This document shows, one piece after another, positions 1-64,000 of a stretch of DNA of 64,000 bases. A program made the translations under genes and the position numbers. The stretch comes from Escherichia phage Ge15. Location of the stretch: the sequence record PP359696.1; one strand, written 5' to 3'. A model generated the notes under the pieces. It was not told where the DNA came from, ran no database searches, and saw nothing but the letters and a program-made list of their open reading frames with translations. Every line of letters begins with the position of its first letter. Positions within the stretch are counted from its first letter, which is position 1.

Positions 1-263
1 TCTAAAAAATGACCATAAACTCTAGTTCCTTCTACCGGACCAGTAACGGAGCCTCCAATTCCAGACATTGCTGCAGAAGTTATAGGTTGAATAACTGACA
101 TCCATGGTAATTTATCAGTTGGAATACCCATTACATCGCCTTGGGCTCTTTGAGGTGGATGCAAACCAACCACACGAACACGAACACGACCTAATTTTAA
201 TGGGTCCATTCTATCTTCAACAACACCAACAAACCAATTAAGGTTATTACTTATCATTTCCAT
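1..263 (-). CDS. 5: baseplate hub subunit / tail lysozyme gp5, N-terminal fragment (gene continues past window start)
   Basis: Minus-strand ATG at 263 giving MEMISNNLNWFVGVVEDRMDP..., recognised as T4 gp5 N-terminus; overlaps 3' end of gene 53. Confidence 0.8.
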   Translation of the reverse strand, partial: MEMISNNLNWFVGVVEDRMDPLKLGRVRVRVVGLHPPQRAQGDVMGIPTDKLPWMSVIQPITSAAMSGIGGSVTGPVEGTRVYGHFL

Positions 264-837
264 AAGATTTCTCCATTATACGTATAAGGTCGTTCATAAA
301 TGAATTGATGTCTGATTTTGCTATTATTTTTATTTGACGAAGTTTTTCATTTTCAAGAACAGCAGCTTCATACGTATCTACCGCAGCAAGTGCTCCTTCA
401 TATTGAGGATATTTTCTAGCTTTATCGCCTTTGTCATACCAAACATATGGATTATCATCATATGATATTAAATTATAAAATTTTTCACCGTTCTCATTCA
501 CATGATATACTATTTGGTCTCCACCTACGTTTTTGTATTTTTGTATAGATGCTTGATAAGCAGCTTCTTGCGAAGTAATCCATCCATAATACGGATCATA
601 ATTATCATTACACATCAATAAAACCCAATACAACTGCGGATTTCCATATATAGCATTTGCTAATTCTTCAGGGCGTGGTGAACCTTTAATATAATAAGTA
701 CGTAAGCGGTATCCCGCAAGAGCACGTTTGAAATAGTCTTTATAGTTTCTAAAAATATCTGTCATAGGAATAGTCGGCGCGTTTTTATTCACCGTTTTGG
801 CCGCATATTCAATCGGATCAAAAAATGTAAAGAGCAT
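247..837 (-). CDS. 53: baseplate wedge subunit gp53
   Basis: 196-aa minus-strand ORF; size and position upstream of gene 5 and divergent from gene 4 match T4 gp53. Confidence 0.8.
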   Translation of the reverse strand: MLFTFFDPIEYAAKTVNKNAPTIPMTDIFRNYKDYFKRALAGYRLRTYYIKGSPRPEELANAIYGNPQLYWVLLMCNDNYDPYYGWITSQEAAYQASIQKYKNVGGDQIVYHVNENGEKFYNLISYDDNPYVWYDKGDKARKYPQYEGALAAVDTYEAAVLENEKLRQIKIIAKSDINSFMNDLIRIMEKSYGNDK

Positions 838-850
838 GGGCCCTCCTGTT

Positions 851-858
851 TATAAATA
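851..858 (+). promoter_or_regulatory. late promoter TATAAATA for gene 4
   Basis: Exact TATAAATA about 27 nt upstream of gene 4 ATG. Confidence 0.6.
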
Positions 859-866
859 TATTATCT

Positions 867-874
867 ATTTATAA
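867..874 (-). promoter_or_regulatory. late promoter (TATAAATA on minus strand) for gene 53
   Basis: Reverse complement of TATTTATA lies about 30 nt upstream of gene 53 start. Confidence 0.5.
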
Positions 875-884
875 GGAGAATCCA

Positions 885-1337
885 ATGGCATATTCTGGAA
901 AATGGGTTCCTAAAAATATATCAAAATATAGAGGTGACCCTAAAAAAATTACGTATAGATCAAATTGGGAAAAATTCTTTTTTGAATGGTTAGATAAAAA
1001 TCCAGAAATTATTGCATGGGGTAGTGAAACAGCAGTAATTCCTTATTTTTGTAATGCAGAAGGGAAAAAACGTAGATACTTCATGGATATTTGGATGAAA
1101 GATTCTTCTGGACAAGAATTTTTTATTGAAATAAAACCTAAAAAAGAAACACAACCACCAGTTAAACCGGCACATCTAACAACCGCAGCGAAGAAAAGAT
1201 TTATGAATGAAATTTATACATATTCCGTTAATACTGATAAATGGAAAGCAGCGCAAGCTTTAGCTGAAAAGCGTGGAATAAAATTTAGAATTCTAACAGA
1301 AGATGGATTAAGAGCTCTTGGCTTTAAGGGGGCATAA
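885..1337 (+). CDS. 4: head completion protein gp4
   Basis: 150-aa ORF; length and synteny (53 | 4-2-3-1) match T4 gp4. Confidence 0.85.
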
Positions 1338-2161
1338 TGGCTATTTTTCAAATAATTAATGAAAGCACTCCCCAAGTTCCAAAGGTTAAGCAATCATTAA
1401 ACGAAAAGAAATGGATTCAGATAGGTCTTGAATACAGAAAGGCCAAAGCAAAAGGAATGACAGGAAAGCAATTTGCTGAAGAAAGAGGAATCAAATACTC
1501 TACGTTTACTTCGGCAATGTCAAAATATGCTTCAGGAATTAAAACGGCTGAAAAGATTCAAAAGCTTGAATCAAAACCAATGAATAAACTCAATAAGCAA
1601 GAAAGACAACTGCTTATGATAAATTCATTCAGGCAAACATTGCGTGATAAAATTCGTAATGAAGGTGCAGCAATTAATAATAAAACCAGAAAGTGGTTTG
1701 CTGAAACTATTAAGCAAGTAAAAGGACATAAAGTTGTTCGCCCGCAGCCGGGACGAATATATGCTTTTGCTTATGATGCTAAACACAAGGAAACTCTTCC
1801 TTATTGGGATAAATTTCCTTTGATAATTTACCTTGGTTTAGGTAAACATAATTTAATGTACGGATTGAACTTGCACTATATTCCACCTAAAGCTCGTCAG
1901 CAATTTCTAGAAGAGCTTTTAAAGCAATATTCAAATACACCTACTATTACTAATAAAACGAAATTAAAAATTGATTGGAGTCAAGTGAAAGGATTTAGGG
2001 GTGCAGACCAAATGATTAAGGCATATATACCTGGTAATATTATGGGTAGCCTCGTTGAAATCGCCCCGAAAGACTGGGCGAACGTTGTGTTAATGCCACT
2101 TCAGCAGTTCGTTTCAAAAGGAAAACGTTTCTCTGCAAACAAAGTCTGGTCAAATATCTAA
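1337..2161 (+). CDS. 2: DNA end protector protein gp2
   Basis: 274-aa ORF, start overlaps gene 4 stop; T4 gp2 size and position. Confidence 0.85.
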
Positions 2162-2267
2162 TTCTATTATCTTCCATTCTTTTCTATTGTTTGTTCTAAT
2201 TGGAATTGAATGGAAGGGACTTAGACCCATTATACCACCAACATTTATGAAGCATTATGAGGAATAT

Positions 2268-2798
2268 ATGTCGCAAGCACTACAACAAATTTTTAACCAA
2301 GCAAATACAACTAACTTTGTAGTATCAATACCGCATAGTAATACTACATCCGCTTTTACTTTAAATGCTCAGTCAGTTCCTATTCCGGGAATTAGGATAC
2401 CTGTTACTGATACCGTGACTGGGCCGTTTGGACTAGGCCGAGCACAACGTCCAGGTGTTACATTTGAGTACGACCCACTCATCGTGAGATTTATAGTTGA
2501 TGAAGAGCTTAAGTCGTGGATAGGAATGTATGAATGGATGCTAGGAACTAGTAACTATCTTACAGGCGAAAATACTGCCCAAAAAACAGGTCCTGAATAC
2601 ATTACGCTTTACATTTTAGATAATAGTAAAACTGAAATCGTGATGTCAATAAATTTTTATAAGCCCTGGGTTTCTGACCTGTCTGAAGTAGAATTTAGCT
2701 ACACAGAAGATTCAGACCCAGCCTTAGTATGCACAGCAACGATTCCTTATACGTATTTTCAAGTAGAAAAAGATGGAAAAATTATAGCAGAAGTTTAA
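2268..2798 (+). CDS. 3: tail completion / sheath stabiliser gp3
   Basis: Start chosen at ATG 2268 preceded by GAGGAA, giving 176 aa as in T4 gp3; the longer track ORF from 2187 lacks an RBS. Confidence 0.75.
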   Translation: MSQALQQIFNQANTTNFVVSIPHSNTTSAFTLNAQSVPIPGIRIPVTDTVTGPFGLGRAQRPGVTFEYDPLIVRFIVDEELKSWIGMYEWMLGTSNYLTGENTAQKTGPEYITLYILDNSKTEIVMSINFYKPWVSDLSEVEFSYTEDSDPALVCTATIPYTYFQVEKDGKIIAEV

Positions 2799-2847
2799 TG
2801 CTTCAGTTTCATGTGTTATAATCTTAACTAAATTTGAGGAGAAACAT

Positions 2848-3560
2848 ATGAAACTAATCTTTTTAAGTGGTGTAAAGCGTAGTGGAAAAGATACTACTGC
2901 AGATTTTATTATGAATAATTATTCTGCAGTTAAATATCAACTTGCTGGTCCTATTAAGGATGCATTGGCTTATGCATGGGGTGTATTTGCAGCAAACACT
3001 GACTATCCTTGTTTAACTCGTAAAGAGTTTGAAGGAATTGACTATGATCGTGAAACTAATTTAAATCTGACTAAATTAGAAGTAATTACGATTATGGAAC
3101 AAGCATTTTGCTATCTTAATAGTAAAAGCCCAATTAAAGGTGTGTTTGTTTTTGATGACGCAGTTAATTTCGTAGCATTTAACAAGATTGCTGACGTTAT
3201 AAATAATATTGAAGATCAATGGTCAGTCCGTCGTCTGATGCAAGCCCTAGGTACGGATTTGATTGTTAATAACTTCGACCGCATGTATTGGGTAAAATTA
3301 TTTGCTTTAGATTATCTTGATAAATTTAACTCAGGTTATGATTATTATATCGTTCCTGATACTCGTCAAGATCATGAAATGGATGCGGCTAGGGCGATGG
3401 GTGCTACAGTAATTCATGTAGTTCGTCCTGGTCAAAAATCCAATGATACACATATTACAGAAGCTGGATTGCCAATTCATGATGGCGATTTAGTAATTAC
3501 AAACGATGGTTCTCTTGAAGAACTTTTTTCTAAAATTAAAAATACACTAAAGGTACTATA

Positions 3561-3561
<1 letters not shown>
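2848..3561 (+). CDS. 1: deoxynucleoside monophosphate kinase gp1
   Basis: 237-aa ORF with P-loop GVKRSGKDT; sequence recognised as T4 dNMP kinase. Confidence 0.9.
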
Positions 3562-4258
<697 letters not shown>

Positions 4259-4261
4259 TTT

Positions 4262-4312
4262 CACAAAGTTGTTTACATACTGATGAGGTAGTGATACTAT
4301 TACCTCATCAAA
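4262..4312 (+). promoter_or_regulatory. early promoter embedded in stem-loop (PeSL-like cassette)
   Basis: TTCACAAAGTTGTTTACA -35 region, GTGATACTAT -10 region, flanked by inverted arms TGATGAGGTA / TACCTCATCA. Confidence 0.6.
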
Positions 4313-4330
4313 ATTAATTAGGAAAATAAA

Positions 4331-4588
4331 ATGAAAACTTTCAAAGAGTTTGCTACAAAAACTACTATCACTGAATCTTCCCACGGTATGGAAGTAAAGC
4401 TTGGAATGGCTTTAGCTGAAGCTGAGCGTCTTTTCTCTCGTATTAAAGAACTTGCTGCTGCAGTCGATCCTTCATCTTTTAAAGGAGACCAAACTAAAGT
4501 TAAAGCACTTTTAGCATTATGCTCAGATGCAGGAGAAATTGCTAAAAATGGTTCTAAGATGAAGAAACGATTAGAAGATTTAAAATAA
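4331..4588 (+). CDS. internal-protein-like small protein with capsid-targeting-like N-terminus (IPI locus)
   Basis: 85-aa ORF starting MKTFKEFATKTTITE, in the position of T4 ipI next to 57B. Confidence 0.6.
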   Translation: MKTFKEFATKTTITESSHGMEVKLGMALAEAERLFSRIKELAAAVDPSSFKGDQTKVKALLALCSDAGEIAKNGSKMKKRLEDLK

Positions 4589-4591
4589 TTT

Positions 4592-4645
4592 CACAAAGTT
4601 GTTTACACAGGGTTTTAGTAGTGATACTATTACTCTATCAAAACA
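4592..4645 (+). promoter_or_regulatory. early promoter / stem-loop cassette (second copy)
   Basis: Near-identical TTCACAAAGTTGTTTACA ... GTGATACTATTAC core as at 4262. Confidence 0.55.
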
Positions 4646-4664
4646 AAACCAAATGGAAATCAAA

Positions 4665-4898
4665 ATGAAAACTTTCAAAGAGTTTATCGCTGAATCTTCT
4701 GATGTAAAAGTTGAGTTTATTTACACCGGCAAGAAAGATAAAATGGGTGAAATGCCTCATGGAGTTCTTCGTGATGCATTAGATAATTTCGGTCAACTCG
4801 CCGCAGAAGATTACGGTGATAAAATTGTTGTTACTGGTCCTGCTGCAGTTATTGAAAAATGGGCAGCAGAAAATAAATCAATTTTTCGTAAAAAATAA
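4665..4898 (+). CDS. internal-protein-like small protein with capsid targeting sequence
   Basis: 77-aa ORF from ATG 4665, N-terminus MKTFKEFIAE matches the T4 internal-protein CTS consensus. Confidence 0.6.
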   Translation: MKTFKEFIAESSDVKVEFIYTGKKDKMGEMPHGVLRDALDNFGQLAAEDYGDKIVVTGPAAVIEKWAAENKSIFRKK

Positions 4899-4940
4899 GT
4901 TTACTTTTAGATAGGGTAGTGATACTATTACCCTATCAAC
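4899..4940 (+). promoter_or_regulatory. early promoter / stem-loop cassette (third copy)
   Basis: GTTTAC then GATAGGGTA-GTGATACTAT-TACCCTATC inverted repeat around the -10. Confidence 0.55.
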
Positions 4941-4956
4941 TACCGAGGAGAATAAA

Positions 4957-5142
4957 ATGAAACGTTGTGAATTAATTCGAAATGTTGCTATTGCAATTTC
5001 TGCTTCCGCTTTTAGTTTTTCAATGTTTGTTGGATTTATATGCGGATTATTGACTACAGCAGAAAATGTGTTTTCACTTGTAGTAGCATTTTTAATTGGT
5101 TTAATTGCTATCGTTATGGATAAAATTTCTAAAGGTGAATAG
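4957..5142 (+). CDS. small membrane protein, unknown function
   Basis: 61-aa ORF with GAGGAG RBS, two hydrophobic helices. Confidence 0.5.
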   Translation: MKRCELIRNVAIAISASAFSFSMFVGFICGLLTTAENVFSLVVAFLIGLIAIVMDKISKGE

Positions 5143-5143
5143 A

Positions 5144-5524
5144 ATGTACAAAGTGTATGCGGATTATCAGGCTAATCCATCTGAAAAGCCAGGTTGTCAA
5201 ATTGGATGGGCTCATGATACTTTGCTTGAAGCAGTAGATGCTGCTCAAAAATTGGGATATAAATATGTAGAGATTGTTCAACCGTCAGGAAAGGTTATTA
5301 CTCTTGAAGAGTTCAATAACATTAAACCAAACTTTTTACTTTTTGCAGGTGATAATTATTATCCTCGTGGTGGATATGCTGATTTAATCGCGAAAGCCGC
5401 TACCGAAGATGAACTCCGTGATATTATCAAAGAAAATGAAAACAAACCAGATTATGGTTCTAATCGCTTTGATTGGTGGCAAATTGTAAATGCCAATACG
5501 CATACTATTGTTGATGAAGGTTGA
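5144..5524 (+). CDS. hypothetical protein
   Basis: 126-aa ORF from ATG 5144 preceded by AGGTGA; co-directional early array. Confidence 0.55.
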   Translation: MYKVYADYQANPSEKPGCQIGWAHDTLLEAVDAAQKLGYKYVEIVQPSGKVITLEEFNNIKPNFLLFAGDNYYPRGGYADLIAKAATEDELRDIIKENENKPDYGSNRFDWWQIVNANTHTIVDEG

Positions 5525-5814
5525 TAATGATTCTTTACGCGAAAGTATCATCCATTGAAAATGGATATAAATATGATCAAGACGCGGCTAAAGCCTTGAT
5601 TGATGATTATGGCATTTTAACATATTTTGAAGTTGAAAAGGTTTACATTGACCGTTCATCTTCACAAGTTAAATTAGTGAAGGAAGACCGTAAATTTAAT
5701 ACAGTAAATTTTGATTTCTTTATCGAAACAGAAAAAGGTCCTCTTGAATATGATATTTTCAAGAATCCTTTGGGTCTTGAATGTATCGTAAATATGTATC
5801 ATCATAAATGGTAA
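5521..5814 (+). CDS. hypothetical protein
   Basis: 97-aa ORF overlapping upstream stop (coupled). Confidence 0.5.
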   Translation: MIMILYAKVSSIENGYKYDQDAAKALIDDYGILTYFEVEKVYIDRSSSQVKLVKEDRKFNTVNFDFFIETEKGPLEYDIFKNPLGLECIVNMYHHKW

Positions 5815-5911
5815 ATATGCTTTAAGAATTATTTGTTATTATTAATTCATACCGCACTGATTAATACCCTCTATCATCAAGGGTTCTTGTTTGAGAGCCT
5901 TTGTTAATAAT

Positions 5912-5984
5912 TGGGAATTAGCCAAGTTGGTAAGGCACTGGATTTTGATTCCAGGATGCAAAGGTTCGAGTCCTTTATTCCCAG
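5912..5984 (+). tRNA. tRNA-Gln (anticodon UUG)
   Basis: Cloverleaf by eye: acceptor TGGGAAT/ATTCCCA, anticodon loop TTTTGAT, T-arm GGTTCGAGTCC; abuts tRNA-Leu as a dimeric precursor. Confidence 0.85.
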
Positions 5985-5985
5985 C

Positions 5986-6073
5986 GCGAGAATGGTCAAA
6001 TTGGTAAAGGCACAGCACTTAAAATGCTGCGGAATTATTTCCTTGTGGGTTCGAGTCCCACTTCTCGCACCAA
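5986..6073 (+). tRNA. tRNA-Leu (anticodon UAA)
   Basis: Acceptor GCGAGAA/TTCTCGC, anticodon loop CTTAAAA, long variable arm, encoded CCA. Confidence 0.85.
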
Positions 6074-6077
6074 ATTT

Positions 6078-6151
<74 letters not shown>

Positions 6152-6155
6152 ATTT

Positions 6156-6806
6156 ATGACTCGTCGTGAGACGCTCAGTTCTTTATTAGGGACTGATATG
6201 CATTTTTATCTTTATAAAATAACAAATAAAATTAATAATAAAATTTATATTGGTGTGCATTCTACCGAAAATTTAGATGATGGATATATGGGTTCTGGTA
6301 AATTATTAAAAAGAGCCCAAGATAAATATGGTATAGAAAATTTTTCTAAAGAAATATTAGAGTATTTTGATGATAAAGAATCTATGCTTGAAGCCGAGAA
6401 AAATATTGTCACAGAAGAGTTTTTAAATAGACCAGATGTGTATAATTTAAAACTTGGAGGTGAAGGTGGATGGGACCATATAAATAATTATCCTATGACA
6501 GATCAGCAACGCGAATTAATTTCATTGGGTGTTAAAAAGGCACATTCTAACGGAAAATTAAAAGGATGGTCTTCAAATGGATTAATGAAGAATGGCTTTA
6601 CTGGTAAAACTCATTCTCAAGAAGCTAAACGTAAAATAGCAAAAGCAAACGAAGCAAAAGTTTCTGCGGATGAAAGAAAAAGAAGAATAGAAATTTCTAA
6701 ATTATATGATTTTTCTAAGCGTGGTGAATTATCTAAATATGCTAAGCATATTGGCGTAAGTCATACTCAAGCAAAAAGAATTCTAAATCAAATTAACAAT
6801 ATATAA
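6156..6806 (+). CDS. segB: GIY-YIG homing endonuclease SegB-like
   Basis: GIY-YIG motifs (YLYKITNKINNKIYIGVH ... YMGSG) in an ORF embedded in the tRNA cluster as T4 segB; true start may be ATG 6198. Confidence 0.75.
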   Translation: MTRRETLSSLLGTDMHFYLYKITNKINNKIYIGVHSTENLDDGYMGSGKLLKRAQDKYGIENFSKEILEYFDDKESMLEAEKNIVTEEFLNRPDVYNLKLGGEGGWDHINNYPMTDQQRELISLGVKKAHSNGKLKGWSSNGLMKNGFTGKTHSQEAKRKIAKANEAKVSADERKRRIEISKLYDFSKRGELSKYAKHIGVSHTQAKRILNQINNI

Positions 6807-6812
6807 ATATTT

Positions 6813-6902
6813 GGAGGCGTGGCAGAGTGGTTTAATGCACCGGTCTTGAAAACCGGCAGTCGCTCCGGCGACTCATAGGTTCAAATCCTATCGCCTCCGC
6901 CA
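6813..6902 (+). tRNA. tRNA-Ser (anticodon UGA)
   Basis: Acceptor GGAGGCG/CGCCTCC, anticodon loop CTTGAAA, long variable arm, CCA encoded. Confidence 0.85.
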
Positions 6903-6908
6903 GTTTTT

Positions 6909-6984
6909 GCTGATTTAGCTCAGTAGGTAGAGCAACTCACTTGTAATGAGAAGGTCGGCGGTTCGATTCCGTCAATCAGCACCA
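6909..6984 (+). tRNA. tRNA-Thr (anticodon UGU)
   Basis: Acceptor GCTGATT/AATCAGC, anticodon loop CTTGTAA, T-arm GGTTCGATTCC. Confidence 0.8.
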
Positions 6985-6985
6985 A

Positions 6986-7060
6986 GGCCCTGTAGCTGGA
7001 AGGTTCAAGCAAGCGACTCATAATCGCCAGATGGTGGTTCAATTCCACCCAGGGCCACCA
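6986..7060 (+). tRNA. tRNA with CAU anticodon (Ile, lysidine-type as in T4, or Met)
   Basis: Acceptor GGCCCTG/CAGGGCC, anticodon loop CTCATAA, T-arm GGTGGTTCAATTCCACC. Confidence 0.75.
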
Positions 7061-7066
7061 AATTAA

Positions 7067-7153
7067 GGGGAGTTATCCCGTAGAGGTAGCGGTGTGGACT
7101 GTAAATTCATTGTCATTGCGACTCGGGTGGTTCGACTCCACCACTCCCCACCA
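7067..7153 (+). tRNA. tRNA-Tyr (anticodon GUA)
   Basis: Acceptor GGGGAGT/ACTCCCC, anticodon loop CTGTAAA, long variable arm resembling E. coli tRNA-Tyr, T-arm GGTGGTTCGACTCCACC, CCA. Confidence 0.7.
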
Positions 7154-7157
7154 ATTT

Positions 7158-7232
7158 GGATGTGTAGCTCAATGGCAGAGCGATCGCCTGTTAAGCGATT
7201 GGTTATAGGTTCGAATCCTATCACGTCCGCCA
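7158..7232 (+). tRNA. tRNA-Asn (anticodon GUU)
   Basis: Acceptor GGATGTG/CACGTCC, anticodon stem ATCGC/GCGAT with loop CTGTTAA, T-arm GGTTCGAATCC. Confidence 0.8.
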
Positions 7233-7346
7233 AATTTGTGACAACTGTCACATTAATATCTACTTGACGCGATTATAGGGGTTGAACTGATCACTCTTCT
7301 CTTAATTTCGTGTGAAGACATCTTGATTGTTGGAGTAGGTATTAAT

Positions 7347-7422
7347 GTGGCCGTAGTTCAGTTGGTAGAACTCGAGATTGTGATTCTCGTAGTCATGGGT
7401 TCGACTCCCATCGGTCACCCCA
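7347..7422 (+). tRNA. tRNA-His (anticodon GUG)
   Basis: Extra 5' G, anticodon stem CGAGA/TCTCG with loop TTGTGAT, T-arm GGTTCGACTCC, CCA. Confidence 0.8.
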
Positions 7423-7426
7423 ATTA

Positions 7427-7502
7427 CGGGGCATAGCTCAGAAGGAAGAGCAAGGACCTTCTAAGTCCTAGGTCGTAGGTTCGATCCCTACTGCCTCGAC
7501 CA
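7427..7502 (+). tRNA. tRNA-Arg (anticodon UCU)
   Basis: Acceptor CGGGGCA/TGCCTCG, anticodon stem AGGAC/GTCCT with loop CTTCTAA, CCA. Confidence 0.85.
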
Positions 7503-7520
7503 ATTATAAGTGAGGAAAAT

Positions 7521-7871
7521 ATGAAAGGTAATGTTTATTTAGTAGTTCATGATTTAACATTTTACTTCAATGAATATGAAAAACATATCTCATTTCGTGA
7601 AATTAATTTACTTTATCAACATGCGGATTATATTTATATTCAAAACGAATTTGGTCATTGGCAATTTCTCAAAAATCGTTCATTTGGCTTAGATGGTTAC
7701 GAATACTTTGAACGTAAAGACCTTTTAGATAAAATTCCGTTATCTACGCAATATCAAAATCACAAATCTTTATATAAATGCCGTCCAATTCGAAATGTTG
7801 AATCCGCGTATGAAGCAATTGATTTATGGCGTGAACGCCGTAAACAGATTGATGCTTTAAAAGAATATTAA
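7521..7871 (+). CDS. hypothetical protein
   Basis: 116-aa ORF with GAGGA RBS immediately after tRNA-Arg. Confidence 0.55.
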   Translation: MKGNVYLVVHDLTFYFNEYEKHISFREINLLYQHADYIYIQNEFGHWQFLKNRSFGLDGYEYFERKDLLDKIPLSTQYQNHKSLYKCRPIRNVESAYEAIDLWRERRKQIDALKEY

Positions 7872-7874
7872 GAA

Positions 7875-8180
7875 ACCGGGTCGCTACCGGTAAGTCGTCG
7901 GACTGATGTTCCCTGAGTAAGGAATTGCGTTAATAATCTTTGCGTTTATTGATGCCCTCTTACATCACAGCAGAAACGGCGCACCGAATTATCGATTCGA
8001 GGAAATATCTTTGCCGTAAGCCGAGTAGCGTTTTTGACGGAACGTTCGGATATGGTCGAGATATGGCCTTTTAAAAATATTGAGTAGCGTCAACTGCTTA
8101 ATAACCGGGTTCGAATCCCGGCGTTTCGTACAAACACTTGCCTTAGCAGGTGGAACCCCGACAAGGTTGCCGCAAGGCTT
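7875..8180 (+). ncRNA. structured non-coding region, candidate stable small RNA(s) (possibly T4 rnaC/rnaD analogues)
   Basis: About 300 nt with no plausible ORF, GC-rich local hairpins and a tRNA-like T-arm CCGGGTTCGAATCCCGG; ends at a terminator. Confidence 0.25.
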
Positions 8181-8181
8181 A

Positions 8182-8208
8182 GCCCCAGCCGAAAGGTTGG
8201 GGCTTTTT
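8182..8208 (+). terminator. rho-independent terminator
   Basis: Hairpin GCCCCAGCC-GAAA-GGTTGGGGC followed by TTTTT. Confidence 0.7.
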
Positions 8209-8210
8209 AG

Positions 8211-8218
8211 TATAAATA
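8211..8218 (+). promoter_or_regulatory. late promoter TATAAATA
   Basis: Exact TATAAATA about 37 nt upstream of ATG 8255. Confidence 0.6.
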
Positions 8219-8254
8219 AGTATATTAAAACCACGAATTAAAACAGGAAATAAG

Positions 8255-8728
8255 ATGAAATCATATGCTCAATTTTTAAATGAAGCGGTGTTAAATGAAG
8301 CATCTAGCACCGAAATTCAAGCTGTCGCAAAAGCTGCCATTGCCGCGGGTAAATATTCCTATAAAGATGCTTCCGATGAATCACGATTCCAATTTGCTCG
8401 TGATATGAAAGCCGAAGGATTTACAGGGAATGCAGTTAGTATGGCTTGGAAAAGTTTAGTTGCTACTGGAGCTGCTTTTGCAAAGGCTTCAGGTAAACCT
8501 GCTCCTAAGGCTGACCCTAAAGCAGCACAAGAGAAAAATATTGTTAAAGGAATTATCTCCAAATATGAAGCTATCCTTAAAGAGCTTTTAGTAATCAAAA
8601 CTGAAGGCCAAAAACTAGCTCGTGCTTATAGTTTCAAAGATAACCCACATGCTCACTCTCTTGAGTATGTTGAAGACATTCAAAAAATTATTAAAGACCG
8701 CATTTGGTCTGCTAAACAAATCAAATAA
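8255..8728 (+). CDS. internal-protein-like late protein with capsid targeting sequence
   Basis: 157-aa ORF, N-terminus MKSYAQFLNEAVLNEA resembles the internal-protein CTS with L-x-E cleavage sites; late promoter upstream; terminators on both sides. Confidence 0.6.
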   Translation: MKSYAQFLNEAVLNEASSTEIQAVAKAAIAAGKYSYKDASDESRFQFARDMKAEGFTGNAVSMAWKSLVATGAAFAKASGKPAPKADPKAAQEKNIVKGIISKYEAILKELLVIKTEGQKLARAYSFKDNPHAHSLEYVEDIQKIIKDRIWSAKQIK

Positions 8729-8735
8729 CATTCTT

Positions 8736-8763
8736 AGCCCTAGCCGAAAGGTTGGGGCTTTTT
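8736..8763 (+). terminator. rho-independent terminator
   Basis: Hairpin AGCCCTAGCC-GAAA-GGTTGGGGCT then TTTTT; near-copy of the 8182 terminator. Confidence 0.7.
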
Positions 8764-8898
8764 GGTATCTAGGCCTTTCCAGGCCTCTCTAGACATCATT
8801 TAGTTTCTACCCTTTATAATATATTATCCTATCCTTTGATTTCCCCTCCCTGCCCTAGAATTCCCCAAAACTTTTTAAAAATTTTTTTTCACAAAACG

Positions 8899-8928
8899 GT
8901 TTACATCCTTGTCCTTCCATGGTACTAT
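8899..8928 (+). promoter_or_regulatory. early promoter (GTTTAC -35, TGGTACTAT -10)
   Basis: T4 early-promoter-like element; core TGGTACTATACAACTATCAAC recurs at 20759, 24331, 26032 and 51373. Confidence 0.55.
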
Positions 8929-8971
8929 ACAACTATCAACTACTGATACAGAAAACAACTTGGAGAATGAA

Positions 8972-9235
8972 ATGGATAATTACGGCGAACTGTTCAACTT
9001 CTTTATGAAATGTGTTTCAGAAGATTTTGGTCGTACAGTGAATGATATTAAAGTTATCGGTCCTGATCATCCGATGTTTGAAACTTATGCAGTAATGGGT
9101 AATGAAGATGGTCAGTGGTATACTGTAAAGGTTGTAATTAATATGTTCACGGCAGAAGGTTATGTTAAACTGTCTTCTAAAGTTTACCATGATAACGACG
9201 AAATCGCAGAAGAATATTTCAATAATATGAAATAA
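8972..9235 (+). CDS. hypothetical protein
   Basis: 87-aa ORF from ATG 8972 with GGAGAA RBS; the longer track ORF is read-through of the promoter. Confidence 0.55.
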   Translation: MDNYGELFNFFMKCVSEDFGRTVNDIKVIGPDHPMFETYAVMGNEDGQWYTVKVVINMFTAEGYVKLSSKVYHDNDEIAEEYFNNMK

Positions 9236-9291
9236 GTTTACACAGGCTCATGATTGAGATATTATGAGCCTATAACTTTGAGGAGAACATT

Positions 9292-9627
9292 ATGAAACGT
9301 AACTTTAGTAAAGCTTTTTGTAATAGAAATTATTATCCTGAAGAGCTTTTTGAATCTAAGGACTTTAAAGAGTTTAACGAACGTTCTCAAAACATGCCTG
9401 TACAATGGGTGTTAGATTATGCCAAACGTATCTTTGAAGGTGTACGTTGGTTCAGTCCTGATGATGAAGCCCCATATTTTCAAAGGGCATGGTCTATAGT
9501 CAATCAAGCTTATATTGATGCTTTAGAAAATATTAATATTATGGATGATGATGATGCTTTGTTAATCATCGATGAGTCTATTAATAGTAGTATCGATAAA
9601 TTTATTGATGAATTGGACGAAGAATAA
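9292..9627 (+). CDS. hypothetical acidic protein
   Basis: 111-aa ORF, GAGGAG RBS, acidic C-terminal tail. Confidence 0.55.
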   Translation: MKRNFSKAFCNRNYYPEELFESKDFKEFNERSQNMPVQWVLDYAKRIFEGVRWFSPDDEAPYFQRAWSIVNQAYIDALENINIMDDDDALLIIDESINSSIDKFIDELDEE

Positions 9628-9658
9628 GTTTACAAACTCTTGGGAGTAGAGTATAATA
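9628..9658 (+). promoter_or_regulatory. early promoter with stem-loop (GTTTAC ... TATAAT)
   Basis: GTTTACAAACTCTTGGGAGTAGAGTATAAT with GGGAGTA/TACTCCC inverted repeat bracketing the -10. Confidence 0.65.
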
Positions 9659-9701
9659 CTCCCACGGATTATAAAACCCTTAATTAACTAAAGGAAATGC
9701 T

Positions 9702-10295
9702 ATGAACATGCTGAAGAAAATTGTTGAGTTTATTCGCACTAAACTTGGTTCTGCTATGGCTAAAAATTTATCTGTTGAAGAACAGTATACTGCTGCGGCA
9801 GCAAAACTACTTGATAAGATTAAAGATCTAAAAACTGCTTCTGTTAAATCTATTAATGAAGAAAAACGTATTCGTGAACTTATTGTCGAAAAGAATCGAC
9901 AGGCCGAATCAAAAGAGCGTGAAATTCGCAAGCTTCTTTCTGAAGGTCAAGATGTAACAATGCATGCTAAACTCGGCTTGCTATATCGTCGAACAGCTGA
10001 ACAGTTGACTACTAAAGCTGATGGTTATGCTGAAATGCGAATTGAAATCGCCAAGAAAGTAGTTGAATTGGATGATGCTCGCCAAGAACTTGCAGTTAAA
10101 TTGGAATATATCCGTGAAACTCGTGCAGCAAATGCCCTTGGAATTAGTACTGCTGATGATGTAGTTGAAATTGCAGCGCTAACTAAAGTTGATATTGAAG
10201 ATACTCTCGCCCGAGTTGAAACCTTTAATGGTAATATTTCTGGGGTTGAAACTACCTCTGCCGATGTTCAGGAATATATTAATTCTCTGAAATAA
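9702..10295 (+). CDS. coiled-coil protein, unknown function
   Basis: 197-aa ORF, strongly helical and charged heptad-like composition; function not assignable by eye. Confidence 0.55.
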
Positions 10296-10300
10296 TGATA

Positions 10301-10316
10301 AGGGGCTTCGGCCCCT
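10301..10316 (+). terminator. GC hairpin with UUCG tetraloop (terminator / RNA-stability element)
   Basis: AGGGGCTTCGGCCCCT; downstream U-tract is weak. Confidence 0.45.
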
Positions 10317-10336
10317 ATTACTTGGAGTAAGTAGGA

Positions 10337-10942
10337 ATGAAAATGCAAAGTGATTTCAATTCAATGTTTGAAGAGTTCCAAAGACAGGTTGATGTTCCAG
10401 ACCAATTACTAAATGCTCTTAAACGCATGGCAGAAGGACGTAATTACTATTGGGGGTCTTCATATGAAACTGATGAAAGTCTTTCTGGATTTTATAAAGG
10501 TAAAAAGTCTTTAATACGTCCTGGAATACTTATTAACAGTATTGAATCAATTCATTCATTGACATGTGATTTTGATGTTGAATTTACTGATTTCATTTCT
10601 CCTGAATGGACGGTTTGTTATTTAAACGACGATTATGATTATCTTGGCGTTTATAGTTTAAGTGACGCATGGTTTAAACGTAATTTACAAAAGTCAAATT
10701 TATTCTATATTGATACTACTGTAAAATTTCAGGGCAAGAAATATTTCTTTACTCTTATAGTTGATTCTGAAACGAAGCATGAAAATAAACGTATTCTTAG
10801 TAAAAAGAATATCTTAACTATTGTCGATGATCTTTTTGATAAATTCGTAGAAAATCCTAATTTTGAAAGCGATTTATTATTAGAAAAATTTGTTAAGGAA
10901 TGTAGAGAATATGTCAAAGCCATCACTATACCTTCCAAGTGA
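10337..10942 (+). CDS. hypothetical protein (C-terminus shares the FVKECR tail with downstream paralogs)
   Basis: 201-aa ORF ending KFVKECREYVKAITIPSK. Confidence 0.55.
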   Translation: MKMQSDFNSMFEEFQRQVDVPDQLLNALKRMAEGRNYYWGSSYETDESLSGFYKGKKSLIRPGILINSIESIHSLTCDFDVEFTDFISPEWTVCYLNDDYDYLGVYSLSDAWFKRNLQKSNLFYIDTTVKFQGKKYFFTLIVDSETKHENKRILSKKNILTIVDDLFDKFVENPNFESDLLLEKFVKECREYVKAITIPSK

Positions 10943-11303
10943 ACCTGTGAAGTATGAACTAAAGCGTCAGCTAATTCCTACTGATGTATTAATAGGTCCT
11001 GTGACAGCTATATCATTTGTAATTCTATTGATTGTTGGAATGGTTATAGACTTTATGACTGATATTGAATCTGACGTAATATTTTTGTTAGTATTAATTC
11101 TTCCATTAGTAGTTCCATTTTTATTGGTACCTGTAAATTGGGTAGGATATTGGTATCAAGGAAGGCATTATCGTAAACGTGTACGTGAATGGAAAGCTCA
11201 GTGTAAAAAGATTAAAAAGGAACACCAGCTTAAACTAAATATGTATGAATTTAATGAAATTATGAAATTTGTTAAGGAATCACGATGCAAAAGCCAAAAC
11301 TAA
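10911..11303 (+). CDS. small membrane protein, paralog family member
   Basis: 130-aa ORF from ATG 10911, two predicted TM helices, basic tail ending MKFVKESRCKSQN. Confidence 0.55.
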   Translation: MSKPSLYLPSEPVKYELKRQLIPTDVLIGPVTAISFVILLIVGMVIDFMTDIESDVIFLLVLILPLVVPFLLVPVNWVGYWYQGRHYRKRVREWKAQCKKIKKEHQLKLNMYEFNEIMKFVKESRCKSQN

Positions 11304-11659
11304 ATAAAGTCAAATATTCTTTTTCTGAGTCATTTTTAATTTTTGCTGTGGCGTTGGCTGCAGCTCTTGCTGGTAGTCTTATTGGATTAATGATTGACTG
11401 TATTATTTTAAACATCCGCAGTAACGTCAGCGGTATAGTAGATATAATAGAAGTTTGGAGTGAACTTCATTATACTATAGCAATTTCATTATTTTCATTC
11501 TTTAGTATCATTTTATATTTTCATTATGATAATTTTAAAATAAATTGGCAAAGAAAAAAGGATTACAAAATACAATTAAAAGAATATAATAACTACATGT
11601 CTTATATTGAAAATGAATCAATGAAAGAATTCGTGAATGATTGTAGGAAAATCAAATGA
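11285..11659 (+). CDS. small membrane protein, paralog family member
   Basis: 124-aa ORF, TM helices, tail ending KEFVNDCRKIK; stop overlaps next start. Confidence 0.55.
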   Translation: MQKPKLNKVKYSFSESFLIFAVALAAALAGSLIGLMIDCIILNIRSNVSGIVDIIEVWSELHYTIAISLFSFFSIILYFHYDNFKINWQRKKDYKIQLKEYNNYMSYIENESMKEFVNDCRKIK

Positions 11660-12144
11660 TTTTAAAAACTCGCTGGTATGATTTAGATGATGGGGACGAT
11701 GGCATTTCAGTCGATAGAGTTGACTGGAGCGGCTGTTCTGAAGATACAAAGAAACGATTAATTAGGGAGTTTAGAATGGGATATCAAGCAGTTAAGCCAT
11801 CTACTGTAACAGATGATAAATTCGTGTGTATTCAAAATGGTCGTGCTAAGTTAACGAACGCTGATTGGTTCACAGATAAGAAGGTTATTCTGTGGTATAT
11901 TATTAGTTTTCCTGTGACATCATTTGTATTTTGCTTCTTTGGAGAAAGTCCAGTAGGCAGAACGGAAGATTGGATTCTTTTAATTATACTTGTTAATATT
12001 TTTACAGCAGCAGTACTATCAGGAATATGGTGCGTGTTCATTGAAATGCCATGGCGGTTACGTAGGCAGCAAAAGATTTTTGATGAAAAGAAATATACTC
12101 AAAATTTAAATAATTTTATCACTGAATGCAGGAAATTAAAATGA
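11656..12144 (+). CDS. membrane protein, paralog family member
   Basis: 162-aa ORF, TM helices, tail ending NNFITECRKLK. Confidence 0.55.
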   Translation: MILKTRWYDLDDGDDGISVDRVDWSGCSEDTKKRLIREFRMGYQAVKPSTVTDDKFVCIQNGRAKLTNADWFTDKKVILWYIISFPVTSFVFCFFGESPVGRTEDWILLIILVNIFTAAVLSGIWCVFIEMPWRLRRQQKIFDEKKYTQNLNNFITECRKLK

Positions 12145-12581
12145 AAACATTATCAGCTGGTATTATCTTTATGACAGAAGATAAAGATTTATTTATGGGA
12201 CGAGTTACTGGTTCTCGTAAGCCTGGAATGATGGCACATCGCTGGGATATTCCAAAGGGGCGTGTAGAAAATTCTGATTTAAGCGCATTAGATGCAGCAC
12301 GAAGAGAATGCTCAGAAGAGACTGGTTTTAACAATTATAATCCAGACCTTCTAGAAGACCTAGGTGTATTTAAATATTCTAGTAATAAAGACTTACAGTT
12401 ATTTTATTATACGATTCCAGTAGAGCATGAGATGTTCAGAAATTGCCATTGCGAGTCTTATTTTGAAAATAAAGATGGTGTTATGATTCCAGAGATGGAT
12501 GCTTTTGCCCTTATTCCTCGTACTCAGTGGCAATATGTGATGGGTCCTTCACTTTACCGAATAATGAACAGCCTCTTTTAA
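12126..12581 (+). CDS. nudE: Nudix hydrolase NudE
   Basis: 151-aa ORF with Nudix box GRVENSDLSALDAARRECSEETG directly upstream of e, as T4 nudE. Confidence 0.85.
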   Translation: MQEIKMKTLSAGIIFMTEDKDLFMGRVTGSRKPGMMAHRWDIPKGRVENSDLSALDAARRECSEETGFNNYNPDLLEDLGVFKYSSNKDLQLFYYTIPVEHEMFRNCHCESYFENKDGVMIPEMDAFALIPRTQWQYVMGPSLYRIMNSLF

Positions 12582-13112
<531 letters not shown>

Positions 13113-13116
13113 AGTT

Positions 13117-13146
13117 GTTTACTTTCTCCTAGAACTGTGATAGTAT
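13117..13146 (+). promoter_or_regulatory. early promoter with stem-loop
   Basis: GTTTAC, 18-nt spacer, TAGTAT; inverted repeat ACTGTGA/TCACAGT brackets the -10. Confidence 0.5.
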
Positions 13147-13171
13147 ATTCACAGTTACTTGGAGGGATAAA

Positions 13172-13588
13172 ATGACTCGTATTAATTTGACTTTAGTATC
13201 TGAACTTGCTGATCAGCATTTAATCGCAGAATACCGTGAATTGCCACGTGTTTTTGGTATAGTTCGTAAACACGTGGCAAATGGTAAGCGGGTTAAAGAT
13301 TTTAAAATATCTTCCGAGTTTATTTTAGGTTCTGGTCATGTTACGTTCTTTTACGATAAGTTAGAATTTTTGCGAAAGCGTCAATCAGACATTATAACGG
13401 AATGCTTAAAACGTGGGTTTAGTATAAAAGATACTGAAGTTCCTGACATCAGTGATATTCCAGCAGAATGGAAAAATGATTATAATCCATGCAAATCAGC
13501 TATTAAATTGAGTCAACAACGACTCGATGAAAAAATTTTAATGAAGCCACACTGGTACAAGTATTACGGCAAAAATATTTACATTTAA
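13172..13588 (+). CDS. denV: endonuclease V (pyrimidine dimer DNA glycosylase) DenV
   Basis: 138-aa [32 protein letters not shown]..., recognised as T4 endonuclease V. Confidence 0.95.
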
Positions 13589-13597
13589 AGGAAACAT

Positions 13598-13915
13598 ATG
13601 AAAACGTATAAAGAATTTATTGCAGAATCTGCCGCAGGACAACGTGTAGAAGGCGGTTATATTTGGATTGAAGAAGTTGAGCCACCTAGTCGTACTTCTA
13701 CTGGTAAATGGAAAATTACTGTCGATGGTCCTGGCGGAAAACGCAGAACTTTAAAAGAAATTAATGGATATTATAGTGAAGCTCTTTCAGACGCGGGCAC
13801 TTATATGATGCAAATTATGATTAAAAATCCAGAAAATCGTTTTGCAGCTAGAGTTTTCCGCCGCATTGGAAATAAACTTTACGATGCATATTCTAAAAAT
13901 TTTCCTAAAGCATAA
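13598..13915 (+). CDS. internal protein (IPII-like) with capsid targeting sequence
   Basis: 105-aa ORF with N-terminus MKTYKEFIAE, the canonical T4 CTS. Confidence 0.7.
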   Translation: MKTYKEFIAESAAGQRVEGGYIWIEEVEPPSRTSTGKWKITVDGPGGKRRTLKEINGYYSEALSDAGTYMMQIMIKNPENRFAARVFRRIGNKLYDAYSKNFPKA

Positions 13916-13931
13916 AAATTAAAGGAAACAT

Positions 13932-14405
13932 ATGAAAACATATCAAGAATTTATTACTGAAGCAGCTATTAATTCTCAAATTATTGCTGAATCTTTTACT
14001 GATCTTTTGAAATTTAAAAAAGGTCAAAAAATCACTGCTGTATTGGATGATGGTACAGAAGTTGAGATGGATGTACAGGGATATAATTATGCAGTAGATG
14101 GAAAACTGTATAATAAATCTCATGCTAAATTTGATTCATTTGACGACTTTGTTAATACAGTTGAAGATGAAAAAACTCGTAGATCCATTGCAACTGGTGA
14201 TGCTAAGGTTCTTATGGCACACGGCCATGAACGCATTCGCGCTAAGCAGAATAAAATGGGCGAAGATAATTTCGCATTAGTTGGTTATCAATCTGGTAAA
14301 CAAACTTATGGTTATCAGCGTACTGCTACCATGTATAACAAAAATGGTAAAATCGCTTTCGTGAATAGTAAAGGTTCTGTTCAGTACGTTAAATCGTTCA
14401 AATAA
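13932..14405 (+). CDS. internal protein (IPIII-like) with capsid targeting sequence
   Basis: 157-aa ORF with N-terminus MKTYQEFITE; shares upstream AAAGGAAACATATG element with the preceding gene. Confidence 0.7.
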   Translation: MKTYQEFITEAAINSQIIAESFTDLLKFKKGQKITAVLDDGTEVEMDVQGYNYAVDGKLYNKSHAKFDSFDDFVNTVEDEKTRRSIATGDAKVLMAHGHERIRAKQNKMGEDNFALVGYQSGKQTYGYQRTATMYNKNGKIAFVNSKGSVQYVKSFK

Positions 14406-14540
14406 TATGGGAACAGCCTGGACCTCATTTGAGGTATTCCCGCCAACCTGTGATAAGGTCGAGCCAAAGCGCGGTAATGGGTAATGCAGGAATGGACAAC
14501 TCATGTGCCATGGAATGGCCCAAAAATTAAGAGAGAAAAT

Positions 14541-15083
14541 ATGAAAACATTTTTAACTGGCCCGTATCTATCCCTGATGAATGCTTTTACACACCATTCT
14601 GATGCTAGAGTAGAAGAAATTTGTAAAAACGAATATATCCCGCCATTTGAAGAATTACTTAAACAGTACTGTACACTTCGTATAGATGGTGGACGTCAAT
14701 CCGGTAAATCACTTGCTGTGACTAACTTTGCTGCTAATTGGCTGTATGATGGCGGAACAGTTATTGTTCTATCTAATACTTCAGCTTACGCTAAAATTTC
14801 TGCAAATAACATTAAAAAGGAATTTTCGCGTTATTCTAATGATGATATACGTTTTCGTTTATTTACTGATTCTGTGCGCAGTTTTATTGGTAATAGAGGT
14901 AGCAAGTTCAGAGGTTTATCGCTTTCACGAATTTTGTATATAATTGATGAGCCTGTTAAATCTCCTGATATGGATAAAATTTACGATATTCATATTGAAA
15001 CTGTGCAACACTGTTGTCGAAGCTATAATGCTGAAACAGGTGAAACAGTTCGTCCTCAATTTTTTGTGATTGGAATGCAATGA
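14541..15083 (+). CDS. P-loop NTPase-like hypothetical protein
   Basis: 180-aa ORF from ATG 14541 (RBS GAGAGA); Walker A-like GGRQSGKS and Walker B-like ILYIIDEP. Confidence 0.5.
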   Translation: MKTFLTGPYLSLMNAFTHHSDARVEEICKNEYIPPFEELLKQYCTLRIDGGRQSGKSLAVTNFAANWLYDGGTVIVLSNTSAYAKISANNIKKEFSRYSNDDIRFRLFTDSVRSFIGNRGSKFRGLSLSRILYIIDEPVKSPDMDKIYDIHIETVQHCCRSYNAETGETVRPQFFVIGMQ

Positions 15084-15409
15084 TGACAGACACACAGCTT
15101 TTCGAATATCTTTATTTTTCGCCAAAAACTATTAAAAATAAATTGGTGAATCATTTTGAAATTTTGGCAAATAACAACGTCTTGAGCGAATTTTATCCTA
15201 AGCAATACAAATTACAAAAAGGCGTATTCAAAGGATGCAGAGTTTTGTGTACTGCTCCTAACGCGCAGTTAATGAATAAAATTCCATATTTTACCATGGA
15301 ATTTATTGATGGACCTTTTAAAGGACTAATCACCCAAAGTTTAATGGCATATGATTCTGAGCCATTTTTAATTAAAGAACAATCTTGGATAAATTTATTT
15401 TCTAATTGA
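15080..15409 (+). CDS. hypothetical protein
   Basis: 109-aa ORF, start overlaps upstream stop. Confidence 0.5.
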
Positions 15410-15416
15410 GGTTTAT

Positions 15417-15779
15417 ATGAAAGCATATCAAATTCTTGAAGGCACACATAAAGGTACTATTTATTTTGAAGATGGTATTCAAGCACGAATTATTGTCTCT
15501 AAAACCTTTAAAGAGGACTCTTTTGTAGACCCAGAAATTTTCTATGGTTTGCATGCCCGTGAAATTGAAATTGAGCAACAGCCTACAGTTAAAATTGAAG
15601 GTGGTCAACACCTGAACGTTAACGTTCTGCGTCGCGAAACTTTGGAAGATGCAGTTAAGCATCCGGAAAAATATCCGCAGCTGACCATCCGTGTATCCGG
15701 TTATGCAGTTCGCTTTAACTCTCTGACTCCGGAACAGCAGCGCGACGTTATTGCTCGTACCTTTACTGAGAGTTTGTAA
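15417..15779 (+). CDS. autonomous glycyl radical cofactor (GrcA/YfiD-like; T4 Y06I homolog)
   Basis: 120-aa ORF whose C-terminal ~60 aa ([59 protein letters not shown]) match E. coli GrcA including the RVSGY glycyl-radical motif. Confidence 0.85.
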
Positions 15780-16000
15780 TGGCAAAGATAATTATTGAAG
15801 GTTCTAAAGATGTGCTAAATGCTTTCGCCGAGTGGTTTAGTAATTCAGGCGAACAGCAATTTAATGAAGCCTGGAATATGGGTGATATTGATGGAATTTA
15901 TCCTACGACAGAAATTTCTGTTCAAGGATATGGCATTCATGAACCTATTCGTTTAGTTGAATATGATTTATGTACTGGTGAGGAAGTCAAATATGATTGA
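15779..16000 (+). CDS. hypothetical protein
   Basis: 73-aa ORF, start overlaps upstream stop. Confidence 0.5.
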   Translation: MAKIIIEGSKDVLNAFAEWFSNSGEQQFNEAWNMGDIDGIYPTTEISVQGYGIHEPIRLVEYDLCTGEEVKYD

Positions 16001-16259
16001 AGACATTAAAGGTTATAAGCCGCATACTGAAGAGAAAATCGGTAAAGTGAATGCTATTAAAGACGCTGAAGTTCGTTTAGGACTTATCTTTGACGCTTTA
16101 TACGATGAATTCTGGGAAGCACTAGATAATTGTGAAGATGATGAACTCGCGAAGAATTATGCTGAAAGCCTCGATCAGTTAACTATTGCTAAAACGAAAC
16201 TCAAAGAAGCCAGTATGTGGGCTTGTCGTGCAGTGTTCCAACCAGAGGAAAAATACTAA
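15993..16259 (+). CDS. hypothetical protein; by synteny possibly the vs.4/Acb2-type anti-CBASS sponge
   Basis: 88-aa ORF from ATG 15993 (RBS GAGGAAG); position between the GrcA-like gene and regB corresponds to T4 vs.4; not verified by sequence. Confidence 0.4.
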
Positions 16260-16537
16260 TGGCTCAATTAAGTGCAGGGTTTGGTTATGAGTATTATACT
16301 GCACCTCGTCGTGTATCTGCCGCTCCTAAGAAAATTCAAAGTCTTGATGACTTCCAGGAAGTAGTCCGTAAAGCTTTTCAGGACTATGCACGTTATCTTA
16401 AAGAAGATTCACAGGACTGTCTCGAAGAAGATGAAATTGCTTACTATGAGCAGCGTCTTGAACAGCTTAAAAACTTACATGAGGTTCGTGCAGAAGTTTC
16501 AAAGTCTATGAATAAATTGATTAGATTTAAAGAATAA
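16259..16537 (+). CDS. hypothetical protein
   Basis: 92-aa ORF from ATG 16259. Confidence 0.5.
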
Positions 16538-16539
16538 CT

Positions 16540-16569
16540 GTTTACTTTTCCTCTTGACTGTGGTATAAT
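16540..16569 (+). promoter_or_regulatory. early promoter (GTTTAC ... TGGTATAAT)
   Basis: -35 GTTTAC, 18-nt spacer, extended -10 TGGTATAAT upstream of regB. Confidence 0.65.
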
Positions 16570-16596
16570 TTTTCTATCAGTTAAGAGGAGAATAAC

Positions 16597-17058
16597 ATGA
16601 CTATCAACACAGAAGTTTTTATCCGTCGAAATAAGCTCCGTCGTCACTTTGAGTCGGAGTTTCGTCAAATTAACAATGAGATTCGTGAGGCATCAAAAGC
16701 AGCAGGGGTCTCATCGTTTCATCTAAAATATTCTCAGCATCTTCTTGATCGTGCAATTCAACGGGAGATTGATGAGACATATGTTTTTGAATTATTCCAT
16801 AAAATAAAAGATCATGTTTTAGAAGTTAATGAATTCCTGAGTATGCCTCCGCGTCCTGACATTGACGAGGATTTTATTGATGGGGTTGAATATCGTCCTG
16901 GACGTTTAGAAATCACAGATGGAAATCTTTGGCTTGGATTTACAGTTTGTAAGCCTAATGAGAAGTTCAAAAACCCGTCACTTCAATGCAGGATGGCAAT
17001 TATCAACAGTCGTCGTTTACCAGGAAAGGCTTCTAAAGCAGTAATTAAAACTCAATGA
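16597..17058 (+). CDS. regB: endoribonuclease RegB
   Basis: 153-aa ORF MTINTEVFIRRNKLRRHFESEFRQ..., recognised as T4 RegB. Confidence 0.95.
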   Translation: MTINTEVFIRRNKLRRHFESEFRQINNEIREASKAAGVSSFHLKYSQHLLDRAIQREIDETYVFELFHKIKDHVLEVNEFLSMPPRPDIDEDFIDGVEYRPGRLEITDGNLWLGFTVCKPNEKFKNPSLQCRMAIINSRRLPGKASKAVIKTQ

Positions 17059-17065
17059 GGTAAAC

Positions 17066-17611
17066 ATGAGAAAAGCACTACTCGCTGGTCTATTGGCCAT
17101 TTCAATGATGGCACATAGCTCCGAGCATACTTTCAGTAATGTCCAACTCGATAACATGCGTTACGCGTATCAATTCGGGGAACAATTTTCTAAGGATGGA
17201 AAATATAAAACACACAAAAATATCCACAAGAGCGGATTAGGTCATATAATGGCTGCCATTTTATGGCAAGAAAGCTCTGGCGGAGTTAATTTAAAATCTA
17301 AACCAAAGCATCACGCCTACGGAATGTTCCAAAATTATTTGCCTACTATGCGAGCAAGAGTTAAGGAACTTGGTTATAATATGACCGATGCTGAAATAAA
17401 AAGAATGTTGAATAAACGGTCCAATTCAGCTTCCTGGGCGTACATTGAACTTTCTTATTGGTTAAATATACATAAGGGCGATATAAGAAAAGCAATATCC
17501 TCTTATAATTCGGGATGGAATGTTAAAGCAGGTTCTAAATATGCTTCTGAAGTCCTAGAAAAGGCTAATTACCTTAAAAATAATAAACTTTTGGAAATAG
17601 TAAATGACTAA
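17066..17611 (+). CDS. secreted lytic-transglycosylase-like protein (vs.1-like)
   Basis: 181-aa ORF with signal peptide and SLT-like motif LWQESSGG ... AYGMFQ. Confidence 0.65.
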   Translation: MRKALLAGLLAISMMAHSSEHTFSNVQLDNMRYAYQFGEQFSKDGKYKTHKNIHKSGLGHIMAAILWQESSGGVNLKSKPKHHAYGMFQNYLPTMRARVKELGYNMTDAEIKRMLNKRSNSASWAYIELSYWLNIHKGDIRKAISSYNSGWNVKAGSKYASEVLEKANYLKNNKLLEIVND

Positions 17612-17945
17612 AATTTTGGTTTTATGTATAGGATTAATTTCATTTTCTGCGTTAGCAGATACATCATATACTGAAATTAGAGAGTATGTAAACCGTACTG
17701 CAGCGGATTATTGCGGGAAAAATAAAGCATGCCAAGCTGAATTTGCGCAGAAATTAATATATGCATATAAAGACGGAGAAAGAGATAAATCAAGCAGATA
17801 CAAAAATGATACATTGTTAAAACGATATGCTAAAAAGTGGAATACCTTAGAATGTTCAGTTGCGGAGGAGAAAGATAAAGCCGCTTGTCATTCAATGGTT
17901 GACCGTTTGGTAGATTCTTATAATCGAGGATTGAGTACTAGATGA
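17604..17945 (+). CDS. periplasmic protein with signal peptide (in the vs position)
   Basis: 113-aa ORF, N-terminal signal peptide MTKILVLCIGLISFSALA. Confidence 0.5.
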   Translation: MTKILVLCIGLISFSALADTSYTEIREYVNRTAADYCGKNKACQAEFAQKLIYAYKDGERDKSSRYKNDTLLKRYAKKWNTLECSVAEEKDKAACHSMVDRLVDSYNRGLSTR

Positions 17946-18421
17946 TTGTAAAATATATCAAGGGCGATATTGTCGCCCTCTTTCTTGAAGGTAATATTAT
18001 TGCGCACGGGTGCAATTGTTTTCATACAATGGGCAGTGGTGTAGCTGGTCAATTAGCAAGAGCCTATCCCAAAATTTTAGAAATAGATAAGACCACAACT
18101 GAATATGGTTCGCGTGAAAAACTCGGTGATATGTCTATTGTTTTTAAACATAAACCTAATGGTTTTGGCATATGTTATAACTTGTATACGCAATACGAAC
18201 CAGGTCCTAATCTTGATTATGGTGCTTTAGTAAACTGCATGATAGAATTAAATCTACAGGCAGAAACCCTTTTGTTTAAACCGGTAATTTACATTCCACG
18301 CATAGGTTGTGGTATTGCTGGCGGCGATTGGGATAAGGTTTCTAAATTAATCGACATGTTTACTCCTGATATTGATTTAATAGTGGTGGATTATGAAAGT
18401 GCATTACCCGCATCCGTTTGA
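17942..18421 (+). CDS. macro-domain protein (putative ADP-ribose binding / de-ADP-ribosylating enzyme)
   Basis: 159-aa ORF with macro-domain hallmarks GDIVALF...IAHGCNCFHTMGSGVAGQL and IGCGIAGGD. Confidence 0.65.
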   Translation: MIVKYIKGDIVALFLEGNIIAHGCNCFHTMGSGVAGQLARAYPKILEIDKTTTEYGSREKLGDMSIVFKHKPNGFGICYNLYTQYEPGPNLDYGALVNCMIELNLQAETLLFKPVIYIPRIGCGIAGGDWDKVSKLIDMFTPDIDLIVVDYESALPASV

Positions 18422-18605
18422 TCCTAAAAACAAAGCAGTAATTATTCGTCAATGGGAACGCATTTGCCGTACTAAATGTCCAATTAATAGTCCACATGAT
18501 GTAGATAAAGACTACATTGGAACATTCGTTGAATATACCTTTATTGATAAGAAAGGTCGTAAACAACATGTAGAAGAATATTGCTTAAAGGTTACATGGT
18601 TATGA
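18393..18605 (+). CDS. hypothetical Cys-containing small protein
   Basis: 70-aa ORF with GGTGGA RBS. Confidence 0.45.
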   Translation: MKVHYPHPFDPKNKAVIIRQWERICRTKCPINSPHDVDKDYIGTFVEYTFIDKKGRKQHVEEYCLKVTWL

Positions 18606-18626
18606 GCCAAACTAGTATTCTTAAAA

Positions 18627-18809
18627 ATGCCCACTGTGAAAAGTGTAAGTGGCCGGTTGTTTTTTGCTTTATGCAACGATGAAATGGCTTGTGATTTCGA
18701 TTATTGGTGCTATTGTTCTAATAAAGGATGCATCAATCATAAAGGTGAAGGATTTTATTCAGGATTTTACCCTTATCCTGATTTCGTTAAAGAAGGTAAA
18801 CCAAAATGA
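18627..18809 (+). CDS. hypothetical Cys-rich small protein
   Basis: 60-aa ORF with seven Cys (CDFDYWCYCSNKGCINH); possible zinc-binding. Confidence 0.45.
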   Translation: MPTVKSVSGRLFFALCNDEMACDFDYWCYCSNKGCINHKGEGFYSGFYPYPDFVKEGKPK

Positions 18810-18982
18810 ATGATGATTTAAAATATCAATTATTACGTGAACTTGATGTTTTGATTGAACTTTCTGCACAAAAAGGATTTATAATTGGATCGGGTCAAAA
18901 AGACCCCAACGGTCATTCAATCGTAGCGGTTATGAATCAGAAACGAGTCATTTTAAAACTTTTGGGGATTGACATACTGTGA
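18806..18982 (+). CDS. hypothetical small protein
   Basis: 58-aa ORF (below track cutoff) from ATG 18806, coupled to neighbours. Confidence 0.4.
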   Translation: MNDDLKYQLLRELDVLIELSAQKGFIIGSGQKDPNGHSIVAVMNQKRVILKLLGIDIL

Positions 18983-19164
18983 GCCTAAGCAAAGAACAAA
19001 AAGATAAATTGTTTGAGCTTATCCATGAACTTCTAGATGAGCATGCAGAAGCAAACACCTTTTATGATGAATACGGCCCGCTATCTCCCGAACAGCAGGA
19101 AGAATTTGCTGATCGGTTTGATAAGAAAGAAAATGAATTAATAGCTTATGTGAATACGCTTTAA
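18979..19164 (+). CDS. hypothetical acidic small protein
   Basis: 61-aa ORF, GTG start overlapping upstream stop. Confidence 0.45.
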   Translation: MSLSKEQKDKLFELIHELLDEHAEANTFYDEYGPLSPEQQEEFADRFDKKENELIAYVNTL

Positions 19165-19173
19165 GAAGGTGAT

Positions 19174-19755
19174 ATGGCGAGTTTAATTTTTACTTATGCA
19201 GCAATGAATGCTGGAAAATCTGCTTCTCTTTTGACTGCTGCACATAATTATAAAGAACGTGGAATGAGTGTATTAGTTCTTAAGCCTGCTATTGATACTC
19301 GCGATTCTGTCTGTGAAGTTGTTTCTCGCATTGGAATTAAACAGGAAGCGAATATTATTACAGATGATATGGATATTTTCGAGTTCTATAAATGGGCTGA
19401 AGCACAAAAAGATATTCATTGCGTATTTGTAGATGAAGCTCAGTTTTTAAAAACTGAACAGGTGCACCAATTAAGCCGAATTGTTGATACATATAATGTT
19501 CCTGTTATGGCTTATGGATTAAGGACTGATTTCGCTGGAAAATTGTTTGAAGGTTCTAAAGAACTTTTAGCGATTGCAGATAAACTTATTGAACTAAAGG
19601 CAGTTTGTCATTGCGGCAAAAAAGCGATTATGACAGCTCGATTAATGGAAGATGGAACACCAGTTAAAGAAGGTAATCAAATCTGTATTGGTGATGAAAT
19701 TTATGTTTCTTTGTGCAGAAAACATTGGAATGAATTAACTAAAAAGCTTGGTTAG
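19174..19755 (+). CDS. tk: thymidine kinase
   Basis: 193-aa ORF with P-loop AAMNAGKSASLL and zinc ribbon CHCGKK...CRKH; T4 Tk. Confidence 0.9.
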   Translation: MASLIFTYAAMNAGKSASLLTAAHNYKERGMSVLVLKPAIDTRDSVCEVVSRIGIKQEANIITDDMDIFEFYKWAEAQKDIHCVFVDEAQFLKTEQVHQLSRIVDTYNVPVMAYGLRTDFAGKLFEGSKELLAIADKLIELKAVCHCGKKAIMTARLMEDGTPVKEGNQICIGDEIYVSLCRKHWNELTKKLG

Positions 19756-19764
19756 TGCAAAAGT

Positions 19765-19772
19765 TATAAATA
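19765..19772 (+). promoter_or_regulatory. late promoter TATAAATA
   Basis: Exact TATAAATA upstream of the rI cluster. Confidence 0.5.
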
Positions 19773-19797
19773 GGTTTATCTAACTAAAGGGGTATAT

Positions 19798-20010
19798 ATG
19801 CTACAATTAACTGAAAAGCAACTTCGCAATCTTACTGTGCTTCAATTAGATGAAATTCGTAGGGAAGTTGGAAATATCATTTCAGCTTTGCGTCGAGAAG
19901 TATCACTCAACCAATCTCCGGCAGACTATACTAGATTGCGAAATTTTGAAAAATACCTTGATAAAGTTAAGGCCGTGCATCGGCATAAAGTAAATACAGG
20001 ACAAAAATGA
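19798..20010 (+). CDS. hypothetical protein (rI.-1 position)
   Basis: 70-aa ORF upstream of rI. Confidence 0.55.
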
Positions 20011-20022
20011 TAGGAGGCCTTT

Positions 20023-20316
20023 ATGGCCTTAAAAGCAACGGCACTATTTGCCATGCTAGGATTGTCATTTGTTTTATCTCCATCGATTGAAGCGAATGTC
20101 GATCCTCATTTTGATAAATTTATGGAATCTGGTATTAGGCACGTTTATATGCTTTTTGAAAATAAAAGCGTAGAATCGTCTGAACAATTCTATAGTTTTA
20201 TGAGAACGACCTATAAAAATGACCCGTGCTCTTCTGATTTTGAATGTATAGAACGAGGCGCGGAGATGGCACAATCATACGCTAGAATTATGAACATTAA
20301 ATTGGAGACTGAATGA
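20023..20316 (+). CDS. rI: lysis inhibition regulator RI
   Basis: 97-aa ORF with N-terminal signal-anchor MALKATALFAMLGLSFVLSPSIEA; recognised as T4 RI. Confidence 0.85.
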   Translation: MALKATALFAMLGLSFVLSPSIEANVDPHFDKFMESGIRHVYMLFENKSVESSEQFYSFMRTTYKNDPCSSDFECIERGAEMAQSYARIMNIKLETE

Positions 20317-20699
20317 AATTCAGCGACTTTTCACAAAGTGGAAAACCTTCAAAGGCAGATGAATACTTAGGTTTATTAATGGCTGCACAAGCTTATTTTC
20401 ATTCTGCACATTTTGAAACTAAAAGTTATGCTAGACACAAAGCATACGATTTTATTTTCTCCGAGTTGCCAGATTTGATTGATAAATTTGGTGAGCAATA
20501 TTTGGGGTATTCTGGTAGAAAATACACACCTTCAATTCCAGATGCCAGTAAACTTCCTACCGACACAATTAAAATGATTGATCACATACTAGACCAATCT
20601 AACAGCATTTATAAAGAAATGCCTCCAGCCATCCAAAGCACGATAGATGATATTACTGGAATGTTTTACCAGAGTAAGTATCTTCTTTCCCTCGAATAA
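20313..20699 (+). CDS. hypothetical protein (rI.1 position)
   Basis: 128-aa ORF overlapping rI stop. Confidence 0.55.
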
Positions 20700-20703
20700 C
20701 ATT

Positions 20704-20727
20704 AGTCTCCTTCGGGAGACTTTTTTC
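20704..20727 (+). terminator. rho-independent terminator
   Basis: AGTCTCCTTCGGGAGACT hairpin then TTTTTT. Confidence 0.75.
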
Positions 20728-20736
20728 ATTTTACCG

Positions 20737-20766
20737 GTTTACTTTCCGTTTGAGCTGTGGTACTAT
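20737..20766 (+). promoter_or_regulatory. early promoter (GTTTAC ... TGGTACTAT)
   Basis: Shares upstream TTTTCATTTTACCGGTTTACTTTCC with the promoter near 61565. Confidence 0.55.
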
Positions 20767-20794
20767 ACAACTATCGGATAAAGAGGAGAACATC

Positions 20795-20983
20795 ATGAAA
20801 ATTGAAGCACTCAATCAAGAAGGAAATATCTACGTCATCATTAATGGTGATTTTTTCGTCGACATGGATGAAGTTACTAGTGAAGAACTTGTAGAATTTC
20901 TTAAGAAACGTTATAATATGTGTGATGAAGTTGCAACTCACATGGCGTGTGCAATATTCTCTCTTTCATATGTGGTGGAATAA
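20795..20983 (+). CDS. hypothetical protein
   Basis: 62-aa ORF from ATG 20795 with GAGGAGAA RBS. Confidence 0.5.
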
Positions 20984-21186
20984 TGATTAGTATCGAACAA
21001 GCGGATAAAATTAAGGAATTGGTAGCTTTAATTCGTAAAGCAGATGAGGAACTTAGTGACTTTGCTTGGTTTTCGTCAGGCATTGCAAATAAAAGTATTG
21101 AAGAACTTGAAGCTAAAGTTGATAATGCTTTAGAAGCGTTAGATATGTTTCTTGATGAAATTATCGATCATAATACGAGAGTTTAA
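20983..21186 (+). CDS. hypothetical protein
   Basis: 67-aa ORF from ATG 20983 overlapping upstream stop. Confidence 0.5.
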   Translation: MISIEQADKIKELVALIRKADEELSDFAWFSSGIANKSIEELEAKVDNALEALDMFLDEIIDHNTRV

Positions 21187-21188
21187 TT

Positions 21189-21383
21189 ATGCTAACACGT
21201 GAACAGTTTGAAAAAATCATTAAATTAGCACGTGATATTGAAATAGATTCATATCAATTAGCAGTTGAGCATTGTGAAGGATATTCATACGACGGTATAG
21301 AAGCAGCTAAAAGAGATTTGGATAAATCCAAAGCTAAGTTAGTTCAATATCTTGAAATGATTAGGTGGAATAATGAAAACTGA
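21189..21383 (+). CDS. hypothetical protein
   Basis: 64-aa ORF. Confidence 0.5.
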   Translation: MLTREQFEKIIKLARDIEIDSYQLAVEHCEGYSYDGIEAAKRDLDKSKAKLVQYLEMIRWNNEN

Positions 21384-21546
21384 AAAGCAGATGTTTTTAA
21401 TGAAGCTAATTGAAGAATATGCTAATGCAGTTTCTGACTATGAGTATTCTGCTCGGGAAAGAGGTACAGCTTTCGCAAAAGAAGAAATGAAAATCATGGT
21501 TGATGCTCACACAAAGCTTCAGAATTTTATTGAAAACGTCATTTAA
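21373..21546 (+). CDS. hypothetical small protein
   Basis: 57-aa ORF (below track cutoff) overlapping upstream gene end. Confidence 0.4.
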   Translation: MKTEKQMFLMKLIEEYANAVSDYEYSARERGTAFAKEEMKIMVDAHTKLQNFIENVI

Positions 21547-21710
21547 TGGTTTACAAGTTGGCAAGGTTATGGTATAGTAATCTTGTCAACTGCCAAGGAG
21601 AAGAGAATGAAAGTTTTGTTTGTTGTGTATGTGGTGATTCAATATAATTACCCAATGTTTACTTATAATCTGGTGAACAACATTATTGATATGATTCAGA
21701 GGAGTATGTA

Positions 21711-22256
21711 ATGACGGTAGCGGCGAAACGATTAGTATTAGAAGTTAGTTCACTTTTTGGTGAATTGGCTATAGAAAAAGTAAATAATATGTATCGTTTG
21801 ACACAAGAAGACGATATGCTGTATTTTACGCCTAGTGAAATCATTCATTTAACCAAAATTGAAAATCCTTATACTGATAAAATTGTAAGCATTAATGATG
21901 AGCATAAAATTCATTTTTATTCTTCATGCCCAGGATTTAATATTGAAAGCGAGTCAATATGCTTATCAGTTATCCATTGGGATAGTTTTATAGATAAGAT
22001 TAAATATTTTTATTATTCTAATGAAAGAAAACATAGTTTAAAATGGTTTAAAAATTGCAATGCTATTATTACTAACGCTTGCAATCAGAATGATGAAACT
22101 GTTTTAAACGTATCAAAATGTTATGAAGATGGAGATGTCTTAACTATTCGTCAAATTGATGATTTTCGAGCACATATTGTCACATTTACCAAAGACGAAG
22201 CTATTGCACTAAAGACTTATCTTGATTCTGTCATTCCAACTATGATTTCAAAGTGA
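21711..22256 (+). CDS. hypothetical protein, paralog A
   Basis: 181-aa ORF; shares GFNIE and C-terminal TKDEAIALKTYLDSVIPTM motifs with the next gene. Confidence 0.55.
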   Translation: MTVAAKRLVLEVSSLFGELAIEKVNNMYRLTQEDDMLYFTPSEIIHLTKIENPYTDKIVSINDEHKIHFYSSCPGFNIESESICLSVIHWDSFIDKIKYFYYSNERKHSLKWFKNCNAIITNACNQNDETVLNVSKCYEDGDVLTIRQIDDFRAHIVTFTKDEAIALKTYLDSVIPTMISK

Positions 22257-22262
22257 GGAAAT

Positions 22263-22784
22263 ATGTTTATTTCAAGTGAAAGTGGTTTAATTCGTGTTGA
22301 ATTTAAAAATGACATCTTTCTTATTCAAGGAGATGATATTATTAAAATGAGTTATGACGAAATCAAGAAAATTTGTCATGCTCTTGAAAGTCATGGAAAA
22401 GTGAACGCTGTTATTGATATTGGCGATTTATGGGTGACACTTTATGAAGTATCCGAAGGATTTAACATTGAAGATGAAAATAACATTTTAGCTATTGATA
22501 AAAGAACTGATTTGCTTGATGTGTTAAAAGTTTATGAACAGTCAAACGGTGGAAGAAAAGCTGTATTGATTTATCAAAAACCGCATTCATGTGGAACTGC
22601 TTCAATCATTTCAAATATTGAAGGCGAAGTTGATACTTATATGTGTGTTTTAAAAGCTGGTGGTGACCGTCATCCGGATTTTATTTCTATTCGTCAAAAC
22701 AATGGAGAAATTTCATTATCAAAATCAGAAGCTGAAGCTATGATTAAGTATTTAACAACCGTTACGCCTTCAATGAAAGGATAA
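22263..22784 (+). CDS. hypothetical protein, paralog B
   Basis: 173-aa ORF; C-terminus SKSEAEAMIKYLTTVTPSM parallels paralog A. Confidence 0.55.
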   Translation: MFISSESGLIRVEFKNDIFLIQGDDIIKMSYDEIKKICHALESHGKVNAVIDIGDLWVTLYEVSEGFNIEDENNILAIDKRTDLLDVLKVYEQSNGGRKAVLIYQKPHSCGTASIISNIEGEVDTYMCVLKAGGDRHPDFISIRQNNGEISLSKSEAEAMIKYLTTVTPSMKG

Positions 22785-22786
22785 TT

Positions 22787-23248
22787 ATGATTATTAATGA
22801 AAACTCTTGGCACTATAAATTATTCAAATTGTTTAACGATGAATGGCAACGACCTAAGACATTATGCGCATATTTTTGGTCTATTGCCATTCCTACATTT
22901 TTCGTTTCTATTTTTGGATGTGTTATACTCGTAGGGCTAACAATTATTTGTGCAGAAAGCCTACAACGTTGGCTTATTTTCGGTAGTTTATGGACTCTTC
23001 TTCCATCGGCATTTATACTTGCACTTTTGGTTGTTTTACTTATTATCGGTTCATTTGTTATTCCTGCACATTTGCGTGAAAAATATAAAGATTATAAATG
23101 GAAAAAGGATTATGCTTTACACGTAGAAAATATTGATAGGGCGTATAAAGGTTTACCTCCTATTCAACCCAAGAAATCGGTTATCGTTGAATTTTTAAAA
23201 GCTCGTAAAGCTAAAGTATGTCCTGTTATTGAATATAAGGCTGAATGA
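22787..23248 (+). CDS. membrane protein, unknown function
   Basis: 153-aa ORF with two or three predicted TM helices. Confidence 0.55.
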   Translation: MIINENSWHYKLFKLFNDEWQRPKTLCAYFWSIAIPTFFVSIFGCVILVGLTIICAESLQRWLIFGSLWTLLPSAFILALLVVLLIIGSFVIPAHLREKYKDYKWKKDYALHVENIDRAYKGLPPIQPKKSVIVEFLKARKAKVCPVIEYKAE

Positions 23249-24258
23249 TGAAAACAGTAATGAAAAGCTATTTTGGTAGTCATCTTTATGGAACTTCTAC
23301 CCCAGAATCTGATGTAGATTTTAAAGAAATCTTTGTTCCTCCTGCTCGTGATATTCTTATCGGAAATGTTAAAGAGCATATGAGTAAAAATACCAACAAC
23401 ACATCATCTAAAAACACTAAAGATGATATTGACCACGAATTGTATAGTCTTAAGTATTTCTTTAAATTAGCAGCAGATGGTGAAACTGTAGCATTAGATA
23501 TGCTTCACACTCCACCTGAACTAGTGGTTAAATCTGATTTGCCTGATGTGTGGAAGTTTATTCAAGACAACCGTTCTCGTTTTTATACGACTAACATGAA
23601 ATCCTATTTAGGATATGTCCGCAAGCAAGCTTCTAAATACGGTGTCAAGGGTTCTCGTTTGGCTGCATTACGCGATGTATTGAAAGTAGTTAATCAAATC
23701 CCTGAGCAATGGGTTGATTACCAAGAAGACGGTTCCATTAAGCAGCGTCGTACTAAAGTTGAAGATATTAAGCATCGTCTTCCAGAAAACGAATTCTGTG
23801 AATGGGTGTTCCATAATCATGAGAAAACAGGTCCACAAACGTTCTATACAGTGCTGGGTCGTAAATATCAGACAACGCTTTCTCTTATTGAGCTTAAGCA
23901 GTCACTGAACAAATTAGATGCTGAATATGGTGAACGTGCTCGTAAAGCCGAAGCTAATGAAGGTATTGATTGGAAAGCACTAAGTCATGCTTGTCGTGGT
24001 GGACTTCAACTATTGGAAATTTACAAAACTGGCGACTTGATTTATCCACTCCAAGATGCTCCATTTATTCTCGACGTGAAGTTGGGTAAACATCCATTTA
24101 AAACAGTTCAAGAGTTTTTGGAAGATGTGGTCGATCAAGTAGAAGCAGCATCTACTGAAGCTTCTAAGAACGGTATGCAGCAAAAAGTAGACATGGGTTT
24201 CTGGGATGACTTCCTTGAGAAGGTCTATCTTGAAAACCACCGAAGTTATTATAAATGA
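23245..24258 (+). CDS. Pol-beta-superfamily nucleotidyltransferase-like protein
   Basis: 337-aa ORF with N-terminal motif YFGSHLYGTSTPESDVDF (GS-x9-D-x-D). Confidence 0.6.
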   Translation: MMKTVMKSYFGSHLYGTSTPESDVDFKEIFVPPARDILIGNVKEHMSKNTNNTSSKNTKDDIDHELYSLKYFFKLAADGETVALDMLHTPPELVVKSDLPDVWKFIQDNRSRFYTTNMKSYLGYVRKQASKYGVKGSRLAALRDVLKVVNQIPEQWVDYQEDGSIKQRRTKVEDIKHRLPENEFCEWVFHNHEKTGPQTFYTVLGRKYQTTLSLIELKQSLNKLDAEYGERARKAEANEGIDWKALSHACRGGLQLLEIYKTGDLIYPLQDAPFILDVKLGKHPFKTVQEFLEDVVDQVEAASTEASKNGMQQKVDMGFWDDFLEKVYLENHRSYYK

Positions 24259-24260
24259 TA

Positions 24261-24284
24261 GGGAGCCTTCGGGCTCCCTTTTTT
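24261..24284 (+). terminator. rho-independent terminator
   Basis: GGGAGCCTTCGGGCTCCC hairpin then TTTTTT. Confidence 0.75.
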
Positions 24285-24308
24285 ATTTCAAAAATTTTTC
24301 ACAAAGTT

Positions 24309-24338
24309 GTTTACAAGCATAAAGCTTTATGGTACTAT
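24309..24338 (+). promoter_or_regulatory. early promoter (TTCACAAAGTTGTTTACA ... TGGTACTAT)
   Basis: Same upstream element and -10 core as other early promoters in the window. Confidence 0.55.
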
Positions 24339-24376
24339 ACAACTATCAAAACAAATGAGTAAATTGGAGATACAAA

Positions 24377-24577
24377 ATGACTACTTTGAATAAACGTTTC
24401 GGTAAAGCTAAATCTGGGTGTGCAGCTGAACGTCGTTATGTTTTCGCTCAGTTAGAAGATGTAGAGTATCAGATTAATCAAGTTCACATTACTGGTATCG
24501 AGCCTATGTGTGGCCTTGAAGCTCTTCGTGAAGTTCGTGACGGGTATCGTCGTGACATCGAAGAAATGTCAAAATAA
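24377..24577 (+). CDS. hypothetical protein
   Basis: 66-aa ORF with GGAGA RBS. Confidence 0.5.
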   Translation: MTTLNKRFGKAKSGCAAERRYVFAQLEDVEYQINQVHITGIEPMCGLEALREVRDGYRRDIEEMSK

Positions 24578-24634
24578 GTATACAAACTGATAGGACTATG
24601 TTATAGTAGTCCTATCAAATCAAAGGAGAATAAA

Positions 24635-25603
24635 ATGAAAACTGTAACTATCAATAAGGGTATCTACTTTGGCAAAGAAATCTCTGGAACTTTTGAGCTC
24701 TTAGGCGAATGGTTCCCAGATAATGCTCCGGTAGATGCACAAGGAGATGGTAAAGTTTTTGTTGAAATTGACGGTAAACGTCGCGGTGTTTGGGTTTACA
24801 AATCAGATATTTCATATGATGGTGTAAAAGTTGAAGAAGTTAAAGAATCGTATGAAGATATGAAAACCCGCATTAATAAAAGATTTAATGTTATGGGAAT
24901 GATGACGAATGGTATTATTAATGGAAATATTCGTTCATTAATTATCTCTGGCGCAGCAGGTATTGGTAAAACGTATTCTTTAGATAAAGCTTTAAATAAA
25001 GCAAATGATATTGGATACATTGAATATAAAAGCATTAATGGTAAAATCTCTGGTATCGGTCTTTATGAACAGCTTTGGAATAATCGTGAAGAGAATTCTG
25101 TCCTTTTGATTGATGATGTGGATGTTTTCTCTGATATGGACATTCTTAATCTTCTGAAAGCTGCTCTGGACACCGGAGAGACCCGCAAAGTCTGCTGGAG
25201 CACTGCATCTTCTTACTTAGAAGAAAAAGGCATTGAGCGTGAGTTTGAATTTAAAGGAACGATTGTTTTTATCACAAACGTTGACATTGACCGCGAATTA
25301 GACCGTGGTACTAAACTTGCTCCACATTTACAAGCATTAGTTTCCCGCTCGGTTTATTTAGATTTGGGTGTTCACACTAATGAAGAAATTATGGTCAGGG
25401 TTGAAGATGTTATTCTTTCAACTGACATGATGCAAAAACGCGGTCTTTCTGATGAAGAAACTTATAAAGCATTATCATGGATGAAAGTCAATGTTAATCG
25501 TTTACGCAATGTTTCACTGCGTACTGCACTTTATCTTGCTGACTTTATTATGACCGACAAAAACGGTTGGGAAGAAATCGCTGAGGTTACTCTTCTGAAA
25601 TAA
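24635..25603 (+). CDS. AAA+/P-loop ATPase, unknown function
   Basis: 322-aa ORF with Walker A ISGAAGIGKTY and Walker B VLLIDDVD. Confidence 0.65.
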   Translation: MKTVTINKGIYFGKEISGTFELLGEWFPDNAPVDAQGDGKVFVEIDGKRRGVWVYKSDISYDGVKVEEVKESYEDMKTRINKRFNVMGMMTNGIINGNIRSLIISGAAGIGKTYSLDKALNKANDIGYIEYKSINGKISGIGLYEQLWNNREENSVLLIDDVDVFSDMDILNLLKAALDTGETRKVCWSTASSYLEEKGIEREFEFKGTIVFITNVDIDRELDRGTKLAPHLQALVSRSVYLDLGVHTNEEIMVRVEDVILSTDMMQKRGLSDEETYKALSWMKVNVNRLRNVSLRTALYLADFIMTDKNGWEEIAEVTLLK

Positions 25604-25692
25604 TTCATAAGAGGCCTTCTATGACAAAAAGGCAGTTCAGAAATAGATTATATGGACTGCCATCAAAAAGATGACTAGAATTAAACTAGTAA

Positions 25693-26007
25693 ATGGAGGT
25701 AATGATGTTATACTCAAAGGCTCGTGAAATTTACGAAACTAAAATTAAAGAAGCAGTATTTCAGTTCGCAACAACGATGCGATGGACAAATGACTGGGAG
25801 TATTCAAAAAATCATAAGAAGCCCTTGGTGACAAGAAAGGCTCATATGTTAGTGTTAATAGACCGTGAGCAGATTAAAGCCCGAGAAGCCCTCCAGAATC
25901 ATAAAAAGGCTGCCTTTGAATGGTTTATGGATAATACTGCTCCTGAGACTAAGAAAGCGGTCAGCGCATGGTTCAGTGGAAAAAATTGTGAAAGAAGTTT
26001 CTTTTAG
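25693..26007 (+). CDS. hypothetical protein
   Basis: 104-aa ORF; true start may be ATG 25702 or 25705 after GGAGG. Confidence 0.5.
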   Translation: MEVMMLYSKAREIYETKIKEAVFQFATTMRWTNDWEYSKNHKKPLVTRKAHMLVLIDREQIKAREALQNHKKAAFEWFMDNTAPETKKAVSAWFSGKNCERSFF

Positions 26008-26009
26008 TT

Positions 26010-26039
26010 GTTTACAAGACCGTTCCTCTGTGGTACTAT
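26010..26039 (+). promoter_or_regulatory. early promoter (GTTTAC ... TGGTACTAT)
   Basis: Upstream arm GTTCCTC is complementary to the downstream RBS GAGGAAC. Confidence 0.55.
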
Positions 26040-26067
26040 ACAACTATCAACTACGGAGGAACACAAA

Positions 26068-26595
26068 ATGAACGCTAAAGATATTTTCAACCTGGTAAAT
26101 TACAACGATGGTAAATTTAAATCAGAAGCACAAAGCAAGTTCTTTAATGACATCTCAATCGGAGGTGAAATCACGGTTGATGGAGGACAAATTTACAAAT
26201 CCCGTTGGAATTGGATCGTTATTATTGATGAGATTGGTATCGTAGAAATTTATAAAAATACGAATAAAAATCGTACATTACACTGGTCTCGTGATACTAA
26301 CGAACAGTACAAAAAGGATAAAGCATCTAAATTATCTCGTGTAACTCAAGAAGATATTGAGTTCATCAAGAAAGATATTTTGATGTATGATAACTTAATT
26401 GCTGAAGAGCAAGCTGTTATTGATAAATTTGACGAGATTAAAGCTTCTCGTGAAATTCCTGATTTTATGAAAGAATCAGTAAATGAACGATACACTCTCA
26501 TTTCAGAGCGTATTGAAACTTACAAAAAGCAAAGAGCTGAACGCCAGAATACTCTTCGGAAGTTTGAAGAACGGTTAAAGACGGTACTCGCATAA
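26068..26595 (+). CDS. hypothetical protein with C-terminal coiled coil
   Basis: 175-aa ORF from ATG 26068; track ORF extension is promoter read-through. Confidence 0.55.
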   Translation: MNAKDIFNLVNYNDGKFKSEAQSKFFNDISIGGEITVDGGQIYKSRWNWIVIIDEIGIVEIYKNTNKNRTLHWSRDTNEQYKKDKASKLSRVTQEDIEFIKKDILMYDNLIAEEQAVIDKFDEIKASREIPDFMKESVNERYTLISERIETYKKQRAERQNTLRKFEERLKTVLA

Positions 26596-26650
26596 CCGCT
26601 TTATACCAAGGATGGTATAATGGTTCTAAGCCCTTTTAATTGAGATTATT

Positions 26651-27052
26651 ATGAAACAGTTGATAATTAAAAGATTGAATTTATTGATATGTTGTTTATG
26701 TATAGTAATTGCATATGGTTATTACGTAATTAATGATTATATGCATTATAAAGATTATGATGTTACTGTAGTTAATACCATTACAGGAACACAAGGAAAA
26801 GGGTCTAGTTTATCGTTTATTGCTGTATATGAACTCAAAGACGGTTATAGATTTAGTGAATATATTTCCCCAGAGATGTATTCTTCAATAGAAAAAGGTG
26901 ATAATATTACTGTAAGTTTACGTCCTTTCGACGTAAAACAGACATGGTTTGATAATATTGTTTGGTTCTTTGGAATGGCATTAGTTCAGTCTATATGTGG
27001 TACTTATATAGTTTGTTCAATCTTATTCCGCGTAATTAATAAAATTGAGTGA
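26651..27052 (+). CDS. membrane protein, unknown function
   Basis: 133-aa ORF with N- and C-terminal TM helices. Confidence 0.55.
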   Translation: MKQLIIKRLNLLICCLCIVIAYGYYVINDYMHYKDYDVTVVNTITGTQGKGSSLSFIAVYELKDGYRFSEYISPEMYSSIEKGDNITVSLRPFDVKQTWFDNIVWFFGMALVQSICGTYIVCSILFRVINKIE

Positions 27053-27059
27053 GGAAAAT

Positions 27060-27947
27060 ATGTCAGTAGTAATTAATAATGTCAATGCAGTAATTAAATC
27101 TTTAGTTAATAAAAAATTGAATGAATGGACTGTACTTCGTCGTGGAGAGCCAGATAAATTTTTTCATAGATTTAACCCAACTTTGGATTTGAATGTTATT
27201 GACAGAGATGTTCATGCTGAAATTTTAGATAAATTTAAAGTTGATATTGGGTTTGGATTAGATAAACATTTACAACGAACAAACGGGTCTGGAATGGGTT
27301 TATCTAATCGCATTATGAAAGCCCTTAATAAAATTGGAGCATTGTCTCGTATTAACGCGAGTGAAATCCTTCGTAATTATAATAAAGGATATGACCTTTA
27401 CGGTCGACTAATGCCGAAATTATCATTTGACCAAATGATCGCAGATTTGTGGGAAAATCAACGACGATTATTAGCATTAGGCGCTAGATTAGCTAAAGGT
27501 CTAGATAAACAAATGATTTTTAAGACCAATAATACAGAAGACCTTAAATGCTTTAAATTTAGTATTCGCGGCGATGATTATTACGTCAGAGCTCGCTCTA
27601 CAGATTATGTTAATATGGGGCATCATCTCTGTTTAGCTTTTGAAGTTTTAAAAGAAGCCGGAACATTAGAATATGTGTCTGGTGCTAAATGCCCGATTGG
27701 TTCAAGTTGTATTTTAATTTATCGCCCGGATGAATCCAGTTTAACTAAATTGCCTACAAAACCTGTACCAGTTCGTAGTAATGAAAAATATTCCGAGCAA
27801 ATTGATTATTTTAATAAGCAAATTGAAGAGCTGAATATTTCTATTCAACAGTATGACGATGAAATTTTCAGACTATCTGGATTGAGTAGTAAAGCTAAAT
27901 CTGAGCGTGAAAAATTAATTAAAATTGTTGATTTACTTAAATCTTAA
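27060..27947 (+). CDS. hypothetical protein with C-terminal coiled coil (array member 1)
   Basis: 295-aa ORF from ATG 27060 (RBS GAGGAAAA); last ~50 aa heptad-like. Confidence 0.55.
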   Translation: MSVVINNVNAVIKSLVNKKLNEWTVLRRGEPDKFFHRFNPTLDLNVIDRDVHAEILDKFKVDIGFGLDKHLQRTNGSGMGLSNRIMKALNKIGALSRINASEILRNYNKGYDLYGRLMPKLSFDQMIADLWENQRRLLALGARLAKGLDKQMIFKTNNTEDLKCFKFSIRGDDYYVRARSTDYVNMGHHLCLAFEVLKEAGTLEYVSGAKCPIGSSCILIYRPDESSLTKLPTKPVPVRSNEKYSEQIDYFNKQIEELNISIQQYDDEIFRLSGLSSKAKSEREKLIKIVDLLKS

Positions 27948-27955
27948 GGAACACT

Positions 27956-28981
27956 ATGAAAACTCGTTCTCAAATTGAAGATATGGTTCGTAATGCCAGC
28001 TATACCCGTAATGTTATGACATTTTTGTGCCAAAATAATTTAGACCCTGATAAAGTTAATCGTGATATTCACTTTAAGTATATGAATAGCAGTGAATGGT
28101 TACGTCATTTTAATGAAGCAGGGTATATTACTCAAATGACTGCTCGTGAGCAGCTCACCGATTTCTGTAAAACTATTGATTATAAAAATCCTCTATTTGT
28201 TCAAGGCGTTGGTCAAAGTAAGGTCGATTTATCATCTGGATTTTTCAATCCGAATCATTATCGTATTGAATGGAGATTTATTGCTCTGTTCCGTAGACAA
28301 TTAAAGCAAATTTTGTCTACTGCTAGTCGATTAAAAGGCTCTGATATTAACTTAAAGAACCTGAAATTTGATGGTTATACTCTTCAGATGGAAGTAAGAC
28401 CATTAAAAGAAAATAATAGAACTGCACGAATTAGCTTTAAACCTAATACAAAAAATTCTCTTTCAATTTGTGAATGCCTTAAATCACAGTTGACAGAAGC
28501 ATTTAAGTATATGGATGTTGTTGCTGCTGTTCAATCTAAGATTTTACCTCGTTTTGAACGATTTAAGTTAGATACAACATCATATGAACTTGATATGATC
28601 GTTTCATTTAAATACGATTTTTTGAGAAAGGACGAAGTCCCGCAAGAGAAAAAGCAGGAAGTACAAGATAACTTAAATTTAAATTTATCCAATTACTTAT
28701 CAAACGATCCTAAATTTTGGATGTATAGTTCAGGTAATAAAGATGCATGGAAATTTAATAAAGTGAATTTTCTTCCTATTGAAAATCCGAGTCTTAAACC
28801 TGTTGAAAAATGGCATGCAGATGCAATTGAGAAGTCTATCAAGGCAGTAGATGATGAACTCGTTAAAGCAACTAATGAAGTGCTAGAAGCTGAAAAGATG
28901 TTGGAAAAAGCTCAAGAAAAAGTCAAAAATCTTACGAAGCAACGTTCTAAACTGAACAATGCACTAAATGCACTGAACTAG
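27956..28981 (+). CDS. hypothetical protein with C-terminal coiled coil (array member 2)
   Basis: 341-aa ORF; C-terminus KATNEVLEAEKMLEKAQEKVKNLTKQRSKLNNALNALN. Confidence 0.55.
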   Translation: MKTRSQIEDMVRNASYTRNVMTFLCQNNLDPDKVNRDIHFKYMNSSEWLRHFNEAGYITQMTAREQLTDFCKTIDYKNPLFVQGVGQSKVDLSSGFFNPNHYRIEWRFIALFRRQLKQILSTASRLKGSDINLKNLKFDGYTLQMEVRPLKENNRTARISFKPNTKNSLSICECLKSQLTEAFKYMDVVAAVQSKILPRFERFKLDTTSYELDMIVSFKYDFLRKDEVPQEKKQEVQDNLNLNLSNYLSNDPKFWMYSSGNKDAWKFNKVNFLPIENPSLKPVEKWHADAIEKSIKAVDDELVKATNEVLEAEKMLEKAQEKVKNLTKQRSKLNNALNALN

Positions 28982-29038
28982 TTTACATTGCCACAAGGAT
29001 GTGGTATAATGTTCTTACTTTCTACTGAGGAGATTATT

Positions 29039-30040
29039 ATGACTCGTAACGAATATATCAAATCATTCAATAGCGTTATTGATGATAAAGCTATACCGAT
29101 GTTTGGTCAAAATATCATTCTTTCTATTATCAATCAATGGCTCAATAGTGTTGATGCAAGTATTGTTTCTTCTGCTAAATTTATTCATGAAATTCGTAAA
29201 ATTTCTAGCCGTGTAGATAAAGATGTTATCAAGAAAACTTTTAAAGAGTCTCGTCTTCTTTCATATTTGGTTAATCGGGATATTCTTGGTAATTTTGGGA
29301 AAGAAATTAAACGAACCAAAGATGTAGTAGGATATAATTGGTTCGGTGATGTTAATTCTTATCATCTTAATAATAAAGAAGACCCTGAGAATATTTTTAC
29401 TCGTCGTTGGATTAGTAATTTCAGACTTTTCAAAGGACAAATTCTAAAATCAGCTTCTAAATTATGTTATGGCGATTATCGTCAAATTCATCCTTTGGCT
29501 TCTGATATGATTATCGTAAAAGAATATGAGCTTGATGAAAATAAAGTAGCTATTTTTGTGAATTATGGATTTTTTACACCAAACGCTAACCAAAAGAATA
29601 TTAATAAATTTTTCTCAATTGCTAGCACTATAACTCGTCAGTTAGAGACTGCATTACTTTGTATGGAAACAGTAGAAAATATTCATACATATCCTTTTAA
29701 GAATATATGCGGATGGGAAGGATATAAAATTATAATTAGCCTTCGTGAAGTGAAACGTACGTACTCACCGACTGATAAAGAAATTTACCAACAAAAATGT
29801 GATGAAATTGTGAATACTCCTAAAGAAGAAACTACCCTTGAAGAACTAATGGAATGTCTTGACGATTCGCCTGAACCGATAGAAATTCGTCCAGAAGTTA
29901 TTGCACTAGAAAAAGCTTATAAAGAAGTTCTAGAAATTTCTAATAAAGCGCAGAAAGAATATGAGAAGGCTAAAAGGATTTGGGAAGAATCTGTTAATCG
30001 CCTTGATCGTTTGGAACAAGCTTTACAGTTAATTAAGTAA
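29039..30040 (+). CDS. hypothetical protein with C-terminal coiled coil (array member 3)
   Basis: 333-aa ORF from ATG 29039 (RBS GAGGAG) after a TGGTATAAT promoter. Confidence 0.55.
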   Translation: MTRNEYIKSFNSVIDDKAIPMFGQNIILSIINQWLNSVDASIVSSAKFIHEIRKISSRVDKDVIKKTFKESRLLSYLVNRDILGNFGKEIKRTKDVVGYNWFGDVNSYHLNNKEDPENIFTRRWISNFRLFKGQILKSASKLCYGDYRQIHPLASDMIIVKEYELDENKVAIFVNYGFFTPNANQKNINKFFSIASTITRQLETALLCMETVENIHTYPFKNICGWEGYKIIISLREVKRTYSPTDKEIYQQKCDEIVNTPKEETTLEELMECLDDSPEPIEIRPEVIALEKAYKEVLEISNKAQKEYEKAKRIWEESVNRLDRLEQALQLIK

Positions 30041-30092
30041 TTTAAAGCCAAGGATGGCTCGGAGTATAAATCATTAACCAAGTGAGAAGAAC

Positions 30093-31022
30093 ATGAAAAC
30101 TCGTAAACATTATATTGATTATTTTGACAGTCTTATTATTAAACACCGTAATTATCAGATCGGACACAGAGCAGTAATCAATAATATTCTTCGTGATTTC
30201 CTTCAATATGTTGGCCAGGAAAATCATATCTGTAAAGATACTCAAAACGCTTATTCTCATTCGTTGGGCAATTTGCTTCAATGGTTTAAACGTTCTCGTA
30301 TGTTATCTTCTACTGTAGCTCGCGATAACATTAAAAACTTTATGAAGCCGAGCTTTATTAAATCTGAGACATCTATAACTGATTTGGTTGAATTTACTAT
30401 TGTTAACGATGTTAAAAAGACCCATTTGGCTGATTGGTTATCTACCATTCCTGAAACTAAATTTGCTGATAAATTTGCTTGTCAATTCAATGACCAAGTG
30501 AATATGCTTTTTAAGCATGCTCGCAAACTATTTACCGCGGGCGATGACCGTACAAATACAGTTCATGTTAAGGACTGGGTTATTGCTGATGAAGTAACAC
30601 ACAAGCCAGGTGGTTCATCAGTATTAATTAATATCCAGGTTCCTTATTATTACTCACGTAATCTCGGCACCATGAACTCTAGAGAAATTAATAAGCACAA
30701 CAAAACTATTCGTTCGTTATCTTATAAACTCCGCATGATGTTAAAAATCATGGACGTAGTAGAAATGTATGACGAAACCGAAGATAATGGTTCAATGTTA
30801 TACAGTTCACGCATTTTAATTAAACTGAAGAACCCTAATACATATAAGACAGTTGTAAAAGAGCCTAAAGTAGAAAAGATTGATAACTTGAGCGAAGAAC
30901 GTGAATACCTCAAATCTCGACTAGTTGAAGTTGAAGCTCAGATTGCCGAACACACTAAATTGTTAAAAGCTCTTAATGCAAAAGCAAATGGTTTACGTAA
31001 TGCTATTGAGGTATTGAAATGA
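30093..31022 (+). CDS. hypothetical protein with C-terminal coiled coil (array member 4)
   Basis: 309-aa ORF; C-terminus [44 protein letters not shown]. Confidence 0.55.
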   Translation: MKTRKHYIDYFDSLIIKHRNYQIGHRAVINNILRDFLQYVGQENHICKDTQNAYSHSLGNLLQWFKRSRMLSSTVARDNIKNFMKPSFIKSETSITDLVEFTIVNDVKKTHLADWLSTIPETKFADKFACQFNDQVNMLFKHARKLFTAGDDRTNTVHVKDWVIADEVTHKPGGSSVLINIQVPYYYSRNLGTMNSREINKHNKTIRSLSYKLRMMLKIMDVVEMYDETEDNGSMLYSSRILIKLKNPNTYKTVVKEPKVEKIDNLSEEREYLKSRLVEVEAQIAEHTKLLKALNAKANGLRNAIEVLK

Positions 31023-31408
31023 AAAAGCGTCTATTAGAAGATATTGCAGCTTCAAGTAATTCCAGTCTAATTAAAATTATTATGGCTGGTGAAGAAGACG
31101 ATCTGGAAATGCGCGGAAAGATTCATGGTTGTGATGATTTAGATTTTAAACCTCCAGCCTGGGATGCTATTATGGTTATGGTTGAACGTCGCGAAAGGGC
31201 TTCTAAAAACGTTCCTAATTGTCCTGAATGCGGTACTGAACAAGTTCAATTGATTAACTGGCGTAAACCGGAACTTGAATATAAATGCCGTCATTGCAAA
31301 CATAAATTTAGTAAGCATGCTCCGGAAATGGTTAAATTACCTGACTCTACTGAGTTCTTTAAAGAACTTGCGAGTGTTCAACCAATGCCTAATAATATTT
31401 TGGATTAA
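31019..31408 (+). CDS. hypothetical zinc-ribbon protein
   Basis: 129-aa ORF with CPECG ... CRHCKH. Confidence 0.5.
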
Positions 31409-31409
31409 A

Positions 31410-31652
31410 ATGACAAAGCGTAAAGAATATATGGAGACTGCTGAAAAGGCAGTCCGTGAATTAGCAATAGCGTATTATAATGAACATGGTAAATTTCCTG
31501 ATAGATATAGCGTGCTTAAATCTGCTTTAACTCGTTCATATAAAAATATGCTATCAGAAGTAAGTGATATTATATACAAACATAAAGAACAAACAGGTCA
31601 AAGTCTTGATTACGACGAGACTTTTAAACAAGTACTAGGAATTAAGGAATAA
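31410..31652 (+). CDS. hypothetical protein
   Basis: 80-aa ORF from ATG 31410. Confidence 0.5.
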
Positions 31653-31653
31653 T

Positions 31654-31917
31654 ATGTTTAAAGTATATGGTTATGATAGCAACATCCATAAATGTGTGTA
31701 TTGCGATAATGCAAAACGTCTCTTGACTGTGAAGAAACAGCCATTTGAATTTATCAACATTATGCCGGAAAAAGGTGTTTTTGATGATGAGAAAATCGCT
31801 GAGCTTCTGACGAAACTAGGTCGTGATACTCAAATTGGTTTGACAATGCCACAAGTATTTGCTCCTGATGGAAGTCATATTGGTGGATTTGACCAACTGC
31901 GAGAATATTTTAAATGA
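31654..31917 (+). CDS. nrdC: glutaredoxin (thioredoxin) NrdC
   Basis: 87-aa ORF MFKVYGYDSNIHKCVYCDNAKRLL... with CVYC active site; T4 NrdC. Confidence 0.92.
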   Translation: MFKVYGYDSNIHKCVYCDNAKRLLTVKKQPFEFINIMPEKGVFDDEKIAELLTKLGRDTQIGLTMPQVFAPDGSHIGGFDQLREYFK

Positions 31918-32129
31918 TGCTCGAAGGAAATGACTATATTCATGATTACCGCGGAAGCGCGGTATATGTAGGTGATGAAGTTGCAGTTTATTATGGGTAT
32001 GGAACTTTGATGACAGCAAAGGTTATTCAAATTAAAAATAATCGTGCTAAACTCGAAGTTTATTATTCTAATGGTGAAAAGTCTATTTCTAAGTGGAAAT
32101 ACGGCGATTGTATGGTTAAATTGGGGTAA
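31914..32129 (+). CDS. hypothetical protein
   Basis: 71-aa ORF overlapping nrdC stop. Confidence 0.5.
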   Translation: MMLEGNDYIHDYRGSAVYVGDEVAVYYGYGTLMTAKVIQIKNNRAKLEVYYSNGEKSISKWKYGDCMVKLG

Positions 32130-32131
32130 AT

Positions 32132-32302
32132 ATGATTTACGATATTAATGTATCACGAGCTCCGTCAATGGTTACTATTCCTGCTGAAGAACTAGATCGT
32201 CTTCATAAAATTGAAGAACTTCTTTGGGAAATTGAATGTGCCCTGCCATCAGGACTAGAATCCTGGATTGATGATGAAGAACTTAATAAATTGCGAAATT
32301 AA
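32132..32302 (+). CDS. hypothetical small protein
   Basis: 56-aa ORF (below track cutoff). Confidence 0.4.
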   Translation: MIYDINVSRAPSMVTIPAEELDRLHKIEELLWEIECALPSGLESWIDDEELNKLRN

Positions 32303-32312
32303 TTGGTGAAAA

Positions 32313-32633
32313 ATGACTATTGAAAATAAATTAGATGTTGATGCAGTTCTGAGCGAAATCATTGAAGACCATGATGCATTTTCGGAAAACTATGATTTCG
32401 ATTTTTCCGATTATCTTAAACCTGTCGAAATAGAAGACTGGGTGCAAGATGGTAAATGTCAATATCGTCAGTGTGTTTACTTTAGTCCAAAACATAATGT
32501 ACATGTGGCTGTAAATGAATCTCGCTCAGGTTCTTACCATTCTGACTGGTATTATGCAGTTCCGACTGTTGAACTAGTCGAGCCCCATGAACGTGTAGTA
32601 ACTCAGACAGTACGAGAATGGATTACGCTATAA
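32313..32633 (+). CDS. hypothetical protein
   Basis: 106-aa ORF. Confidence 0.5.
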   Translation: MTIENKLDVDAVLSEIIEDHDAFSENYDFDFSDYLKPVEIEDWVQDGKCQYRQCVYFSPKHNVHVAVNESRSGSYHSDWYYAVPTVELVEPHERVVTQTVREWITL

Positions 32634-32756
32634 AACCTTGGTGGGCGGCTAGATGGGAAACTGTAGAGCCAGAGCCGGAAGAACCGGTTTACACTGATGA
32701 AGAAACAATATATAATGAACCAACGATAAATGACTTAATTGATATGGAGATGGGAC

Positions 32757-33242
32757 ATGATTACAGTAGATAAGTGGTTTAGAATTAATCGTGCTGATAC
32801 AGGGCTGTGTAATTACTGGCCGGAACTTAGTGCAGGTACTGTCTTTAAAGTTCGTGAACTTGCAAAAGAATGTGAAGATGATATAGAGCCTGATACTGGA
32901 ATTATTGAAATTGAACTTTCTGATGGAAAGATTATTAACATCTACGATAAGCCAATTACGTATTGGTGCTTGTGGAATACTGAATCAGTAGAAAATGGCG
33001 AAATTGAAGAAGTTGTAGATAGAACTAATCAAGTTGTTCAGAAGCCTAAAGCTGATTTTCAAGGTGAACGTATTTCATATGCATTAGCTAAATTAGCTGC
33101 ACAAGAAAATAACGATGGCTATGAAGGAAATTTGATGCAAGCTGCGGCAGAATATATTGAATGGCTTGAAACCCAAATTTCTTTTTCTGACCAAAAGATT
33201 CGGCAATATAAGCGATTGAATCAAATGTTTTACAATACTTGA
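32757..33242 (+). CDS. pin: Pin-like protein (host protease inhibitor)
   Basis: 161-aa ORF from ATG 32757, directly upstream of gene 49 as T4 pin; the track ORF begins at an upstream TTG. Confidence 0.6.
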   Translation: MITVDKWFRINRADTGLCNYWPELSAGTVFKVRELAKECEDDIEPDTGIIEIELSDGKIINIYDKPITYWCLWNTESVENGEIEEVVDRTNQVVQKPKADFQGERISYALAKLAAQENNDGYEGNLMQAAAEYIEWLETQISFSDQKIRQYKRLNQMFYNT

Positions 33243-33283
33243 AAATAATAAATACCCTTATCTATTTAAGGTAAGGGTTTATT

Positions 33284-33757
33284 ATGTTATTGACTGGCAA
33301 ATTATACAAAGAAGAAAAACAGAAATTTTATGATGCACAAAACGGTAAATGCTTAATTTGCCAACGAGAACTAAATCCTGATGTTCAAGCTAATCATCTT
33401 GATCATGACCATGAATTAAATGGACCAAAAGCAGGAAAGGTGCGTGGATTGCTTTGTAATCTCTGCAATGCCGCAGAAGGTCAAATGAAACATAAATTTA
33501 ATCGTTCTGGCTTAAAGGGGCAAGGTGTTGATTATCTTGAATGGTTAGAAAATTTACTTACTTATTTAAAATCCGATTACACCCAAAATAATATTCATCC
33601 TAACTTTGTTGGAGATAAATCAAAGGAATTTTCTCGTTTAGGAAAAGAGGAAATGATGGCTGAGATGCTTCAAAGAGGATTTGAATATAATGAATCTGAC
33701 ACTAAAACACAATTAATAGCTTCATTCAAGAAGCAGCTTAGAAAGAGTTTAAAATGA
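33284..33757 (+). CDS. 49: endonuclease VII (Holliday junction resolvase) gp49
   Basis: 157-aa ORF with zinc-binding CLICQ ... CNLCN motifs; T4 endo VII. Confidence 0.9.
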   Translation: MLLTGKLYKEEKQKFYDAQNGKCLICQRELNPDVQANHLDHDHELNGPKAGKVRGLLCNLCNAAEGQMKHKFNRSGLKGQGVDYLEWLENLLTYLKSDYTQNNIHPNFVGDKSKEFSRLGKEEMMAEMLQRGFEYNESDTKTQLIASFKKQLRKSLK

Positions 33758-35571
33758 CAATTGAAAAAGAAATTGAAGGATTGATTCATAAAACTAATAA
33801 AGACCTTTTAAACGAGAATGCTAATAAAGATTCTCGTGTTTTTCCAACTCAACGGGACCTTATGGCTGGTATTGTGTCTAAACACATTGCCAAAAATATG
33901 GTCCCGTCTTTTATTATGAAAGCGCATGAAAGCGGAATTATTCATTTCCATGATATTGATTATTCCCCTGCTCTTCCATTTACTAATTGCTGTTTAGTAG
34001 ATTTAAAAGGAATGCTTGAGAACGGATTTAAGCTTGGTAATGCACAGATTGAAACTCCTAAATCAATTGGCGTTGCTACTGCAATTATGGCACAAATTAC
34101 TGCACAGGTTGCTTCCCATCAATACGGCGGAACGACTTTTGCTAATGTAGATAAAGTACTTTCTCCTTATGTTAAACGCACCTATGCAAAACATATTGAG
34201 GATGCAGAAAAATGGCAAATCGCTGATGCGTTGAATTATGCTCAATCTAAAACAGAAAAAGATGTATACGATGCATTCCAAGCTTATGAATATGAAGTAA
34301 ATACTCTCTTTAGTTCAAACGGACAAACACCTTTTGTAACAATTACATTTGGTACAGGAACTGACTGGACTGAACGAATGATTCAGAAAGCAATTCTGAA
34401 AAATCGTATTAAAGGTCTCGGTCGTGATGGGATAACTCCTATTTTCCCTAAGCTTGTTATGTTCGTTGAAGAAGGTGTTAATCTTTATAAAGACGATCCG
34501 AACTACGATATTAAGCAGCTTGCTCTAGAGTGCGCAAGCAAAAGAATGTATCCTGATATTATTTCAGCTAAGAACAATAAAGCTATCACCGGCTCATCTA
34601 TTCCTGTTTCTCCAATGGGTTGCCGTAGTTTCTTGAGCGTATGGAAAGATTCGACTGGTAATGAAATTCTTGATGGACGTAATAATCTCGGTGTTGTAAC
34701 ACTGAATCTTCCTCGTATCGCATTAGATTCTTATATTGGAACACAGTTCAATGAACAGAAATTTATCGAATTATTTAATGAACGAATGGATTTATGTTTT
34801 GAAGCTTTGATGTGTAGAATTAGTTCCTTAAAAGGAGTTAAAGCTACTGTTGCTCCTATTCTTTACCAAGAAGGTGCATTCGGGGTTCGTCTTAAACCTG
34901 ATGACGACATAATTGAGTTATTTAAAAACGGTAGAAGTTCAGTGTCTTTAGGATACATTGGTATCCACGAATTGAATATTCTTGTCGGACGTGATATTGG
35001 ACAAGAAATTTTAACTAAAATGAATGCTCTTCTTAAACAATGGACTGAAAGAACTGGGTTTGCTTTTAGCTTGTATTCTACACCTGCTGAAAACTTGTGT
35101 TATCGCTTCTGTAAACTCGATACAGAAAAATATGGAAGTGTAAAAGATGTTACAGATAAAGGCTGGTACACTAATAGTTTCCATGTTTCAGTAGAAGAAA
35201 ATATTACTCCGTTTGAAAAGATTTCTCGTGAAGCGCCATATCATTTCATTGCGACAGGTGGTCACATTTCTTATGTTGAACTTCCTGATATGAAAAATAA
35301 CTTAAAGGGTCTTGAGGCCGTATGGGATTATGCTGCACAACATTTAGATTATTTTGGTGTTAATATGCCAGTAGATAAATGTTTTACATGTGGAAGTACT
35401 CATGAAATGACTCCTACTGAAAACGGATTTGTTTGTTCTATTTGTGGAGAAACTGATCCTAAAAAGATGAACACAATAAGAAGAACATGTGGTTATTTGG
35501 GAAATCCGAACGAACGCGGATTTAATCTCGGTAAAAATAAAGAAATCATGCATAGGGTTAAACACCAATGA
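33754..35571 (+). CDS. nrdD: anaerobic ribonucleoside-triphosphate reductase NrdD (uninterrupted)
   Basis: 605-aa continuous ORF with C-terminal glycyl radical motif RRTCGYLG and zinc ribbon CFTCGS...CSICG. Confidence 0.95.
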   Translation: MTIEKEIEGLIHKTNKDLLNENANKDSRVFPTQRDLMAGIVSKHIAKNMVPSFIMKAHESGIIHFHDIDYSPALPFTNCCLVDLKGMLENGFKLGNAQIETPKSIGVATAIMAQITAQVASHQYGGTTFANVDKVLSPYVKRTYAKHIEDAEKWQIADALNYAQSKTEKDVYDAFQAYEYEVNTLFSSNGQTPFVTITFGTGTDWTERMIQKAILKNRIKGLGRDGITPIFPKLVMFVEEGVNLYKDDPNYDIKQLALECASKRMYPDIISAKNNKAITGSSIPVSPMGCRSFLSVWKDSTGNEILDGRNNLGVVTLNLPRIALDSYIGTQFNEQKFIELFNERMDLCFEALMCRISSLKGVKATVAPILYQEGAFGVRLKPDDDIIELFKNGRSSVSLGYIGIHELNILVGRDIGQEILTKMNALLKQWTERTGFAFSLYSTPAENLCYRFCKLDTEKYGSVKDVTDKGWYTNSFHVSVEENITPFEKISREAPYHFIATGGHISYVELPDMKNNLKGLEAVWDYAAQHLDYFGVNMPVDKCFTCGSTHEMTPTENGFVCSICGETDPKKMNTIRRTCGYLGNPNERGFNLGKNKEIMHRVKHQ

Positions 35572-36038
35572 ATTACGATAGATTTTATCCCTGTGATTTT
35601 GTGAATGGCCCTGGATGCAGGGTCGTTCTTTTCGTTACAGGTTGTTTGCATAAATGCGAAGGGTGTTATAATAAATCGACATGGAATGCTAGAAATGGTG
35701 TTCCATTCACTGGTGAAACACTAGAACAATTAATTGAATGTTTGAATAATGATTATATAGAAGGATTGACTATAACCGGAGGTGACCCTCTCTATCCTGA
35801 TAACAGAGACGTGATTCACTCTGTGGTTCAAACTATTAAAAATCTTTATCCCAATAAAAGCATTTGGTTGTGGACAGGATATAAGTTTGAAGATATTAAA
35901 CAACTAGAAATGCTTAAATATGTTGATGTTATTATTGATGGGAAGTATGAGAAAAATCTTCCGACCAAAAAGCTGTGGCGAGGATCAGATAATCAGCGAC
36001 TTTGGTCAAATACCGATGGGGTGTGGACACATGATTAA
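35568..36038 (+). CDS. nrdG: anaerobic RNR activating enzyme NrdG (radical SAM)
   Basis: 156-aa ORF with Cys cluster CLHKCEGC, coupled to nrdD. Confidence 0.9.
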   Translation: MNYDRFYPCDFVNGPGCRVVLFVTGCLHKCEGCYNKSTWNARNGVPFTGETLEQLIECLNNDYIEGLTITGGDPLYPDNRDVIHSVVQTIKNLYPNKSIWLWTGYKFEDIKQLEMLKYVDVIIDGKYEKNLPTKKLWRGSDNQRLWSNTDGVWTHD

Positions 36039-36153
36039 ATTGAATTACATTATGGATACTATAAATGATATGATTTTTCATTTTGGTCCAGAATTTTATT
36101 CGCAATATAGTTTAGTGCTTATCAATGCTTGGTTAATCAATTAAGGGTAAAAT

Positions 36154-36369
36154 ATGTATAAATTTCGTAAAGGTTTAGCTGATTTTCTTACAACTGTAAC
36201 GTTCTTTTTGTTTATGGCAGTTGGTGCTATTTTTCTTATTCCTTTTATTGCTATATTTTTCGTGATTAGCTTAATTTCTCCAGAAAAAGGCTTATCTTCT
36301 AGCGAGTTCAATGAGCGTCTGGATAAAATTACTAACAAACTGAATGCTGTTCTTGATAAAAAGGCCTAA
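36154..36369 (+). CDS. small membrane protein
   Basis: 71-aa ORF with one or two TM helices. Confidence 0.5.
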   Translation: MYKFRKGLADFLTTVTFFLFMAVGAIFLIPFIAIFFVISLISPEKGLSSSEFNERLDKITNKLNAVLDKKA

Positions 36370-36371
36370 TT

Positions 36372-36683
36372 ATGATTAGTTTTGAGCGATATGTGGTAGA
36401 GAGTTGGAAGGGTTTTGATATGTTCGGTAATGACTATTATTTCTATGAATGTAGTCTAAATCCTAGTTTTTGGGCTGGACGAGAACGAGAACTTGAAGAA
36501 ATTAATAACCGTGCTGAATTGTTAGGTGAATTACCTACGGTTTATTTTACCTTTGATGCATCTGGATTTGTTATCCAGGTTTATTTTCCTGAAGAAAATT
36601 CTGGCGATGATTCTGTTAACCCGCCATACTGGGCTTATCAAGGAATTATTTCTCGTGGAACAAAACTCGAACTTAAAGAATAA
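36372..36683 (+). CDS. hypothetical protein
   Basis: 103-aa ORF. Confidence 0.5.
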   Translation: MISFERYVVESWKGFDMFGNDYYFYECSLNPSFWAGRERELEEINNRAELLGELPTVYFTFDASGFVIQVYFPEENSGDDSVNPPYWAYQGIISRGTKLELKE

Positions 36684-36978
36684 GATTGAAGTCTATGGAA
36701 TTCCAGATGAAGTAGGTCGTTGTCCTGGATGTCAATCAGTTACAAAACTTCTAAAGGAGCTTAATGCTCCTTTTACTTTCTATAAAGTTCTTACAAATAA
36801 TGGTAAGATTGAGTATGATCGTCCACTGATTGTATCTCTTGCTAAACGCGCTGGATTCACATCTCTTAACATTCGTTATCCAGTCATTTTCATCAATGAT
36901 TCTAGACAAAAGAACATTAAACACTTCAAAGAAACTCTCATTTCACTTGGATATGATAGAGATATCATAGAAGACTAA
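36655..36978 (+). CDS. nrdH: glutaredoxin/thioredoxin-like redoxin (NrdH-like)
   Basis: CPGC motif (YGIPDEVGRCPGCQ); start inferred at GTG 36655 with AAGGA RBS, 29-nt overlap with upstream gene; no in-frame ATG near the domain. Confidence 0.55.
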   Translation: MEQNSNLKNKIEVYGIPDEVGRCPGCQSVTKLLKELNAPFTFYKVLTNNGKIEYDRPLIVSLAKRAGFTSLNIRYPVIFINDSRQKNIKHFKETLISLGYDRDIIED

Positions 36979-37003
36979 GGCGGGCCCTCTGGGCCTTTCT
37001 TTC
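36979..37003 (+). terminator. rho-independent terminator
   Basis: GGCGGGCCC-TCT-GGGCC hairpin then TTTCTTTC. Confidence 0.6.
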
Positions 37004-37136
37004 TTACATTCTGTATATTACCATTCTAAGCTATCGTTCCTTTCTTATCATTCCCTAAAATATTTTTCACAAAGTTGTTTACAACAAGCTCAAACTGTGG
37101 TATTATTAACACATGAATTGCCTTTGAGGAATTGAT

Positions 37137-37319
37137 ATGGTTGTGGTTGATAAAGAAATTAAAAAGGGGCAGTATTATCTCATTAATGGTAATGCTGTTC
37201 GTGTTACTCATGTAAATAGTTTTGAAGTTTGCTATATTATACTCAAGTTACATAAACGCATGATTTGCGATCGTGCTGCATTTAGTTCAGTTGCTAAGGA
37301 AATTAAACTCCATGGGTAA
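37137..37319 (+). CDS. hypothetical protein
   Basis: 60-aa ORF after a TGGTATTAT promoter. Confidence 0.45.
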   Translation: MVVVDKEIKKGQYYLINGNAVRVTHVNSFEVCYIILKLHKRMICDRAAFSSVAKEIKLHG

Positions 37320-37605
37320 AACGTATCGTCGTAAAGATTTAAAAGTACGTGATTATGACTATTTCGGAAAGCGTAAAGCTCCTGATGGGGTAAGTCATAA
37401 AGATATGGTTGAAAACATTTTTCGCTCAGATAAATGGCGTAGAATGAAAGGTATTGATTCAGAAGTTAAAGATGAGCTAAATCGCCAATTACGTGGTGAA
37501 GTAAGAAAGTTGAAAAAATCAGTTTACATTGACGATGATTTTGATTATAATACTTCTCAACGAGTTGCTAAACGTAAATCAAACGAGTGTTATCGTTACA
37601 GCTGA
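37312..37605 (+). CDS. hypothetical basic protein
   Basis: 97-aa ORF from ATG 37312, Lys/Arg-rich. Confidence 0.5.
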   Translation: MGKTYRRKDLKVRDYDYFGKRKAPDGVSHKDMVENIFRSDKWRRMKGIDSEVKDELNRQLRGEVRKLKKSVYIDDDFDYNTSQRVAKRKSNECYRYS

Positions 37606-37612
37606 GGAAATT

Positions 37613-37744
37613 ATGAATATCAAACGAATGCTTTTTAAGCAGGGGTTATACACTTTAAATGTTACTCCAAAAGGTGATACAACTAAGTGGTCAGTAAATG
37701 ACTGGATTAAATTTATTGATGAAAACGGTAACTGGAAAATTTAA
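37613..37744 (+). CDS. hypothetical small protein
   Basis: 43-aa ORF from ATG 37613 with GAGGAAA RBS. Confidence 0.4.
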   Translation: MNIKRMLFKQGLYTLNVTPKGDTTKWSVNDWIKFIDENGNWKI

Positions 37745-37945
37745 ATGAATCCTGAATCTAAATTATCACAACGAATTGCCGAATCTCGTCGTCAGTTCTT
37801 TGAAAATATGATAGCCCAAGGTATTGATGATGAAGTTTTTCTAAACTGGTTTTGGAATCACAAATATTCAAGTTGCTCAGGAGCAATATTAATATCAGCC
37901 GCAATGATGTATGAAGGCTGGAAGGGTGCCAAACAGTTTAGCTAA
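37745..37945 (+). CDS. hypothetical protein
   Basis: 66-aa ORF followed by a terminator. Confidence 0.5.
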   Translation: MNPESKLSQRIAESRRQFFENMIAQGIDDEVFLNWFWNHKYSSCSGAILISAAMMYEGWKGAKQFS

Positions 37946-37962
37946 GGGCTTCGGCCCTTTTT
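37945..37962 (+). terminator. rho-independent terminator
   Basis: AGGGCTTCGGCCCT hairpin then TTTTT. Confidence 0.75.
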
Positions 37963-37997
37963 GGATAATAAAATTTTAACGCAATTGAGGATAATGT

Positions 37998-38324
37998 ATG
38001 ACTATTCAAATTAAAAACGCCATCAATTCTTATGCATATGATAAAGTAGTCTCTTTGCTAGAAAAAGGCAATATTGTAACTCCTCAAATTTTGGATAAAT
38101 GGGAAAAAGAGCTTCATCAGACGATGAAACAGAATGATCAGAAAATTGGGCGCAATACTGTCCGTGAATTGTTGGTTCAATATATCTTGTCAGAATTTGA
38201 TGTTAAAGCTTTTGGTGTAGAATCTAAAGCTTATCAAAAGCATGAAATTTCCGATAAAACTATTCGTCGTATGAAAAACCAACGCAAGAAAAAATTTGCT
38301 GACCTGAAAATTGCTAAGGTATGA
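37998..38324 (+). CDS. hypothetical protein
   Basis: 108-aa ORF with GAGGA RBS. Confidence 0.5.
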   Translation: MTIQIKNAINSYAYDKVVSLLEKGNIVTPQILDKWEKELHQTMKQNDQKIGRNTVRELLVQYILSEFDVKAFGVESKAYQKHEISDKTIRRMKNQRKKKFADLKIAKV

Positions 38325-38542
38325 ATATGAACGAAGCTCTTATTAACGATTTACGTCTTGCCGGATATGAAGTAAATACAAATGGCATTGGTTTAACTCA
38401 AATTGAGGGAAATGGATTCATCCTTGAGTATGAATTTAGCCAATGGTGGTTATATGCCAATTACGGCGAATTGATTGAATACGTTGACCAATTTGATTCA
38501 CTAGATGCAGCTCTTGAAGCGGCTAAGTTGATGAATGTATGA
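38321..38542 (+). CDS. hypothetical protein
   Basis: 73-aa ORF coupled to upstream gene. Confidence 0.5.
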   Translation: MNMNEALINDLRLAGYEVNTNGIGLTQIEGNGFILEYEFSQWWLYANYGELIEYVDQFDSLDAALEAAKLMNV

Positions 38543-38808
38543 AATTTATTAATATTTCTATTACTATTGAAAATTATGGCATTTTCTATGTTGACCAATA
38601 CATGAAAATTTCATTTTTCCCAAATAAGACTGGTGTTGGATATTGGGAAAGCCATGTTTCTGAATTAAATGAAAGTGAATATGTTAGTACACATGAAAAG
38701 TTTTTAGACTTTTTATATCATGCTGATCTAACTAGTCATTATATAGATATTCATGAATTTAAAAAGATGATGGAGAAAGTGTTTCAAGCATACTGTTTAC
38801 TTAGATAA
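38539..38808 (+). CDS. hypothetical protein
   Basis: 89-aa ORF coupled to upstream gene. Confidence 0.5.
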   Translation: MKFINISITIENYGIFYVDQYMKISFFPNKTGVGYWESHVSELNESEYVSTHEKFLDFLYHADLTSHYIDIHEFKKMMEKVFQAYCLLR

Positions 38809-38886
38809 CTGATATCCTCTATGCTTTAAGATAGATCTTCAAATATTATGATATAATAGATCTATGAATTGAGCTAAGAGGTGAAA

Positions 38887-39444
38887 ATGTCAGAAACTAA
38901 GCCTAAATATAATTACGTAAACAATAAAGAGCTTTTACAAGCTATTATTGATTGGAAAACAGAATTAGCAAATAATAAAGACCCAAATAAAGTAGTTCGT
39001 CAGAATGATACTATCGGATTAGCCATTATGCTTATTGCAGAAGGCTTATCTAAACGTTTCAACTTTTCAGGATACACCCAGTCTTGGAAACAAGAAATGA
39101 TTGCAGATGGTATAGAAGCTTCTATTAAGGGGCTTCACAATTTTGATGAAACGAAATATAAAAACCCACATGCATATATAACTCAAGCTTGTTTTAATGC
39201 ATTCGTCCAGCGTATTAAAAAAGAACGTAAGGAAGTTGCAAAGAAATATAGTTACTTCGTTCACAATGTCTATGACAGCCGTGACGACGATATGGTTGCG
39301 TTAGTAGATGAAACTTTTATTCAAGACATCTATGATAAAATGACGCATTACGAAGAATCAACCTATAGAACACCGGGGGCTGAAAAGAAAAGTGTTGTAG
39401 ACGATTCTCCTAGTTTGGATTTTTTATATGAGGCTAACGATTAA
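38887..39444 (+). CDS. 55: late-transcription sigma factor gp55
   Basis: 185-aa ORF from ATG 38887; sequence recognised as T4 gp55. Confidence 0.9.
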
Positions 39445-39646
39445 CCTCTCCGGATTCTTGGAAGAAATACCTGAAGTTGAAGCTATTCCCTATTTACTTA
39501 AAATGTATCTCAGGGAAGTTTTAGCTCTTGACATTGATATTGATCCAGAAAATCCGTATGATACCGCTTTTAAATCTAATGGTGTAGAATTAAACTATCG
39601 GTATCATTTAACAGATGATGATTTTTATTTTATATTAGAGAAATAA
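39428..39646 (+). CDS. hypothetical protein
   Basis: 72-aa ORF. Confidence 0.5.
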
Positions 39647-39647
39647 T

Positions 39648-39965
39648 ATGACTGATAAACCCGAAATTAATGATGAAGTGGAAAAGCTTATTTCTTCTAT
39701 TGAAGAAAAGAACCGTCTTGAAGCAGAAAGAAAAGCAAATAAGTTATTGTCTAAAAACAAACGCGAATTGAACCGTCTTTATAAGCACGCTCAGATTGCA
39801 GCTGAAAACAATAATTTTGCTCAATACGAATATGCTATCAAGAAAAGTCGGGATATTCTAAAACAGCCATATAACGATGAACTCATTAGTATTCTTTGGA
39901 AGACTACTAGATCGCAGATTGAGGATATGATTGATGCTTACACACGTAAAATTCAAGCGTCTTAA
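39648..39965 (+). CDS. hypothetical protein
   Basis: 105-aa ORF. Confidence 0.5.
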   Translation: MTDKPEINDEVEKLISSIEEKNRLEAERKANKLLSKNKRELNRLYKHAQIAAENNNFAQYEYAIKKSRDILKQPYNDELISILWKTTRSQIEDMIDAYTRKIQAS

Positions 39966-40137
39966 AATTAATGCAGGATTTACTGAATCTTTGAATGGTC
40001 ATCTTTGTGTGAAAATTTCTGAAAAAGAATACCATGATAGTTCAATTAAAGAAGTTAATCCTCCTATTGTAAGAGCAGACCCTAATATGAAAGTGTGGGT
40101 TGATTCTTATCAAGTTAAAAAATGGTGGCAACTGTGA
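39934..40137 (+). CDS. hypothetical protein
   Basis: 67-aa ORF from ATG 39934. Confidence 0.45.
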   Translation: MLTHVKFKRLKINAGFTESLNGHLCVKISEKEYHDSSIKEVNPPIVRADPNMKVWVDSYQVKKWWQL

Positions 40138-40140
40138 AAG

Positions 40141-40314
40141 ATGAACATCCAGACTTCTGAAATAGATTATAATAAAATTCGTTCCTCTAAAGTAGAAATG
40201 ATGAGACTCTTTAAAGAGTCTCATGATAAAGCTAAAGCAGAAGGAACTATAACATATAAGCGTATAAAATTTAGAAGCTCTAATGAGCCTCTGTATGGTG
40301 TATTATGCGGATAG
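40141..40314 (+). CDS. hypothetical small protein
   Basis: 57-aa ORF (below track cutoff). Confidence 0.4.
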   Translation: MNIQTSEIDYNKIRSSKVEMMRLFKESHDKAKAEGTITYKRIKFRSSNEPLYGVLCG

Positions 40315-40330
40315 GAGCTTCGGCTCCTAT
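40312..40330 (+). terminator. GC hairpin with UUCG loop (terminator-like)
   Basis: TAGGAGCTTCGGCTCCTA. Confidence 0.5.
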
Positions 40331-40380
40331 ATTGCTTTATAAATTTTTGGTAAAATAAACCAAAACAATGAGGATATTAA

Positions 40381-41583
40381 ATGAAAGTATGTATTTTTAT
40401 GGCTCGAGGTCTTGAAGGTTGCGGCGTAACTAAATTTTCTCTCGAGCAGCGTGATTGGTTTATTAAAAATGGTCATGAAGTAACTTTGGTTTATGCTAAA
40501 GATAAATCATTTACTCGTAATTGCGCGCATGATTATAAATCATTTTCAATTCCGGTTTTATTGGCAAAAGAATACGATAAAACACTTAAGCTGGTAAATG
40601 ATTGTGATATTCTAATTATCAATTCAGTTCCTGCTACTTCAGTAGAAGAAGACACTATTAATAACTATAAAAAAATTATTGATAACATTAAACCTTCGGT
40701 TCGTGTTGTAGTTTATCAACATGACCATTCTTCTCTTTCTTTGCGCCGAAATTTGGGATTAGAAGAAACTGTTCGTCGAGCTGATGTTATTTTTAGTCAT
40801 TCTGATAATGGCGATTTTAATAAAGTTTTGATGAAAGAATGGTATCCAGAAACAGTTTCTCTGTTTGATGATATTGAAGAAGCACCGACTATATACAACT
40901 TTCAGCCTCCTATGGATATTGCGAAGGTTCGATCAACATACTGGAAAGATGTTTCTGAAATTAATATGAATGTCAACCGTTGGATTGGTCGTACGACTAC
41001 ATGGAAAGGCTTTTATCAGATGTTTGATTTTCATGAAAAACATCTTAAACCTGCAGGACTAAGTACTATTATGGAAGGTCTGGAACGTTCTCCAGCGTTC
41101 ATTCCTATTAAAGAAAAAGGAATTCCATACGAGTATTATCGTCTTCATCAAGTAGACCAAATTAAAATTGCTCCTAATTTACCAACGCAAATTCTCGATC
41201 GTTATGTAAATAGCGAAATGCTTGAACGTATGAGTAAATCCGGATTTGGTTATCAGTTGAGTAAGTTGGATAAAAAATATCTACAACGTTCTTTAGAATA
41301 TACTCATCTCGAGCTTGGTGCATGTGGAACAATTCCGGTATTTTGGAAATCTACTGGCGAAAATTTAAAATTCCGTGTTGATAATACTCCTTTGACCTCG
41401 CATGATAGCGGTATCATTTGGTTTGATGAAAATGATATGGAATCAACATTCGAGCGTATTAAAGAACTGTCATCTGACCGAGCTCTTTATGACCGTGAGC
41501 GAGAAAAAGCGTATGAATTTTTGTATCAACATCAAGATTCAAGCTTCTGCTTTAAAGAACAGTTTGACATTATTACAAAATAA
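40381..41583 (+). CDS. agt: DNA alpha-glucosyltransferase
   Basis: 400-aa ORF MKVCIFMARGLEGCGVTKFSLEQRDWFIKNGHEVTLVYAKDKSF..., recognised as T4 Agt. Confidence 0.95.
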   Translation: MKVCIFMARGLEGCGVTKFSLEQRDWFIKNGHEVTLVYAKDKSFTRNCAHDYKSFSIPVLLAKEYDKTLKLVNDCDILIINSVPATSVEEDTINNYKKIIDNIKPSVRVVVYQHDHSSLSLRRNLGLEETVRRADVIFSHSDNGDFNKVLMKEWYPETVSLFDDIEEAPTIYNFQPPMDIAKVRSTYWKDVSEINMNVNRWIGRTTTWKGFYQMFDFHEKHLKPAGLSTIMEGLERSPAFIPIKEKGIPYEYYRLHQVDQIKIAPNLPTQILDRYVNSEMLERMSKSGFGYQLSKLDKKYLQRSLEYTHLELGACGTIPVFWKSTGENLKFRVDNTPLTSHDSGIIWFDENDMESTFERIKELSSDRALYDREREKAYEFLYQHQDSSFCFKEQFDIITK

Positions 41584-41599
41584 AGGGCTTCGGCCCTTT
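41582..41599 (+). terminator. rho-independent terminator
   Basis: AAAGGGCTTCGGCCCTTT hairpin. Confidence 0.65.
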
Positions 41600-41622
41600 A
41601 GCTTTATATGGAGTTTGATATA

Positions 41623-41763
41623 ATGATATTTCTTGGATATGTGATACTTTTTCTTGCATTTTATCTATTCACTAGAGCGTGCTGGATTGGGTTCTTTAGC
41701 ACACCAGATGGGTTTATTTCAATAATTTTATTTTGCATTTCAATGACGGTTCTTGATATATGA
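41623..41763 (+). CDS. small hydrophobic protein
   Basis: 46-aa ORF (below track cutoff), stop overlaps gene 47 start. Confidence 0.4.
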   Translation: MIFLGYVILFLAFYLFTRACWIGFFSTPDGFISIILFCISMTVLDI

Positions 41764-42779
41764 AAATTTTAAATTTAGGTGATTGGCATTTAGGCGTTAA
41801 AGCCGATGATGAGTGGGTTCAATCCATTCAGTTGGATGGAATTAAACAAGCAATAGAATATTCTAAGAAAAATGGAATTACTACCTGGATTCAATACGGC
41901 GATATTTTTGATGTGCGAAAAGCAATCACACATAAAACTATGGAGTTTGCTCGTGAAATAGTTCAAATGCTTGATGATGCTGGTATTACCCTACATACTG
42001 TTGTAGGAAACCATGATATGCACTTTAAAAATACTTTAACTCCAAATGCCTCTACTGAGCTTTTGGCTAAATATCCTAATGTTAAAGTATATGATAAGCC
42101 TACTACAGTCGATTTTGACGGATGTTTAATTGATTTAATTCCTTGGATGTGCGAAGAAAATACTGGTGAAATTCTTGAGCACATCAAAACTTCATCTGCT
42201 TCTTTTTGTGTTGGTCACTGGGAACTGAATGGATTTTATTTTTATAAAGGAATGAAATCTCACGGTCTTGAACCTGATTTCCTTAAGACTTATAAAGAGG
42301 TGTGGTCTGGTCACTTCCATACTATCTCTGAGGCTGCTAACGTCAGATATATTGGGACACCATGGACACTAACTGCAGGTGACGAGAATGACCCTCGTGG
42401 GTTCTGGATGTTTGATACAGAAACAGAACGAATGGAATTTATTCCAAACAATACTACCTGGCATCGTAGAATTCATTATCCATTTAAAGGAAAAATTGAC
42501 TATAAAGATTTTACAAATCTATCAGTACGTGTTATAGTAACTGAGGTAGACAAAAATCTGACGAAGTTCGAATCTGAACTAGAAAAAGTTGTGCATTCAT
42601 TACGAGTTGTGTCAAAAATTGATAACTCTGTCGAGTCAGATGAAAGTGAAGAAGTTGAAGTTCAATCTCTTCAGACGTTGATGGAAGAATACATTAATGC
42701 AATTCCAGACATCACTGATTCTGACCGTGAAGCACTTATTCAATATGCGAATCAGCTATATGTAGAGGCAACACAATGA
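41760..42779 (+). CDS. 47: recombination endonuclease subunit gp47 (Mre11-like)
   Basis: 339-aa ORF with phosphoesterase motifs (GDWH, GDIFD, GNHD); T4 gp47 size. Confidence 0.92.
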   Translation: MKILNLGDWHLGVKADDEWVQSIQLDGIKQAIEYSKKNGITTWIQYGDIFDVRKAITHKTMEFAREIVQMLDDAGITLHTVVGNHDMHFKNTLTPNASTELLAKYPNVKVYDKPTTVDFDGCLIDLIPWMCEENTGEILEHIKTSSASFCVGHWELNGFYFYKGMKSHGLEPDFLKTYKEVWSGHFHTISEAANVRYIGTPWTLTAGDENDPRGFWMFDTETERMEFIPNNTTWHRRIHYPFKGKIDYKDFTNLSVRVIVTEVDKNLTKFESELEKVVHSLRVVSKIDNSVESDESEEVEVQSLQTLMEEYINAIPDITDSDREALIQYANQLYVEATQ

Positions 42780-43039
42780 CTTTTGATGAATTTAAAAATG
42801 TTATGATGAGTCAGCATTTTGAATGCGAAGTAAAAGATGATATTGGGCATAAAGAAATTATTGAATATTGGTTTGAACCGCTAGAGGTTGAAGATAATTG
42901 TATTAAAAAGGTCACGGTCTGCACTGACTGGGCTGTATCTTTTAACTTCAACATTTTAGATAATGACACACCTAAATCATTACAAGATATGGCTGTATCT
43001 TGTATTAAGGATGCATACTGTGAAGTTTTCGACATTTGA
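42776..43039 (+). CDS. hypothetical protein (46.x position)
   Basis: 87-aa ORF coupled to gene 47. Confidence 0.5.
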   Translation: MTFDEFKNVMMSQHFECEVKDDIGHKEIIEYWFEPLEVEDNCIKKVTVCTDWAVSFNFNILDNDTPKSLQDMAVSCIKDAYCEVFDI

Positions 43040-43226
43040 CATTAACGATGAATTCATAGCAAATATTGATTACACCGAAGAAGATTCTAGATATGTTGGA
43101 ATAATTTATATCACATCAAAAGCAGCACAAGGTGTTGTTTGCATGGCTGAATTTGATGAATACTTTTTAGATTATGATGATATGATAGAATGGTCTAAAA
43201 GATACATTAAAAGGAATCTTTTGTGA
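43011..43226 (+). CDS. hypothetical protein (46.x position)
   Basis: ORF ending at gene 46 start; start codon uncertain (ATG 43011 or upstream 42963). Confidence 0.4.
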   Translation: MHTVKFSTFDINDEFIANIDYTEEDSRYVGIIYITSKAAQGVVCMAEFDEYFLDYDDMIEWSKRYIKRNLL

Positions 43227-44905
43227 AGAATTTTAAACTAAACCGAGTTAGGTATCAAAATATAATGTCAGTAGGTGGAAATCCTATTGACATTCAACTA
43301 GATAAGGTTCAAAAAACTCTTATTACTGGACGAAATGGCGGTGGTAAGTCTACTATGTTAGAAGCCATCACATTTGGGCTTTTTGGCAAGCCATTTCGTG
43401 ATGTAAAGAAAGGTCAATTAATAAACAGCACAAATAAGAAAGAACTTTTAGTTGAACTGTGGATGGAATATGATGAGAAAAAGTACTATATCAAAAGAGG
43501 ACAAAAACCAAACGTTTTCGAAATCACCGTTAACGGTACACGTCTTAATGAATCTGCCAGCAGTAAAGATTTCCAAGCAGAATTTGAACAGCTTATCGGA
43601 ATGTCATATGCCAGTTTCAAGCAGATTGTTGTCCTTGGTACAGCAGGGTATACCCCTTTCATGGGTTTGTCGACCCCTGCGCGAAGAAAGCTTGTGGAAG
43701 ACCTGCTCGAGGTAGGAACATTAGCTGAAATGGATAAGCTTAATAAAGCACTAATACGTGAATTAAATTCACAAAACCAAGTGCTTGACGTTAAAAAAGA
43801 TAGTATTATCCAACAAATTAAAATATATAATGATAACGTTGAACGCCAGAAAAAATTAACCGGTGATAACCTTACTCGTCTGCAGAATATGTATGATGAT
43901 TTGGCTAAAGAAGCACGTTCATTAAAGTCCGAAATAGAAGAAGCCAATGAAAGATTAGTTAATATTGTTTTGGATGAAGACCCGACTGATGCATTCAATA
44001 AAATAGGTCAAGAAGCATTTTTAATTAAATCAAAAATTGACTCATATAATAAAGTCATTAATATGTATCACGAAGGTGGATTATGTCCAACCTGTTTGTC
44101 ACAATTAAGTTCCGGTGATAAAGTTGTTTCTAAAATTAAAGATAAAGTTTCTGAATGCACACATTCGTTTGAACAGCTTTCAGCACACCGTGATAATTTA
44201 AAAGTTCTTGTTGATGAATATCGAGATAATATCAAGACTCAGCAGTCATTGGCAAATGATATTCGCAATAAAAAGCAAACTTTAATTACTACAGTCGATA
44301 AAGCTAAAAAAGTTAAAGCAGCTATAGAAAAAGCATCTTCTGAGTTTATTGACCATGCTGATGAAATAGCACTGCTTCAAGAAGAACTTGATAAAATTGT
44401 TAAGACAAAAACTAATTTAGTAATGGAAAAATACCACCGAGGAATTTTGACTGATATGCTCAAAGATTCTGGTATTAAAGGTGCTATTATTAAAAAGTAC
44501 ATTCCATTATTTAATAAGCAGATTAACCATTATCTTAAAATAATGGAAGCGGATTATGTGTTTACATTAGATGAAGAATTTAATGAGACAATTAAATCCC
44601 GTGGTCGTGAAGATTTTAGTTATGCTTCATTTAGTGAAGGTGAAAAGGCAAGAATTGATATTGCTCTTTTATTTACTTGGCGTGATATTGCTTCTATTGT
44701 ATCTGGTGTTAGTATTAGTACATTAATACTCGATGAAGTGTTTGATGGGTCATTTGACGCCGAAGGTATTAAAGGTGTAGCTAATATTATAAATTCAATG
44801 AAAAACACTAATGTTTTTATAATTTCGCATAAAGACCATGACCCGCAAGAATATGGTCAGCATCTTCAAATGAAGAAAGTTGGTCGATTTACTGTAATGG
44901 TTTAA
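43223..44905 (+). CDS. 46: recombination endonuclease subunit gp46 (Rad50-like ATPase)
   Basis: 560-aa ORF with Walker A GRNGGGKST, zinc hook CPTC, coiled coil and Walker B LILDEVFD. Confidence 0.93.
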   Translation: MKNFKLNRVRYQNIMSVGGNPIDIQLDKVQKTLITGRNGGGKSTMLEAITFGLFGKPFRDVKKGQLINSTNKKELLVELWMEYDEKKYYIKRGQKPNVFEITVNGTRLNESASSKDFQAEFEQLIGMSYASFKQIVVLGTAGYTPFMGLSTPARRKLVEDLLEVGTLAEMDKLNKALIRELNSQNQVLDVKKDSIIQQIKIYNDNVERQKKLTGDNLTRLQNMYDDLAKEARSLKSEIEEANERLVNIVLDEDPTDAFNKIGQEAFLIKSKIDSYNKVINMYHEGGLCPTCLSQLSSGDKVVSKIKDKVSECTHSFEQLSAHRDNLKVLVDEYRDNIKTQQSLANDIRNKKQTLITTVDKAKKVKAAIEKASSEFIDHADEIALLQEELDKIVKTKTNLVMEKYHRGILTDMLKDSGIKGAIIKKYIPLFNKQINHYLKIMEADYVFTLDEEFNETIKSRGREDFSYASFSEGEKARIDIALLFTWRDIASIVSGVSISTLILDEVFDGSFDAEGIKGVANIINSMKNTNVFIISHKDHDPQEYGQHLQMKKVGRFTVMV

Positions 44906-44960
44906 TTTATAAGAGATTATGCTTTAATTTATTAGAGTATAATCTCTATGGAGGAAAAAC

Positions 44961-45149
44961 ATGGAATATTCAACTGGACAGCATTTATTAACTTTTCCTG
45001 AAATAAAACGATATATTCTGAGAAATAATTTTTCTAATGAAGAGCATATAGTTACTGAATCTATGCTTAGGAATGCATTTAAAGCAGAATATACAAAAAT
45101 AATGTCCAATAGAAATGAAGCTTGGACTGTTACTGATTATTATGACTAA
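44961..45149 (+). CDS. 45.2: gp45.2
   Basis: 62-aa ORF between 46 and rpbA; size matches T4 45.2. Confidence 0.7.
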   Translation: MEYSTGQHLLTFPEIKRYILRNNFSNEEHIVTESMLRNAFKAEYTKIMSNRNEAWTVTDYYD

Positions 45150-45158
45150 AGGTGTATT

Positions 45159-45548
45159 ATGACTAAAATTACTGTGAATTATACTGTTGATGTAAAAGAT
45201 ATTCAGCCAAAACACGTGCGTTCTGAATCAAATCCACAAAACCAAAATAAAATTCGTCGCGCATGGGTTTTGTCTCTTTCTGATAACGCAATGGAAGTTA
45301 TTCAGAACAAAATTAAATCTGCACCTGCTCGTCATGCGTATTATGAAGCTATCGATCGTGAAGTAAGTAATAAATGGATTGAACTAATGCGCAAACATAC
45401 TGCAGAATCCCTAAACGCCGGTGCTAAATTTATTATGACTTCATGTGGTGAACGCCTTGAAGATGAATATTGCGGTAATGCAGATGAACGCCTAATTGTT
45501 GCTGCTCAAATTGTTGCTGAAACAATTGCGGCTGATTTTAATCGTTAA
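45159..45548 (+). CDS. rpbA: RNA polymerase binding protein RpbA
   Basis: 129-aa ORF immediately upstream of gene 45. Confidence 0.8.
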
Positions 45549-45603
45549 TTGCTTTATTAAATTAGTTATAAAATTAAATCTCATTTGAATTGAAGGAAAT
45601 TAC

Positions 45604-46290
45604 ATGAAACTGTCTAAAGATACTACTGCTTTGCTTAAAAATTTCGCTACTATTAACTCCGGTATTATGCTTAAATCTGGTCAATTTATTATGACTCGTG
45701 CAGTTAATGGTACAACTTATGCGGAAGCAAATATTTCTGACGTTATTGATTTTGATGTAGCAATTTACGATTTGAACGGTTTTCTCGGTATTCTGTCGCT
45801 AGTTAATGATGATGCAGAAATTTCCCAGTCAGAAGATGGAAATATTAAAATTGCTGATGCTCGTTCAACAATTTTTTGGCCAGCAGCCGATCCGAGTACA
45901 GTAGTTGCTCCTAATAAACCAATTCCATTTCCGGTAGCATCTGTTGTTACTGAAATTAAAGCTGAAGACCTTCAACAACTGTTGCGTGTATCTCGTGGTC
46001 TGCAAATTGATACAATTGCTATCACGGTAAAAGAAGGTAAAATCGTAATTAACGGTTTTAATAAAGTAGAAGATTCTGCTCTGACCCGTGTTAAATATTC
46101 TTTGACTCTTGGTGATTATGATGGTGAAAATACATTTAATTTCATTATCAATATGGCAAATATGAAAATGCAACCAGGAAATTATAAACTTCTGCTCTGG
46201 GCAAAAGGTAAACAAGGTGCTGCTAAATTTGAAGGTGAACATGCGAATTATGTAGTAGCTCTTGAAGCTGATTCTACCCACGATTTTTAA
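45604..46290 (+). CDS. 45: sliding clamp gp45
   Basis: 228-aa ORF, T4 gp45 size and position. Confidence 0.92.
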   Translation: MKLSKDTTALLKNFATINSGIMLKSGQFIMTRAVNGTTYAEANISDVIDFDVAIYDLNGFLGILSLVNDDAEISQSEDGNIKIADARSTIFWPAADPSTVVAPNKPIPFPVASVVTEIKAEDLQQLLRVSRGLQIDTIAITVKEGKIVINGFNKVEDSALTRVKYSLTLGDYDGENTFNFIINMANMKMQPGNYKLLLWAKGKQGAAKFEGEHANYVVALEADSTHDF

Positions 46291-46293
46291 TAG

Positions 46294-46307
46294 AGGGCTT
46301 CGGCCCT
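46294..46307 (+). terminator. GC hairpin with UUCG loop (terminator-like)
   Basis: AGGGCTTCGGCCCT after gene 45. Confidence 0.55.
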
Positions 46308-46341
46308 TTATAATTTACACTAAAACTTGAATGAGGAAATT

Positions 46342-47301
46342 ATGATTACCGTAAATGAAAAAGAACACATTCTTGAACAGAAATATCGTCCATCTACTAT
46401 CGATGAATGTATTCTTCCCGCCTTTGATAAAGAAACCTTTAAATCTATTACAAGTAAAGGTAAGATTCCACATATTATTCTTCATTCTCCTTCTCCAGGA
46501 ACAGGTAAAACAACTGTAGCAAAAGCATTGTGTCATGATGTAAATGCTGATATGATGTTTGTAAATGGATCAGACTGTAAAATTGATTTCGTTCGTGGTC
46601 CTTTAACTAATTTTGCGAGTGCAGCTTCATTTGATGGTCGTCAAAAAGTAATCGTTATTGATGAATTTGACCGCTCAGGTTTAGCAGAATCTCAGCGACA
46701 TCTTCGTTCCTTTATGGAAGCTTATAGTTCAAACTGTAGTATTATTATTACTGCTAACAATATTGATGGTATTATTAAACCACTTCAGTCACGCTGCCGA
46801 GTTATTACGTTCGGTCAACCGACCGATGAAGATAAAATTGAAATGATGAAGCAGATGATTCGTCGATTGACTGAAATCTGTAAACATGAAGGTATTGCTA
46901 TAGCTGATATGAAAGTTGTAGCAGCTTTGGTTAAAAAGAATTTTCCTGATTTTCGTAAAACTATTGGCGAGCTCGATAGTTATTCATCTAAAGGTGTTTT
47001 GGATGCTGGTATTTTATCACTGGTTACTAACGATCGTGGTGCTATTGATGATGTTCTTGAGTCTCTCAAAAATAAAGATGTTAAACAACTCAGAGCTTTA
47101 GCACCAAAATATGCGGCTGATTATTCGTGGTTCGTTGGTAAACTTGCCGAAGAAATCTATACACGCGTAACTCCACAAAGTATTATTCGTATGTATGAAA
47201 TTGTTGGTGAAAATAACCAGTATCACGGAATTGCGGCTAATACGGAATTACATTTAGCATATCTTTTCATTCAATTGGCATGCGAAATGCAGTGGAAGTG
47301 A
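46342..47301 (+). CDS. 44: clamp loader large subunit gp44 (AAA+)
   Basis: 319-aa ORF from ATG 46342 (RBS GAGGAAA); Walker [11 protein letters not shown], Walker B VIVIDEFD. Confidence 0.92.
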
Positions 47302-47302
47302 T

Positions 47303-47866
47303 ATGAGCTTATTTGAAGATGATATTCAATTAAACGAGCATCAAGTTGCTTGGTATTCAAAAGATTGGACAGCTGTCCAATCTGCTGCTGATTCTTTTAA
47401 AGAAAAAGCTGAAAATGAGTTTTTTGAAATAATTGGAGCTATTAATAATAAAACTAAATGCTCTATTGCTCAAAAAGATTATTCAAAATACATGGTTGAG
47501 AATGCATTATCACAATTTCCTGAATGCATGCCAGCTGTATATGCTATGAATTTAATTGGATCAGGTTTAAGCGATGAAGCCCATTTTAATTACCTGATGG
47601 CTGCTGTTCCTCGGGGTAAAAGATATGGTAAATGGGCAAAACTGGTCGAAGATTCTACTGAAGTATTGATTATTAAGTTACTTGCTAAGCGGTATCAAGT
47701 TAATACAAATGATGCAATTAACTATAAATCAATTCTTACTAAAAATGGAAAACTTCCTTTAGTATTAAAAGAACTAAAAGGTTTAGTCACGGATGATTTT
47801 TTAAAAGAAGTGACTAAGAATGTAAAAGAACAGAAACAACTCAAAAAACTAGCATTGGAATGGTAA
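47303..47866 (+). CDS. 62: clamp loader small subunit gp62
   Basis: 187-aa ORF between 44 and regA. Confidence 0.9.
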
Positions 47867-47867
47867 A

Positions 47868-48236
47868 ATGATTGAAATTACTCTTAAAAAACCTGAAGAT
47901 TTTCTGAAAGTAAAAGAAACTTTGACTCGTATGGGAATTGCTAATAATAAAGATAAAGTTCTGTATCAGTCCTGCCACATTCTTCAGAAAAAAGGACTAT
48001 ACTATATCGTTCATTTTAAAGAAATGCTTCGTATGGATGGCCGTCAGGTTGAAATGACAGAAGAAGATGAAGTTCGTCGTGATTCGATTGCGTGGCTGTT
48101 AGAAGATTGGGGACTGATTGAAATCGTTCCTGGTCAAAGAACTTTTATGAAAGATTTAACCAATAACTTCCGAGTTATTTCTTTTAAACAAAAACATGAA
48201 TGGAAACTCGTTCCTAAATATACGATTGGTAATTAA
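47868..48236 (+). CDS. regA: translational repressor RegA
   Basis: 122-aa ORF, T4 RegA size and position. Confidence 0.9.
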   Translation: MIEITLKKPEDFLKVKETLTRMGIANNKDKVLYQSCHILQKKGLYYIVHFKEMLRMDGRQVEMTEEDEVRRDSIAWLLEDWGLIEIVPGQRTFMKDLTNNFRVISFKQKHEWKLVPKYTIGN

Positions 48237-48237
48237 T

Positions 48238-48459
48238 ATGACTGCTATAACTCCGCAAGAATACATGGCGTCTCTTAAAGAAAAATATAATCTTTCTGCA
48301 ACAGAAACACTTTTTGATTTACCAGAAAACCTCCAACTAAAATTTCAGGTAGAATTTCAAAAATTAGTTCACCCAGAACAAAAACACTTTACCGCAGTGG
48401 TTAAGTCAATTAATGCAGATGGATTAACAATTTTTCACCGACAACTGGTATTAATTTAA
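48238..48459 (+). CDS. hypothetical protein between regA and gene 43
   Basis: 73-aa ORF from ATG 48238, followed by a terminator hairpin. Confidence 0.45.
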   Translation: MTAITPQEYMASLKEKYNLSATETLFDLPENLQLKFQVEFQKLVHPEQKHFTAVVKSINADGLTIFHRQLVLI

Positions 48460-48461
48460 GC

Positions 48462-48479
48462 AAGGGGCTTCGGCCCCTT
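48462..48479 (+). terminator. GC hairpin with UUCG loop (terminator)
   Basis: AAGGGGCTTCGGCCCCTT. Confidence 0.65.
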
Positions 48480-48499
48480 ATTTGGAGTATAATATATCA

Positions 48500-48537
48500 A
48501 GAGCCTAATAACTCGGGCTATAAACTAAGGAATATCT
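48500..48537 (+). promoter_or_regulatory. gene 43 translational operator (autoregulatory hairpin plus SD)
   Basis: GAGCCTAATAACTCGGGCT hairpin followed by AAGGAA RBS; gp43 is known to repress its own translation at such a site in T4. Confidence 0.5.
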
Positions 48538-51234
48538 ATGAAAGAATTTTATATCTCTATTGAAACAGTCGGAAATAACATTGTTGAACGTTATATTGAT
48601 GAAAACGGAAAGGAACGTACCCGTGAAGTAGAATATCTTCCGACTATGTTTAGGCATTGTAAGGAAGAGTCAAAATACAAAGACATCTATGGTAAAAACT
48701 GCGCTCCTCAAAAATTTCCATCAATGAAAGATGCTCGAGATTGGATGAAGCGAATGGAAGACATCGGTCTCGAAGCTCTCGGTATGAACGATTTTAAACT
48801 CGCTTATATCAGTGATACATACGGTTCAGAAATTGTTTATGACCGAAAATTTGTTCGTGTAGCTAACTGTGACATTGAGGTTACTGGCGATAAATTTCCT
48901 GACCCAATGAAAGCAGAATATGAAATTGATGCTATCACTCATTACGATTCAATTGATGATCGTTTTTATGTTTTCGACCTTTTGAATTCAATGTACGGTT
49001 CAGTATCAAAATGGGATGCAAAGTTAGCTGCTAAGCTTGACTGTGAAGGTGGTGATGAAGTTCCTCAAGAAATTCTTGACCGAGTAATTTATATGCCATT
49101 CGATAATGAGCGTGATATGCTCATGGAATATATCAATCTTTGGGAACAGAAACGACCTGCTATTTTTACCGGTTGGAATATTGAGGGATTTGACGTTCCG
49201 TATATCATGAATCGCGTTAAAATGGTTCTCGGTGAACGTAGTATGAAACGCTTCTCTCCAATCGGTCGAGTAAAATCTAAATTAATTCAAAATATGTACG
49301 GTAGCAAAGAAATTTATTCTATTGATGGCGTATCTATTCTTGATTATTTAGATTTGTACAAGAAATTCGCTTTTACTAATTTGCCGTCATTCTCTTTGGA
49401 ATCAGTTGCTCAACATGAAACCAAAAAAGGTAAATTACCATACGACGGTCCTATTAATAAACTTCGTGAGACTAATCATCAACGATACATTAGTTATAAC
49501 ATCATTGACGTAGAATCAGTTCAAGCAATTGATAAAATTCGCGGGTTTATCGATCTAGTTTTAAGTATGTCTTATTACGCTAAAATGCCTTTTTCCGGTG
49601 TAATGAGTCCTATTAAAACTTGGGATGCTATTATTTTTAACTCATTGAAAGGTGAACATAAGGTTATTCCTCAGCAAGGTTCGCATGTTAAACAGAGTTT
49701 TCCGGGTGCATTTGTGTTTGAACCTAAACCAATTGCTCGTCGATATATTATGAGTTTTGACTTGACGTCTCTGTATCCGAGCATTATTCGTCAGGTTAAC
49801 ATTAGTCCTGAGACTATTCGTGGACAGTTTAAAGTTCATCCAATTCATGAATATATCGCAGGAACAGCTCCTAAACCGAGCGATGAATATTCTTGTTCTC
49901 CGAATGGATGGATGTATGATAAGCATCAAGAAGGTATCATTCCAAAGGAAATCGCTAAAGTATTTTTCCAACGTAAAGATTGGAAAAAGAAAATGTTCGC
50001 TGAAGAAATGAATGCCGAAGCTATTAAAAAGATTATTATGAAAGGCGCAGGGTCTTGTTCAACTAAACCAGAAGTTGAACGATATGTTAAGTTCAATGAT
50101 GATTTCTTAAATGAATTATCGAATTACACTGAATCTGTTCTTAATAGTCTGATCGAAGAATGTGAAAAAGCAGCTACACTTGCTAACACAAATCAGCTAA
50201 ACCGTAAAATTCTTATCAACAGTCTTTATGGTGCTCTTGGTAATATTCATTTCCGTTACTATGATTTGCGAAATGCTACTGCTATCACAATTTTCGGCCA
50301 AGTTGGTATTCAGTGGATTGCTCGTAAAATTAATGAATATCTGAATAAAGTATGCGGAACTAATGGCGAAGATTTCATTGCAGCAGGTGATACTGATTCG
50401 GTATATGTTTGTGTAGATAAAGTTATTGAAAAAGTTGGTCTTGACCGATTCAAAGAGCAGAACGATTTAGTTGAATTCATGAATCAATTCGGTAAGAAAA
50501 AGATGGAACCTATGATTGATGTTGCATATCGTGAGTTATGTGATTATATGAATAACCGCGAGCATCTGATGCATATGGACCGTGAAGCTATTTCTTGCCC
50601 TCCACTTGGTTCAAAGGGCGTTGGCGGATTTTGGAAAGCGAAAAAGCGTTATGCTCTGAACGTATATGATATGGAAGATAAGCGATTTGCTGAACCGCAT
50701 CTAAAAATCATGGGTATGGAAACTCAGCAGAGTTCAACGCCTAAAGCGGTCCAAGAAGCTCTCGAAGAAAGTATTCGTCGTATTCTTCAGGAAGGTGAAG
50801 AGTCTGTCCAAGAATATTACAAGAACTTCGAGAAAGAATATCGTCAACTTGACTATAAAGTTATTGCTGAAGTAAAAACTGCGAACGATATAGCGAAATA
50901 TGATGATAAAGGTTGGCCAGGATTTAAATGTCCGTTCCATATTCGTGGTGTGCTAACTTATCGTCGAGCTGTTAGCGGTTTAGGTGTAGCTCCAATTTTG
51001 GATGGAAATAAAGTAATGGTTCTTCCATTGCGTGAAGGAAATCCATTTGGTGACAAATGCATTGCTTGGCCGTCGGGTACAGAACTTCCAAAAGAAATTC
51101 GTTCTGACGTACTGTCTTGGATTGACTACTCAACTTTGTTCCAAAAATCGTTTGTTAAACCGCTTGCAGGCATGTGTGAATCGGCTGGTATGGACTATGA
51201 AGAAAAAGCTTCGTTAGACTTCCTGTTTGGCTGA
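48538..51234 (+). CDS. 43: DNA polymerase gp43
   Basis: 898-aa family B polymerase with exonuclease and polymerase motifs (DIE, YGDTDS); exact T4 gp43 length. Confidence 0.97.
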   Translation: MKEFYISIETVGNNIVERYIDENGKERTREVEYLPTMFRHCKEESKYKDIYGKNCAPQKFPSMKDARDWMKRMEDIGLEALGMNDFKLAYISDTYGSEIVYDRKFVRVANCDIEVTGDKFPDPMKAEYEIDAITHYDSIDDRFYVFDLLNSMYGSVSKWDAKLAAKLDCEGGDEVPQEILDRVIYMPFDNERDMLMEYINLWEQKRPAIFTGWNIEGFDVPYIMNRVKMVLGERSMKRFSPIGRVKSKLIQNMYGSKEIYSIDGVSILDYLDLYKKFAFTNLPSFSLESVAQHETKKGKLPYDGPINKLRETNHQRYISYNIIDVESVQAIDKIRGFIDLVLSMSYYAKMPFSGVMSPIKTWDAIIFNSLKGEHKVIPQQGSHVKQSFPGAFVFEPKPIARRYIMSFDLTSLYPSIIRQVNISPETIRGQFKVHPIHEYIAGTAPKPSDEYSCSPNGWMYDKHQEGIIPKEIAKVFFQRKDWKKKMFAEEMNAEAIKKIIMKGAGSCSTKPEVERYVKFNDDFLNELSNYTESVLNSLIEECEKAATLANTNQLNRKILINSLYGALGNIHFRYYDLRNATAITIFGQVGIQWIARKINEYLNKVCGTNGEDFIAAGDTDSVYVCVDKVIEKVGLDRFKEQNDLVEFMNQFGKKKMEPMIDVAYRELCDYMNNREHLMHMDREAISCPPLGSKGVGGFWKAKKRYALNVYDMEDKRFAEPHLKIMGMETQQSSTPKAVQEALEESIRRILQEGEESVQEYYKNFEKEYRQLDYKVIAEVKTANDIAKYDDKGWPGFKCPFHIRGVLTYRRAVSGLGVAPILDGNKVMVLPLREGNPFGDKCIAWPSGTELPKEIRSDVLSWIDYSTLFQKSFVKPLAGMCESAGMDYEEKASLDFLFG

Positions 51235-51247
51235 TAGAATAAATCTA

Positions 51248-51268
51248 GGGACCTCCGGGTCCCTTTTT
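51248..51268 (+). terminator. rho-independent terminator
   Basis: GGGACCTCCGGGTCCC hairpin then TTTTT. Confidence 0.75.
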
Positions 51269-51350
51269 CATACAAGTAATATAAATCTATACTTATGAAA
51301 AACAGATGATTCTGGACCTTTAGAATTCCCTAAAAAATTTTCACAAAACT

Positions 51351-51380
51351 GTTTACAAGACTGTTCTTCCATGGTACTAT
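51351..51380 (+). promoter_or_regulatory. early promoter (GTTTAC ... TGGTACTAT)
   Basis: TTTTCACAAAACTGTTTACA upstream element and shared -10 core. Confidence 0.55.
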
Positions 51381-51414
51381 ACAACTATCAACTAATACGG
51401 ATTTGGAGAATAAA

Positions 51415-51651
51415 ATGAAAATTGTTATGGGATGCTTAGCAGTTTGTTTAGTTGCATTAGCAGCAGTTCCATTTGTTAGTGTTGAAAATGATACTCAACC
51501 TGTGATTGAATCTAGCACCGTTATTCACACTAATGGTAAAATATCAGTTAAAATTGATGATAATCTTCATGTGAATACAAATGGATCTTTAGGTGTGCAA
51601 ATGGGTAATACCTGCATAAGCACTACTGGAGTAATTACTACTTGCATTTGA
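51415..51651 (+). CDS. small secreted or membrane-anchored protein
   Basis: 78-aa ORF from ATG 51415 with hydrophobic N-terminus MKIVMGCLAVCLVALAAVPFVS. Confidence 0.5.
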   Translation: MKIVMGCLAVCLVALAAVPFVSVENDTQPVIESSTVIHTNGKISVKIDDNLHVNTNGSLGVQMGNTCISTTGVITTCI

Positions 51652-51661
51652 GGAAATTATT

Positions 51662-52042
51662 ATGAAAATCGCTATTTTGGTTATTGCATTAGGTCTTACT
51701 GGTTGTGTAGCTCAAGGACCGGTAGTAAATCAGTCTGATGTAGGAAAAATTGTAAACTGTTCAAGCAAATTTTATAATCCTAATGTCAAGTGTTATAAAG
51801 AAGCTCCAAAACAGACAGTAGAACAGATGCAGGCGAATTTTGACGAAGCTATTCGCCCAGATGAATCTGCTCAAGCATATCGTAATTCAGATGTAATTAC
51901 ACGCGAAGAAAAAATTGAAAACTACTGCGCTGAGCTTTGGGCCAATTGGGCTAATAATTACCAATGGCGTACAGGTAAAAATGCTCCGATGGAGTATGTA
52001 GTGAATTCTTATAATTCATGTGTAAAAAATTTGACTAAGTGA
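51662..52042 (+). CDS. predicted lipoprotein
   Basis: 126-aa ORF with signal peptide and lipobox MKIAILVIALGLTGC. Confidence 0.6.
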   Translation: MKIAILVIALGLTGCVAQGPVVNQSDVGKIVNCSSKFYNPNVKCYKEAPKQTVEQMQANFDEAIRPDESAQAYRNSDVITREEKIENYCAELWANWANNYQWRTGKNAPMEYVVNSYNSCVKNLTK

Positions 52043-52049
52043 GGAAAAC

Positions 52050-52301
52050 ATGGAAACTTTAGTAGCAGGTTCAATTTTTATGGTTTTAGTTTCAGGCGTG
52101 TTGGCTATTATTATATACATGCTTCCGTGGTTCATCGCCTTGATGCGTGGGTCAAAATCGACAGTAGGAATCTTTTTCACATCTTTACTGTTTAACTGGT
52201 CAATCATTGGTTGGTTTATTACTTTTATTTGGTCAATTGCGGGTGAAACTAAAAAATCTGTACAGCAAAATCAAGTAATTATCATCAGAGAGAAGGAATG
52301 A
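52050..52301 (+). CDS. imm: superinfection immunity protein Imm
   Basis: 83-aa two-TM membrane protein, T4 Imm size and position between 43 and 42. Confidence 0.85.
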   Translation: METLVAGSIFMVLVSGVLAIIIYMLPWFIALMRGSKSTVGIFFTSLLFNWSIIGWFITFIWSIAGETKKSVQQNQVIIIREKE

Positions 52302-52447
52302 AAAGCAAAATTTTAGCAGTATTGCTTTTAATCTTGATGATTATAATAAGTATATACTATAGCGTAACAGTTCCTCTTATGATTCCGCCACTTATTATAG
52401 GTTGGAGTTTATTACTGTTACAAATTAAATATGAATGCATCAATTGA
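52298..52447 (+). CDS. small hydrophobic membrane peptide
   Basis: 49-aa ORF (below track cutoff) overlapping imm stop; almost entirely hydrophobic. Confidence 0.4.
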   Translation: MKSKILAVLLLILMIIISIYYSVTVPLMIPPLIIGWSLLLLQIKYECIN

Positions 52448-52454
52448 GGTTTAA

Positions 52455-53195
52455 ATGATTAACGATTATATGACAGTTGAAGAAATCCGTCTTCATTTGG
52501 GGCTTGCATTAAAGGAAAAAGATTTCGTAGTTGATAAAACTGGCGTTAAAACTATTGAAATTATTGGCGCATCATTTGTAGCAGATGAACCATTTATTTT
52601 TGGCGCTCTTAATGATGAATACATTCAGCGTGAACTTGAATGGTATAAATCTAAAAGTTTGTTTGTTAAAGATATTCCAGGTGAAACACCGAAGATTTGG
52701 CAACAGGTAGCATCTTCTAAAGGCGAAATTAACTCGAATTATGGTTGGGCCATCTGGTCAGAAGATAACTATGCCCAGTATGATATGTGTTTAGCTGAAC
52801 TTGGTCAAAATCCTGATTCTCGACGCGGTATCATGATTTATACTCGTCCATCCATGCAGTTTGACTACAATAAAGATGGTATGTCAGATTTCATGTGTAC
52901 GAATACAGTACAGTACCTGATTCGTGATAAGAAAGTCAATGCAGTAGTGAGCATGCGTTCAAATGACGTTGTCTTCGGATTCCGTAATGATTATGCATGG
53001 CAAAAATACGTACTAGATAAATTAGTATCTGATTTGAATGCAGGTGATTCAACTCGTCAGTATAAAGCAGGTTCTATTATATGGAATGTTGGAAGTCTTC
53101 ATGTATATTCTCGTCATTTTTACTTGGTTGATCATTGGTGGAATACTGGCGAAACTCATATTGTGAAAAAAGATTATAATGGTGAGTGGAAATGA
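52455..53195 (+). CDS. 42: dCMP hydroxymethylase gp42
   Basis: 246-aa thymidylate-synthase-like ORF, T4 gp42 size and position. Confidence 0.92.
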   Translation: MINDYMTVEEIRLHLGLALKEKDFVVDKTGVKTIEIIGASFVADEPFIFGALNDEYIQRELEWYKSKSLFVKDIPGETPKIWQQVASSKGEINSNYGWAIWSEDNYAQYDMCLAELGQNPDSRRGIMIYTRPSMQFDYNKDGMSDFMCTNTVQYLIRDKKVNAVVSMRSNDVVFGFRNDYAWQKYVLDKLVSDLNAGDSTRQYKAGSIIWNVGSLHVYSRHFYLVDHWWNTGETHIVKKDYNGEWK

Positions 53196-54034
53196 TTCAA
53201 TTCGTAATTCCAAGCTATCAACGCGTAGGGGCAGTTTCTGCCCTTGATATGTTTCCGACTGATTATGAACCTCATATTGTAGTACGTGAACACGAAGAAA
53301 AAGCTTATTATGACGCTTACGGGTCTAAAGCCAAAATTATAACTATTCCTGATGATGTTAATGGAATTGCTGGTACTCGTAAAGCAATTACTGATATGTA
53401 TGCAGGTCAACGAATCTGGATGATTGATGATGATACTACTATTCGTATGAGTTCAATGCGAAAGAAAGATGATCGTCGCTGTGTAGATAAAATTAATCAA
53501 TTAACTCGTGAACAGTTCTATGAATTGATTCAATACGTTGAAGATGCCATGGATTGTGGGTATTATCATGGTCATGCTCGTTTACCAATTTTTAAAATTA
53601 CTTCATCTTGGGGTAATTATCGTGAAAATTCATATGGATTCACGAATACTTGGTATGACCTTGGAAAACTTACGACAGAACAAATTGGGTATGGAAAAAT
53701 TGATTTATGCGAAGATATGTATGCATTTCTCAATTTAATTAATCAAGGTTATCCGCATTTGGCCTTGTTCAAATATCTAGTTGTATCTGGAAAAGCACAA
53801 GCTCCTGGCGGGTGTAGTTCAATTCGTAGTAATTCTAAACATAATAGAGCGCTTGAGCAAATCAATAGAGAGTTTCCAGAGCAAGCTCGTTGGAAAACAT
53901 CGAATATTGAAAAACGAAAATCGTTGGGTGAAGAAGATGAACCACTAAAGGTTCTTCGCATGTGTGTTTCGCGTAAAGAAAAATCAGAAGCATTTCATAA
54001 GTTTAATGCTATTCATCCAATAGCAGTTGATTAA
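53186..54034 (+). CDS. DXD-motif (GT-A-like) glycosyltransferase in the bgt locus; candidate T2/T6-type beta-alpha-glucosyltransferase
   Basis: 282-aa ORF with RIWMIDDDTTI; does not resemble the 351-aa T4 Bgt sequence I know. Confidence 0.55.
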   Translation: MEMIQFVIPSYQRVGAVSALDMFPTDYEPHIVVREHEEKAYYDAYGSKAKIITIPDDVNGIAGTRKAITDMYAGQRIWMIDDDTTIRMSSMRKKDDRRCVDKINQLTREQFYELIQYVEDAMDCGYYHGHARLPIFKITSSWGNYRENSYGFTNTWYDLGKLTTEQIGYGKIDLCEDMYAFLNLINQGYPHLALFKYLVVSGKAQAPGGCSSIRSNSKHNRALEQINREFPEQARWKTSNIEKRKSLGEEDEPLKVLRMCVSRKEKSEAFHKFNAIHPIAVD

Positions 54035-54111
54035 TGCCTAAATTTATTGTGTTATAATTACTCTATCTTTAACCAGTGAGGAAAATATAATGATGCCTAT
54101 GGAAAAAATGA

Positions 54112-55293
54112 ATGTCTATTGCAGATTTAAAATCCCGTTTGATTAAAGCTTCCACTTCTAAAATGACTGCTGAACTGACTACATCTAAATTCTTTAATGA
54201 AAAGGATGTAATCCGTACAAAAATCCCAATGCTTAATATCGCTATTTCTGGTGCGATTGATGGTGGTATGCAGTCTGGTTTAACCATTTTTGCAGGTCCT
54301 TCTAAACACTTTAAATCAAATATGTCTTTGACTATGGTTGCGGCGTATTTGAACAAATATCCTGACGCGGTTTGTCTATTCTATGATAGCGAATTTGGTA
54401 TTACTCCAGCTTATTTGCGATCCATGGGAGTTGACCCGGAACGAGTAATTCATACACCAATCCAGTCAGTTGAACAACTGAAAATTGATATGGTGAATCA
54501 GCTTGAAGCTATTGAGCGCGGTGAAAAAGTTATTGTATTCATCGACTCAATTGGTAATATGGCTTCTAAGAAAGAAACGGAAGATGCCTTGAATGAAAAA
54601 TCTGTGGCAGATATGACTCGTGCTAAATCACTGAAGTCATTATTCCGTATTGTTACTCCTTATTTTAGCATTAAAAATATTCCATGCGTTGCGGTTAACC
54701 ATACAATTGAAACAATTGAAATGTTTAGTAAAACCGTGATGACAGGTGGTACAGGCGTAATGTATTCGGCTGATACTGTATTCATTATCGGTAAACGCCA
54801 GATTAAAGATGGTTCTGATCTTCAGGGGTATCAATTTGTTCTAAATGTAGAAAAATCTCGTACCGTTAAAGAAAAAAGTAAATTCTTTATTGATGTTAAA
54901 TTTGACGGCGGTATCGATCCTTATTCTGGATTGTTAGATATGGCTCTTGAATTAGGATTTGTAGTAAAACCTAAAAATGGCTGGTATGCTCGTGAATTTC
55001 TTGATGAAGAAACCGGCGAGATGATTCGCGAAGAAAAATCTTGGCGTGCAAAAGATACCAACTGTACTACATTCTGGGGTCCTTTATTTAAGCATCAACC
55101 ATTCCGAGATGCTATTAAACGTGCTTATCAGTTAGGTGCTATTGATAGTAATGAAATTGTTGAAGCTGAAGTTGATGAATTGATTAACTCAAAGGTTGAA
55201 AAATTTAAATATCCAGAAAGTAAAAGTAAATCAGCAGCTGATTTAGAAACTGACCTAGATCAGTTAAGTGATATGGAAGAATTTAATGAATAA
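54112..55293 (+). CDS. uvsX: RecA-like recombinase UvsX
   Basis: 393-aa ORF with Walker A GPSKHFKS; recognised as T4 UvsX. Confidence 0.95.
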   Translation: MSIADLKSRLIKASTSKMTAELTTSKFFNEKDVIRTKIPMLNIAISGAIDGGMQSGLTIFAGPSKHFKSNMSLTMVAAYLNKYPDAVCLFYDSEFGITPAYLRSMGVDPERVIHTPIQSVEQLKIDMVNQLEAIERGEKVIVFIDSIGNMASKKETEDALNEKSVADMTRAKSLKSLFRIVTPYFSIKNIPCVAVNHTIETIEMFSKTVMTGGTGVMYSADTVFIIGKRQIKDGSDLQGYQFVLNVEKSRTVKEKSKFFIDVKFDGGIDPYSGLLDMALELGFVVKPKNGWYAREFLDEETGEMIREEKSWRAKDTNCTTFWGPLFKHQPFRDAIKRAYQLGAIDSNEIVEAEVDELINSKVEKFKYPESKSKSAADLETDLDQLSDMEEFNE

Positions 55294-55630
55294 AGATGAT
55301 TTGGATTTAGATCTAGAAATTATCGACGAATCCCCCTCTTCGGAGGGGGAAGAAGAAAGAAAAGAACGTCTTTTTAATGAATCTCTTAAGATAATTAAAT
55401 CTGCCATGGAAAATGTTATCCAGGAGATTGTCATTAAACTAGAAGACGGTTCTACACACATTGTGTATGTGACAAAATTAGATTGGGTTGATGGAAAAGT
55501 CGTAATGGACTTTGCTGTTCTTGACCAAGAAAGAAAAGCTGAGTTAGCTCCTCATGTAGAAAAATGTATTACAATGCAACTACAAGATGCATTTAATAAA
55601 AGGTCAAAGAAAAAATTTAAATTCTTTTAA
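55286..55630 (+). CDS. 40: head vertex assembly chaperone gp40
   Basis: 114-aa ORF between uvsX and 41. Confidence 0.7.
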   Translation: MNKDDLDLDLEIIDESPSSEGEEERKERLFNESLKIIKSAMENVIQEIVIKLEDGSTHIVYVTKLDWVDGKVVMDFAVLDQERKAELAPHVEKCITMQLQDAFNKRSKKKFKFF

Positions 55631-55639
55631 GGAGTAAGT

Positions 55640-57067
55640 GTGGTAGAAATTATTCTTTCTCATCTCATATTTGATCAAGCTTATTTTTCAAAAGTTTGGC
55701 CATATATGGATTCAGAATATTTTGAAAGTGGTCCAGCTAAAAATACATTCAAATTAATTAAATCTCATGTTAATGAGTACCATAGCGTTCCATCTATTAA
55801 TGCGTTAAATGTTGCATTAGAAAATAGTTCATTTACTGAAACAGAATATTCTGGTGTAAAAACACTTATTTCAAAACTAGCCGATTCTCCGGAAGACCAT
55901 AGTTGGTTAATAAAAGAAACAGAAAAATATGTTCAGCAAAGGGCGATGTTTAACGCCACATCTAAAATAATTGAAATTCAAACTAATGCTGAGCTTCCTC
56001 CGGAAAAACGAAATAAGAAAATGCCGGATGTTGGTGCTATTCCTGACATCATGCGCCAAGCATTATCAATTTCATTTGATAGTTACGTTGGTCATGATTG
56101 GATGGATGACTACGAAGCACGTTGGCTATCTTATATGAATAAAGCTCGTAAGGTTCCATTTAGACTCAAAATTCTAAATAAAATTACTAAAGGCGGAGCT
56201 GAAACTGGAACACTGAACGTTTTAATGGCTGGTGTTAACGTTGGTAAGTCATTAGGATTGTGTTCATTGGCAGCAGATTATTTGCAGCTTGGTCATAACG
56301 TTCTTTATATCTCCATGGAAATGGCAGAAGAAGTCTGCGCTAAACGTATTGATGCTAATATGCTCGATGTTTCTCTTGACGATATTGATGATGGACATAT
56401 TTCTTACGCCGAGTATAAAGGAAAAATGGAAAAATGGCGTGAGAAATCTACTCTCGGTCGTTTAATCGTTAAACAGTATCCTACTAGTGGAGCAGACGCT
56501 AATACATTCAGGTCTCTCTTGAATGAATTGAAGCTCAAAAAGAATTTTGTTCCAACAATCATTATTGTTGACTATCTAGGTATTTGTAAATCTTGCCGCA
56601 TCAGAGTTTATTCAGAAAATAGTTACACAACTGTTAAAGCTATTGCAGAGGAATTGCGTGCTCTGGCTGTTGAAACCGAAACCGTTCTTTGGACTGCAGC
56701 ACAGGTTGGTAAGCAAGCTTGGGACTCTTCTGATGTTAACATGAGCGATATTGCAGAATCTGCCGGGCTTCCAGCAACAGCCGATTTTATGCTTGCGGTC
56801 ATTGAAACCGAGGAGCTAGCAGCTGCTGAACAACAACTAATTAAGCAAATCAAATCACGATATGGTGATAAGAATAAATGGAATAAGTTTTTGATGGGTG
56901 TTCAAAAAGGAAATCAGAAATGGGTAGAAATTGAACAAGATTCTACTCCAACTGAAGTGAGTGAAGTAGCAGGTTCACAGCAGATTCAGGCTGAACAGAA
57001 TCGCTATCAAAGAAACGAATCTGCTCGAGCCCAGTTAGATGCTTTGGCAAATGAATTAAAATTTTAG
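55640..57067 (+). CDS. 41: replicative DNA helicase gp41
   Basis: 475-aa ORF with GTG start, MVEIILSHLIFDQAYFSKVWPYMD..., Walker A GVNVGKS; recognised as T4 gp41. Confidence 0.96.
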   Translation: MVEIILSHLIFDQAYFSKVWPYMDSEYFESGPAKNTFKLIKSHVNEYHSVPSINALNVALENSSFTETEYSGVKTLISKLADSPEDHSWLIKETEKYVQQRAMFNATSKIIEIQTNAELPPEKRNKKMPDVGAIPDIMRQALSISFDSYVGHDWMDDYEARWLSYMNKARKVPFRLKILNKITKGGAETGTLNVLMAGVNVGKSLGLCSLAADYLQLGHNVLYISMEMAEEVCAKRIDANMLDVSLDDIDDGHISYAEYKGKMEKWREKSTLGRLIVKQYPTSGADANTFRSLLNELKLKKNFVPTIIIVDYLGICKSCRIRVYSENSYTTVKAIAEELRALAVETETVLWTAAQVGKQAWDSSDVNMSDIAESAGLPATADFMLAVIETEELAAAEQQLIKQIKSRYGDKNKWNKFLMGVQKGNQKWVEIEQDSTPTEVSEVAGSQQIQAEQNRYQRNESARAQLDALANELKF

Positions 57068-57096
57068 TTTACAAGCCGACAAGACTATGGTATAGT
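57067..57096 (+). promoter_or_regulatory. early promoter with stem-loop (GTTTAC ... TGGTATAGT)
   Basis: Inverted repeat ACAAGACTA/TAGTCTTGT brackets the -10. Confidence 0.55.
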
Positions 57097-57125
57097 AGTC
57101 TTGTTGGTTAAATGAGGAGATTGTT

Positions 57126-57308
57126 ATGGAATTGGTAAAGGTAGTTTTTATGGGGTGGTTTAAGAATGAAAGCATGTTTACTAAAGAAATCACAATGATG
57201 AAAGATGACGTTCAATGGGCTACTACTCAATATGCTGAAGTTAATAAAGCATTAGTTAAAGCTTTCATTGATGACAAGAAAGTGTGCGAAGTGGATTGCC
57301 GAGGATAA
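57126..57308 (+). CDS. dmd: Dmd (inhibitor of RnlA/LsoA toxins)
   Basis: 60-aa ORF immediately downstream of gene 41; T4 Dmd size and position. Confidence 0.85.
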   Translation: MELVKVVFMGWFKNESMFTKEITMMKDDVQWATTQYAEVNKALVKAFIDDKKVCEVDCRG

Positions 57309-57309
57309 T

Positions 57310-57567
57310 ATGCATATTGTTTTATTTAAACCTACTCCGTATAACGTCAGGAAAAATACTCAATTCAAAGCACTTATTGCAGATACGTGGGAATTGGTGT
57401 TAGATATTCCAGCAGAAGAAAGTCCTCCATTTGGTCGAGTGGAATTTATTAAGTTTGCTGTACGTCCTACGAAGAGGCAGATTCGTCAGTATAAAAGGTA
57501 TTTTCGTAAAATCGTTAAGCTAGAGAAACATTTTGTAACATGTGATTACGCAGAAGTTTTAAAATAA
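57310..57567 (+). CDS. gp61.4-like protein (position of the ToxN-inhibitor tifA locus, as I recall it)
   Basis: 85-aa ORF from ATG 57310 (RBS GAGGATAA) between dmd and sp. Confidence 0.5.
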   Translation: MHIVLFKPTPYNVRKNTQFKALIADTWELVLDIPAEESPPFGRVEFIKFAVRPTKRQIRQYKRYFRKIVKLEKHFVTCDYAEVLK

Positions 57568-57627
57568 CTGTTTACTTTTGTTGGAAATTGAGATACTATA
57601 TAAACATAAACTACTGAGGAGATTATC

Positions 57628-57921
57628 ATGAAAAAATTTATCTTTGCTACAATTTTTGCTTTAGCTTCTTGTGCTGCTCAGCCTGCTATGGCAGGTTATG
57701 ATAAAGATTTGTGCGAATGGTCTATGACTGCTGATCAGACTGAGGTTGAAACTCAAATTGAAGCGGATATTATGAATATTGTTGAGCGCGATCGTCCTGA
57801 AATGAAAGCTGAAGTGCAAAAACAGCTTAAGTCTGGTGGTGTAATGCAGTATAATTATGTTCTGTATTGCGATAAAAACTTTAATAACAAAAATATCATC
57901 GCTGAAGTGGTAGGTGAATAA
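57628..57921 (+). CDS. sp: spackle periplasmic protein Sp
   Basis: 97-aa ORF with signal peptide MKKFIFATIFALASCAAQPAMA; T4 Sp size and position. Confidence 0.85.
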   Translation: MKKFIFATIFALASCAAQPAMAGYDKDLCEWSMTADQTEVETQIEADIMNIVERDRPEMKAEVQKQLKSGGVMQYNYVLYCDKNFNNKNIIAEVVGE

Positions 57922-58547
57922 TGCTTTATCAAATGCACAAGTGCAAAGATACATACAAATATAAAGGTGCCCAGTGTTATATCATTAATCGTGAAAACGC
58001 GGGTCCAGGTCATTCGCATCAATCACGGTTTGTATTCGTTAAAAACAATGAAATTATAGCAGTTGCTAATTACATGCTTGTGACTAATGATGTTAATCCG
58101 GTGCCTTTTACATATTATAATCTAATGGATTTGGCGTACGATTATAATTGGTTTAATCATGACACTTTGGCTCATATCGAAGGCGTAGGATTTGACATCT
58201 CTTATTCTAGTTACTCGTTGTGTCCTATGAGCCGAGCTCATAAAGAGCCTGAATATTTTTCATTTCGTCGGCGTGTAGACTTTAAACGCAGTACAGAGTA
58301 TGTCGGTGGAATATTTGTTAAAGATAATCGAATTACTCGCATTATTTATCCTTTGGGCTGTGGTCAAAAAGATATTGATGTTGATTTAGACTTTACTGAA
58401 AACATCATTAATCATATTGCTTCTGTGTATTTTGATATTGATCACAAAATTGTGATATGTGGATATGAATTACCATCAGAAAAACAGTCTAAAGTAAATG
58501 TTTCTATTGATGACCAAATTTTTAATGCTTTTATGAATAAAGGTTAA
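57921..58547 (+). CDS. gp61.2-like protein (position of the anti-DarTG factor adfA, as I recall it)
   Basis: 208-aa ORF after sp; C-terminus SIDDQIFNAFMNKG repeated in the next gene. Confidence 0.55.
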   Translation: MLYQMHKCKDTYKYKGAQCYIINRENAGPGHSHQSRFVFVKNNEIIAVANYMLVTNDVNPVPFTYYNLMDLAYDYNWFNHDTLAHIEGVGFDISYSSYSLCPMSRAHKEPEYFSFRRRVDFKRSTEYVGGIFVKDNRITRIIYPLGCGQKDIDVDLDFTENIINHIASVYFDIDHKIVICGYELPSEKQSKVNVSIDDQIFNAFMNKG

Positions 58548-58551
58548 TATG
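58503..58551 (+). repeat. 49-bp direct repeat copy 1 (gene 3' end plus next-gene start junction)
   Basis: TCTATTGATGACCAAATTTTTAATGCTTTTATGAATA[A/G]AGGTTAATATG occurs at 58503 and again at 58861 with one mismatch. Confidence 0.85.
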
Positions 58552-58905
58552 TATAGTTCTGAATTTTCATATTTAAAAATGGAAAAAATTTCATACGATT
58601 TTATAGATGAAAAGGTTTATTACAGTTTCCATGAACCACGTTTTAATAGTGAGGTTGGGTTTATTGTAGTAAAAGACAATTTCATTTTAAAGATATATTC
58701 AGCATTAAAGGATTTTCACTACGAAAATATTAACCTAAAATTTGATAAAGAAAACGTTCGTAATTGTGCAGTAACAATTACAGGAAATAAAGGCACATGT
58801 GTTATGCTATCTGATGAAATTAATGATTTGCTAAATGATGCCGAAAAGGTTGCTATTCCATCTATTGATGACCAAATTTTTAATGCTTTTATGAATAGAG
58901 GTTAA
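58549..58905 (+). CDS. gp61.1-like hypothetical protein
   Basis: 118-aa ORF ending SIDDQIFNAFMNRG. Confidence 0.55.
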   Translation: MYSSEFSYLKMEKISYDFIDEKVYYSFHEPRFNSEVGFIVVKDNFILKIYSALKDFHYENINLKFDKENVRNCAVTITGNKGTCVMLSDEINDLLNDAEKVAIPSIDDQIFNAFMNRG

Positions 58906-58909
58906 TATG
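58861..58909 (+). repeat. 49-bp direct repeat copy 2
   Basis: Second copy of the junction repeat, 358 bp downstream of the first. Confidence 0.85.
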
Positions 58910-59071
58910 AAAACATATAAAGAATTTATTAAAGAAGATATGGTAGCTGGAGATTCAGGTGGTAATCCTGAAAATATCTCTACTGGAACAACGTCAGGTG
59001 CTGTAGTAAATAAAGGTCCTGAACAGATTCCTAAAAAGAAAAAAGAGGAATCTAAAGAAAAAGAAGAGTAA
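58907..59071 (+). CDS. mini-protein with capsid-targeting-like N-terminus
   Basis: 54-aa ORF (below track cutoff), MKTYKEFIKEDMVAG..., Lys/Glu-rich tail, immediately upstream of primase. Confidence 0.45.
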   Translation: MKTYKEFIKEDMVAGDSGGNPENISTGTTSGAVVNKGPEQIPKKKKEESKEKEE

Positions 59072-59073
59072 AA

Positions 59074-60102
59074 ATGTCATCAATACCTTGGATTGATAAT
59101 GAGTTTGCATACCGTGCATTGGCTCATTTACCTAAATTCGCACAAGTAAATAATAGTTCAACTTTTAAATTACGGTTTAGATGCCCTGTTTGTGGAGATT
59201 CAAAAACCGACCAAAATAAAGCCCGTGGATGGTATTATGGTGATAATAATGAAGGAAATATTCATTGTTATAACTGTAACTATCATGCACCAATCGGAAT
59301 ATATTTAAAGGAGTTTGAACCTGATTTATATCGTGAGTATATCTTTGAAATAAGAAAAGAAAAAGGTAAAAGTCGTCCAGTAGAAAAACCTAAAGAACTT
59401 CCTAAACAACCCGAGAAGAAAATAATTAAATCTCTTCCGTCATGTGTTAGATTAGATAAACTGACGGAAGACCATCCAATTATAAAATACATAAAAGCTC
59501 GCTGTATTCCAAAGGATAAATGGAAATATCTTTGGTTTACAACTGAATGGCCTAAATTAGTTAATAGCATAGCGCCGGGAACATATAAAAAGGAAATACC
59601 TGAGCCTCGTCTTGTTATTCCAATTTATAATGCTAATGGAAAAGCTGAGTCGTTTCAAGGACGTGCATTAAAGAAAGATGCTCCTCAAAAATATATCACC
59701 ATCAAAGCTTATCCTGAAGCAACAAAAATCTATGGAGTCGAACGGGTTAAAGATGGTGATGTATATGTTCTAGAAGGACCTATAGATTCACTTTTTATTG
59801 AAAATGGTATAGCTATTACGGGTGGTCAATTAGACCTAGAAGTTGTTCCATTTAAAGATAGACGCGTGTGGGTTTTAGATAATGAACCTCGTCACCCTGA
59901 CACTATTAAGCGAATGACTAAATTAGTTGATGCAGGAGAAAGGGTTATGTTTTGGGACAAATCTCCCTGGAAATCAAAAGATGTTAATGATATGATTAGA
60001 AAGGAAGGTGCAACCCCTGAACAAATTATGGAATATATGAAAAATAATATTGCGCAGGGGTTGATGGCTAAAATGCGGCTATCTAAATATGCTAAGATTT
60101 AA
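59074..60102 (+). CDS. 61: DNA primase gp61
   Basis: 342-aa ORF with zinc ribbon CPVCGDS...CYNC and TOPRIM region; T4 gp61 size. Confidence 0.93.
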   Translation: MSSIPWIDNEFAYRALAHLPKFAQVNNSSTFKLRFRCPVCGDSKTDQNKARGWYYGDNNEGNIHCYNCNYHAPIGIYLKEFEPDLYREYIFEIRKEKGKSRPVEKPKELPKQPEKKIIKSLPSCVRLDKLTEDHPIIKYIKARCIPKDKWKYLWFTTEWPKLVNSIAPGTYKKEIPEPRLVIPIYNANGKAESFQGRALKKDAPQKYITIKAYPEATKIYGVERVKDGDVYVLEGPIDSLFIENGIAITGGQLDLEVVPFKDRRVWVLDNEPRHPDTIKRMTKLVDAGERVMFWDKSPWKSKDVNDMIRKEGATPEQIMEYMKNNIAQGLMAKMRLSKYAKI

Positions 60103-60299
60103 ATTAACCCAACTAAAGCAAATGCTAAATCTACGAATGTATCAAGAGTAATTACTGGAATATTAACACCATGAGCAATAGCAATTGGTGATAAAACAAA
60201 ATTCCAGAGTAAAATTCCTACCATAGCAGAAATAGTAAAAGCTATACGTTTTTTATTACCTTTTATGGCATTAACAAGTGCCATTAATTTTTGTACCAT
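60099..60299 (-). CDS. small membrane protein on the opposite strand
   Basis: 66-aa minus-strand ORF with strong SD (AAGGAGGA then ATG) and two hydrophobic segments, in the 61-56 intergenic space. Confidence 0.45.
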   Translation of the reverse strand: MVQKLMALVNAIKGNKKRIAFTISAMVGILLWNFVLSPIAIAHGVNIPVITLDTFVDLAFALVGLI

Positions 60300-60370
60300 A
60301 TGTCCTCCTTATTGCTTTATATATTTATTGTATAATTAATCTACTAACCCATGAATTGAAAGGAAAAATA

Positions 60371-60889
60371 ATGGCATACTTTAATGAATGTTCACAACTG
60401 ATCGAAGGCGCTGATAAAGCTCAAAATGAATACTGGGATATTCTCGGTGATGAAAAAGACCCACTACAGGTTATGCTTGATATGCAGAAATCTTTGCAGG
60501 TTCGTTTAGCTAAAGATAAACCTGAATATAACCGTCATCCTGATGATTTGGCTACTGCAGGCGAAGTTGTTGATTGGCTGCGTAATCAAAAAGATTATAT
60601 TGACGATGAATTCCGTGAACTTCTGACTTCTCTTGGCGGCATGAGCAATGGTGAAAAAGATGCATCTGCTGTATGGAAGCCTTGGAAAGCTCAACATGGT
60701 GAACGCCGTGAAACTCTAATTACTGATTTGTCTCCGCAAGATCAGTTGGAAATTAAATTCGAAATGATTGATATTCTTCATTTCGTTCTGAACATGTTCC
60801 AAGGTCTTGGTCTTACGGCTGAAGAAATCTTTAAACTTTATTATCTGAAAAATGCTGAAAACTTCGCTCGTCAAGACCGAGGTTATTGA
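60371..60889 (+). CDS. 56: dCTPase/dUTPase gp56
   Basis: 172-aa ORF from ATG 60371, MAYFNECSQLIEGADKAQNEYWDILG...; recognised as T4 gp56. Confidence 0.9.
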   Translation: MAYFNECSQLIEGADKAQNEYWDILGDEKDPLQVMLDMQKSLQVRLAKDKPEYNRHPDDLATAGEVVDWLRNQKDYIDDEFRELLTSLGGMSNGEKDASAVWKPWKAQHGERRETLITDLSPQDQLEIKFEMIDILHFVLNMFQGLGLTAEEIFKLYYLKNAENFARQDRGY

Positions 60890-61089
60890 TGGCTCGTTTA
60901 AATAAACGCCAGCTTAAGAAAGCCCGCAAGAAACGTATTGACCAGCTATTTAAAAATTATGATAAGGAGCTCGTATGTGAGCTCTTATCTAATCAGCTTC
61001 GTGTGGTTGATTGGGTTGTAGAAGAAGGTCCTGATGAAATTTTTGTCAGCGAAGAAGCCTTAAAATTAATTATAGAACATTCAAAATGA
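60886..61089 (+). CDS. hypothetical basic protein
   Basis: 67-aa ORF coupled to gene 56. Confidence 0.5.
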   Translation: MMARLNKRQLKKARKKRIDQLFKNYDKELVCELLSNQLRVVDWVVEEGPDEIFVSEEALKLIIEHSK

Positions 61090-61259
61090 AAATATCCAAA
61101 GAAGAATTTATTAGACGTCAAAAAGCTTTAATTAATTTATACGAGTGGTATGCTTATCAGCTTAAAGTAGATAGCTCTAATATAAATGCTGTAATGGCTT
61201 TATATAAACAAATTCAAGATGAACACGAATTCCTGGCACAAGTTTTCATTGAAGACTGA
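61086..61259 (+). CDS. hypothetical small protein
   Basis: 57-aa ORF (below track cutoff). Confidence 0.4.
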   Translation: MKISKEEFIRRQKALINLYEWYAYQLKVDSSNINAVMALYKQIQDEHEFLAQVFIED

Positions 61260-61267
61260 TATAAATA
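61260..61267 (+). promoter_or_regulatory. late promoter TATAAATA for soc
   Basis: Exact TATAAATA about 30 nt upstream of soc ATG. Confidence 0.65.
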
Positions 61268-61298
61268 CACCTGTAATTAAACAATAAAGGAGTTTATT

Positions 61299-61535
61299 AT
61301 GGGTGGTTTCGTTAACATCAAGACCTTTACTCATCCAGCAGGTGAAGGCAAAGAAGTTAAAGGTATGGAAGTTTCTGTAGCATTTGATGTATATTCAAAT
61401 GAACACCGTATTGCAGATTCTCATTATCAAATCTTTCCGTCAGAAAAAGCAGCTTATTCTGATGTAGTTTCCGATGCAGCAACTTGGAAAACTAAGAATG
61501 CTGCAATGTTTACACCTACAGAAATAGGTGGTTAA
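61299..61535 (+). CDS. soc: small outer capsid protein Soc
   Basis: 78-aa ORF (FVNIKTF ... HYQIFPSEKAAYS) resembling T4 Soc; late promoter upstream and terminator downstream. Confidence 0.85.
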   Translation: MGGFVNIKTFTHPAGEGKEVKGMEVSVAFDVYSNEHRIADSHYQIFPSEKAAYSDVVSDAATWKTKNAAMFTPTEIGG

Positions 61536-61542
61536 TAATTCA

Positions 61543-61567
61543 AGGACTCCCTAGGGAGTCCTTTTTT
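61543..61567 (+). terminator. rho-independent terminator
   Basis: AGGACTCCCTAGGGAGTCCT hairpin then TTTTTT. Confidence 0.75.
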
Positions 61568-61633
61568 CATTTTACCGGTTTACTTTCCAAAATGAGTATG
61601 GTATAATAGAATTATCTTATAGAGGAGAGCACT

Positions 61634-61840
61634 ATGTTAAATCGTTGGATTAAACCAAATGAAGATTTAGATATTATCATTTCACGGCATGTAATGAAGA
61701 AATATGAACTACAGCCATGGTCTACAGAAGTTGTTGTGCATTCATTTATGATGTACGCAGATGGTTCTGTCGAATTTAATGCAGAGATTCGGTATGATTA
61801 TGGTGAGAAGCAAGTCGAATTCAAAAGAGGCTTTTTGTAA
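61634..61840 (+). CDS. hypothetical protein
   Basis: 68-aa ORF after a TGGTATAAT early promoter. Confidence 0.5.
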   Translation: MLNRWIKPNEDLDIIISRHVMKKYELQPWSTEVVVHSFMMYADGSVEFNAEIRYDYGEKQVEFKRGFL

Positions 61841-62181
61841 TGTTTATCTTTAATTGGTTTAAAAGTTTCTTTACGGATTTTTTCTCTACGACTCCTGGGG
61901 AAGGTGTAGTTCCTATTTCAAATGACTACCTTCCTTTAACTGTAGTTGAATATGTTTATATGGGAGATGGAACAGTAGAAGCAGTTACTATGACTTATGA
62001 AGAAGCCCAAGAATATTATAAAAATCCTTGGCGCTGGTCAACACCTACTACATCATCTAACACACAGAATACACAGTCTAGTTCTGATTCATATGATACA
62101 AATGTTCCTGTTCACGTATGGGCAGGTGATTCATGTGGAAGTTCTTGTGATTCTAGTTGTTCATCTACATCTTGTGATTGA
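61840..62181 (+). CDS. hypothetical protein with Ser/Cys-rich C-terminal tail
   Basis: 113-aa ORF ending [19 protein letters not shown]. Confidence 0.5.
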
Positions 62182-62189
62182 GGAAAATT

Positions 62190-62675
62190 ATGGAAGCAAT
62201 TTTGTTTGAAATGTCTATCAATAGTATTAGTATGGCGTTTGTCAAGGATGTTCCAATTACCGTAGCAGTAATGATTGATAAAAGATATGACAATAACATG
62301 TATCTAGTAGAAGATTTTATTTCAATGCCAGTTCCAGAAGATGTTGAAATAAAACTTAAAAAGATCGGAATTATTGAAACTGTACAAAATTCTCCATTTA
62401 TGGCAATTCAAGCATTTACTAAATCTAACTATATTGATGTTGCTGAAGCATATTATAATAATAAACCATTATCCTTCTATTCATATGATTCAATACATGA
62501 TTGGAAAATAGATAAAGGAAATAAATTTATAATTACAGACGAAAGTGCGCTATCATATTTTATTACCTCTTTATGGAATAATTTAAATCCAAATTTGCTA
62601 AAAATTCATAAATTTGACGATGCTCCTACTGTCGTTTTAGGTAAAACAAATGAAAGTTCTGAAGAAAATACTTGA
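62190..62675 (+). CDS. hypothetical protein
   Basis: 161-aa ORF from ATG 62190 (RBS GAGGAAAA). Confidence 0.5.
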
Positions 62676-62853
62676 ATGGTTTAGTAGACCAAACTCAATG
62701 TACATTGATGATGGTTGGGTTGAACAAGCAAATAAAGAAATGCAGAACGAATCGGAAGAATGGATGAAATCAATGATTAGTGCTGAGAAAGAAAAGAAAT
62801 TAGAACGCTCAGCGCTTAAATTGATGAGAGACATCTATGGTGATAAATCATGA
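62650..62853 (+). CDS. hypothetical protein
   Basis: 67-aa ORF. Confidence 0.45.
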
Positions 62854-63011
62854 ACAAAGATATGACGCTGGAAGAGGCTAAAGCAAAAGCAAATGAAGCC
62901 TTAGATTTGCTTCTTAAAATTGGCAGTAAAATGATGGAAGAAAATGAGAAATATATCCAGGAAAACAAAATTCCTGACGGCCCATTAGTAGGCAAGAGGA
63001 AATCACATGAT
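62850..63011 (+). CDS. hypothetical small protein
   Basis: 53-aa ORF (below track cutoff). Confidence 0.4.
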
Positions 63012-63477
63012 TGAAGTAGCAAAACATTATTCAATAGAATTTATGTCCAAAGAAGGTAAATCAGTAAATACACTTGATAAAAAATGCTCGTTAATTATTC
63101 CTTTAGCAGAAAATCCGGATATTTTAATTAAAGATATAAAAGAAAGAAAATATCCAGAAAATGTTATTCTAATTATAAAGCATACTGAAGATATTTTGCA
63201 GAATACTGATTCACCATTTTCTTCTTCTGAAGCTTTAACTATTAAAGGCTATAAAAGAGCTCATGAATATGGTCTTTTTGACCTGTTTGAAGACGATAAA
63301 GTTAAATTAGTTAGTCAACCTTCTAAAAGTAAAACATTCATTATTGAAGATATTAAAGATATAAATGCATTTGTTAAGATGGTCTGGGCTCATTTTGATG
63401 TTGGACTACGCTGGAGAATGTCCGAAGAAGAAAGAAAGATTATTGAAGCTAATCGTCAATTTGGTTTTTATCGCTAG
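63007..63477 (+). CDS. hypothetical protein
   Basis: 156-aa ORF. Confidence 0.5.
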
Positions 63478-63485
63478 GAATTAAT

Positions 63486-63668
63486 ATGGATTTATTTGAG
63501 ATGTTAGAAGATAATCATTCTACGAATATCCAGAATGATTCTAGTGATTATAAGAAAGAGTACCGTATAGTATTACAGAATTATGGAATTGAAGCCCCAG
63601 ATGCTCTTCTAGAAGAACTAGCTTCATACCATCTTGACCCTCCGCCTTGGGCTCCCTGGGCAAAATAA
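63486..63668 (+). CDS. hypothetical acidic small protein
   Basis: 60-aa ORF. Confidence 0.45.
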   Translation: MDLFEMLEDNHSTNIQNDSSDYKKEYRIVLQNYGIEAPDALLEELASYHLDPPPWAPWAK

Positions 63669-63735
63669 TTCAAAAAGTTGTTTACTTTCCTTCCTAACAA
63701 TGATATGATAGCTTCTGAAGTATATGGAGGCTATC

Positions 63736-64000
63736 ATGATTATTAATCTTGCAGATGTTGAACAGTTATCTATAAAAGCTGAAAGCGTCGATTTTCAATA
63801 TGATATGTATAAAAAGGTCTGTGAAAAATTTACGGACTTTGAACAGTCAGTTCTTTGGCAATGTATGGAAGCCAAAAAGAATGAAGCTCTTCATCGGCAG
63901 TTGAATAAAATCGTTAAAAATCATTTAACTAAATCACCTTATCAGCTATATCGTGGTATATCAAAATCGACAAAAGAACTTATTAAAGATTTACAAGTTG
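63736..64000 (+). CDS. partial ORF, possibly Mod-type ADP-ribosyltransferase (continues past window end)
   Basis: ORF from ATG 63736 after an early promoter; contains LYRGIS, reminiscent of the Arg motif of R-S-E ADP-ribosyltransferases; T4 modA/modB lie in this map region. Confidence 0.3.
   Translation, partial: MIINLADVEQLSIKAESVDFQYDMYKKVCEKFTDFEQSVLWQCMEAKKNEALHRQLNKIVKNHLTKSPYQLYRGISKSTKELIKDLQV

Follow-up and report, generated by a model that had tools for sequence, protein, structure and literature searches.

Repoila, Tetart, Bouet and Krisch (EMBO J 1994) reportedly described in T-even phages a flanking element of ~70 bp carrying a T4 early promoter, with the proposal that internal-protein (ip) genes are shuffled by recombination through it. 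Earlier publications already cover the element, where it lies and the idea of shuffling (Repoila 1994; Arbiol 2010; Comeau 2014); its description dates from 1994, and it received the name PeSL-like in 2010. PeSL-like elements are stated to flank both internal-protein loci of T-even phages (PMC2839356, citing Repoila 1994; PMC4122927), and Arbiol et al. (2010) considered the T-even elements to be analogs, not homologs, of the PeSLs of RB49 and phi1 (PMC2839356). RB49-type PeSLs combine near-perfect sigma-70 hexamers (TTGACA/TATAAT) with G(n)-loop-C(n) stems; their promoter and terminator activity has been measured and mini-circle formation demonstrated. It is highly probable that three repeat units of the phage studied here represent T4-type early-promoter/stem-loop cassettes, that is, PeSL-like elements of the T-even IP locus acting as promoter, read-through hairpin and portable homology patch. 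Like the PeSLs of RB49/phi1 (PMC2839356) and those of PST/T4 and nt-1/KVP40 (PMC4122927), they are composites of an early promoter and a stem-loop, flanked by a stop codon on one side and a Shine-Dalgarno sequence on the other, often with the stem over the -10 box, and enriched in hyperplastic regions at the junctions of indels and replacements.

The window, the whole stretch of 64,000 nucleotides analysed, belongs to a Tequatrovirus (T4/T2/T6-like), and the closest record found is phage GiZh, with 98.8% identity across 3561-5920. At least 299 database phages have a single place matching at least 80% of this interval, with which a stable ipV-ipVI order within the subclade of the window is consistent. 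As reportedly described in 1994, the T-even elements share with the window the locus (57B to the tRNA region), the class of ip genes, whose N-terminal leader is conserved, and the ~70-bp promoter element; no substantive difference separates the two, and the window represents a further isolate, nearly identical to GiZh at the locus. The variable locus lies between two conserved anchors, 57B on the left and trna.4 on the right, and a trna.4-like gene is found in most related loci. Between these anchors, 39 loci hold 0-4 ORFs with a capsid-targeting sequence (CTS), representing at least 17 families. Locus content varies across T4-like phages rather than being conserved gene for gene, and the hyperplastic accessory locus beside 57B that an earlier note on this DNA had proposed is borne out by these counts. 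The features of the locus are compiled in Table 1.

Table 1. Features of the 57B-trna.4 locus, in window coordinates
Feature	Position	Strand	Evidence or composition
Gene 57B (Acb1 anti-CBASS family)	3803..4258	+	Pfam PF23474 Acb1, E = 2.6e-60; gp57B in GiZh and T4 annotation
Repeat unit 1, ~110 bp	4243..4351	+	Direct repeat with 4573-4685, ~80% identity
Cassette 1 early promoter	-35 TTTACA 4272-4277, 17-nt spacer, TG 4292-4293, -10 TACTAT 4295-4300	+	Promoter scan, 9/12 matches with TG
Cassette 1 hairpin	Arms TGATGAGGTA 4281-4290 and TACCTCATCA 4301-4310, around extended -10	+	Folding
ipV-like internal head protein, 85 aa	4331..4588	+	phrog_3499 internal head protein, E = 1.2e-49; ipV in GiZh
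Repeat unit 2	4573..4685	+	ipV 3' end (EDLK*), promoter with weak hairpin, Shine-Dalgarno, CTS codons 1-7
Cassette 2	4602..4636	+	-35 TTTACA 4602-4607, TG 4622-4623, -10 TACTAT 4625-4630; promoter scan
ipVI-like internal virion protein, 77 aa	4665..4898	+	phrog_8111, E = 3.3e-51; ipVI in GiZh
Cassette 3	4899..4937	+	GTTTAC 4899-4904, TG 4920-4921, -10 TACTAT 4923-4928; regex scan
Cassette 3 hairpin	4910-4937, arms GATAGGGTA and TACCCTATC	+	RNA -16.4 kcal/mol, z = -4.3
trna.4-like hydrophobic protein, 61 aa, without CTS	4957..5142	+	phrog_1692; annotated trna.4 (predicted membrane protein) in both T4 and GiZh

The direct-repeat units, three in number (4243-4313, 4573-4643 and 4871-4941), all contain the exact 16-mer GTAGTGATACTATTAC, and the 13-mer GTGATACTATTAC has exactly three occurrences across the 64 kb window, each within one of them. 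The earlier note had the three repeats share a motif as well as a core; this stands for the 16-mer but not for the 18-mer TTCACAAAGTTGTTTACA, which only cassettes 1 and 2 contain, cassette 3 retaining just GTTTAC. Since unrelated early promoters at 24298 and 37066 also have exact copies of TTCACAAAGTTGTTTACA, it represents a generic early-promoter upstream sequence. Unit 1 comprises the 57B 3' end with its stop codon (the final 5 codons of 57B, DDLK*, fall inside the unit), an A/T-rich stretch, the -35 box, the hairpin with the -10 box, the Shine-Dalgarno sequence and CTS codons 1-7. The placement is intergenic, from stop codon to Shine-Dalgarno: cassettes 1 and 2 have TTTAAAATAATTTCACAAAGTT and cassette 3 has TTTTTCGTAAAAAATAA, with the upstream TAA inside each. 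As previously noted, every repeat precedes a small ORF, starting at 4331 (ipV-like), 4665 (ipVI-like) and 4957 (trna.4-like) downstream of units 1, 2 and 3, respectively.

Each cassette contains a T4-type early promoter, composed of TTTAC[A/T], a 17-nt spacer and a TG-extended TACTAT, with the -10 box lying within an inverted repeat. The hexamer pairs are TTTACA-N17-TACTAT in cassettes 1 and 2 (consensus scan) and TTTACT-N17-TACTAT in cassette 3, and TG precedes all three -10 boxes. A regex scan revealed ~20 further plus-strand sites with a cassette-like promoter (GTTTAC, a spacer of 16-18 nt and a -10 box that is mostly TG-extended); the minus-strand matches of the same scan appeared chance-like when inspected by eye. 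Cassette 3 is presumably the early promoter of the trna.4-trna.2-tRNA unit. The three promoters fit the published consensus of PST/T4 PeSL promoters, TTTACW-N17-TAYWAT (PMC4122927). In contrast to the RB49-type elements, the window cassettes have TTTACA/TACTAT hexamers and mixed, A/T-richer and weaker stems (GATGAGGTA, GATAGGGTA), and they lie outside the PeSLs sensu stricto of RB49/phi1 as defined by hexamers and a G(n)-loop-C(n) stem.

The ORFs downstream of units 1 and 2 (ORF1, ipV-like; ORF2, ipVI-like) have their CTS in common and nothing else. Both begin with a capsid-targeting N-terminus of ~10-15 aa ending in (L/I)-x-E, the established cleavage rule of the T4 prohead protease: in ORF1 the CTS is MKTFKEFATKTTITE, whose I-x-E site occupies residues 13-15 and is followed by S, and in ORF2 it is MKTFKEFIAE, followed by S. 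The same type of leader also heads 64 ORFs of related loci. On these features ORF1 and ORF2 qualify as T4-type internal proteins and are predicted to be packaged into heads and injected together with the DNA, and the names ipV/ipVI (Ip5/Ip6) in GiZh and PST point to homologues in T2, T6, RB15 and RB70. The ORF at 4957 (ORF3) encodes 61 aa, begins MKRCELIRNVAIAISA / MKRCELIRNVAIAISASAFSF and is hydrophobic as judged from its translation; the family that it matches, phrog_1692, is of unknown function, and its N-terminus, when checked for a CTS, contained none. The internal-protein-like N-termini attributed earlier to two of the ORFs are thus confirmed by the CTS in ORF1 and ORF2 and by the phrog_3499 and phrog_8111 matches, whereas the wording that each cassette drives a CTS-like gene applies to these two and not to the third gene, trna.4.

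As RNA, the cassette 1 hairpin reaches -17.4 kcal/mol (z = -6.2), with 0/200 shuffles as good, and as DNA it reaches -8.1 kcal/mol (z = -4.3); the RNA fold of cassette 3 was likewise equalled in 0/200 shuffles. The Watson-Crick arms GATGAGGTA/TACCTCATC of cassette 1 and GATAGGGTA/TACCCTATC of cassette 3 differ at two positions, both of them compensated. The hairpin of cassette 2 (4609-4636) is weak and interrupted, consisting of AGGGU/ACUCU and UAGUA/UACUA at -9.9 kcal/mol (z = -2.1), with its centre 3 nt further upstream than in the other two. The stem-loops with compensatory arms reported before apply to the strong hairpins of cassettes 1 and 3. An Rfam scan of 4100-5200 (E <= 1) returned just two sub-threshold chance snoRNA matches, so a known RNA family is absent there. 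The window hairpins showed no occlusion of the Shine-Dalgarno sequence: the stems stop at 4310 and 4937, and the Shine-Dalgarno sequences lie at ~4320 and ~4945, leaving a gap of 8-9 nt. An outer helix pairs with the Shine-Dalgarno sequence in the trna.4 cassettes of related loci L003, L008, L019, L034, L025, L031 and L035. T4 hairpins with an internal promoter are said to control translation of gene e, soc, 49 and I-TevI, McPheeters et al. 1986 being an example. The window cassettes resemble these hairpins in having the promoter inside the hairpin and the structure in read-through transcripts, not in those from their own promoter; in the T4 cases, however, the Shine-Dalgarno or AUG is tied up in the hairpin and it is a late promoter that lies inside, whereas the window stems end before the Shine-Dalgarno.

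The covariation set comprised 45 distinct cassettes with a 17-nt spacer, taken from the window and 38 related loci. Counted over the cassettes as they stand, shared ancestry included, 64.6% of cells pair, compared with 30-52% with a slid partner, and the covariation score of 0.275 (versus 0.206 in shuffles) was reached in 0/500. Among 17 cassettes picked because they pair in the same register, 86.3% of cells pair, double changes are seen in 8 of 12 pairs, and RNAalifold yields 8 bp, five of them with compensatory changes. For all 45 cassettes RNAalifold gives no consensus structure, because the position of the hairpin shifts between lineages, moving by 1.5-3 nt relative to the -10 box. There are ~12 unrelated arm sequences among related cassettes, every one complementary, and stems that fail to covary, which the earlier note had named as evidence against its reading, are not what the 45 cassettes display. 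In certain related cassettes the hairpin is absent or broken, which together with the shifts in position indicates that it is dispensable, at least transiently. Isolated stem mismatches on the promoter strand are G.T/T.G in 13 cases and A.C/C.A in two, an excess that favours a sense-strand structure, although it amounts to ~8 versus 2 as independent events and part of the positions are constrained by the -10 hexamer.

Breakpoints of homology with T4 and two metagenomic relatives lie within the cassettes or the first 7-11 codons. T4 homology stops at 4365 and picks up again at 4919, while homology with the related locus L032 stops at 4351 and resumes at 4899. Another locus, L033, lacks exactly the stretch between repeat units 1 and 2, its unit 1 homology stopping at 4351, and this deletion is compatible with an excised mini-circle between tandem cassettes. 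The trna.4 cassette of T4 is a hybrid of the left half of cassette 2 and the right half of cassette 3, joined in the shared core. Chimeric and duplicated cassettes are present in L018 and L025, and L018 also contains a slippage-like duplication of GATACTATTACCTCATCAA. Many ip genes of related phages have no cassette and start at or beside the previous stop codon; ip genes can be expressed and exchanged without cassettes. The outcome of shuffling is visible in these comparative breakpoints, and from it we infer the recombination mechanism outlined below.

In the favoured explanation, each cassette would be a strong sigma-70-dependent early promoter (A/T-rich upstream region, GTTTAC, 17-nt spacer and TG-n-TACTAT), predicted to fire its adjacent downstream gene (ipV-like; ipVI-like; trna.4 and then the tRNA cluster) minutes after infection. 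The cassette 1 start, predicted near A4307 from the usual -10 to +1 distance, would sit in the 3' arm of the inverted repeat that brackets the -10 box, so that transcripts from the cassette's own promoter could not form the hairpin. Published RNA-seq maps of T4 start sites or terminators were sought, and nothing usable was found for the 57B-trna.4 locus. The hairpin would form only in upstream read-through RNA, with the preceding cassette or the late-promoter-like TATAAATA (position 3198) as possible origins, and its most likely role is that of a boundary element in such RNA, either as an attenuator or as a 3'-end/processing hairpin. The ~110-bp unit is the sole sequence common to otherwise unrelated ip genes; spanning the upstream ORF end, the promoter/hairpin core and the first 7-11 CTS codons, it would offer the recombination machinery of the phage a portable patch of homology, by which ip genes may be deleted, inserted and swapped between 57B (Acb1) and trna.4.

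Several alternatives bear on what the hairpin does. It appears doubtful that the stems are ordinary factor-independent terminators of the upstream gene, overlapping the next promoter by chance, as in the 'composite promoter-terminator' reading of PeSLs. The stems do lie directly 3' of stop codons, their sense-strand G.U bias suits an RNA element, and an RB49 PeSL stem-loop cut lacZ expression about as much as the rrnB T1 terminator. However, a terminator scan of 3500-6200 found 0 sites, and none of the three stems is followed by a U-tract, the sequence continuing A-rich as AAAATTAA, AAAACAAA and ACTACCGA; the hairpin is not a canonical intrinsic terminator. Moreover, at 9-13 bp and A/U-rich, the stems are weaker than the assayed G(n)/C(n) stems of RB49, and terminator activity, which is known only from that G/C-rich stem-loop, may not transfer to them. 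Action at the DNA level is unlikely as well, although either DNA strand folds at -7 to -8 kcal/mol with z about -3 to -4: a cruciform or single-strand hairpin at the promoter would here be a preferred site for nicking, branch resolution (e.g., by T4 endonuclease VII) or template switching, and the stem-loop itself, beyond the homology at its flanks, would drive cassette exchange and mini-circles. The T4 crossover between cassettes 2 and 3 maps to the loop/core and the GATACTATTACCTCATCAA duplication in L018 resembles slippage, but the core is the longest exact identity, so that homology alone predicts a crossover there. Furthermore, the stems are short and A/T-rich, and the sense-strand excess of G.T over A.C speaks against a symmetric double-strand cruciform. 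Arbiol 2010 speculated on a recombination protein binding the stem-loop and mini-circles were demonstrated for RB49/phi1, yet a dedicated recombinase was not found in these phages in that work (PMC2839356).

A further reading, in which the palindrome is the operator of a dimeric DNA-binding regulator that turns the early promoters off or on during infection, is extremely improbable. The inverted repeat has its centre at the -10 box, where repressor operators are typically found, and the 16-nt core is the same in all three cassettes, but the arms change completely between lineages and still remain complementary, a signature of nucleic-acid structure and not of a protein site, on which grounds the operator was rejected. 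The conserved core is accounted for by the extended -10 consensus, seen also at early promoters without a hairpin, and the symmetry centre moves by 1.5-3 nt. It is very unlikely that the repeats merely remain from a tandem duplication of paralogous ip genes together with their promoters, without a special role in shuffling. Units 1 and 2 do reach into the upstream ORF ends (DDLK*/EDLK*) and into the CTS codons, as duplication would have it; simple gene duplication was rejected because ORF1 and ORF2 are unrelated in their mature parts; in addition, the gene behind the third unit lacks a CTS, and the same ip families occur elsewhere in other orders and numbers with breakpoints in the cassettes.

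The interpretation given in the earlier note, namely PeSL-type cassettes, is supported with minor corrections by the early promoter, the overlapping and covarying stem-loop, the position from stop codon to Shine-Dalgarno, the variable neighbourhood and the breakpoints at cassettes. As with integron gene cassettes and lambdoid 'morons', to which Arbiol 2010 drew the parallel, small accessory genes here move as units into a defined locus and bring along the signals for their own expression. Unlike integrons, however, integrase and attC/attI sites are absent, and exchange seemingly proceeds by general homologous recombination over ~50-110 bp of promoter and leader. It is highly improbable that the hairpin, instead of being a terminator or a by-product, is under selection as a strand-specific element of RNA (or single-strand DNA) that separates read-through from own-promoter transcripts, is extended in some lineages so as to occlude the RBS and is perhaps the target of a phage factor for cassette exchange. 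If the hairpin were read by such an exchange-targeting factor, the island of Acb1 and ip genes would gain an integron-like acquisition system.

With 57B being Acb1 (anti-CBASS), the 57B-trna.4 locus is an anti-defence island, and the T4 internal proteins Ip1-3 have been shown to block particular GmrSD type IV restriction enzymes (PMC12373910). Cassettes of promoter and leader would explain how T-even phages rapidly swap host-range determinants without disturbing neighbouring genes. They may also be of use for the annotation of T4-like genomes, for phage engineering and for finding injected anti-defence proteins, candidates for which are the small ORFs between 57B and trna.4 with an MKT[YF].EF leader.

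A database similarity search with region 3561-5920 returned 851 matching phage records, and in at least 299 of them, T6, PST and many coliphages included, one place covers at least 80% of the region; the closest record, Enterobacteria phage GiZh (Tequatrovirus), is 98.8% identical over the full length. On the + strand the order is gp3, gp1 (dNMP kinase), 57A, 57B, three small ORFs (ORF1-ORF3, table), trna.3-like, trna.2-like and a 10-tRNA cluster. According to its annotation, T4 has one gene only, ipI, at the position of the window's internal-protein (ip) genes. The tRNA cluster (5912-7502, +) holds a 216-aa GIY-YIG-type homing-endonuclease ORF (6156-6806; phrog_314, E = 1.5e-55) between tRNA-Gly and tRNA-Ser, the place occupied by tRNA-Pro in GiZh; the window is without tRNA-Pro and carries tRNA-His (7347-7422), absent from GiZh, and segB of T4 occupies another place in the cluster.

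Features of the 57B-ip locus in the window, and cassettes with an outer helix in loci of related phages (L numbers)
Feature	Position	Strand	Annotation in GiZh
57B	3803-4258	+	
Direct-repeat unit 1	4243-4313		
ORF1	4331-4588	+	ipV
Direct-repeat unit 2	4573-4643		
ORF2	4665-4898	+	ipVI
Direct-repeat unit 3	4871-4941		
ORF3	4957-5142	+	trna.4 homologue
Outer-helix cassette, L003	5664		
Outer-helix cassette, L008	5664		
Outer-helix cassette, L019	5670		
Outer-helix cassette, L034	5790		
Outer-helix cassette, L025	6179		
Outer-helix cassette, L018	6570		
Outer-helix cassette, L031	7324		
Outer-helix cassette, L035	6017		
Outer-helix cassette, L035	7271		

The earlier note placed a small gene with a capsid-targeting leader behind each of the three cassettes (early promoter plus hairpin). 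This holds for ORF1 and ORF2, which match phrog_3499 (internal head protein) and phrog_8111 (internal virion protein) and on comparison have nothing in common beyond the N-terminal leader MKTFKEF...(I)xE, their mature parts being unrelated. It does not hold for ORF3, a hydrophobic sequence whose translation has no such leader; it matches phrog_1692 (function unknown in PHROG), and its T4 and GiZh homologues are annotated as predicted membrane proteins. Four further window ORFs (+) have capsid-targeting-type N-termini: 8255-8728 (phrog_2280, with late-promoter-like TATAAATA upstream at 8211), 13598-13915, 13932-14405 and 58907-59071 (54 aa, phrog_1823, distant from both IP loci). ORFs 13598 (function-unknown family only) and 13932 (internal-virion-protein PHROG) lack a promoter cassette of their own and follow ORFs 12618-13112 and 13172-13588, which we take, from their translations alone, to be T4 e and denV.

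All three direct-repeat units contain the exact 16-mer GTAGTGATACTATTAC, and the 13-mer core reported earlier has three exact copies in 64 kb, each within the cassettes. Units 1 and 2 take in the final five codons of the ORF before them (DDLK*/EDLK*) and extend as far as leader codon 7 (~110 bp, ~80% identity). The 18-mer TTCACAAAGTTGTTTACA, described as common to the three repeats, belongs to cassettes 1 and 2 but not to cassette 3, which keeps GTTTAC alone; further exact copies lie at 24298 and 37066, and 3 more sites match it with 2-3 mismatches. These sites are other early promoters, so that TTCACAAAGTTGTTTACA represents a generic T4-type early-promoter upstream/-35 sequence rather than a cassette-specific one. 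All three cassettes have TG before the -10 and TTTAC(A/T), 17 nt, TACTAT, fitting the PST/T4 consensus TTTACW-N17-TAYWAT for promoter-early stem-loops (PeSLs; PMC4122927).

RNA folding gave stems of 12-13 bp for cassette 1 (-17.4 kcal/mol, z = -6.2; arms GATGAGGTA/TACCTCATC) and cassette 3 (-16.4 kcal/mol, z = -4.3; arms GATAGGGTA/TACCCTATC), both arm pairs being Watson-Crick and neither energy being equalled in 200 shuffles. The proposal that the arms differ yet stay complementary stands for these two (two differences, both compensated); in cassette 2, pairing is limited to an interrupted 5+5-bp structure (-9.9 kcal/mol, z = -2.1). The window hairpins stop short of the Shine-Dalgarno sequence, no U-tract follows them, a terminator scan of 3500-6200 gave 0 sites, and no Rfam family matched in 4100-5200. 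A hairpin is present at ~8 of ~22 early promoters in the window and is therefore not a general early-promoter property. Away from the ip locus, hairpins spanning the -10 at five others (57067, 21549, 9236, 9628 and 13117, +; -21.5 to -10.4 kcal/mol) represent PeSL-like elements; most remaining early promoters, e.g. 24309, 8899, 51351 and 26010, have none.

From 36 related loci gathered via 57B, plus T4 and GiZh, all early-promoter-like sites between 57B and the tRNAs were extracted, yielding 57 distinct sequences. In most of these an inverted repeat flanks the -10; its arms fall into about a dozen unrelated sequences, each with a complementary partner (e.g. TGATGAGGTA, GATAGGGTA, GGTAGGACTA, AGGGCTAT, AGGGTTAT, GTGTAGGGATA, AGGTCTATAG, GATGGGATAA and GTGTAGG). 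Stems lacking covariation, the outcome that the earlier note named as contrary to its reading, were not what we found: in a gap-free alignment of 45 distinct spacer-17 cassettes under the pairing scheme of cassette 1, the covariation score was 0.275 versus 0.206 +/- 0.014 in shuffles (reached in 0/500), and 64.6% of cells were paired versus 30-52% with the 3' partner slid, both uncorrected for shared ancestry. In a subset of 17 picked by register, 86.3% of cells were paired and 8 of 12 pairs had two-sided changes, again uncorrected for ancestry; RNAalifold on this register-picked subset gave 8 bp, with compensatory changes in 5.

Compared across T4-like loci, the 57B-tRNA interval varies in gene content and in family positions, with breakpoints at cassettes, and the description of a hyperplastic locus beside 57B is borne out. 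Between 57B and trna.4, 39 loci have 0-4 leader-bearing ORFs (one in 14 loci, two in 14), which, grouped by mature part, form at least 17 families, a given family occupying differing positions in different loci. One related locus (L032), with a 57B 100% identical to the window's and a single, different ip gene, has nucleotide homology over 3561-4351 (leader codon 7) and again from 4899 (-35 of cassette 3); homology with T4 stops at 4365 and returns at 4919 (-10 core of cassette 3), and L033 is without exactly the stretch between repeat units 1 and 2. Set against window 4575-4668 and 4873-4960, the T4 trna.4 cassette (L038 3512-3600, minus strand) is a hybrid that follows cassette 2 in its left half and cassette 3 in its right, switching within the GTGATACTATTAC core that the two share. 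L018 and L025 have chimeric cassettes whose left and right arms belong to different types, and L018 cassette 6175-6245 contains a tandem duplication of GATACTATTACCTCATCAA (-10 plus 3' arm) that looks like a scar of slippage or unequal recombination.

Each cassette promoter would fire early with host sigma-70 polymerase, and at the usual spacing the predicted starts (~4307, 4637 and 4935) fall inside the 3' arm, so the hairpin would be confined to read-through RNA that started at promoters upstream. Gene 1 contains a candidate source, late-promoter-like TATAAATA at 3198 (+); late transcripts from it could read through 57A and 57B and on into the ip genes and would contain the cassette hairpins. 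Our best guess is that the hairpin serves as an attenuator or marks a 3' end or processing site of upstream messages. Several other lineages have an extra outer helix (table), absent from the window's cassettes, in which the spacer start pairs with the downstream gene's Shine-Dalgarno (e.g. TCTCCATTTG...CAAATGGAGA, TTCCTTG...CAAGGAG); in most, that gene is a trna.4 homologue. Judged from sequence, this helix would mask the ribosome-binding site, and only in read-through RNA; a hairpin over the Shine-Dalgarno is a classic means by which T4 silences read-through transcripts.

Measured from the start site, the symmetry centre lies at -11.5, -13 or -14.5 according to lineage, indicating that RNA polymerase contacts do not fix the stem's position. 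Isolated stem mismatches on the promoter strand are G.T/T.G in 13 cases and A.C/C.A in 2 (p = 0.007 on raw counts); counted as independent events, these reduce to roughly 8 versus 2, so the bias only suggests a structure in sense-strand RNA or single-strand DNA. An action of the inverted repeats at the DNA level in recombination seems to us less likely than a hairpin in read-through RNA.

The cassette element is already known. PeSLs were defined in RB49/phi1 by Arbiol et al. 2010 (PMC2839356), a passage of which links T-even IP-locus elements to Repoila et al.; these are built on T4 early promoters, have weaker A/T-rich stems and are regarded there as analogs, not homologs, of RB49 PeSLs (PMC2839356). 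Comeau et al. 2014 catalogued the PeSLs of PST, which is 97.5% identical to the window over 92% of 3561-5920, and restated the IP-locus link (PMC4122927). With early promoters, covarying stems, a variable locus and breakpoints at cassettes, the PeSL-type interpretation in the earlier note is correct, and its observation is real, with minor errors.

57B matches Pfam Acb1, an anti-CBASS protein (E = 2.6e-60), which places the variable ip array directly beside another anti-defence gene. T4 Ip1-3 have been reported to inhibit specific GmrSD type IV restriction enzymes (PMC12373910), and internal proteins have been described as a diverse anti-restriction set with the capsid-targeting sequence as the sole common part. 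Together, these observations identify the 57B-ip locus as an anti-defence island, and the sequence comparisons show that ip genes are deleted and replaced at the homology shared in cassette plus leader.

Follow-up and report, generated by a model that had tools for sequence, protein, structure and literature searches.

Tyr, Asn and His tRNA genes in a mosaic tRNA array of Escherichia phage Ge15: probable codon supply and defense buffering, with a structured leader RNA upstream of tRNA-His

The window, that is, the whole stretch of 64,000 nucleotides of Escherichia phage Ge15 DNA (PP359696.1) that was analyzed, belongs to a Tequatrovirus, its first 25 kb being 96%–97% identical to AndreasVesalius, PinkRuby, CrRp10, and KIT03. 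Ten tRNA genes, all on the + strand, were called by ARAGORN between positions 5912 and 7502 (Table 1), a list identical to that of the first-pass annotation (Gln, Leu, Gly, Ser, Thr, CAU, Tyr, Asn, His, and Arg). In the T4 record, the tRNAs are Gln, Leu, Gly, Pro, Ser, Thr, Ile, and Arg, which is the set of eight, Pro included, given for T4 in the first-pass annotation. Taken together, the ARAGORN calls and the T4 record bear out the earlier statement that, relative to T4, Pro is absent and Tyr, Asn, and His are added. No tRNA-Asp, tRNA-Lys, or tRNA-Pro is found among the ARAGORN calls in the window. Nine of the ten tRNAs pass the gathering score of the Rfam family RF00005 (E values of 2.4e-14 for Asn and 6.9e-12 for His), the exception being Tyr. 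Gln, Leu, and Gly (5912-6151) form a first sub-cluster that is common to T4, and the spacers between the tRNAs are 0–7 nt by the ARAGORN coordinates, except where an endonuclease open reading frame (ORF) and a leader RNA intervene; the gap between Asn and His is 114 nt long. BLAST gave no match in the window for the Ile and Arg genes of T4, which are ∼61% identical to the CAU and Arg tRNAs of the window. The CAU tRNA is probably tRNA-Ile2, which would read AUA once modified with lysidine, as suggested by the T4 precedent and the enrichment of AUA codons.

Table 1. Features of the tRNA-rich region and the evidence for each
Feature	Position	Strand	Evidence and remarks
tRNA-Gln(UUG)	5912-5985	+	ARAGORN, Rfam; 89.0% identity to T4 gene
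tRNA-Leu(UAA)	5986-6072	+	ARAGORN, Rfam; 98.9% identity to T4 gene
tRNA-Gly(UCC)	6078-6151	+	ARAGORN, Rfam; 100% identity to T4 gene
GIY-YIG homing endonuclease ORF	6198-6806	+	Pfam GIY-YIG and NUMOD3; annotated as homing endonuclease in teqdroes
tRNA-Ser(UGA)	6813-6902	+	ARAGORN; 100% identity to T4
tRNA-Thr(UGU)	6909-6984	+	ARAGORN; 96.1% identity to T4
CAU-anticodon tRNA	6986-7060	+	ARAGORN; only 61% identity to T4 tRNA-Ile
tRNA-Tyr(GUA)	7067-7153	+	ARAGORN; type II, long variable arm, A73, encoded CCA
tRNA-Asn(GUU)	7158-7232	+	ARAGORN, Rfam 74.1 bits; G73, encoded CCA
Structured leader RNA, three-way junction	7252-7346	+	RNAalifold, MFE z-score, covariation
tRNA-His(GUG)	7347-7422	+	ARAGORN, Rfam 65.1 bits; C73, encoded CCA, T at -1 (7346)
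tRNA-Arg(UCU)	7427-7502	+	ARAGORN; 61% identity to T4 tRNA-Arg, i.e., the other allele
116-aa ORF of unknown function, 3' of tRNA-Arg	7521-7871	+	ORF call
rnaD homologue	7871-7985	+	99.1% identity to T4 rnaD
rnaC homologue	7992-8130	+	98.6% identity to T4 rnaC
Terminator-like hairpin followed by a T run	8181-8204	+	Consensus scan, pattern match only

The region has the layout of a Tequatrovirus tRNA-rich region, with all features on the same strand and in synteny with T4 and teqdroes from the trna.2/trna.3/ipI genes to rnaD/rnaC. The endonuclease ORF fills the place that tRNA-Pro occupies in T4, between Gly and Ser. Its N-terminal ∼100–120 residues align with SegB of T4 and T6 (83%–84% identity over the aligned span), the first ∼100 being close to identical, but the C-terminal half, which contains NUMOD3, is unrelated, and the similarity does not extend over the full length. 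The SegB proteins of T4 and T6 are 95% identical from end to end, and the position of the endonuclease gene differs in all three phages. The published SegB cleavage motif, RAWTSGAAC, occurs in the T-loops of Gly, Thr, and Asn and in rnaC. A Pfam search with the 116-aa ORF gave no match, and a 351-nt ORF is present at the equivalent position in T2 and teqdroes. The hairpin beyond rnaC probably marks the end of the tRNA/small-RNA transcription unit, judging from the pattern match.

The genes for tRNA-Tyr, tRNA-Asn, and tRNA-His are all intact, point in the same direction, and are probably co-transcribed. In E. coli, the identity elements of tRNA-Tyr are A73 and the long variable arm, and those of tRNA-Asn are G73 and the GUU anticodon. 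Read from the sequence, both sets are complete in the phage genes; in tRNA-His, C73 is present, with T at -1 in place of G-1. The 7-nt anticodon loops of the three tRNAs are those of host tyrT, asnT, and hisR, and substitutions that would make them insensitive to loop-reading nucleases such as colicin E5, as in the anticodon-loop mutation model of van den Berg et al. (2023), are absent. Overall identity to the host genes is 65% for Tyr (tyrT), 62% for Asn (asnT), and 79% for His (hisR). The Tyr gene does not reach the Rfam threshold; within the clan, it matches tRNA-Sec best (30.9 bits). In the cloverleaf drawn by ARAGORN, the D stem is weak and contains a C-C mismatch, and two pairs of the anticodon stem are G-U. 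The gene is nevertheless counted as real because it is identical at 87 of 87 positions to the tRNA-Tyr of T6, which is expressed and functional. Its variable arm, TGTCATTGCGACTCG, is also that of T5 tRNA-Tyr.

The spacer between Asn and His folds into a structured RNA of ∼95 nt that ends at position -1 of tRNA-His. The minimum free energy of the 114 nt is -32.7 kcal/mol, compared with -20.6 ± 2.8 kcal/mol for shuffled sequences (z = -4.4). RNAalifold, run on eight distinct sequences from four genera, gave a consensus in which a closing stem of 14 bp (7252-7265 with 7333-7346) carries two arms, a long hairpin (7267-7313) and a 4-bp hairpin (7317-7331). In this consensus, 99.1% of cells are paired and six pairs are compensatory, against 35%–48% of cells and at most one compensatory pair in slid controls, and the G-U pairs are compatible only with an RNA of the + strand. 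The inner hairpin exists as two sequence types, which are mixed across genera. Homologues of the leader are present in 355 phage records; in Jiaodavirus, Karamvirus, and Gelderlandvirus, they are 75%–89% identical and lie directly 5' of tRNA-His, and in Salmonella phage STP4-a the leader has been kept although His is lost. A covariance model found one copy per T4-like array and no match in T4, T2, T6, or T5. A search of 7233-7346 against Rfam gave no family match at an E value of 1 or below. A consensus scan for promoters and terminators gave no + strand site in the spacer, and the region as a whole was no richer in such sites than shuffled sequence. A strict pattern of the leader found five loci in IMG/VR, all of known types, and a loose pattern found 120 stretches in metagenomes, mostly by chance; the model matched 3 of the 80 that were checked, with no new variant among them. 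That the spacer might be the remnant of a tRNA, for instance of Asp, was rejected: in Jiaodavirus and Karamvirus, Gln and His flank the leader, with Asp elsewhere, and no tRNA is called within it by ARAGORN.

The T at position -1 of tRNA-His is found in all leader-bearing phages that were compared, whereas E. coli hisR encodes G-1. The tRNA-His of T5 presumably also carries U at -1, as suggested by its GenBank annotation, in which the tRNA is 78 nt long and has T as its first base. Directly next to this tRNA is a 106-nt "RNA III, stable RNA with unknown functions", which folds with a closing stem of 12–16 bp. A Klebsiella phage of the Vequintavirinae likewise combines T at -1 of tRNA-His with a hairpin leader. 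G-1 together with C73 is the main identity element for HisRS (PMC9976931), and the U at -1 of the phage gene departs from what HisRS of E. coli recognizes. No discussion of a phage tRNA-His with U at -1 was found in the literature searched.

To relate the array to codon demand, 90 uncurated ORFs of the window (16,919 codons) were compared with 42 annotated genes of E. coli K-12 (14,748 codons), which is a small sample. The seven core tRNAs read the units AGA, AUA, UCA, ACA, GGA, UUA, and CAA, which rank 1–6 and 13 of 45 by phage/host ratio, and AUA is the second most phage-enriched codon. For all ten tRNAs, the Mann-Whitney test gave p = 1e-4. Among the 16 NNY units, UAY (Tyr) ranks first with a ratio of 1.76 and AAY (Asn) second to third with 1.49, whereas CAY (His) ranks 14th with 0.73; as single codons, UAU is 8th and AAU 4th of 61. 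Among the amino acids over-used relative to the host, Lys comes first (1.95x), followed by Tyr (1.76x) and Asn (1.49x), and yet the phage has no tRNA-Lys. The codon ranks therefore predict Tyr and Asn, but not His, as the next additions to the core set, so that codon usage accounts for two of the three tRNAs that set this array apart from T4.

For tRNA-Tyr, there is also direct evidence from another phage. The Septu system EcB88 cleaves tRNA-Tyr in the variable loop (Chihara et al., 2026, Nat Commun, PMC13096335). T6 was rescued from this system by over-expression of its tRNA-Tyr or by SegB-driven amplification, escape mutants having amplified a tRNA-Tyr-segB unit of 718 bp, and T6 deleted for the tRNA region was more sensitive to Septu. 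Escape was impossible for T4, which is without tRNA-Tyr, and T2 was resistant. The tRNA-Tyr of T6 is itself cut by Septu, and protection of the wild-type phage is only partial (PMC13096335). Given this partial protection, that afforded by one copy of tRNA-Tyr may be limited. In a second system, retron-Eco7 is countered by the tRNA-Tyr of T5 (PMC11555353). The tRNA-Tyr of the window matches the validated example of a supply or decoy anti-defense tRNA both in species and, being identical to the T6 gene, in sequence. The idea that the phage supplies a tRNA depleted by a host defense is thus right for tRNA-Tyr, going by its identity to the gene on which others have shown it; for the same reason, the idea is already published. 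The first-pass annotation had suggested that the added tRNAs may serve against a host defense rather than just adjust codon usage. The defense part of that proposal holds for Tyr by virtue of the T6 data, but the contrast with codon usage fails, with UAY and AAY among the top NNY units.

The case of tRNA-Asn is less direct. AriB, the nuclease of PARIS, cuts E. coli tRNA-Asn(GUU) at U36AAUC/C41 (the slash marks the cut), a target that is secondary but of biological relevance, and the tRNA-Asn of T5 contributes to the neutralization of PARIS (PMC12409363). At this site, positions 39 and 41 are both G in the phage gene, against U39 and C41 in the host, and the phage sequence reads U36AAGC/G41; T5 tRNA-Asn also has G39. 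These differences are suggestive but weak because the gene is just 62% identical to asnT overall; they are not significant and could be due to chance. The OLD nuclease of P2 also cuts tRNA-Asn, the sole one of these tRNAs to be named there (PMC12445682), and Asn is not mentioned in the Nature paper on PARIS (PMC11464382). Because the phage is without tRNA-Lys, the main target of PARIS, tRNA-Asn alone cannot defeat this system. A defense role of tRNA-Asn is nonetheless plausible. As for tRNA-His, it is a probable but minor product of AriB (PMC12409363); beyond this, no defense with tRNA-His as main substrate was found in the literature searched, and the Schlafen paper does not mention the Tyr, Asn, or His tRNAs.

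Taken together, these data probably describe an array in which the added tRNAs serve both as supply for codon demand and as a buffer against tRNA-depleting defenses, carried on a mosaic module of T2 type. The phage tRNAs would be matured and charged by host enzymes and would top up the tRNA pool during infection. A surplus of Tyr and Asn would meet the raised demand for UAU and AAU of an AT-rich phage, and the same surplus could buffer the pool against depleting nucleases, namely Septu and PtuAB of retron-Eco7 in the case of Tyr and, as a secondary target, AriB of PARIS and OLD in the case of Asn. Such an action would be by dosage and not by insensitive anticodon loops. Codon supply and buffering against depletion are not exclusive because they are the same physical act; for Tyr and Asn both explain the genes, and they are not alternatives.

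It is unlikely that the array reflects compensation for codon and amino acid usage alone, without any part in the evasion of defenses. The over-use of Tyr and Asn, the high ranks of UAU and AAU, and the close match between the core tRNAs and the most phage-enriched units are what this explanation would predict. It does not, however, account for the effect of the identical T6 tRNA-Tyr against Septu, and two features of the codon data themselves speak against it: His is under-used, and the most over-used amino acid, Lys, has no tRNA.

The distribution of the genes among phages bears on how the array arose. The 1.8-kb tRNA region is 98%–99% identical to AV122, teqdroes, KIT03, RB18, and AR1, and the same ten tRNAs are annotated there. 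The array type is common, annotated in hundreds of genomes, and already known. At a coverage of at least 80%, the block of Tyr, Asn, gap, and His was found in 186 phage records. Individually, the tRNA-Tyr allele occurs in 609 phage records, the tRNA-Asn allele in 351 (316 of which are at least 99% identical), and the tRNA-His allele in 344, including 112 from Klebsiella phages. The Arg allele of the window is present in 424 records and that of T4 in 61, many of them T4 itself. By these allele counts, T4 is an unusual, minority member of its genus for tRNA content, and expectations based on T4 mislead. Among the T-even and RB phages, the Tyr/Asn/His set is absent from T4, T2 has Tyr and Asn, T6 has Tyr, and RB18 has the same array as the window.

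From these comparisons, the array is built on a majority module of T2 type, CAU-Tyr-Asn-Arg-ORF, into which a unit of leader and His, common to T4-like phages of Klebsiella, Enterobacter, and Proteus, has been inserted between Asn and Arg. T4 itself has a minority cassette with its own Ile allele, segB, and its own Arg allele, and the mosaic was probably reshuffled by homing endonucleases of the SegB type. It could be asked whether the tRNAs are no more than passengers of such endonuclease-driven cassette exchange, hitch-hiking neutrally and with no selected benefit. The mosaic nature of the array, in which Pro, Ser, and Thr are variable and Ile and Arg have two alleles each, would fit this, as would the SegB-type endonuclease, whose position is different in each of T4, T6, and the window, and the fact that T4 thrives without Tyr, Asn, and His. 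Neutral passengers would not, however, be expected to persist as intact and conserved genes, with Asn nearly invariant in most of its records and His 98.7% identical across genera, or to retain their identity elements and encoded CCA ends, and a benefit is demonstrated by the T6 data. We consider neutral hitch-hiking quite improbable.

The three tRNAs had also been linked in the first-pass annotation to the queuosine family and to anticodon nucleases of the colicin E5 type. Colicin E5 cleaves Q34-bearing tRNA-Tyr, tRNA-His, tRNA-Asn, and tRNA-Asp. It is a bacteriocin and is not known to be an antiphage system; no antiphage system resembling it was found in the literature searched. The likeness to its substrate set is that U33-G34-U35 is kept in all three tRNAs, three of the four GUN tRNAs lying together at 7067-7422, and all four are present, within sets of 12–15 tRNAs of various types, in the arrays of Jiaodavirus and Karamvirus; a role of phage tRNAs against colicin E5 was raised for coliphages by Van den Berg et al. 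(2023; PMC10264068). The bases recognized by E5 and by Tgt (U33-G34-U35, positions 33–36) are, however, unchanged because the loops equal those of the host, with U33-G34-U35-N36 intact and no sign of resistance substitutions. The four GUN tRNAs (Tyr, His, Asn, and Asp) are not inherited together, with Asp absent from the array and the distributions of the others differing: T2 and RB3 have Tyr and Asn without His, and T6 has Tyr alone. Nor were the three genes acquired as a set, because His is 98.7% identical to the Jiaodavirus gene, compared with 78% for Tyr and 64% for Asn, and the leader-His unit travels with Klebsiella phages, which implies at least two separate acquisitions. That the three tRNAs came together as a queuosine set against a nuclease of the E5 type cutting Q34/G34-U35 tRNAs is therefore extremely improbable, the more so as related arrays also hold 8–11 non-Q tRNAs.

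The reading of joint codon supply and defense buffering thus covers Tyr and Asn. Since 2023, repeated proposals and tests, this exact tRNA-Tyr included, have addressed the idea that phage tRNAs replace those destroyed by host defenses. The joint reading does not cover tRNA-His: the gene is accounted for by neither codon demand nor defense buffering, and any role for it has to be inferred. One tentative suggestion, which we regard as possible but doubtful, is that leader and tRNA-His form an undescribed device, in which the leader might direct RNase P to leave a nucleotide at -1, might act as a stable regulatory or decoy RNA, or might be part of an answer to a defense targeting tRNA-His. The leader-tRNA-His module is the one element of the array outside both explanations, and it is cheap to test.

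A comparison with known arrays places the window between several T4-like types. Phages of Jiaodavirus, Karamvirus, and Gelderlandvirus, which are T4-like and infect Klebsiella, Enterobacter, Proteus, and Salmonella, share the unit of leader and His, and the order Tyr ... Asn ... leader-His is collinear with that of the window. They differ in having 11–15 tRNAs, including Lys, Asp, Met, Gln, Trp, Pro, and Phe, and their more divergent Asn, at 85 nt, carries an extended variable arm. T5 belongs to another virus family and has more than 20 tRNAs, Lys among them, but resembles the window in the variable arm of tRNA-Tyr, in G39 of tRNA-Asn, in the T at -1 of tRNA-His, and in the stable RNA of ∼106 nt that abuts it. 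The likeness between this RNA III and the leader is one of position and architecture only; homology was not supported, the covariance model giving no match at T5 rnaIII, which leaves an analogy. The tRNA region of T5 acts against defenses, Tyr countering retron-Eco7 (PMC11555353) and Lys, Thr, and Asn countering PARIS, with Lys as an example of a nuclease-insensitive phage tRNA.

Within the genus, T4 shares with the window the genomic position of the array, five tRNAs (Gln, Leu, Gly, Ser, and Thr, 89%–100% identical), and rnaD and rnaC (∼99%), but it has Pro, its own alleles of Ile and Arg with segB between them, and neither Tyr, Asn, and His nor the leader. In T2, the order is Gln, Leu, Gly, Pro, Ser, ORF, CAU, Tyr, Asn, Arg, ORF. 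The CAU-Tyr-Asn-Arg-ORF module is the same as in the window, and tRNA-Asn is 100% identical, but in T2 Pro is retained, a further ORF comes after Ser, no Thr is annotated, and, with leader and His absent, the array continues directly from Asn to Arg. The order in T6 is Gln, Leu, Gly, Thr, CAU, Tyr, segB, Arg. T6 is without Ser, Asn, and His, and its segB follows right after Tyr, whereas in the window the endonuclease is placed between Gly and Ser, and its C-terminal half is unrelated. Like the window, T6 opens with Gln-Leu-Gly, carries within the array an endonuclease of the GIY-YIG type whose catalytic domain is that of SegB, and encodes the identical tRNA-Tyr.

The homing endonuclease encoded within the tRNA array is chimeric: a GIY-YIG catalytic domain near-identical to that of T4/T6 SegB is joined to a C-terminal half that carries NUMOD3 and is unrelated to SegB. 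The gene is inserted at the site of T4 tRNA-Pro, and in the annotation of relatives it is variously named segB, segD or SegB-like. The window contains eleven matches to RAWTSGAAC, the cleavage motif published for SegB, and four of them lie in the T-loops of the Gly, Thr and Asn tRNAs and of rnaC. Elsewhere in the array, the CAU and Arg(UCU) tRNAs reflect allele replacement, not divergence from the T4 genes; they are only ∼61% identical to T4 tRNA-Ile and tRNA-Arg, and the T4-type Arg allele is the rarer (61 records vs 424).

A 116-aa ORF, for which no Pfam match was found, follows tRNA-Arg; an ORF of equal length occupies the same place in T2 and teqdroes and is missing from T4. When codon usage in 90 window ORFs was compared with that in 42 E. 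coli K-12 genes, Lys was the most over-used amino acid (1.95 times the host; AAA, 70.6 per thousand). Despite this, the phage has no tRNA-Lys, unlike related T4-like phages of Klebsiella and Enterobacter.

The D stem and anticodon stem of tRNA-Tyr are both weak, and its score falls below the Rfam tRNA threshold, features in keeping with a comment in the literature that calls T6 tRNA-Tyr relatively unstable. Counterparts of the allele occur at 94% identity in rV5-like phages and at 81%–86% in T5-like and Felix-O1-like phages. This likeness points to a phage-specific tRNA-Tyr lineage that, judged by sequence, would be common to several phage families. In Jiaodavirus and Karamvirus, tRNA-Asn(GUU) is 85 nt in length and its variable arm is long, an unusual feature in a tRNA of this kind.

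The phage tRNA-His genes have T at position −1 and retain C73, where E. coli hisR encodes G−1. The −1 T is common to T4-like phages, T5 and one Vequintavirinae phage, and prompts two questions: by what route the 5′ end is formed, and how efficiently HisRS charges the tRNA. In the window, this nucleotide is also the 3′ end of a leader RNA.

What looks like a spacer separating tRNA-Asn from tRNA-His encodes this leader, a conserved RNA that folds as a three-way junction. Its folding z score is −4.4, and six compensatory pairs were found among eight sequences from four genera; no matching Rfam family was found. The leader RNA is kept in Salmonella phage STP4-a, from which tRNA-His is absent. Just 5′ of it lies a perfect inverted repeat, GTGACA-AC-TGTCAC. 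STP4-a has it as GTGACA-N6-TGTCAC, and the remaining genera lack it; conservation here is limited to TGTCACAT.

Positions of the features in the window and in related phage loci
Feature	Sequence	Position	Remark
Homing endonuclease	window	6198-6806
CAU tRNA	window	6986-7060
tRNA-Tyr	window	7067-7153
Inverted repeat	window	7238-7251
Leader RNA	window	7233-7346	+ strand; interval from tRNA-Asn to tRNA-His, with the core at 7252-7346
Arg(UCU) tRNA	window	7427-7502
116-aa ORF	window	7521-7871	3′ of tRNA-Arg
SegB motif matches in T-loops	window	6128, 6961, 7209, 8109 (- strand)	all inside the 2.2-kb tRNA region
tRNA-His T at −1	window	7346-7347
tRNA-His T at −1	L004 (Jiaodavirus locus)	1598
tRNA-His T at −1	L018 (T5 region)	6284
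tRNA-His T at −1	L021 (Vequintavirinae Klebsiella phage locus)	403
85-nt tRNA-Asn	L004	794-878
85-nt tRNA-Asn	L005 (Karamvirus locus)	804-888
T5 rnaIII	L018	6285-6390 (NC_005859 30284-30389)	annotated "RNA III", stable RNA, functions unknown

A covariance model built on the leader RNA of T4-like phages detected no homology between it and T5 RNA III. T5 RNA III lies directly upstream of T5 tRNA-His, as the leader RNA does before its own tRNA-His, and folds with a closing stem of 12–16 bp that ends at the tRNA. By position and architecture, T5 RNA III is an analogue of the leader RNA.

Follow-up and report, generated by a model that had tools for sequence, protein, structure and literature searches.

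At the 3' end of its tRNA operon, the 64,000-nucleotide stretch of Escherichia phage Ge15 DNA that we analyzed (sequence record PP359696.1; the window) almost certainly carries the Tequatrovirus copy of the T4 rnaD-rnaC unit, an orthology that we assign to positions 7868-8208 from sequence comparison, taking identity and architecture together. The explanation as a whole, that the unit specifies two stable, structured non-coding RNAs at the end of a phage tRNA operon, we consider very probable. The feature is already known, as T4 rnaC (species 1 RNA) and rnaD (species 2 RNA), and its recognition here is a rediscovery. As a finding this carries little weight, since both RNAs have had known sequences since the 1970s and appear in the annotation of the T4 reference genome; what we add are comparative fold models and a loop-loop complementarity, which leave the category of the feature unchanged. 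The original prediction had proposed, among other readings, stable small RNAs like T4 rnaC and rnaD, and base-for-base alignment with the T4, RB27, and Aplg8 genes bears this out. The parts of the unit and the reading frame before it are as follows.

7521-7871, plus strand: 116-aa ORF, phrog_3355 (E = 6.7e-52), between tRNA-Arg (7427-7502) and rnaD
~7868-7985, plus strand: rnaD (species 2 RNA) ortholog, identical to T4 at 116/119 aligned positions, with bounds taken from T4, RB27, and Aplg8
7986-7991, plus strand: 6-nt spacer GAAUUA between rnaD and rnaC, from alignment to the T4 annotation
7992-8130, plus strand: rnaC (species 1 RNA) ortholog, identical to T4 at 137/139 nt, with no gaps
8131-8180, plus strand: conserved 50-nt 3' trailer, near-invariant in relatives
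8181-8208, plus strand: intrinsic terminator of the operon (stem, GAAA loop, T run)

The T4 annotation (NC_000866) runs tRNA-Arg, rnaD (119 nt), a 6-nt spacer, and rnaC (139 nt); RB27 and Aplg8 are annotated in the same way for both RNAs, and the window aligns colinearly with them. The trailer and terminator (8131-8208) match T4 at 73 of 78 positions. In blastn searches, T2L, RB3, RB5, and RB10 had rnaC or rnaD annotated where the window matches, and the interval 7871-8215 matched Shigella phages SHBML-50-1 and ESh17 at 100% identity and several hundred T-even-type genomes at 90-99%, the region being conserved in ~800 T4-like phage records. Most of these ~800 related GenBank records leave it unannotated or fill it with spurious "hypothetical proteins" or "tRNA-Phe/tRNA-OTHER" calls.

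Just upstream of the unit, ARAGORN placed ten tRNA genes on the plus strand (5912-7502). The genes of this cluster lie 1-10 nt apart, a range into which the 6-nt spacer between rnaD and rnaC fits. The 116-aa ORF, which runs with its stop codon (7869-7871) into the 5' end of rnaD, is absent in T4 and RB27 and present in Aplg8 and in three IMG/VR loci (L139, L140, L149); the order tRNA-Arg, rnaD, rnaC is retained in the window despite this insertion. Downstream, the trailer contains small hairpins at 8135-8152, 8154-8168, and 8169-8178, and is probably a processing region 3' of rnaC; it may hold an RNase III site, as reportedly described by Pragai and Apirion in 1981. It is retained even in JS10-type phages, which are without rnaC, and by eye one trailer hairpin there changes from GCC/GGC to ACC/GGU. 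The fold of 8131-8215 had a z score of -3.89. The strong terminator that had been read from the letters is present, with a 10-bp stem (7 G-C pairs) and GAAA loop at 8181-8204 and a T run up to 8208, and the Aplg8 annotation places a terminator at the matching position; it sits, however, just beyond position 8180, where the region had been thought to end with it. The region was also correctly described as locally GC-rich, the GC content of 7875-8180 being 47.7%, compared with 34.6% over the whole window and 29-38% in the ORFs on either side.

The view that the region holds no credible ORF stood up as well: the mechanical ORFs that overlap it, of 44, 53, and 81 aa, are not conserved. We give next to no credence to small proteins made from these frames. 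The ORFs do exist, and many GenBank records show CDSs labeled "hypothetical protein" over the region, but the frames are interrupted in T4 and other homologs, and in the window a single frame runs uninterrupted through rnaC, one that meets a stop codon in T4. As rnaC homologs are 139, 140, or 141 nt long, no reading frame is conserved among them, every frame being shifted by insertions or deletions of 1-2 nt, and substitutions are compensatory in helices rather than enriched at third codon positions. Given these broken frames and compensatory substitutions, we rejected coding potential for the region.

A covariation analysis across related phages, a check that had been put forward with the original prediction, supported a fold for each RNA. 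For rnaC, we applied RNAalifold and pair counting to 13 sequences from five groups of T-even-like phages. The RNA is modeled as a tRNA-shaped four-way junction, a tRNA mimic whose fold is backed by covariation, with the following parts.

7993-7999 with 8122-8128, plus strand: acceptor stem, 7 bp (RNAalifold and pair counts)
8000-8069, plus strand: long arm, 70 nt, interrupted, in place of the D arm (RNAalifold and pair counts)
8070-8077, plus strand: A-rich linker (RNAalifold)
8078-8103, plus strand: 10-bp arm (RNAalifold and pair counts)
8105-8109 with 8117-8121, plus strand: T arm, 5 bp, loop UUCGAAU (RNAalifold and pair counts)
8129-8130, plus strand: 3' tail UA (RNAalifold)

A single unpaired base separates the 10-bp arm from the T arm in the RNAalifold model, and this 13-sequence consensus agrees with the single-sequence minimum. 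The minimum free energy is -50.2 kcal/mol (z = -4.55), and none of 200 shuffles was equally stable. Across the 13 sequences, 94.5% of cells were paired, compared to 38-50% when the 3' partners were slid, and compensatory changes on both sides occurred at 26 of the 45 pairs; 0/500 shuffles attained the observed pair statistics. In the acceptor stem, the third pair alternates between A-U and G-C among homologs, and a tandem U.U (7996-7997/8124-8125) that is present in most phages is U-A and C-G in the Yersinia phages. The T arm covaries as CCGGG/CCCGG, CCAGG/CCUGG, CCUGG/CCAGG, and CUUGG/CCAAG. Across genera the stems drift, yet the RNA keeps its length (139-141 nt), its T loop, both loops of 6 nt, and several unpaired motifs. 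A covariance model built on this fold scored 151.5 bits at the window copy, which is the single copy in the window. A weaker match at 52917-53053 (14 bits, E = 0.23) was at chance level, another at 1076-1188 of locus L134 was merely two adjoining tRNAs, and the metagenome and genome scans each gave one chance match (L151, L152), neither confirmed by the covariance model.

Several details read from the letters can be placed on this model. The T arm CCGGG-TTCGAAT-CCCGG is exact, at 8105-8121, and calling rnaC "tRNA-like" proved apt, given its covarying acceptor stem, canonical T arm, and tRNA slot in the operon. The absence of a full cloverleaf holds for a canonical tRNA, as judged by ARAGORN and Rfam, but a covarying, non-canonical four-way junction does exist. 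The reported palindrome GACGGAACGTTCGG is found at 8036-8049, but a true palindrome is limited to its core, GAACGTTC (reverse complement CCGAACGTTCCGTC); in the RNA, GACGGAACGTTCGG makes up part of one hairpin loop and the 3' strands of two long-arm helices. Two hairpin loops of the model are complementary to each other.

8034-8039, plus strand: loop UUGACG at the tip of the long arm, proposed kissing partner, complementary to 8088-8093
8088-8093, plus strand: loop CGUCAA of the 10-bp arm, proposed kissing partner, complementary to 8034-8039

All six positions of these loops form Watson-Crick pairs in 13/13 rnaC sequences. Both are invariant apart from one change in the Yersinia-phage lineage, where UUGAUG faces CAUCAA after a compensatory double change from C-G to U-A, while the stems below them are free to vary; in UFV01, for example, the CGUCAA loop is kept and its closing pair goes from G-C to A-U. 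This complementarity supports a putative 6-bp kissing helix, on the strength of a single compensatory event in evolution. As perfect complements, the loops would form a kissing contact, inside a single molecule or joining two. A kissing dimer of rnaC is a live possibility, as the 22-bp and 10-bp arms of the same junction may not be able to meet.

We also weighed whether rnaC is a degenerate tRNA or pseudogene, or a real tRNA carrying a large insertion, with 8037-8044 paired to 8122-8129 as its acceptor stem; this we judge highly improbable. ARAGORN found no tRNA and no tmRNA in the rnaD-rnaC region. With all 4,227 Rfam models run over the whole window at the gathering threshold, only tRNAs passed, and none passed for rnaC or rnaD, so the Rfam scan proposed with the original prediction returned no family above threshold in the region. 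A permissive scan of 7500-8300 gave chance-level matches only (best E = 0.55) and no RF00005 match in 7503-8300. ARAGORN and the Rfam tRNA model are thus silent here; the sole match to any tRNA model, to tRNA-Sec at 8037-8129, scored 16.6 bits (E = 2.6) against a gathering score of 47. This weak match speaks for a tRNA origin, as do a 96-nt "tRNA-Phe" called by ARAGORN and by the depositors inside the KKP_3262 homolog, the annotation "tRNA-OTHER" at the homolog in G9062, and the complete pairing (8/8) of the internal helix in T4-like phages. All three calls, however, arise from pairing the 3' strand with 8037-8044 instead, which we rejected as a conserved pairing because it makes 5/8 pairs in 5/13 sequences. 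Being complete only in T4-like phages and 5/8 elsewhere, with G.U becoming A.C in other sequences, it is not the conserved helix; the compensatory changes fall instead in the helix joining the 5' and 3' ends. The RNA further lacks a 7-nt anticodon loop, a D arm, and an encoded CCA, and it is conserved like a working gene. Length, loops, and helices are maintained from genus to genus and compensatory changes occur; a decaying gene does not show such a pattern, and the suggestion of a degenerate tRNA that accompanied the original prediction is therefore set aside.

For rnaD, 17 distinct sequences were compared and share a common fold. The RNA is modeled as a short hairpin followed by a long one, the base of the long hairpin being invariant and its tip hypervariable.

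7875-7879 with 7887-7891, plus strand: hairpin 1, loop GUCGCUA (comparative fold)
7894-7900 with 7977-7984, plus strand: hairpin 2, basal stem, invariant (comparative fold)
7907-7910 with 7969-7972, plus strand: hairpin 2, middle stem (comparative fold)
7914-7921 with 7959-7967, plus strand: hairpin 2, further stems (comparative fold)
7922-7958, plus strand: distal hairpin, hypervariable (comparative fold)

The 5' part, with its 5-6 bp hairpin at 7875-7891, is invariant among the 17 sequences, and the pair at the base of hairpin 1 goes from A-U to G-C among variants. Paired changes recur farther along: U7907-A7972 of the middle stem is A-U in six sequences, and 7917/7963 changes from G-C to A-U. 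At least four versions of the distal hairpin, unrelated in sequence, were found, and each folds as a hairpin; a tip so variable suggests pressure from the host. The rnaD covariance model scored 129.9 bits at the window copy and recovered diverged copies in Karam- and Kanagawavirus, immediately past tRNA-Asn or tRNA-His.

We collected rnaC homologs by blastn with diverged copies and by two pattern scans of IMG/VR, of which a wide-gap pattern returned ~120 chance loci and a tighter one seven real loci. Homologs occur in Tequatrovirus, Kanagawavirus (CIP9), Tegunavirus (fHe-Yen9-01), Citrobacter phage Ursula, and Karamvirus (VPA32, ZX13, KKP_3262, EcL8g, UFV01). Outside Tequatrovirus, rnaC is flanked by two tRNA genes with spacers of 5-8 nt: in Karamvirus its neighbors on the two sides are tRNA-Trp and tRNA-Gly, each separated from it by 5 nt, and rnaD is far away; in phage Ursula it is found mid-cluster among the tRNA genes; and the Yersinia phages have it ahead of tRNA-Trp. 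In JS10-type phages, rnaD is fused straight to the trailer and rnaC is cleanly missing, so there are hosts in which rnaC can be dispensed with. Each RNA is a module independent of the other, and both occur in several Tevenvirinae genera, always among tRNA genes.

This distribution bears on the main rival to a functional role, that rnaC and rnaD are passive by-products, structured spacers or 3'-end stabilizers of the tRNA operon that guide or survive processing, or shield the precursor from 3' exonucleases, and have no role once released. The position of the unit at the operon's 3' end beside a strong terminator fits such a view, as do the absence of rnaC from JS10-type phages, the description of the T4 tRNA region as non-essential (PMC2330249), and 50 years without a function found (PMC3014915, PMC9697503). 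Against it, the mid-cluster position of rnaC in Karamvirus and phage Ursula, and its place before tRNA-Trp in the Yersinia phages, show that it is not a 3'-end element, and rnaD homologs travel with different tRNAs. A spacer would also have no need of a length, two 6-nt loops, a T loop, and unpaired motifs that are invariant across genera. On balance we regard passive by-products as unlikely.

How the two RNAs are made can be drawn largely from T4. A passage of PMC2330249 that cites Broida and Abelson describes the whole T4 tRNA cluster as one precursor ending at a terminator past rnaC, from which the tRNAs, rnaC, and rnaD are excised, with both RNAs accumulating. T4 RNAC and RNAD have been classed as late RNAs with Northern blot validation, the described probe being RNAC (PMC9697503). 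The counter-reading offered with the original prediction, that the region might simply be a long 3' UTR, with no conserved structure and no stable transcript, is contradicted by the conserved structure and by the published stable T4 transcripts, including this RNAC Northern blot (PMC9697503). For the window copy, we propose that the 5' end of rnaC would be cut by RNase P, as for a tRNA, and that its 3' end would be trimmed back to the acceptor stem. The 12-bp stack of acceptor stem and T arm is the unit recognized by RNase P, and from this stack together with the tRNA slot we infer that rnaC is probably released as a tRNA is. Reports from the 1970s and 80s are said to implicate RNase P and RNase III in processing of the T4 species RNAs; RNase P reportedly cleaves rnaC, according to work of the 1970s, and T and pseudouridine were reportedly found in species 1 RNA in T4 work of the 1970s-80s.

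What rnaC does after its release is a matter on which we offer a tentative proposal, possible rather than probable: that it is a decoy or protein-binding tRNA mimic. It would act by binding a protein that senses tRNA shape, rather than by pairing with mRNAs, and its target may be a host tRNA-processing, tRNA-modifying, or tRNA-targeting defense factor, for which it would serve as decoy or sponge. With the conserved loops of rnaC taken up by each other and a tRNA-like limb as its conserved outer surface, protein binding would be the most likely mode of action. A search of the 64-kb window for antisense targets found no complementary stretch of at least 14 nt and nothing above chance, which also points toward a protein-binding role. 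Weighing against the proposal are the non-essential T4 tRNA region (PMC2330249), the loss of rnaC in JS10-type phages, and the lack of an encoded 3' CCA. The same results weigh on the idea that rnaC and rnaD are base-pairing regulatory small RNAs acting in trans on phage or host mRNAs, which we hold to be very unlikely. In favor of this idea, the two are small, abundant, and late in expression (PMC9697503), and a regulatory role has been speculated upon (PMC12685909). The two most conserved loops of rnaC are, however, engaged with each other; the longest complementarity in the window is at most 13 nt, AT-rich, and confined to the hypervariable part of rnaD; and no Hfq-type sRNA family was matched in the Rfam scans.

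One published observation concerns rnaD more directly. When a T4-like phage adapted to a semi-permissive E. coli strain, one SNP in the rnaD region arose in 3/3 replicate lines (PMC12685909). This convergent SNP and the hypervariable rnaD tip hint at a host-specific role, and we considered a more elaborate reading, in which both rnaC and rnaD are counter-defense or host-range RNAs. In it, rnaC would be a tRNA-shaped decoy that holds an Asp-anticodon-like loop (C-GUC-AA) on an internal Asp "codon", GAC, by means of the 6-bp kissing helix, and in this state it would offer a tRNA-like limb, folded in advance, to a tRNA-sensing or tRNA-cleaving host factor. For the Yersinia phages, the same reading has GAU paired with AUC. 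A variant would make rnaC a two-state switch, with the helix between 8037-8044 and 8122-8129 as the alternative state. In rnaD, an exchangeable hypervariable hairpin would be mounted on an invariant protein-binding base and would diversify under host pressure, which fits the convergent SNP that arose during adaptation to a semi-permissive host. We think this counter-defense reading rather unlikely.

Neither RNA has an Rfam family, and related GenBank records carry spurious calls in their place, which amounts to an annotation gap. Concrete mutants for a function question that is 50 years old can be drawn from the covarying rnaC junction and its complementary loops and from rnaD, with its invariant base and swappable tip, and with tRNA-targeting bacterial defenses and phage tRNA countermeasures now an active field, the function of rnaC and rnaD has become testable.

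We finally set the rnaC model beside known RNAs. Bacterial Y-RNA-like tRNA mimics (YrlA) and viral tRNA-like structures are non-coding, mimic part of the tRNA shape, and engage tRNA-binding proteins. The mimic in rnaC differs from that of YrlA in being built from both ends of the RNA rather than as an internal module, and T-even phages are not known to have a Ro/Rsr partner. With tmRNA, which is also an RNase P substrate, rnaC shares an acceptor stem and T arm set on a larger RNA with further structured parts and a tertiary loop contact, the last being in rnaC the proposed kissing helix. Unlike tmRNA, it has no G3.U70 alanine identity pair, the third acceptor pair being A-U or G-C, and it has no tag reading frame and no CCA and is far smaller.

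The likeness to tRNA itself lies in a 7-bp acceptor stem stacked on a 5-bp T stem with the 7-nt T loop UUCGAAU, and in the occupation of a tRNA slot of a tRNA operon with tRNA-like spacers. At the DNA level, rnaC also has the T-arm motif GGTTCRANTCC (8107-8117), which is the core of the SegB recognition site (PMC2330249). In contrast to a tRNA, rnaC is 139 nt long and has neither a D arm nor a 5-bp anticodon stem with a 7-nt loop, these two arms being replaced by the 70-nt arm and by a 10-bp stem capped by a loop of 6 nt; it encodes no 3' CCA, the genome reading CAA past the tail. The closest comparison is with T4. The window rnaD begins after an intervening 116-aa ORF, whereas T4 and RB27 rnaD begin 1-2 nt past tRNA-Arg, and the two-hairpin fold is common to the T4 and window copies. 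In rnaC, the two copies differ by two substitutions, C8057/U and G8096/A, of which one falls in an internal loop and the other turns a U.G pair into U-A. With equal length and the same place in the operon, rnaD before it and trailer and terminator after it, the window rnaC is the same gene as T4 rnaC.

A structured gap within the tRNA cluster may be either a leader of tRNA-His or the cluster's third small RNA. The two cluster features considered here, in window coordinates, are as follows:

7233-7346, structured gap of 114 nt between tRNA-Asn and tRNA-His (fold and blastn)
7067-7153, + strand, tRNA-Tyr(GUA) with a long variable arm (ARAGORN)

The gap folds strongly (-32.7 kcal/mol, z = -4.36), and blastn matches to it come from 355 phage records spanning several genera, namely phages of Escherichia, Klebsiella/Raoultella, Salmonella, Erwinia, and Enterobacter. 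In all loci inspected, tRNA-His lies immediately 3' of the element, which is without annotation in every record inspected. We observed compensatory changes in its ~14-bp closing stem, while in some lineages the interior, unlike this stem, has been swapped out. Elsewhere in the cluster, the Rfam tRNA model, at its gathering threshold, reported all ten tRNAs except tRNA-Tyr.

Homologues of rnaC (the orthologue of T4 species 1 RNA) in other phages include the following:

L004 1509-1648, rnaC homologue of Enterobacter phage CIP9, with a non-canonical T loop
L010 1179-1274, 96-nt "tRNA-Phe(gaa)" of the public record, within the KKP_3262 rnaC homologue

In the CIP9 homologue, the T loop is UGCAUGC rather than UUCGAAU, and the junction position equivalent to window 8065-8066 reads CG in place of GG. 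By analogy with the T-loop/D-loop contact of tRNAs, these two changes, present in a single lineage, may represent tertiary covariation. The tRNA-Phe call in KKP_3262 was obtained again by ARAGORN, and part of the G9062 homologue (NC_054920) is labeled "tRNA-OTHER" in the public record. Both labels are probably false tRNA calls, most likely caused by the T arm together with an internal helix that is not conserved.

Three ORFs lie within or next to this RNA gene cluster in the window:

7521-7871, 116-aa ORF inserted between tRNA-Arg and rnaD (phrog_3355)
8255-8728, 157-aa ORF of unknown function, flanked by both copies of the operon terminator (phrog_2280)
6156-6806, SegB-like GIY-YIG/NUMOD3 homing-endonuclease ORF between tRNA-Gly and tRNA-Ser (phrog_314, E = 1.5e-55)

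The 116-aa ORF has no Pfam match. Immediately 5' of rnaD (the T4 species 2 RNA orthologue) is the junction AAGAAACCGGG, and the finding that at least four different upstream sequences abut it in related phages (the end of a tRNA-Arg gene, the ends of two distinct ORFs, and one further sequence) suggests that it is a recombination hotspot. Downstream, the operon terminator is present as two near-exact copies (8181-8208 and 8736-8763) that share 22 identical nt, AGCCGAAAGGTTGGGGCTTTTT. The 157-aa ORF, present in RB27 but absent from T4, looks like a cassette inserted between these repeats.

The rnaC T-arm DNA (8107-8117, GGTTCGAATCC) fits GGTTCRANTCC, the conserved core of the SegB recognition site (PMC2330249). 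Because of this match, rnaC could serve Seg-type endonucleases as a site of cleavage or recombination, and such a role would be consistent with the modular gain and loss of rnaC. The window itself contains no tRNA-Pro; in T4, RB27, and Aplg8, tRNA-Pro occupies the position of the SegB-like ORF.
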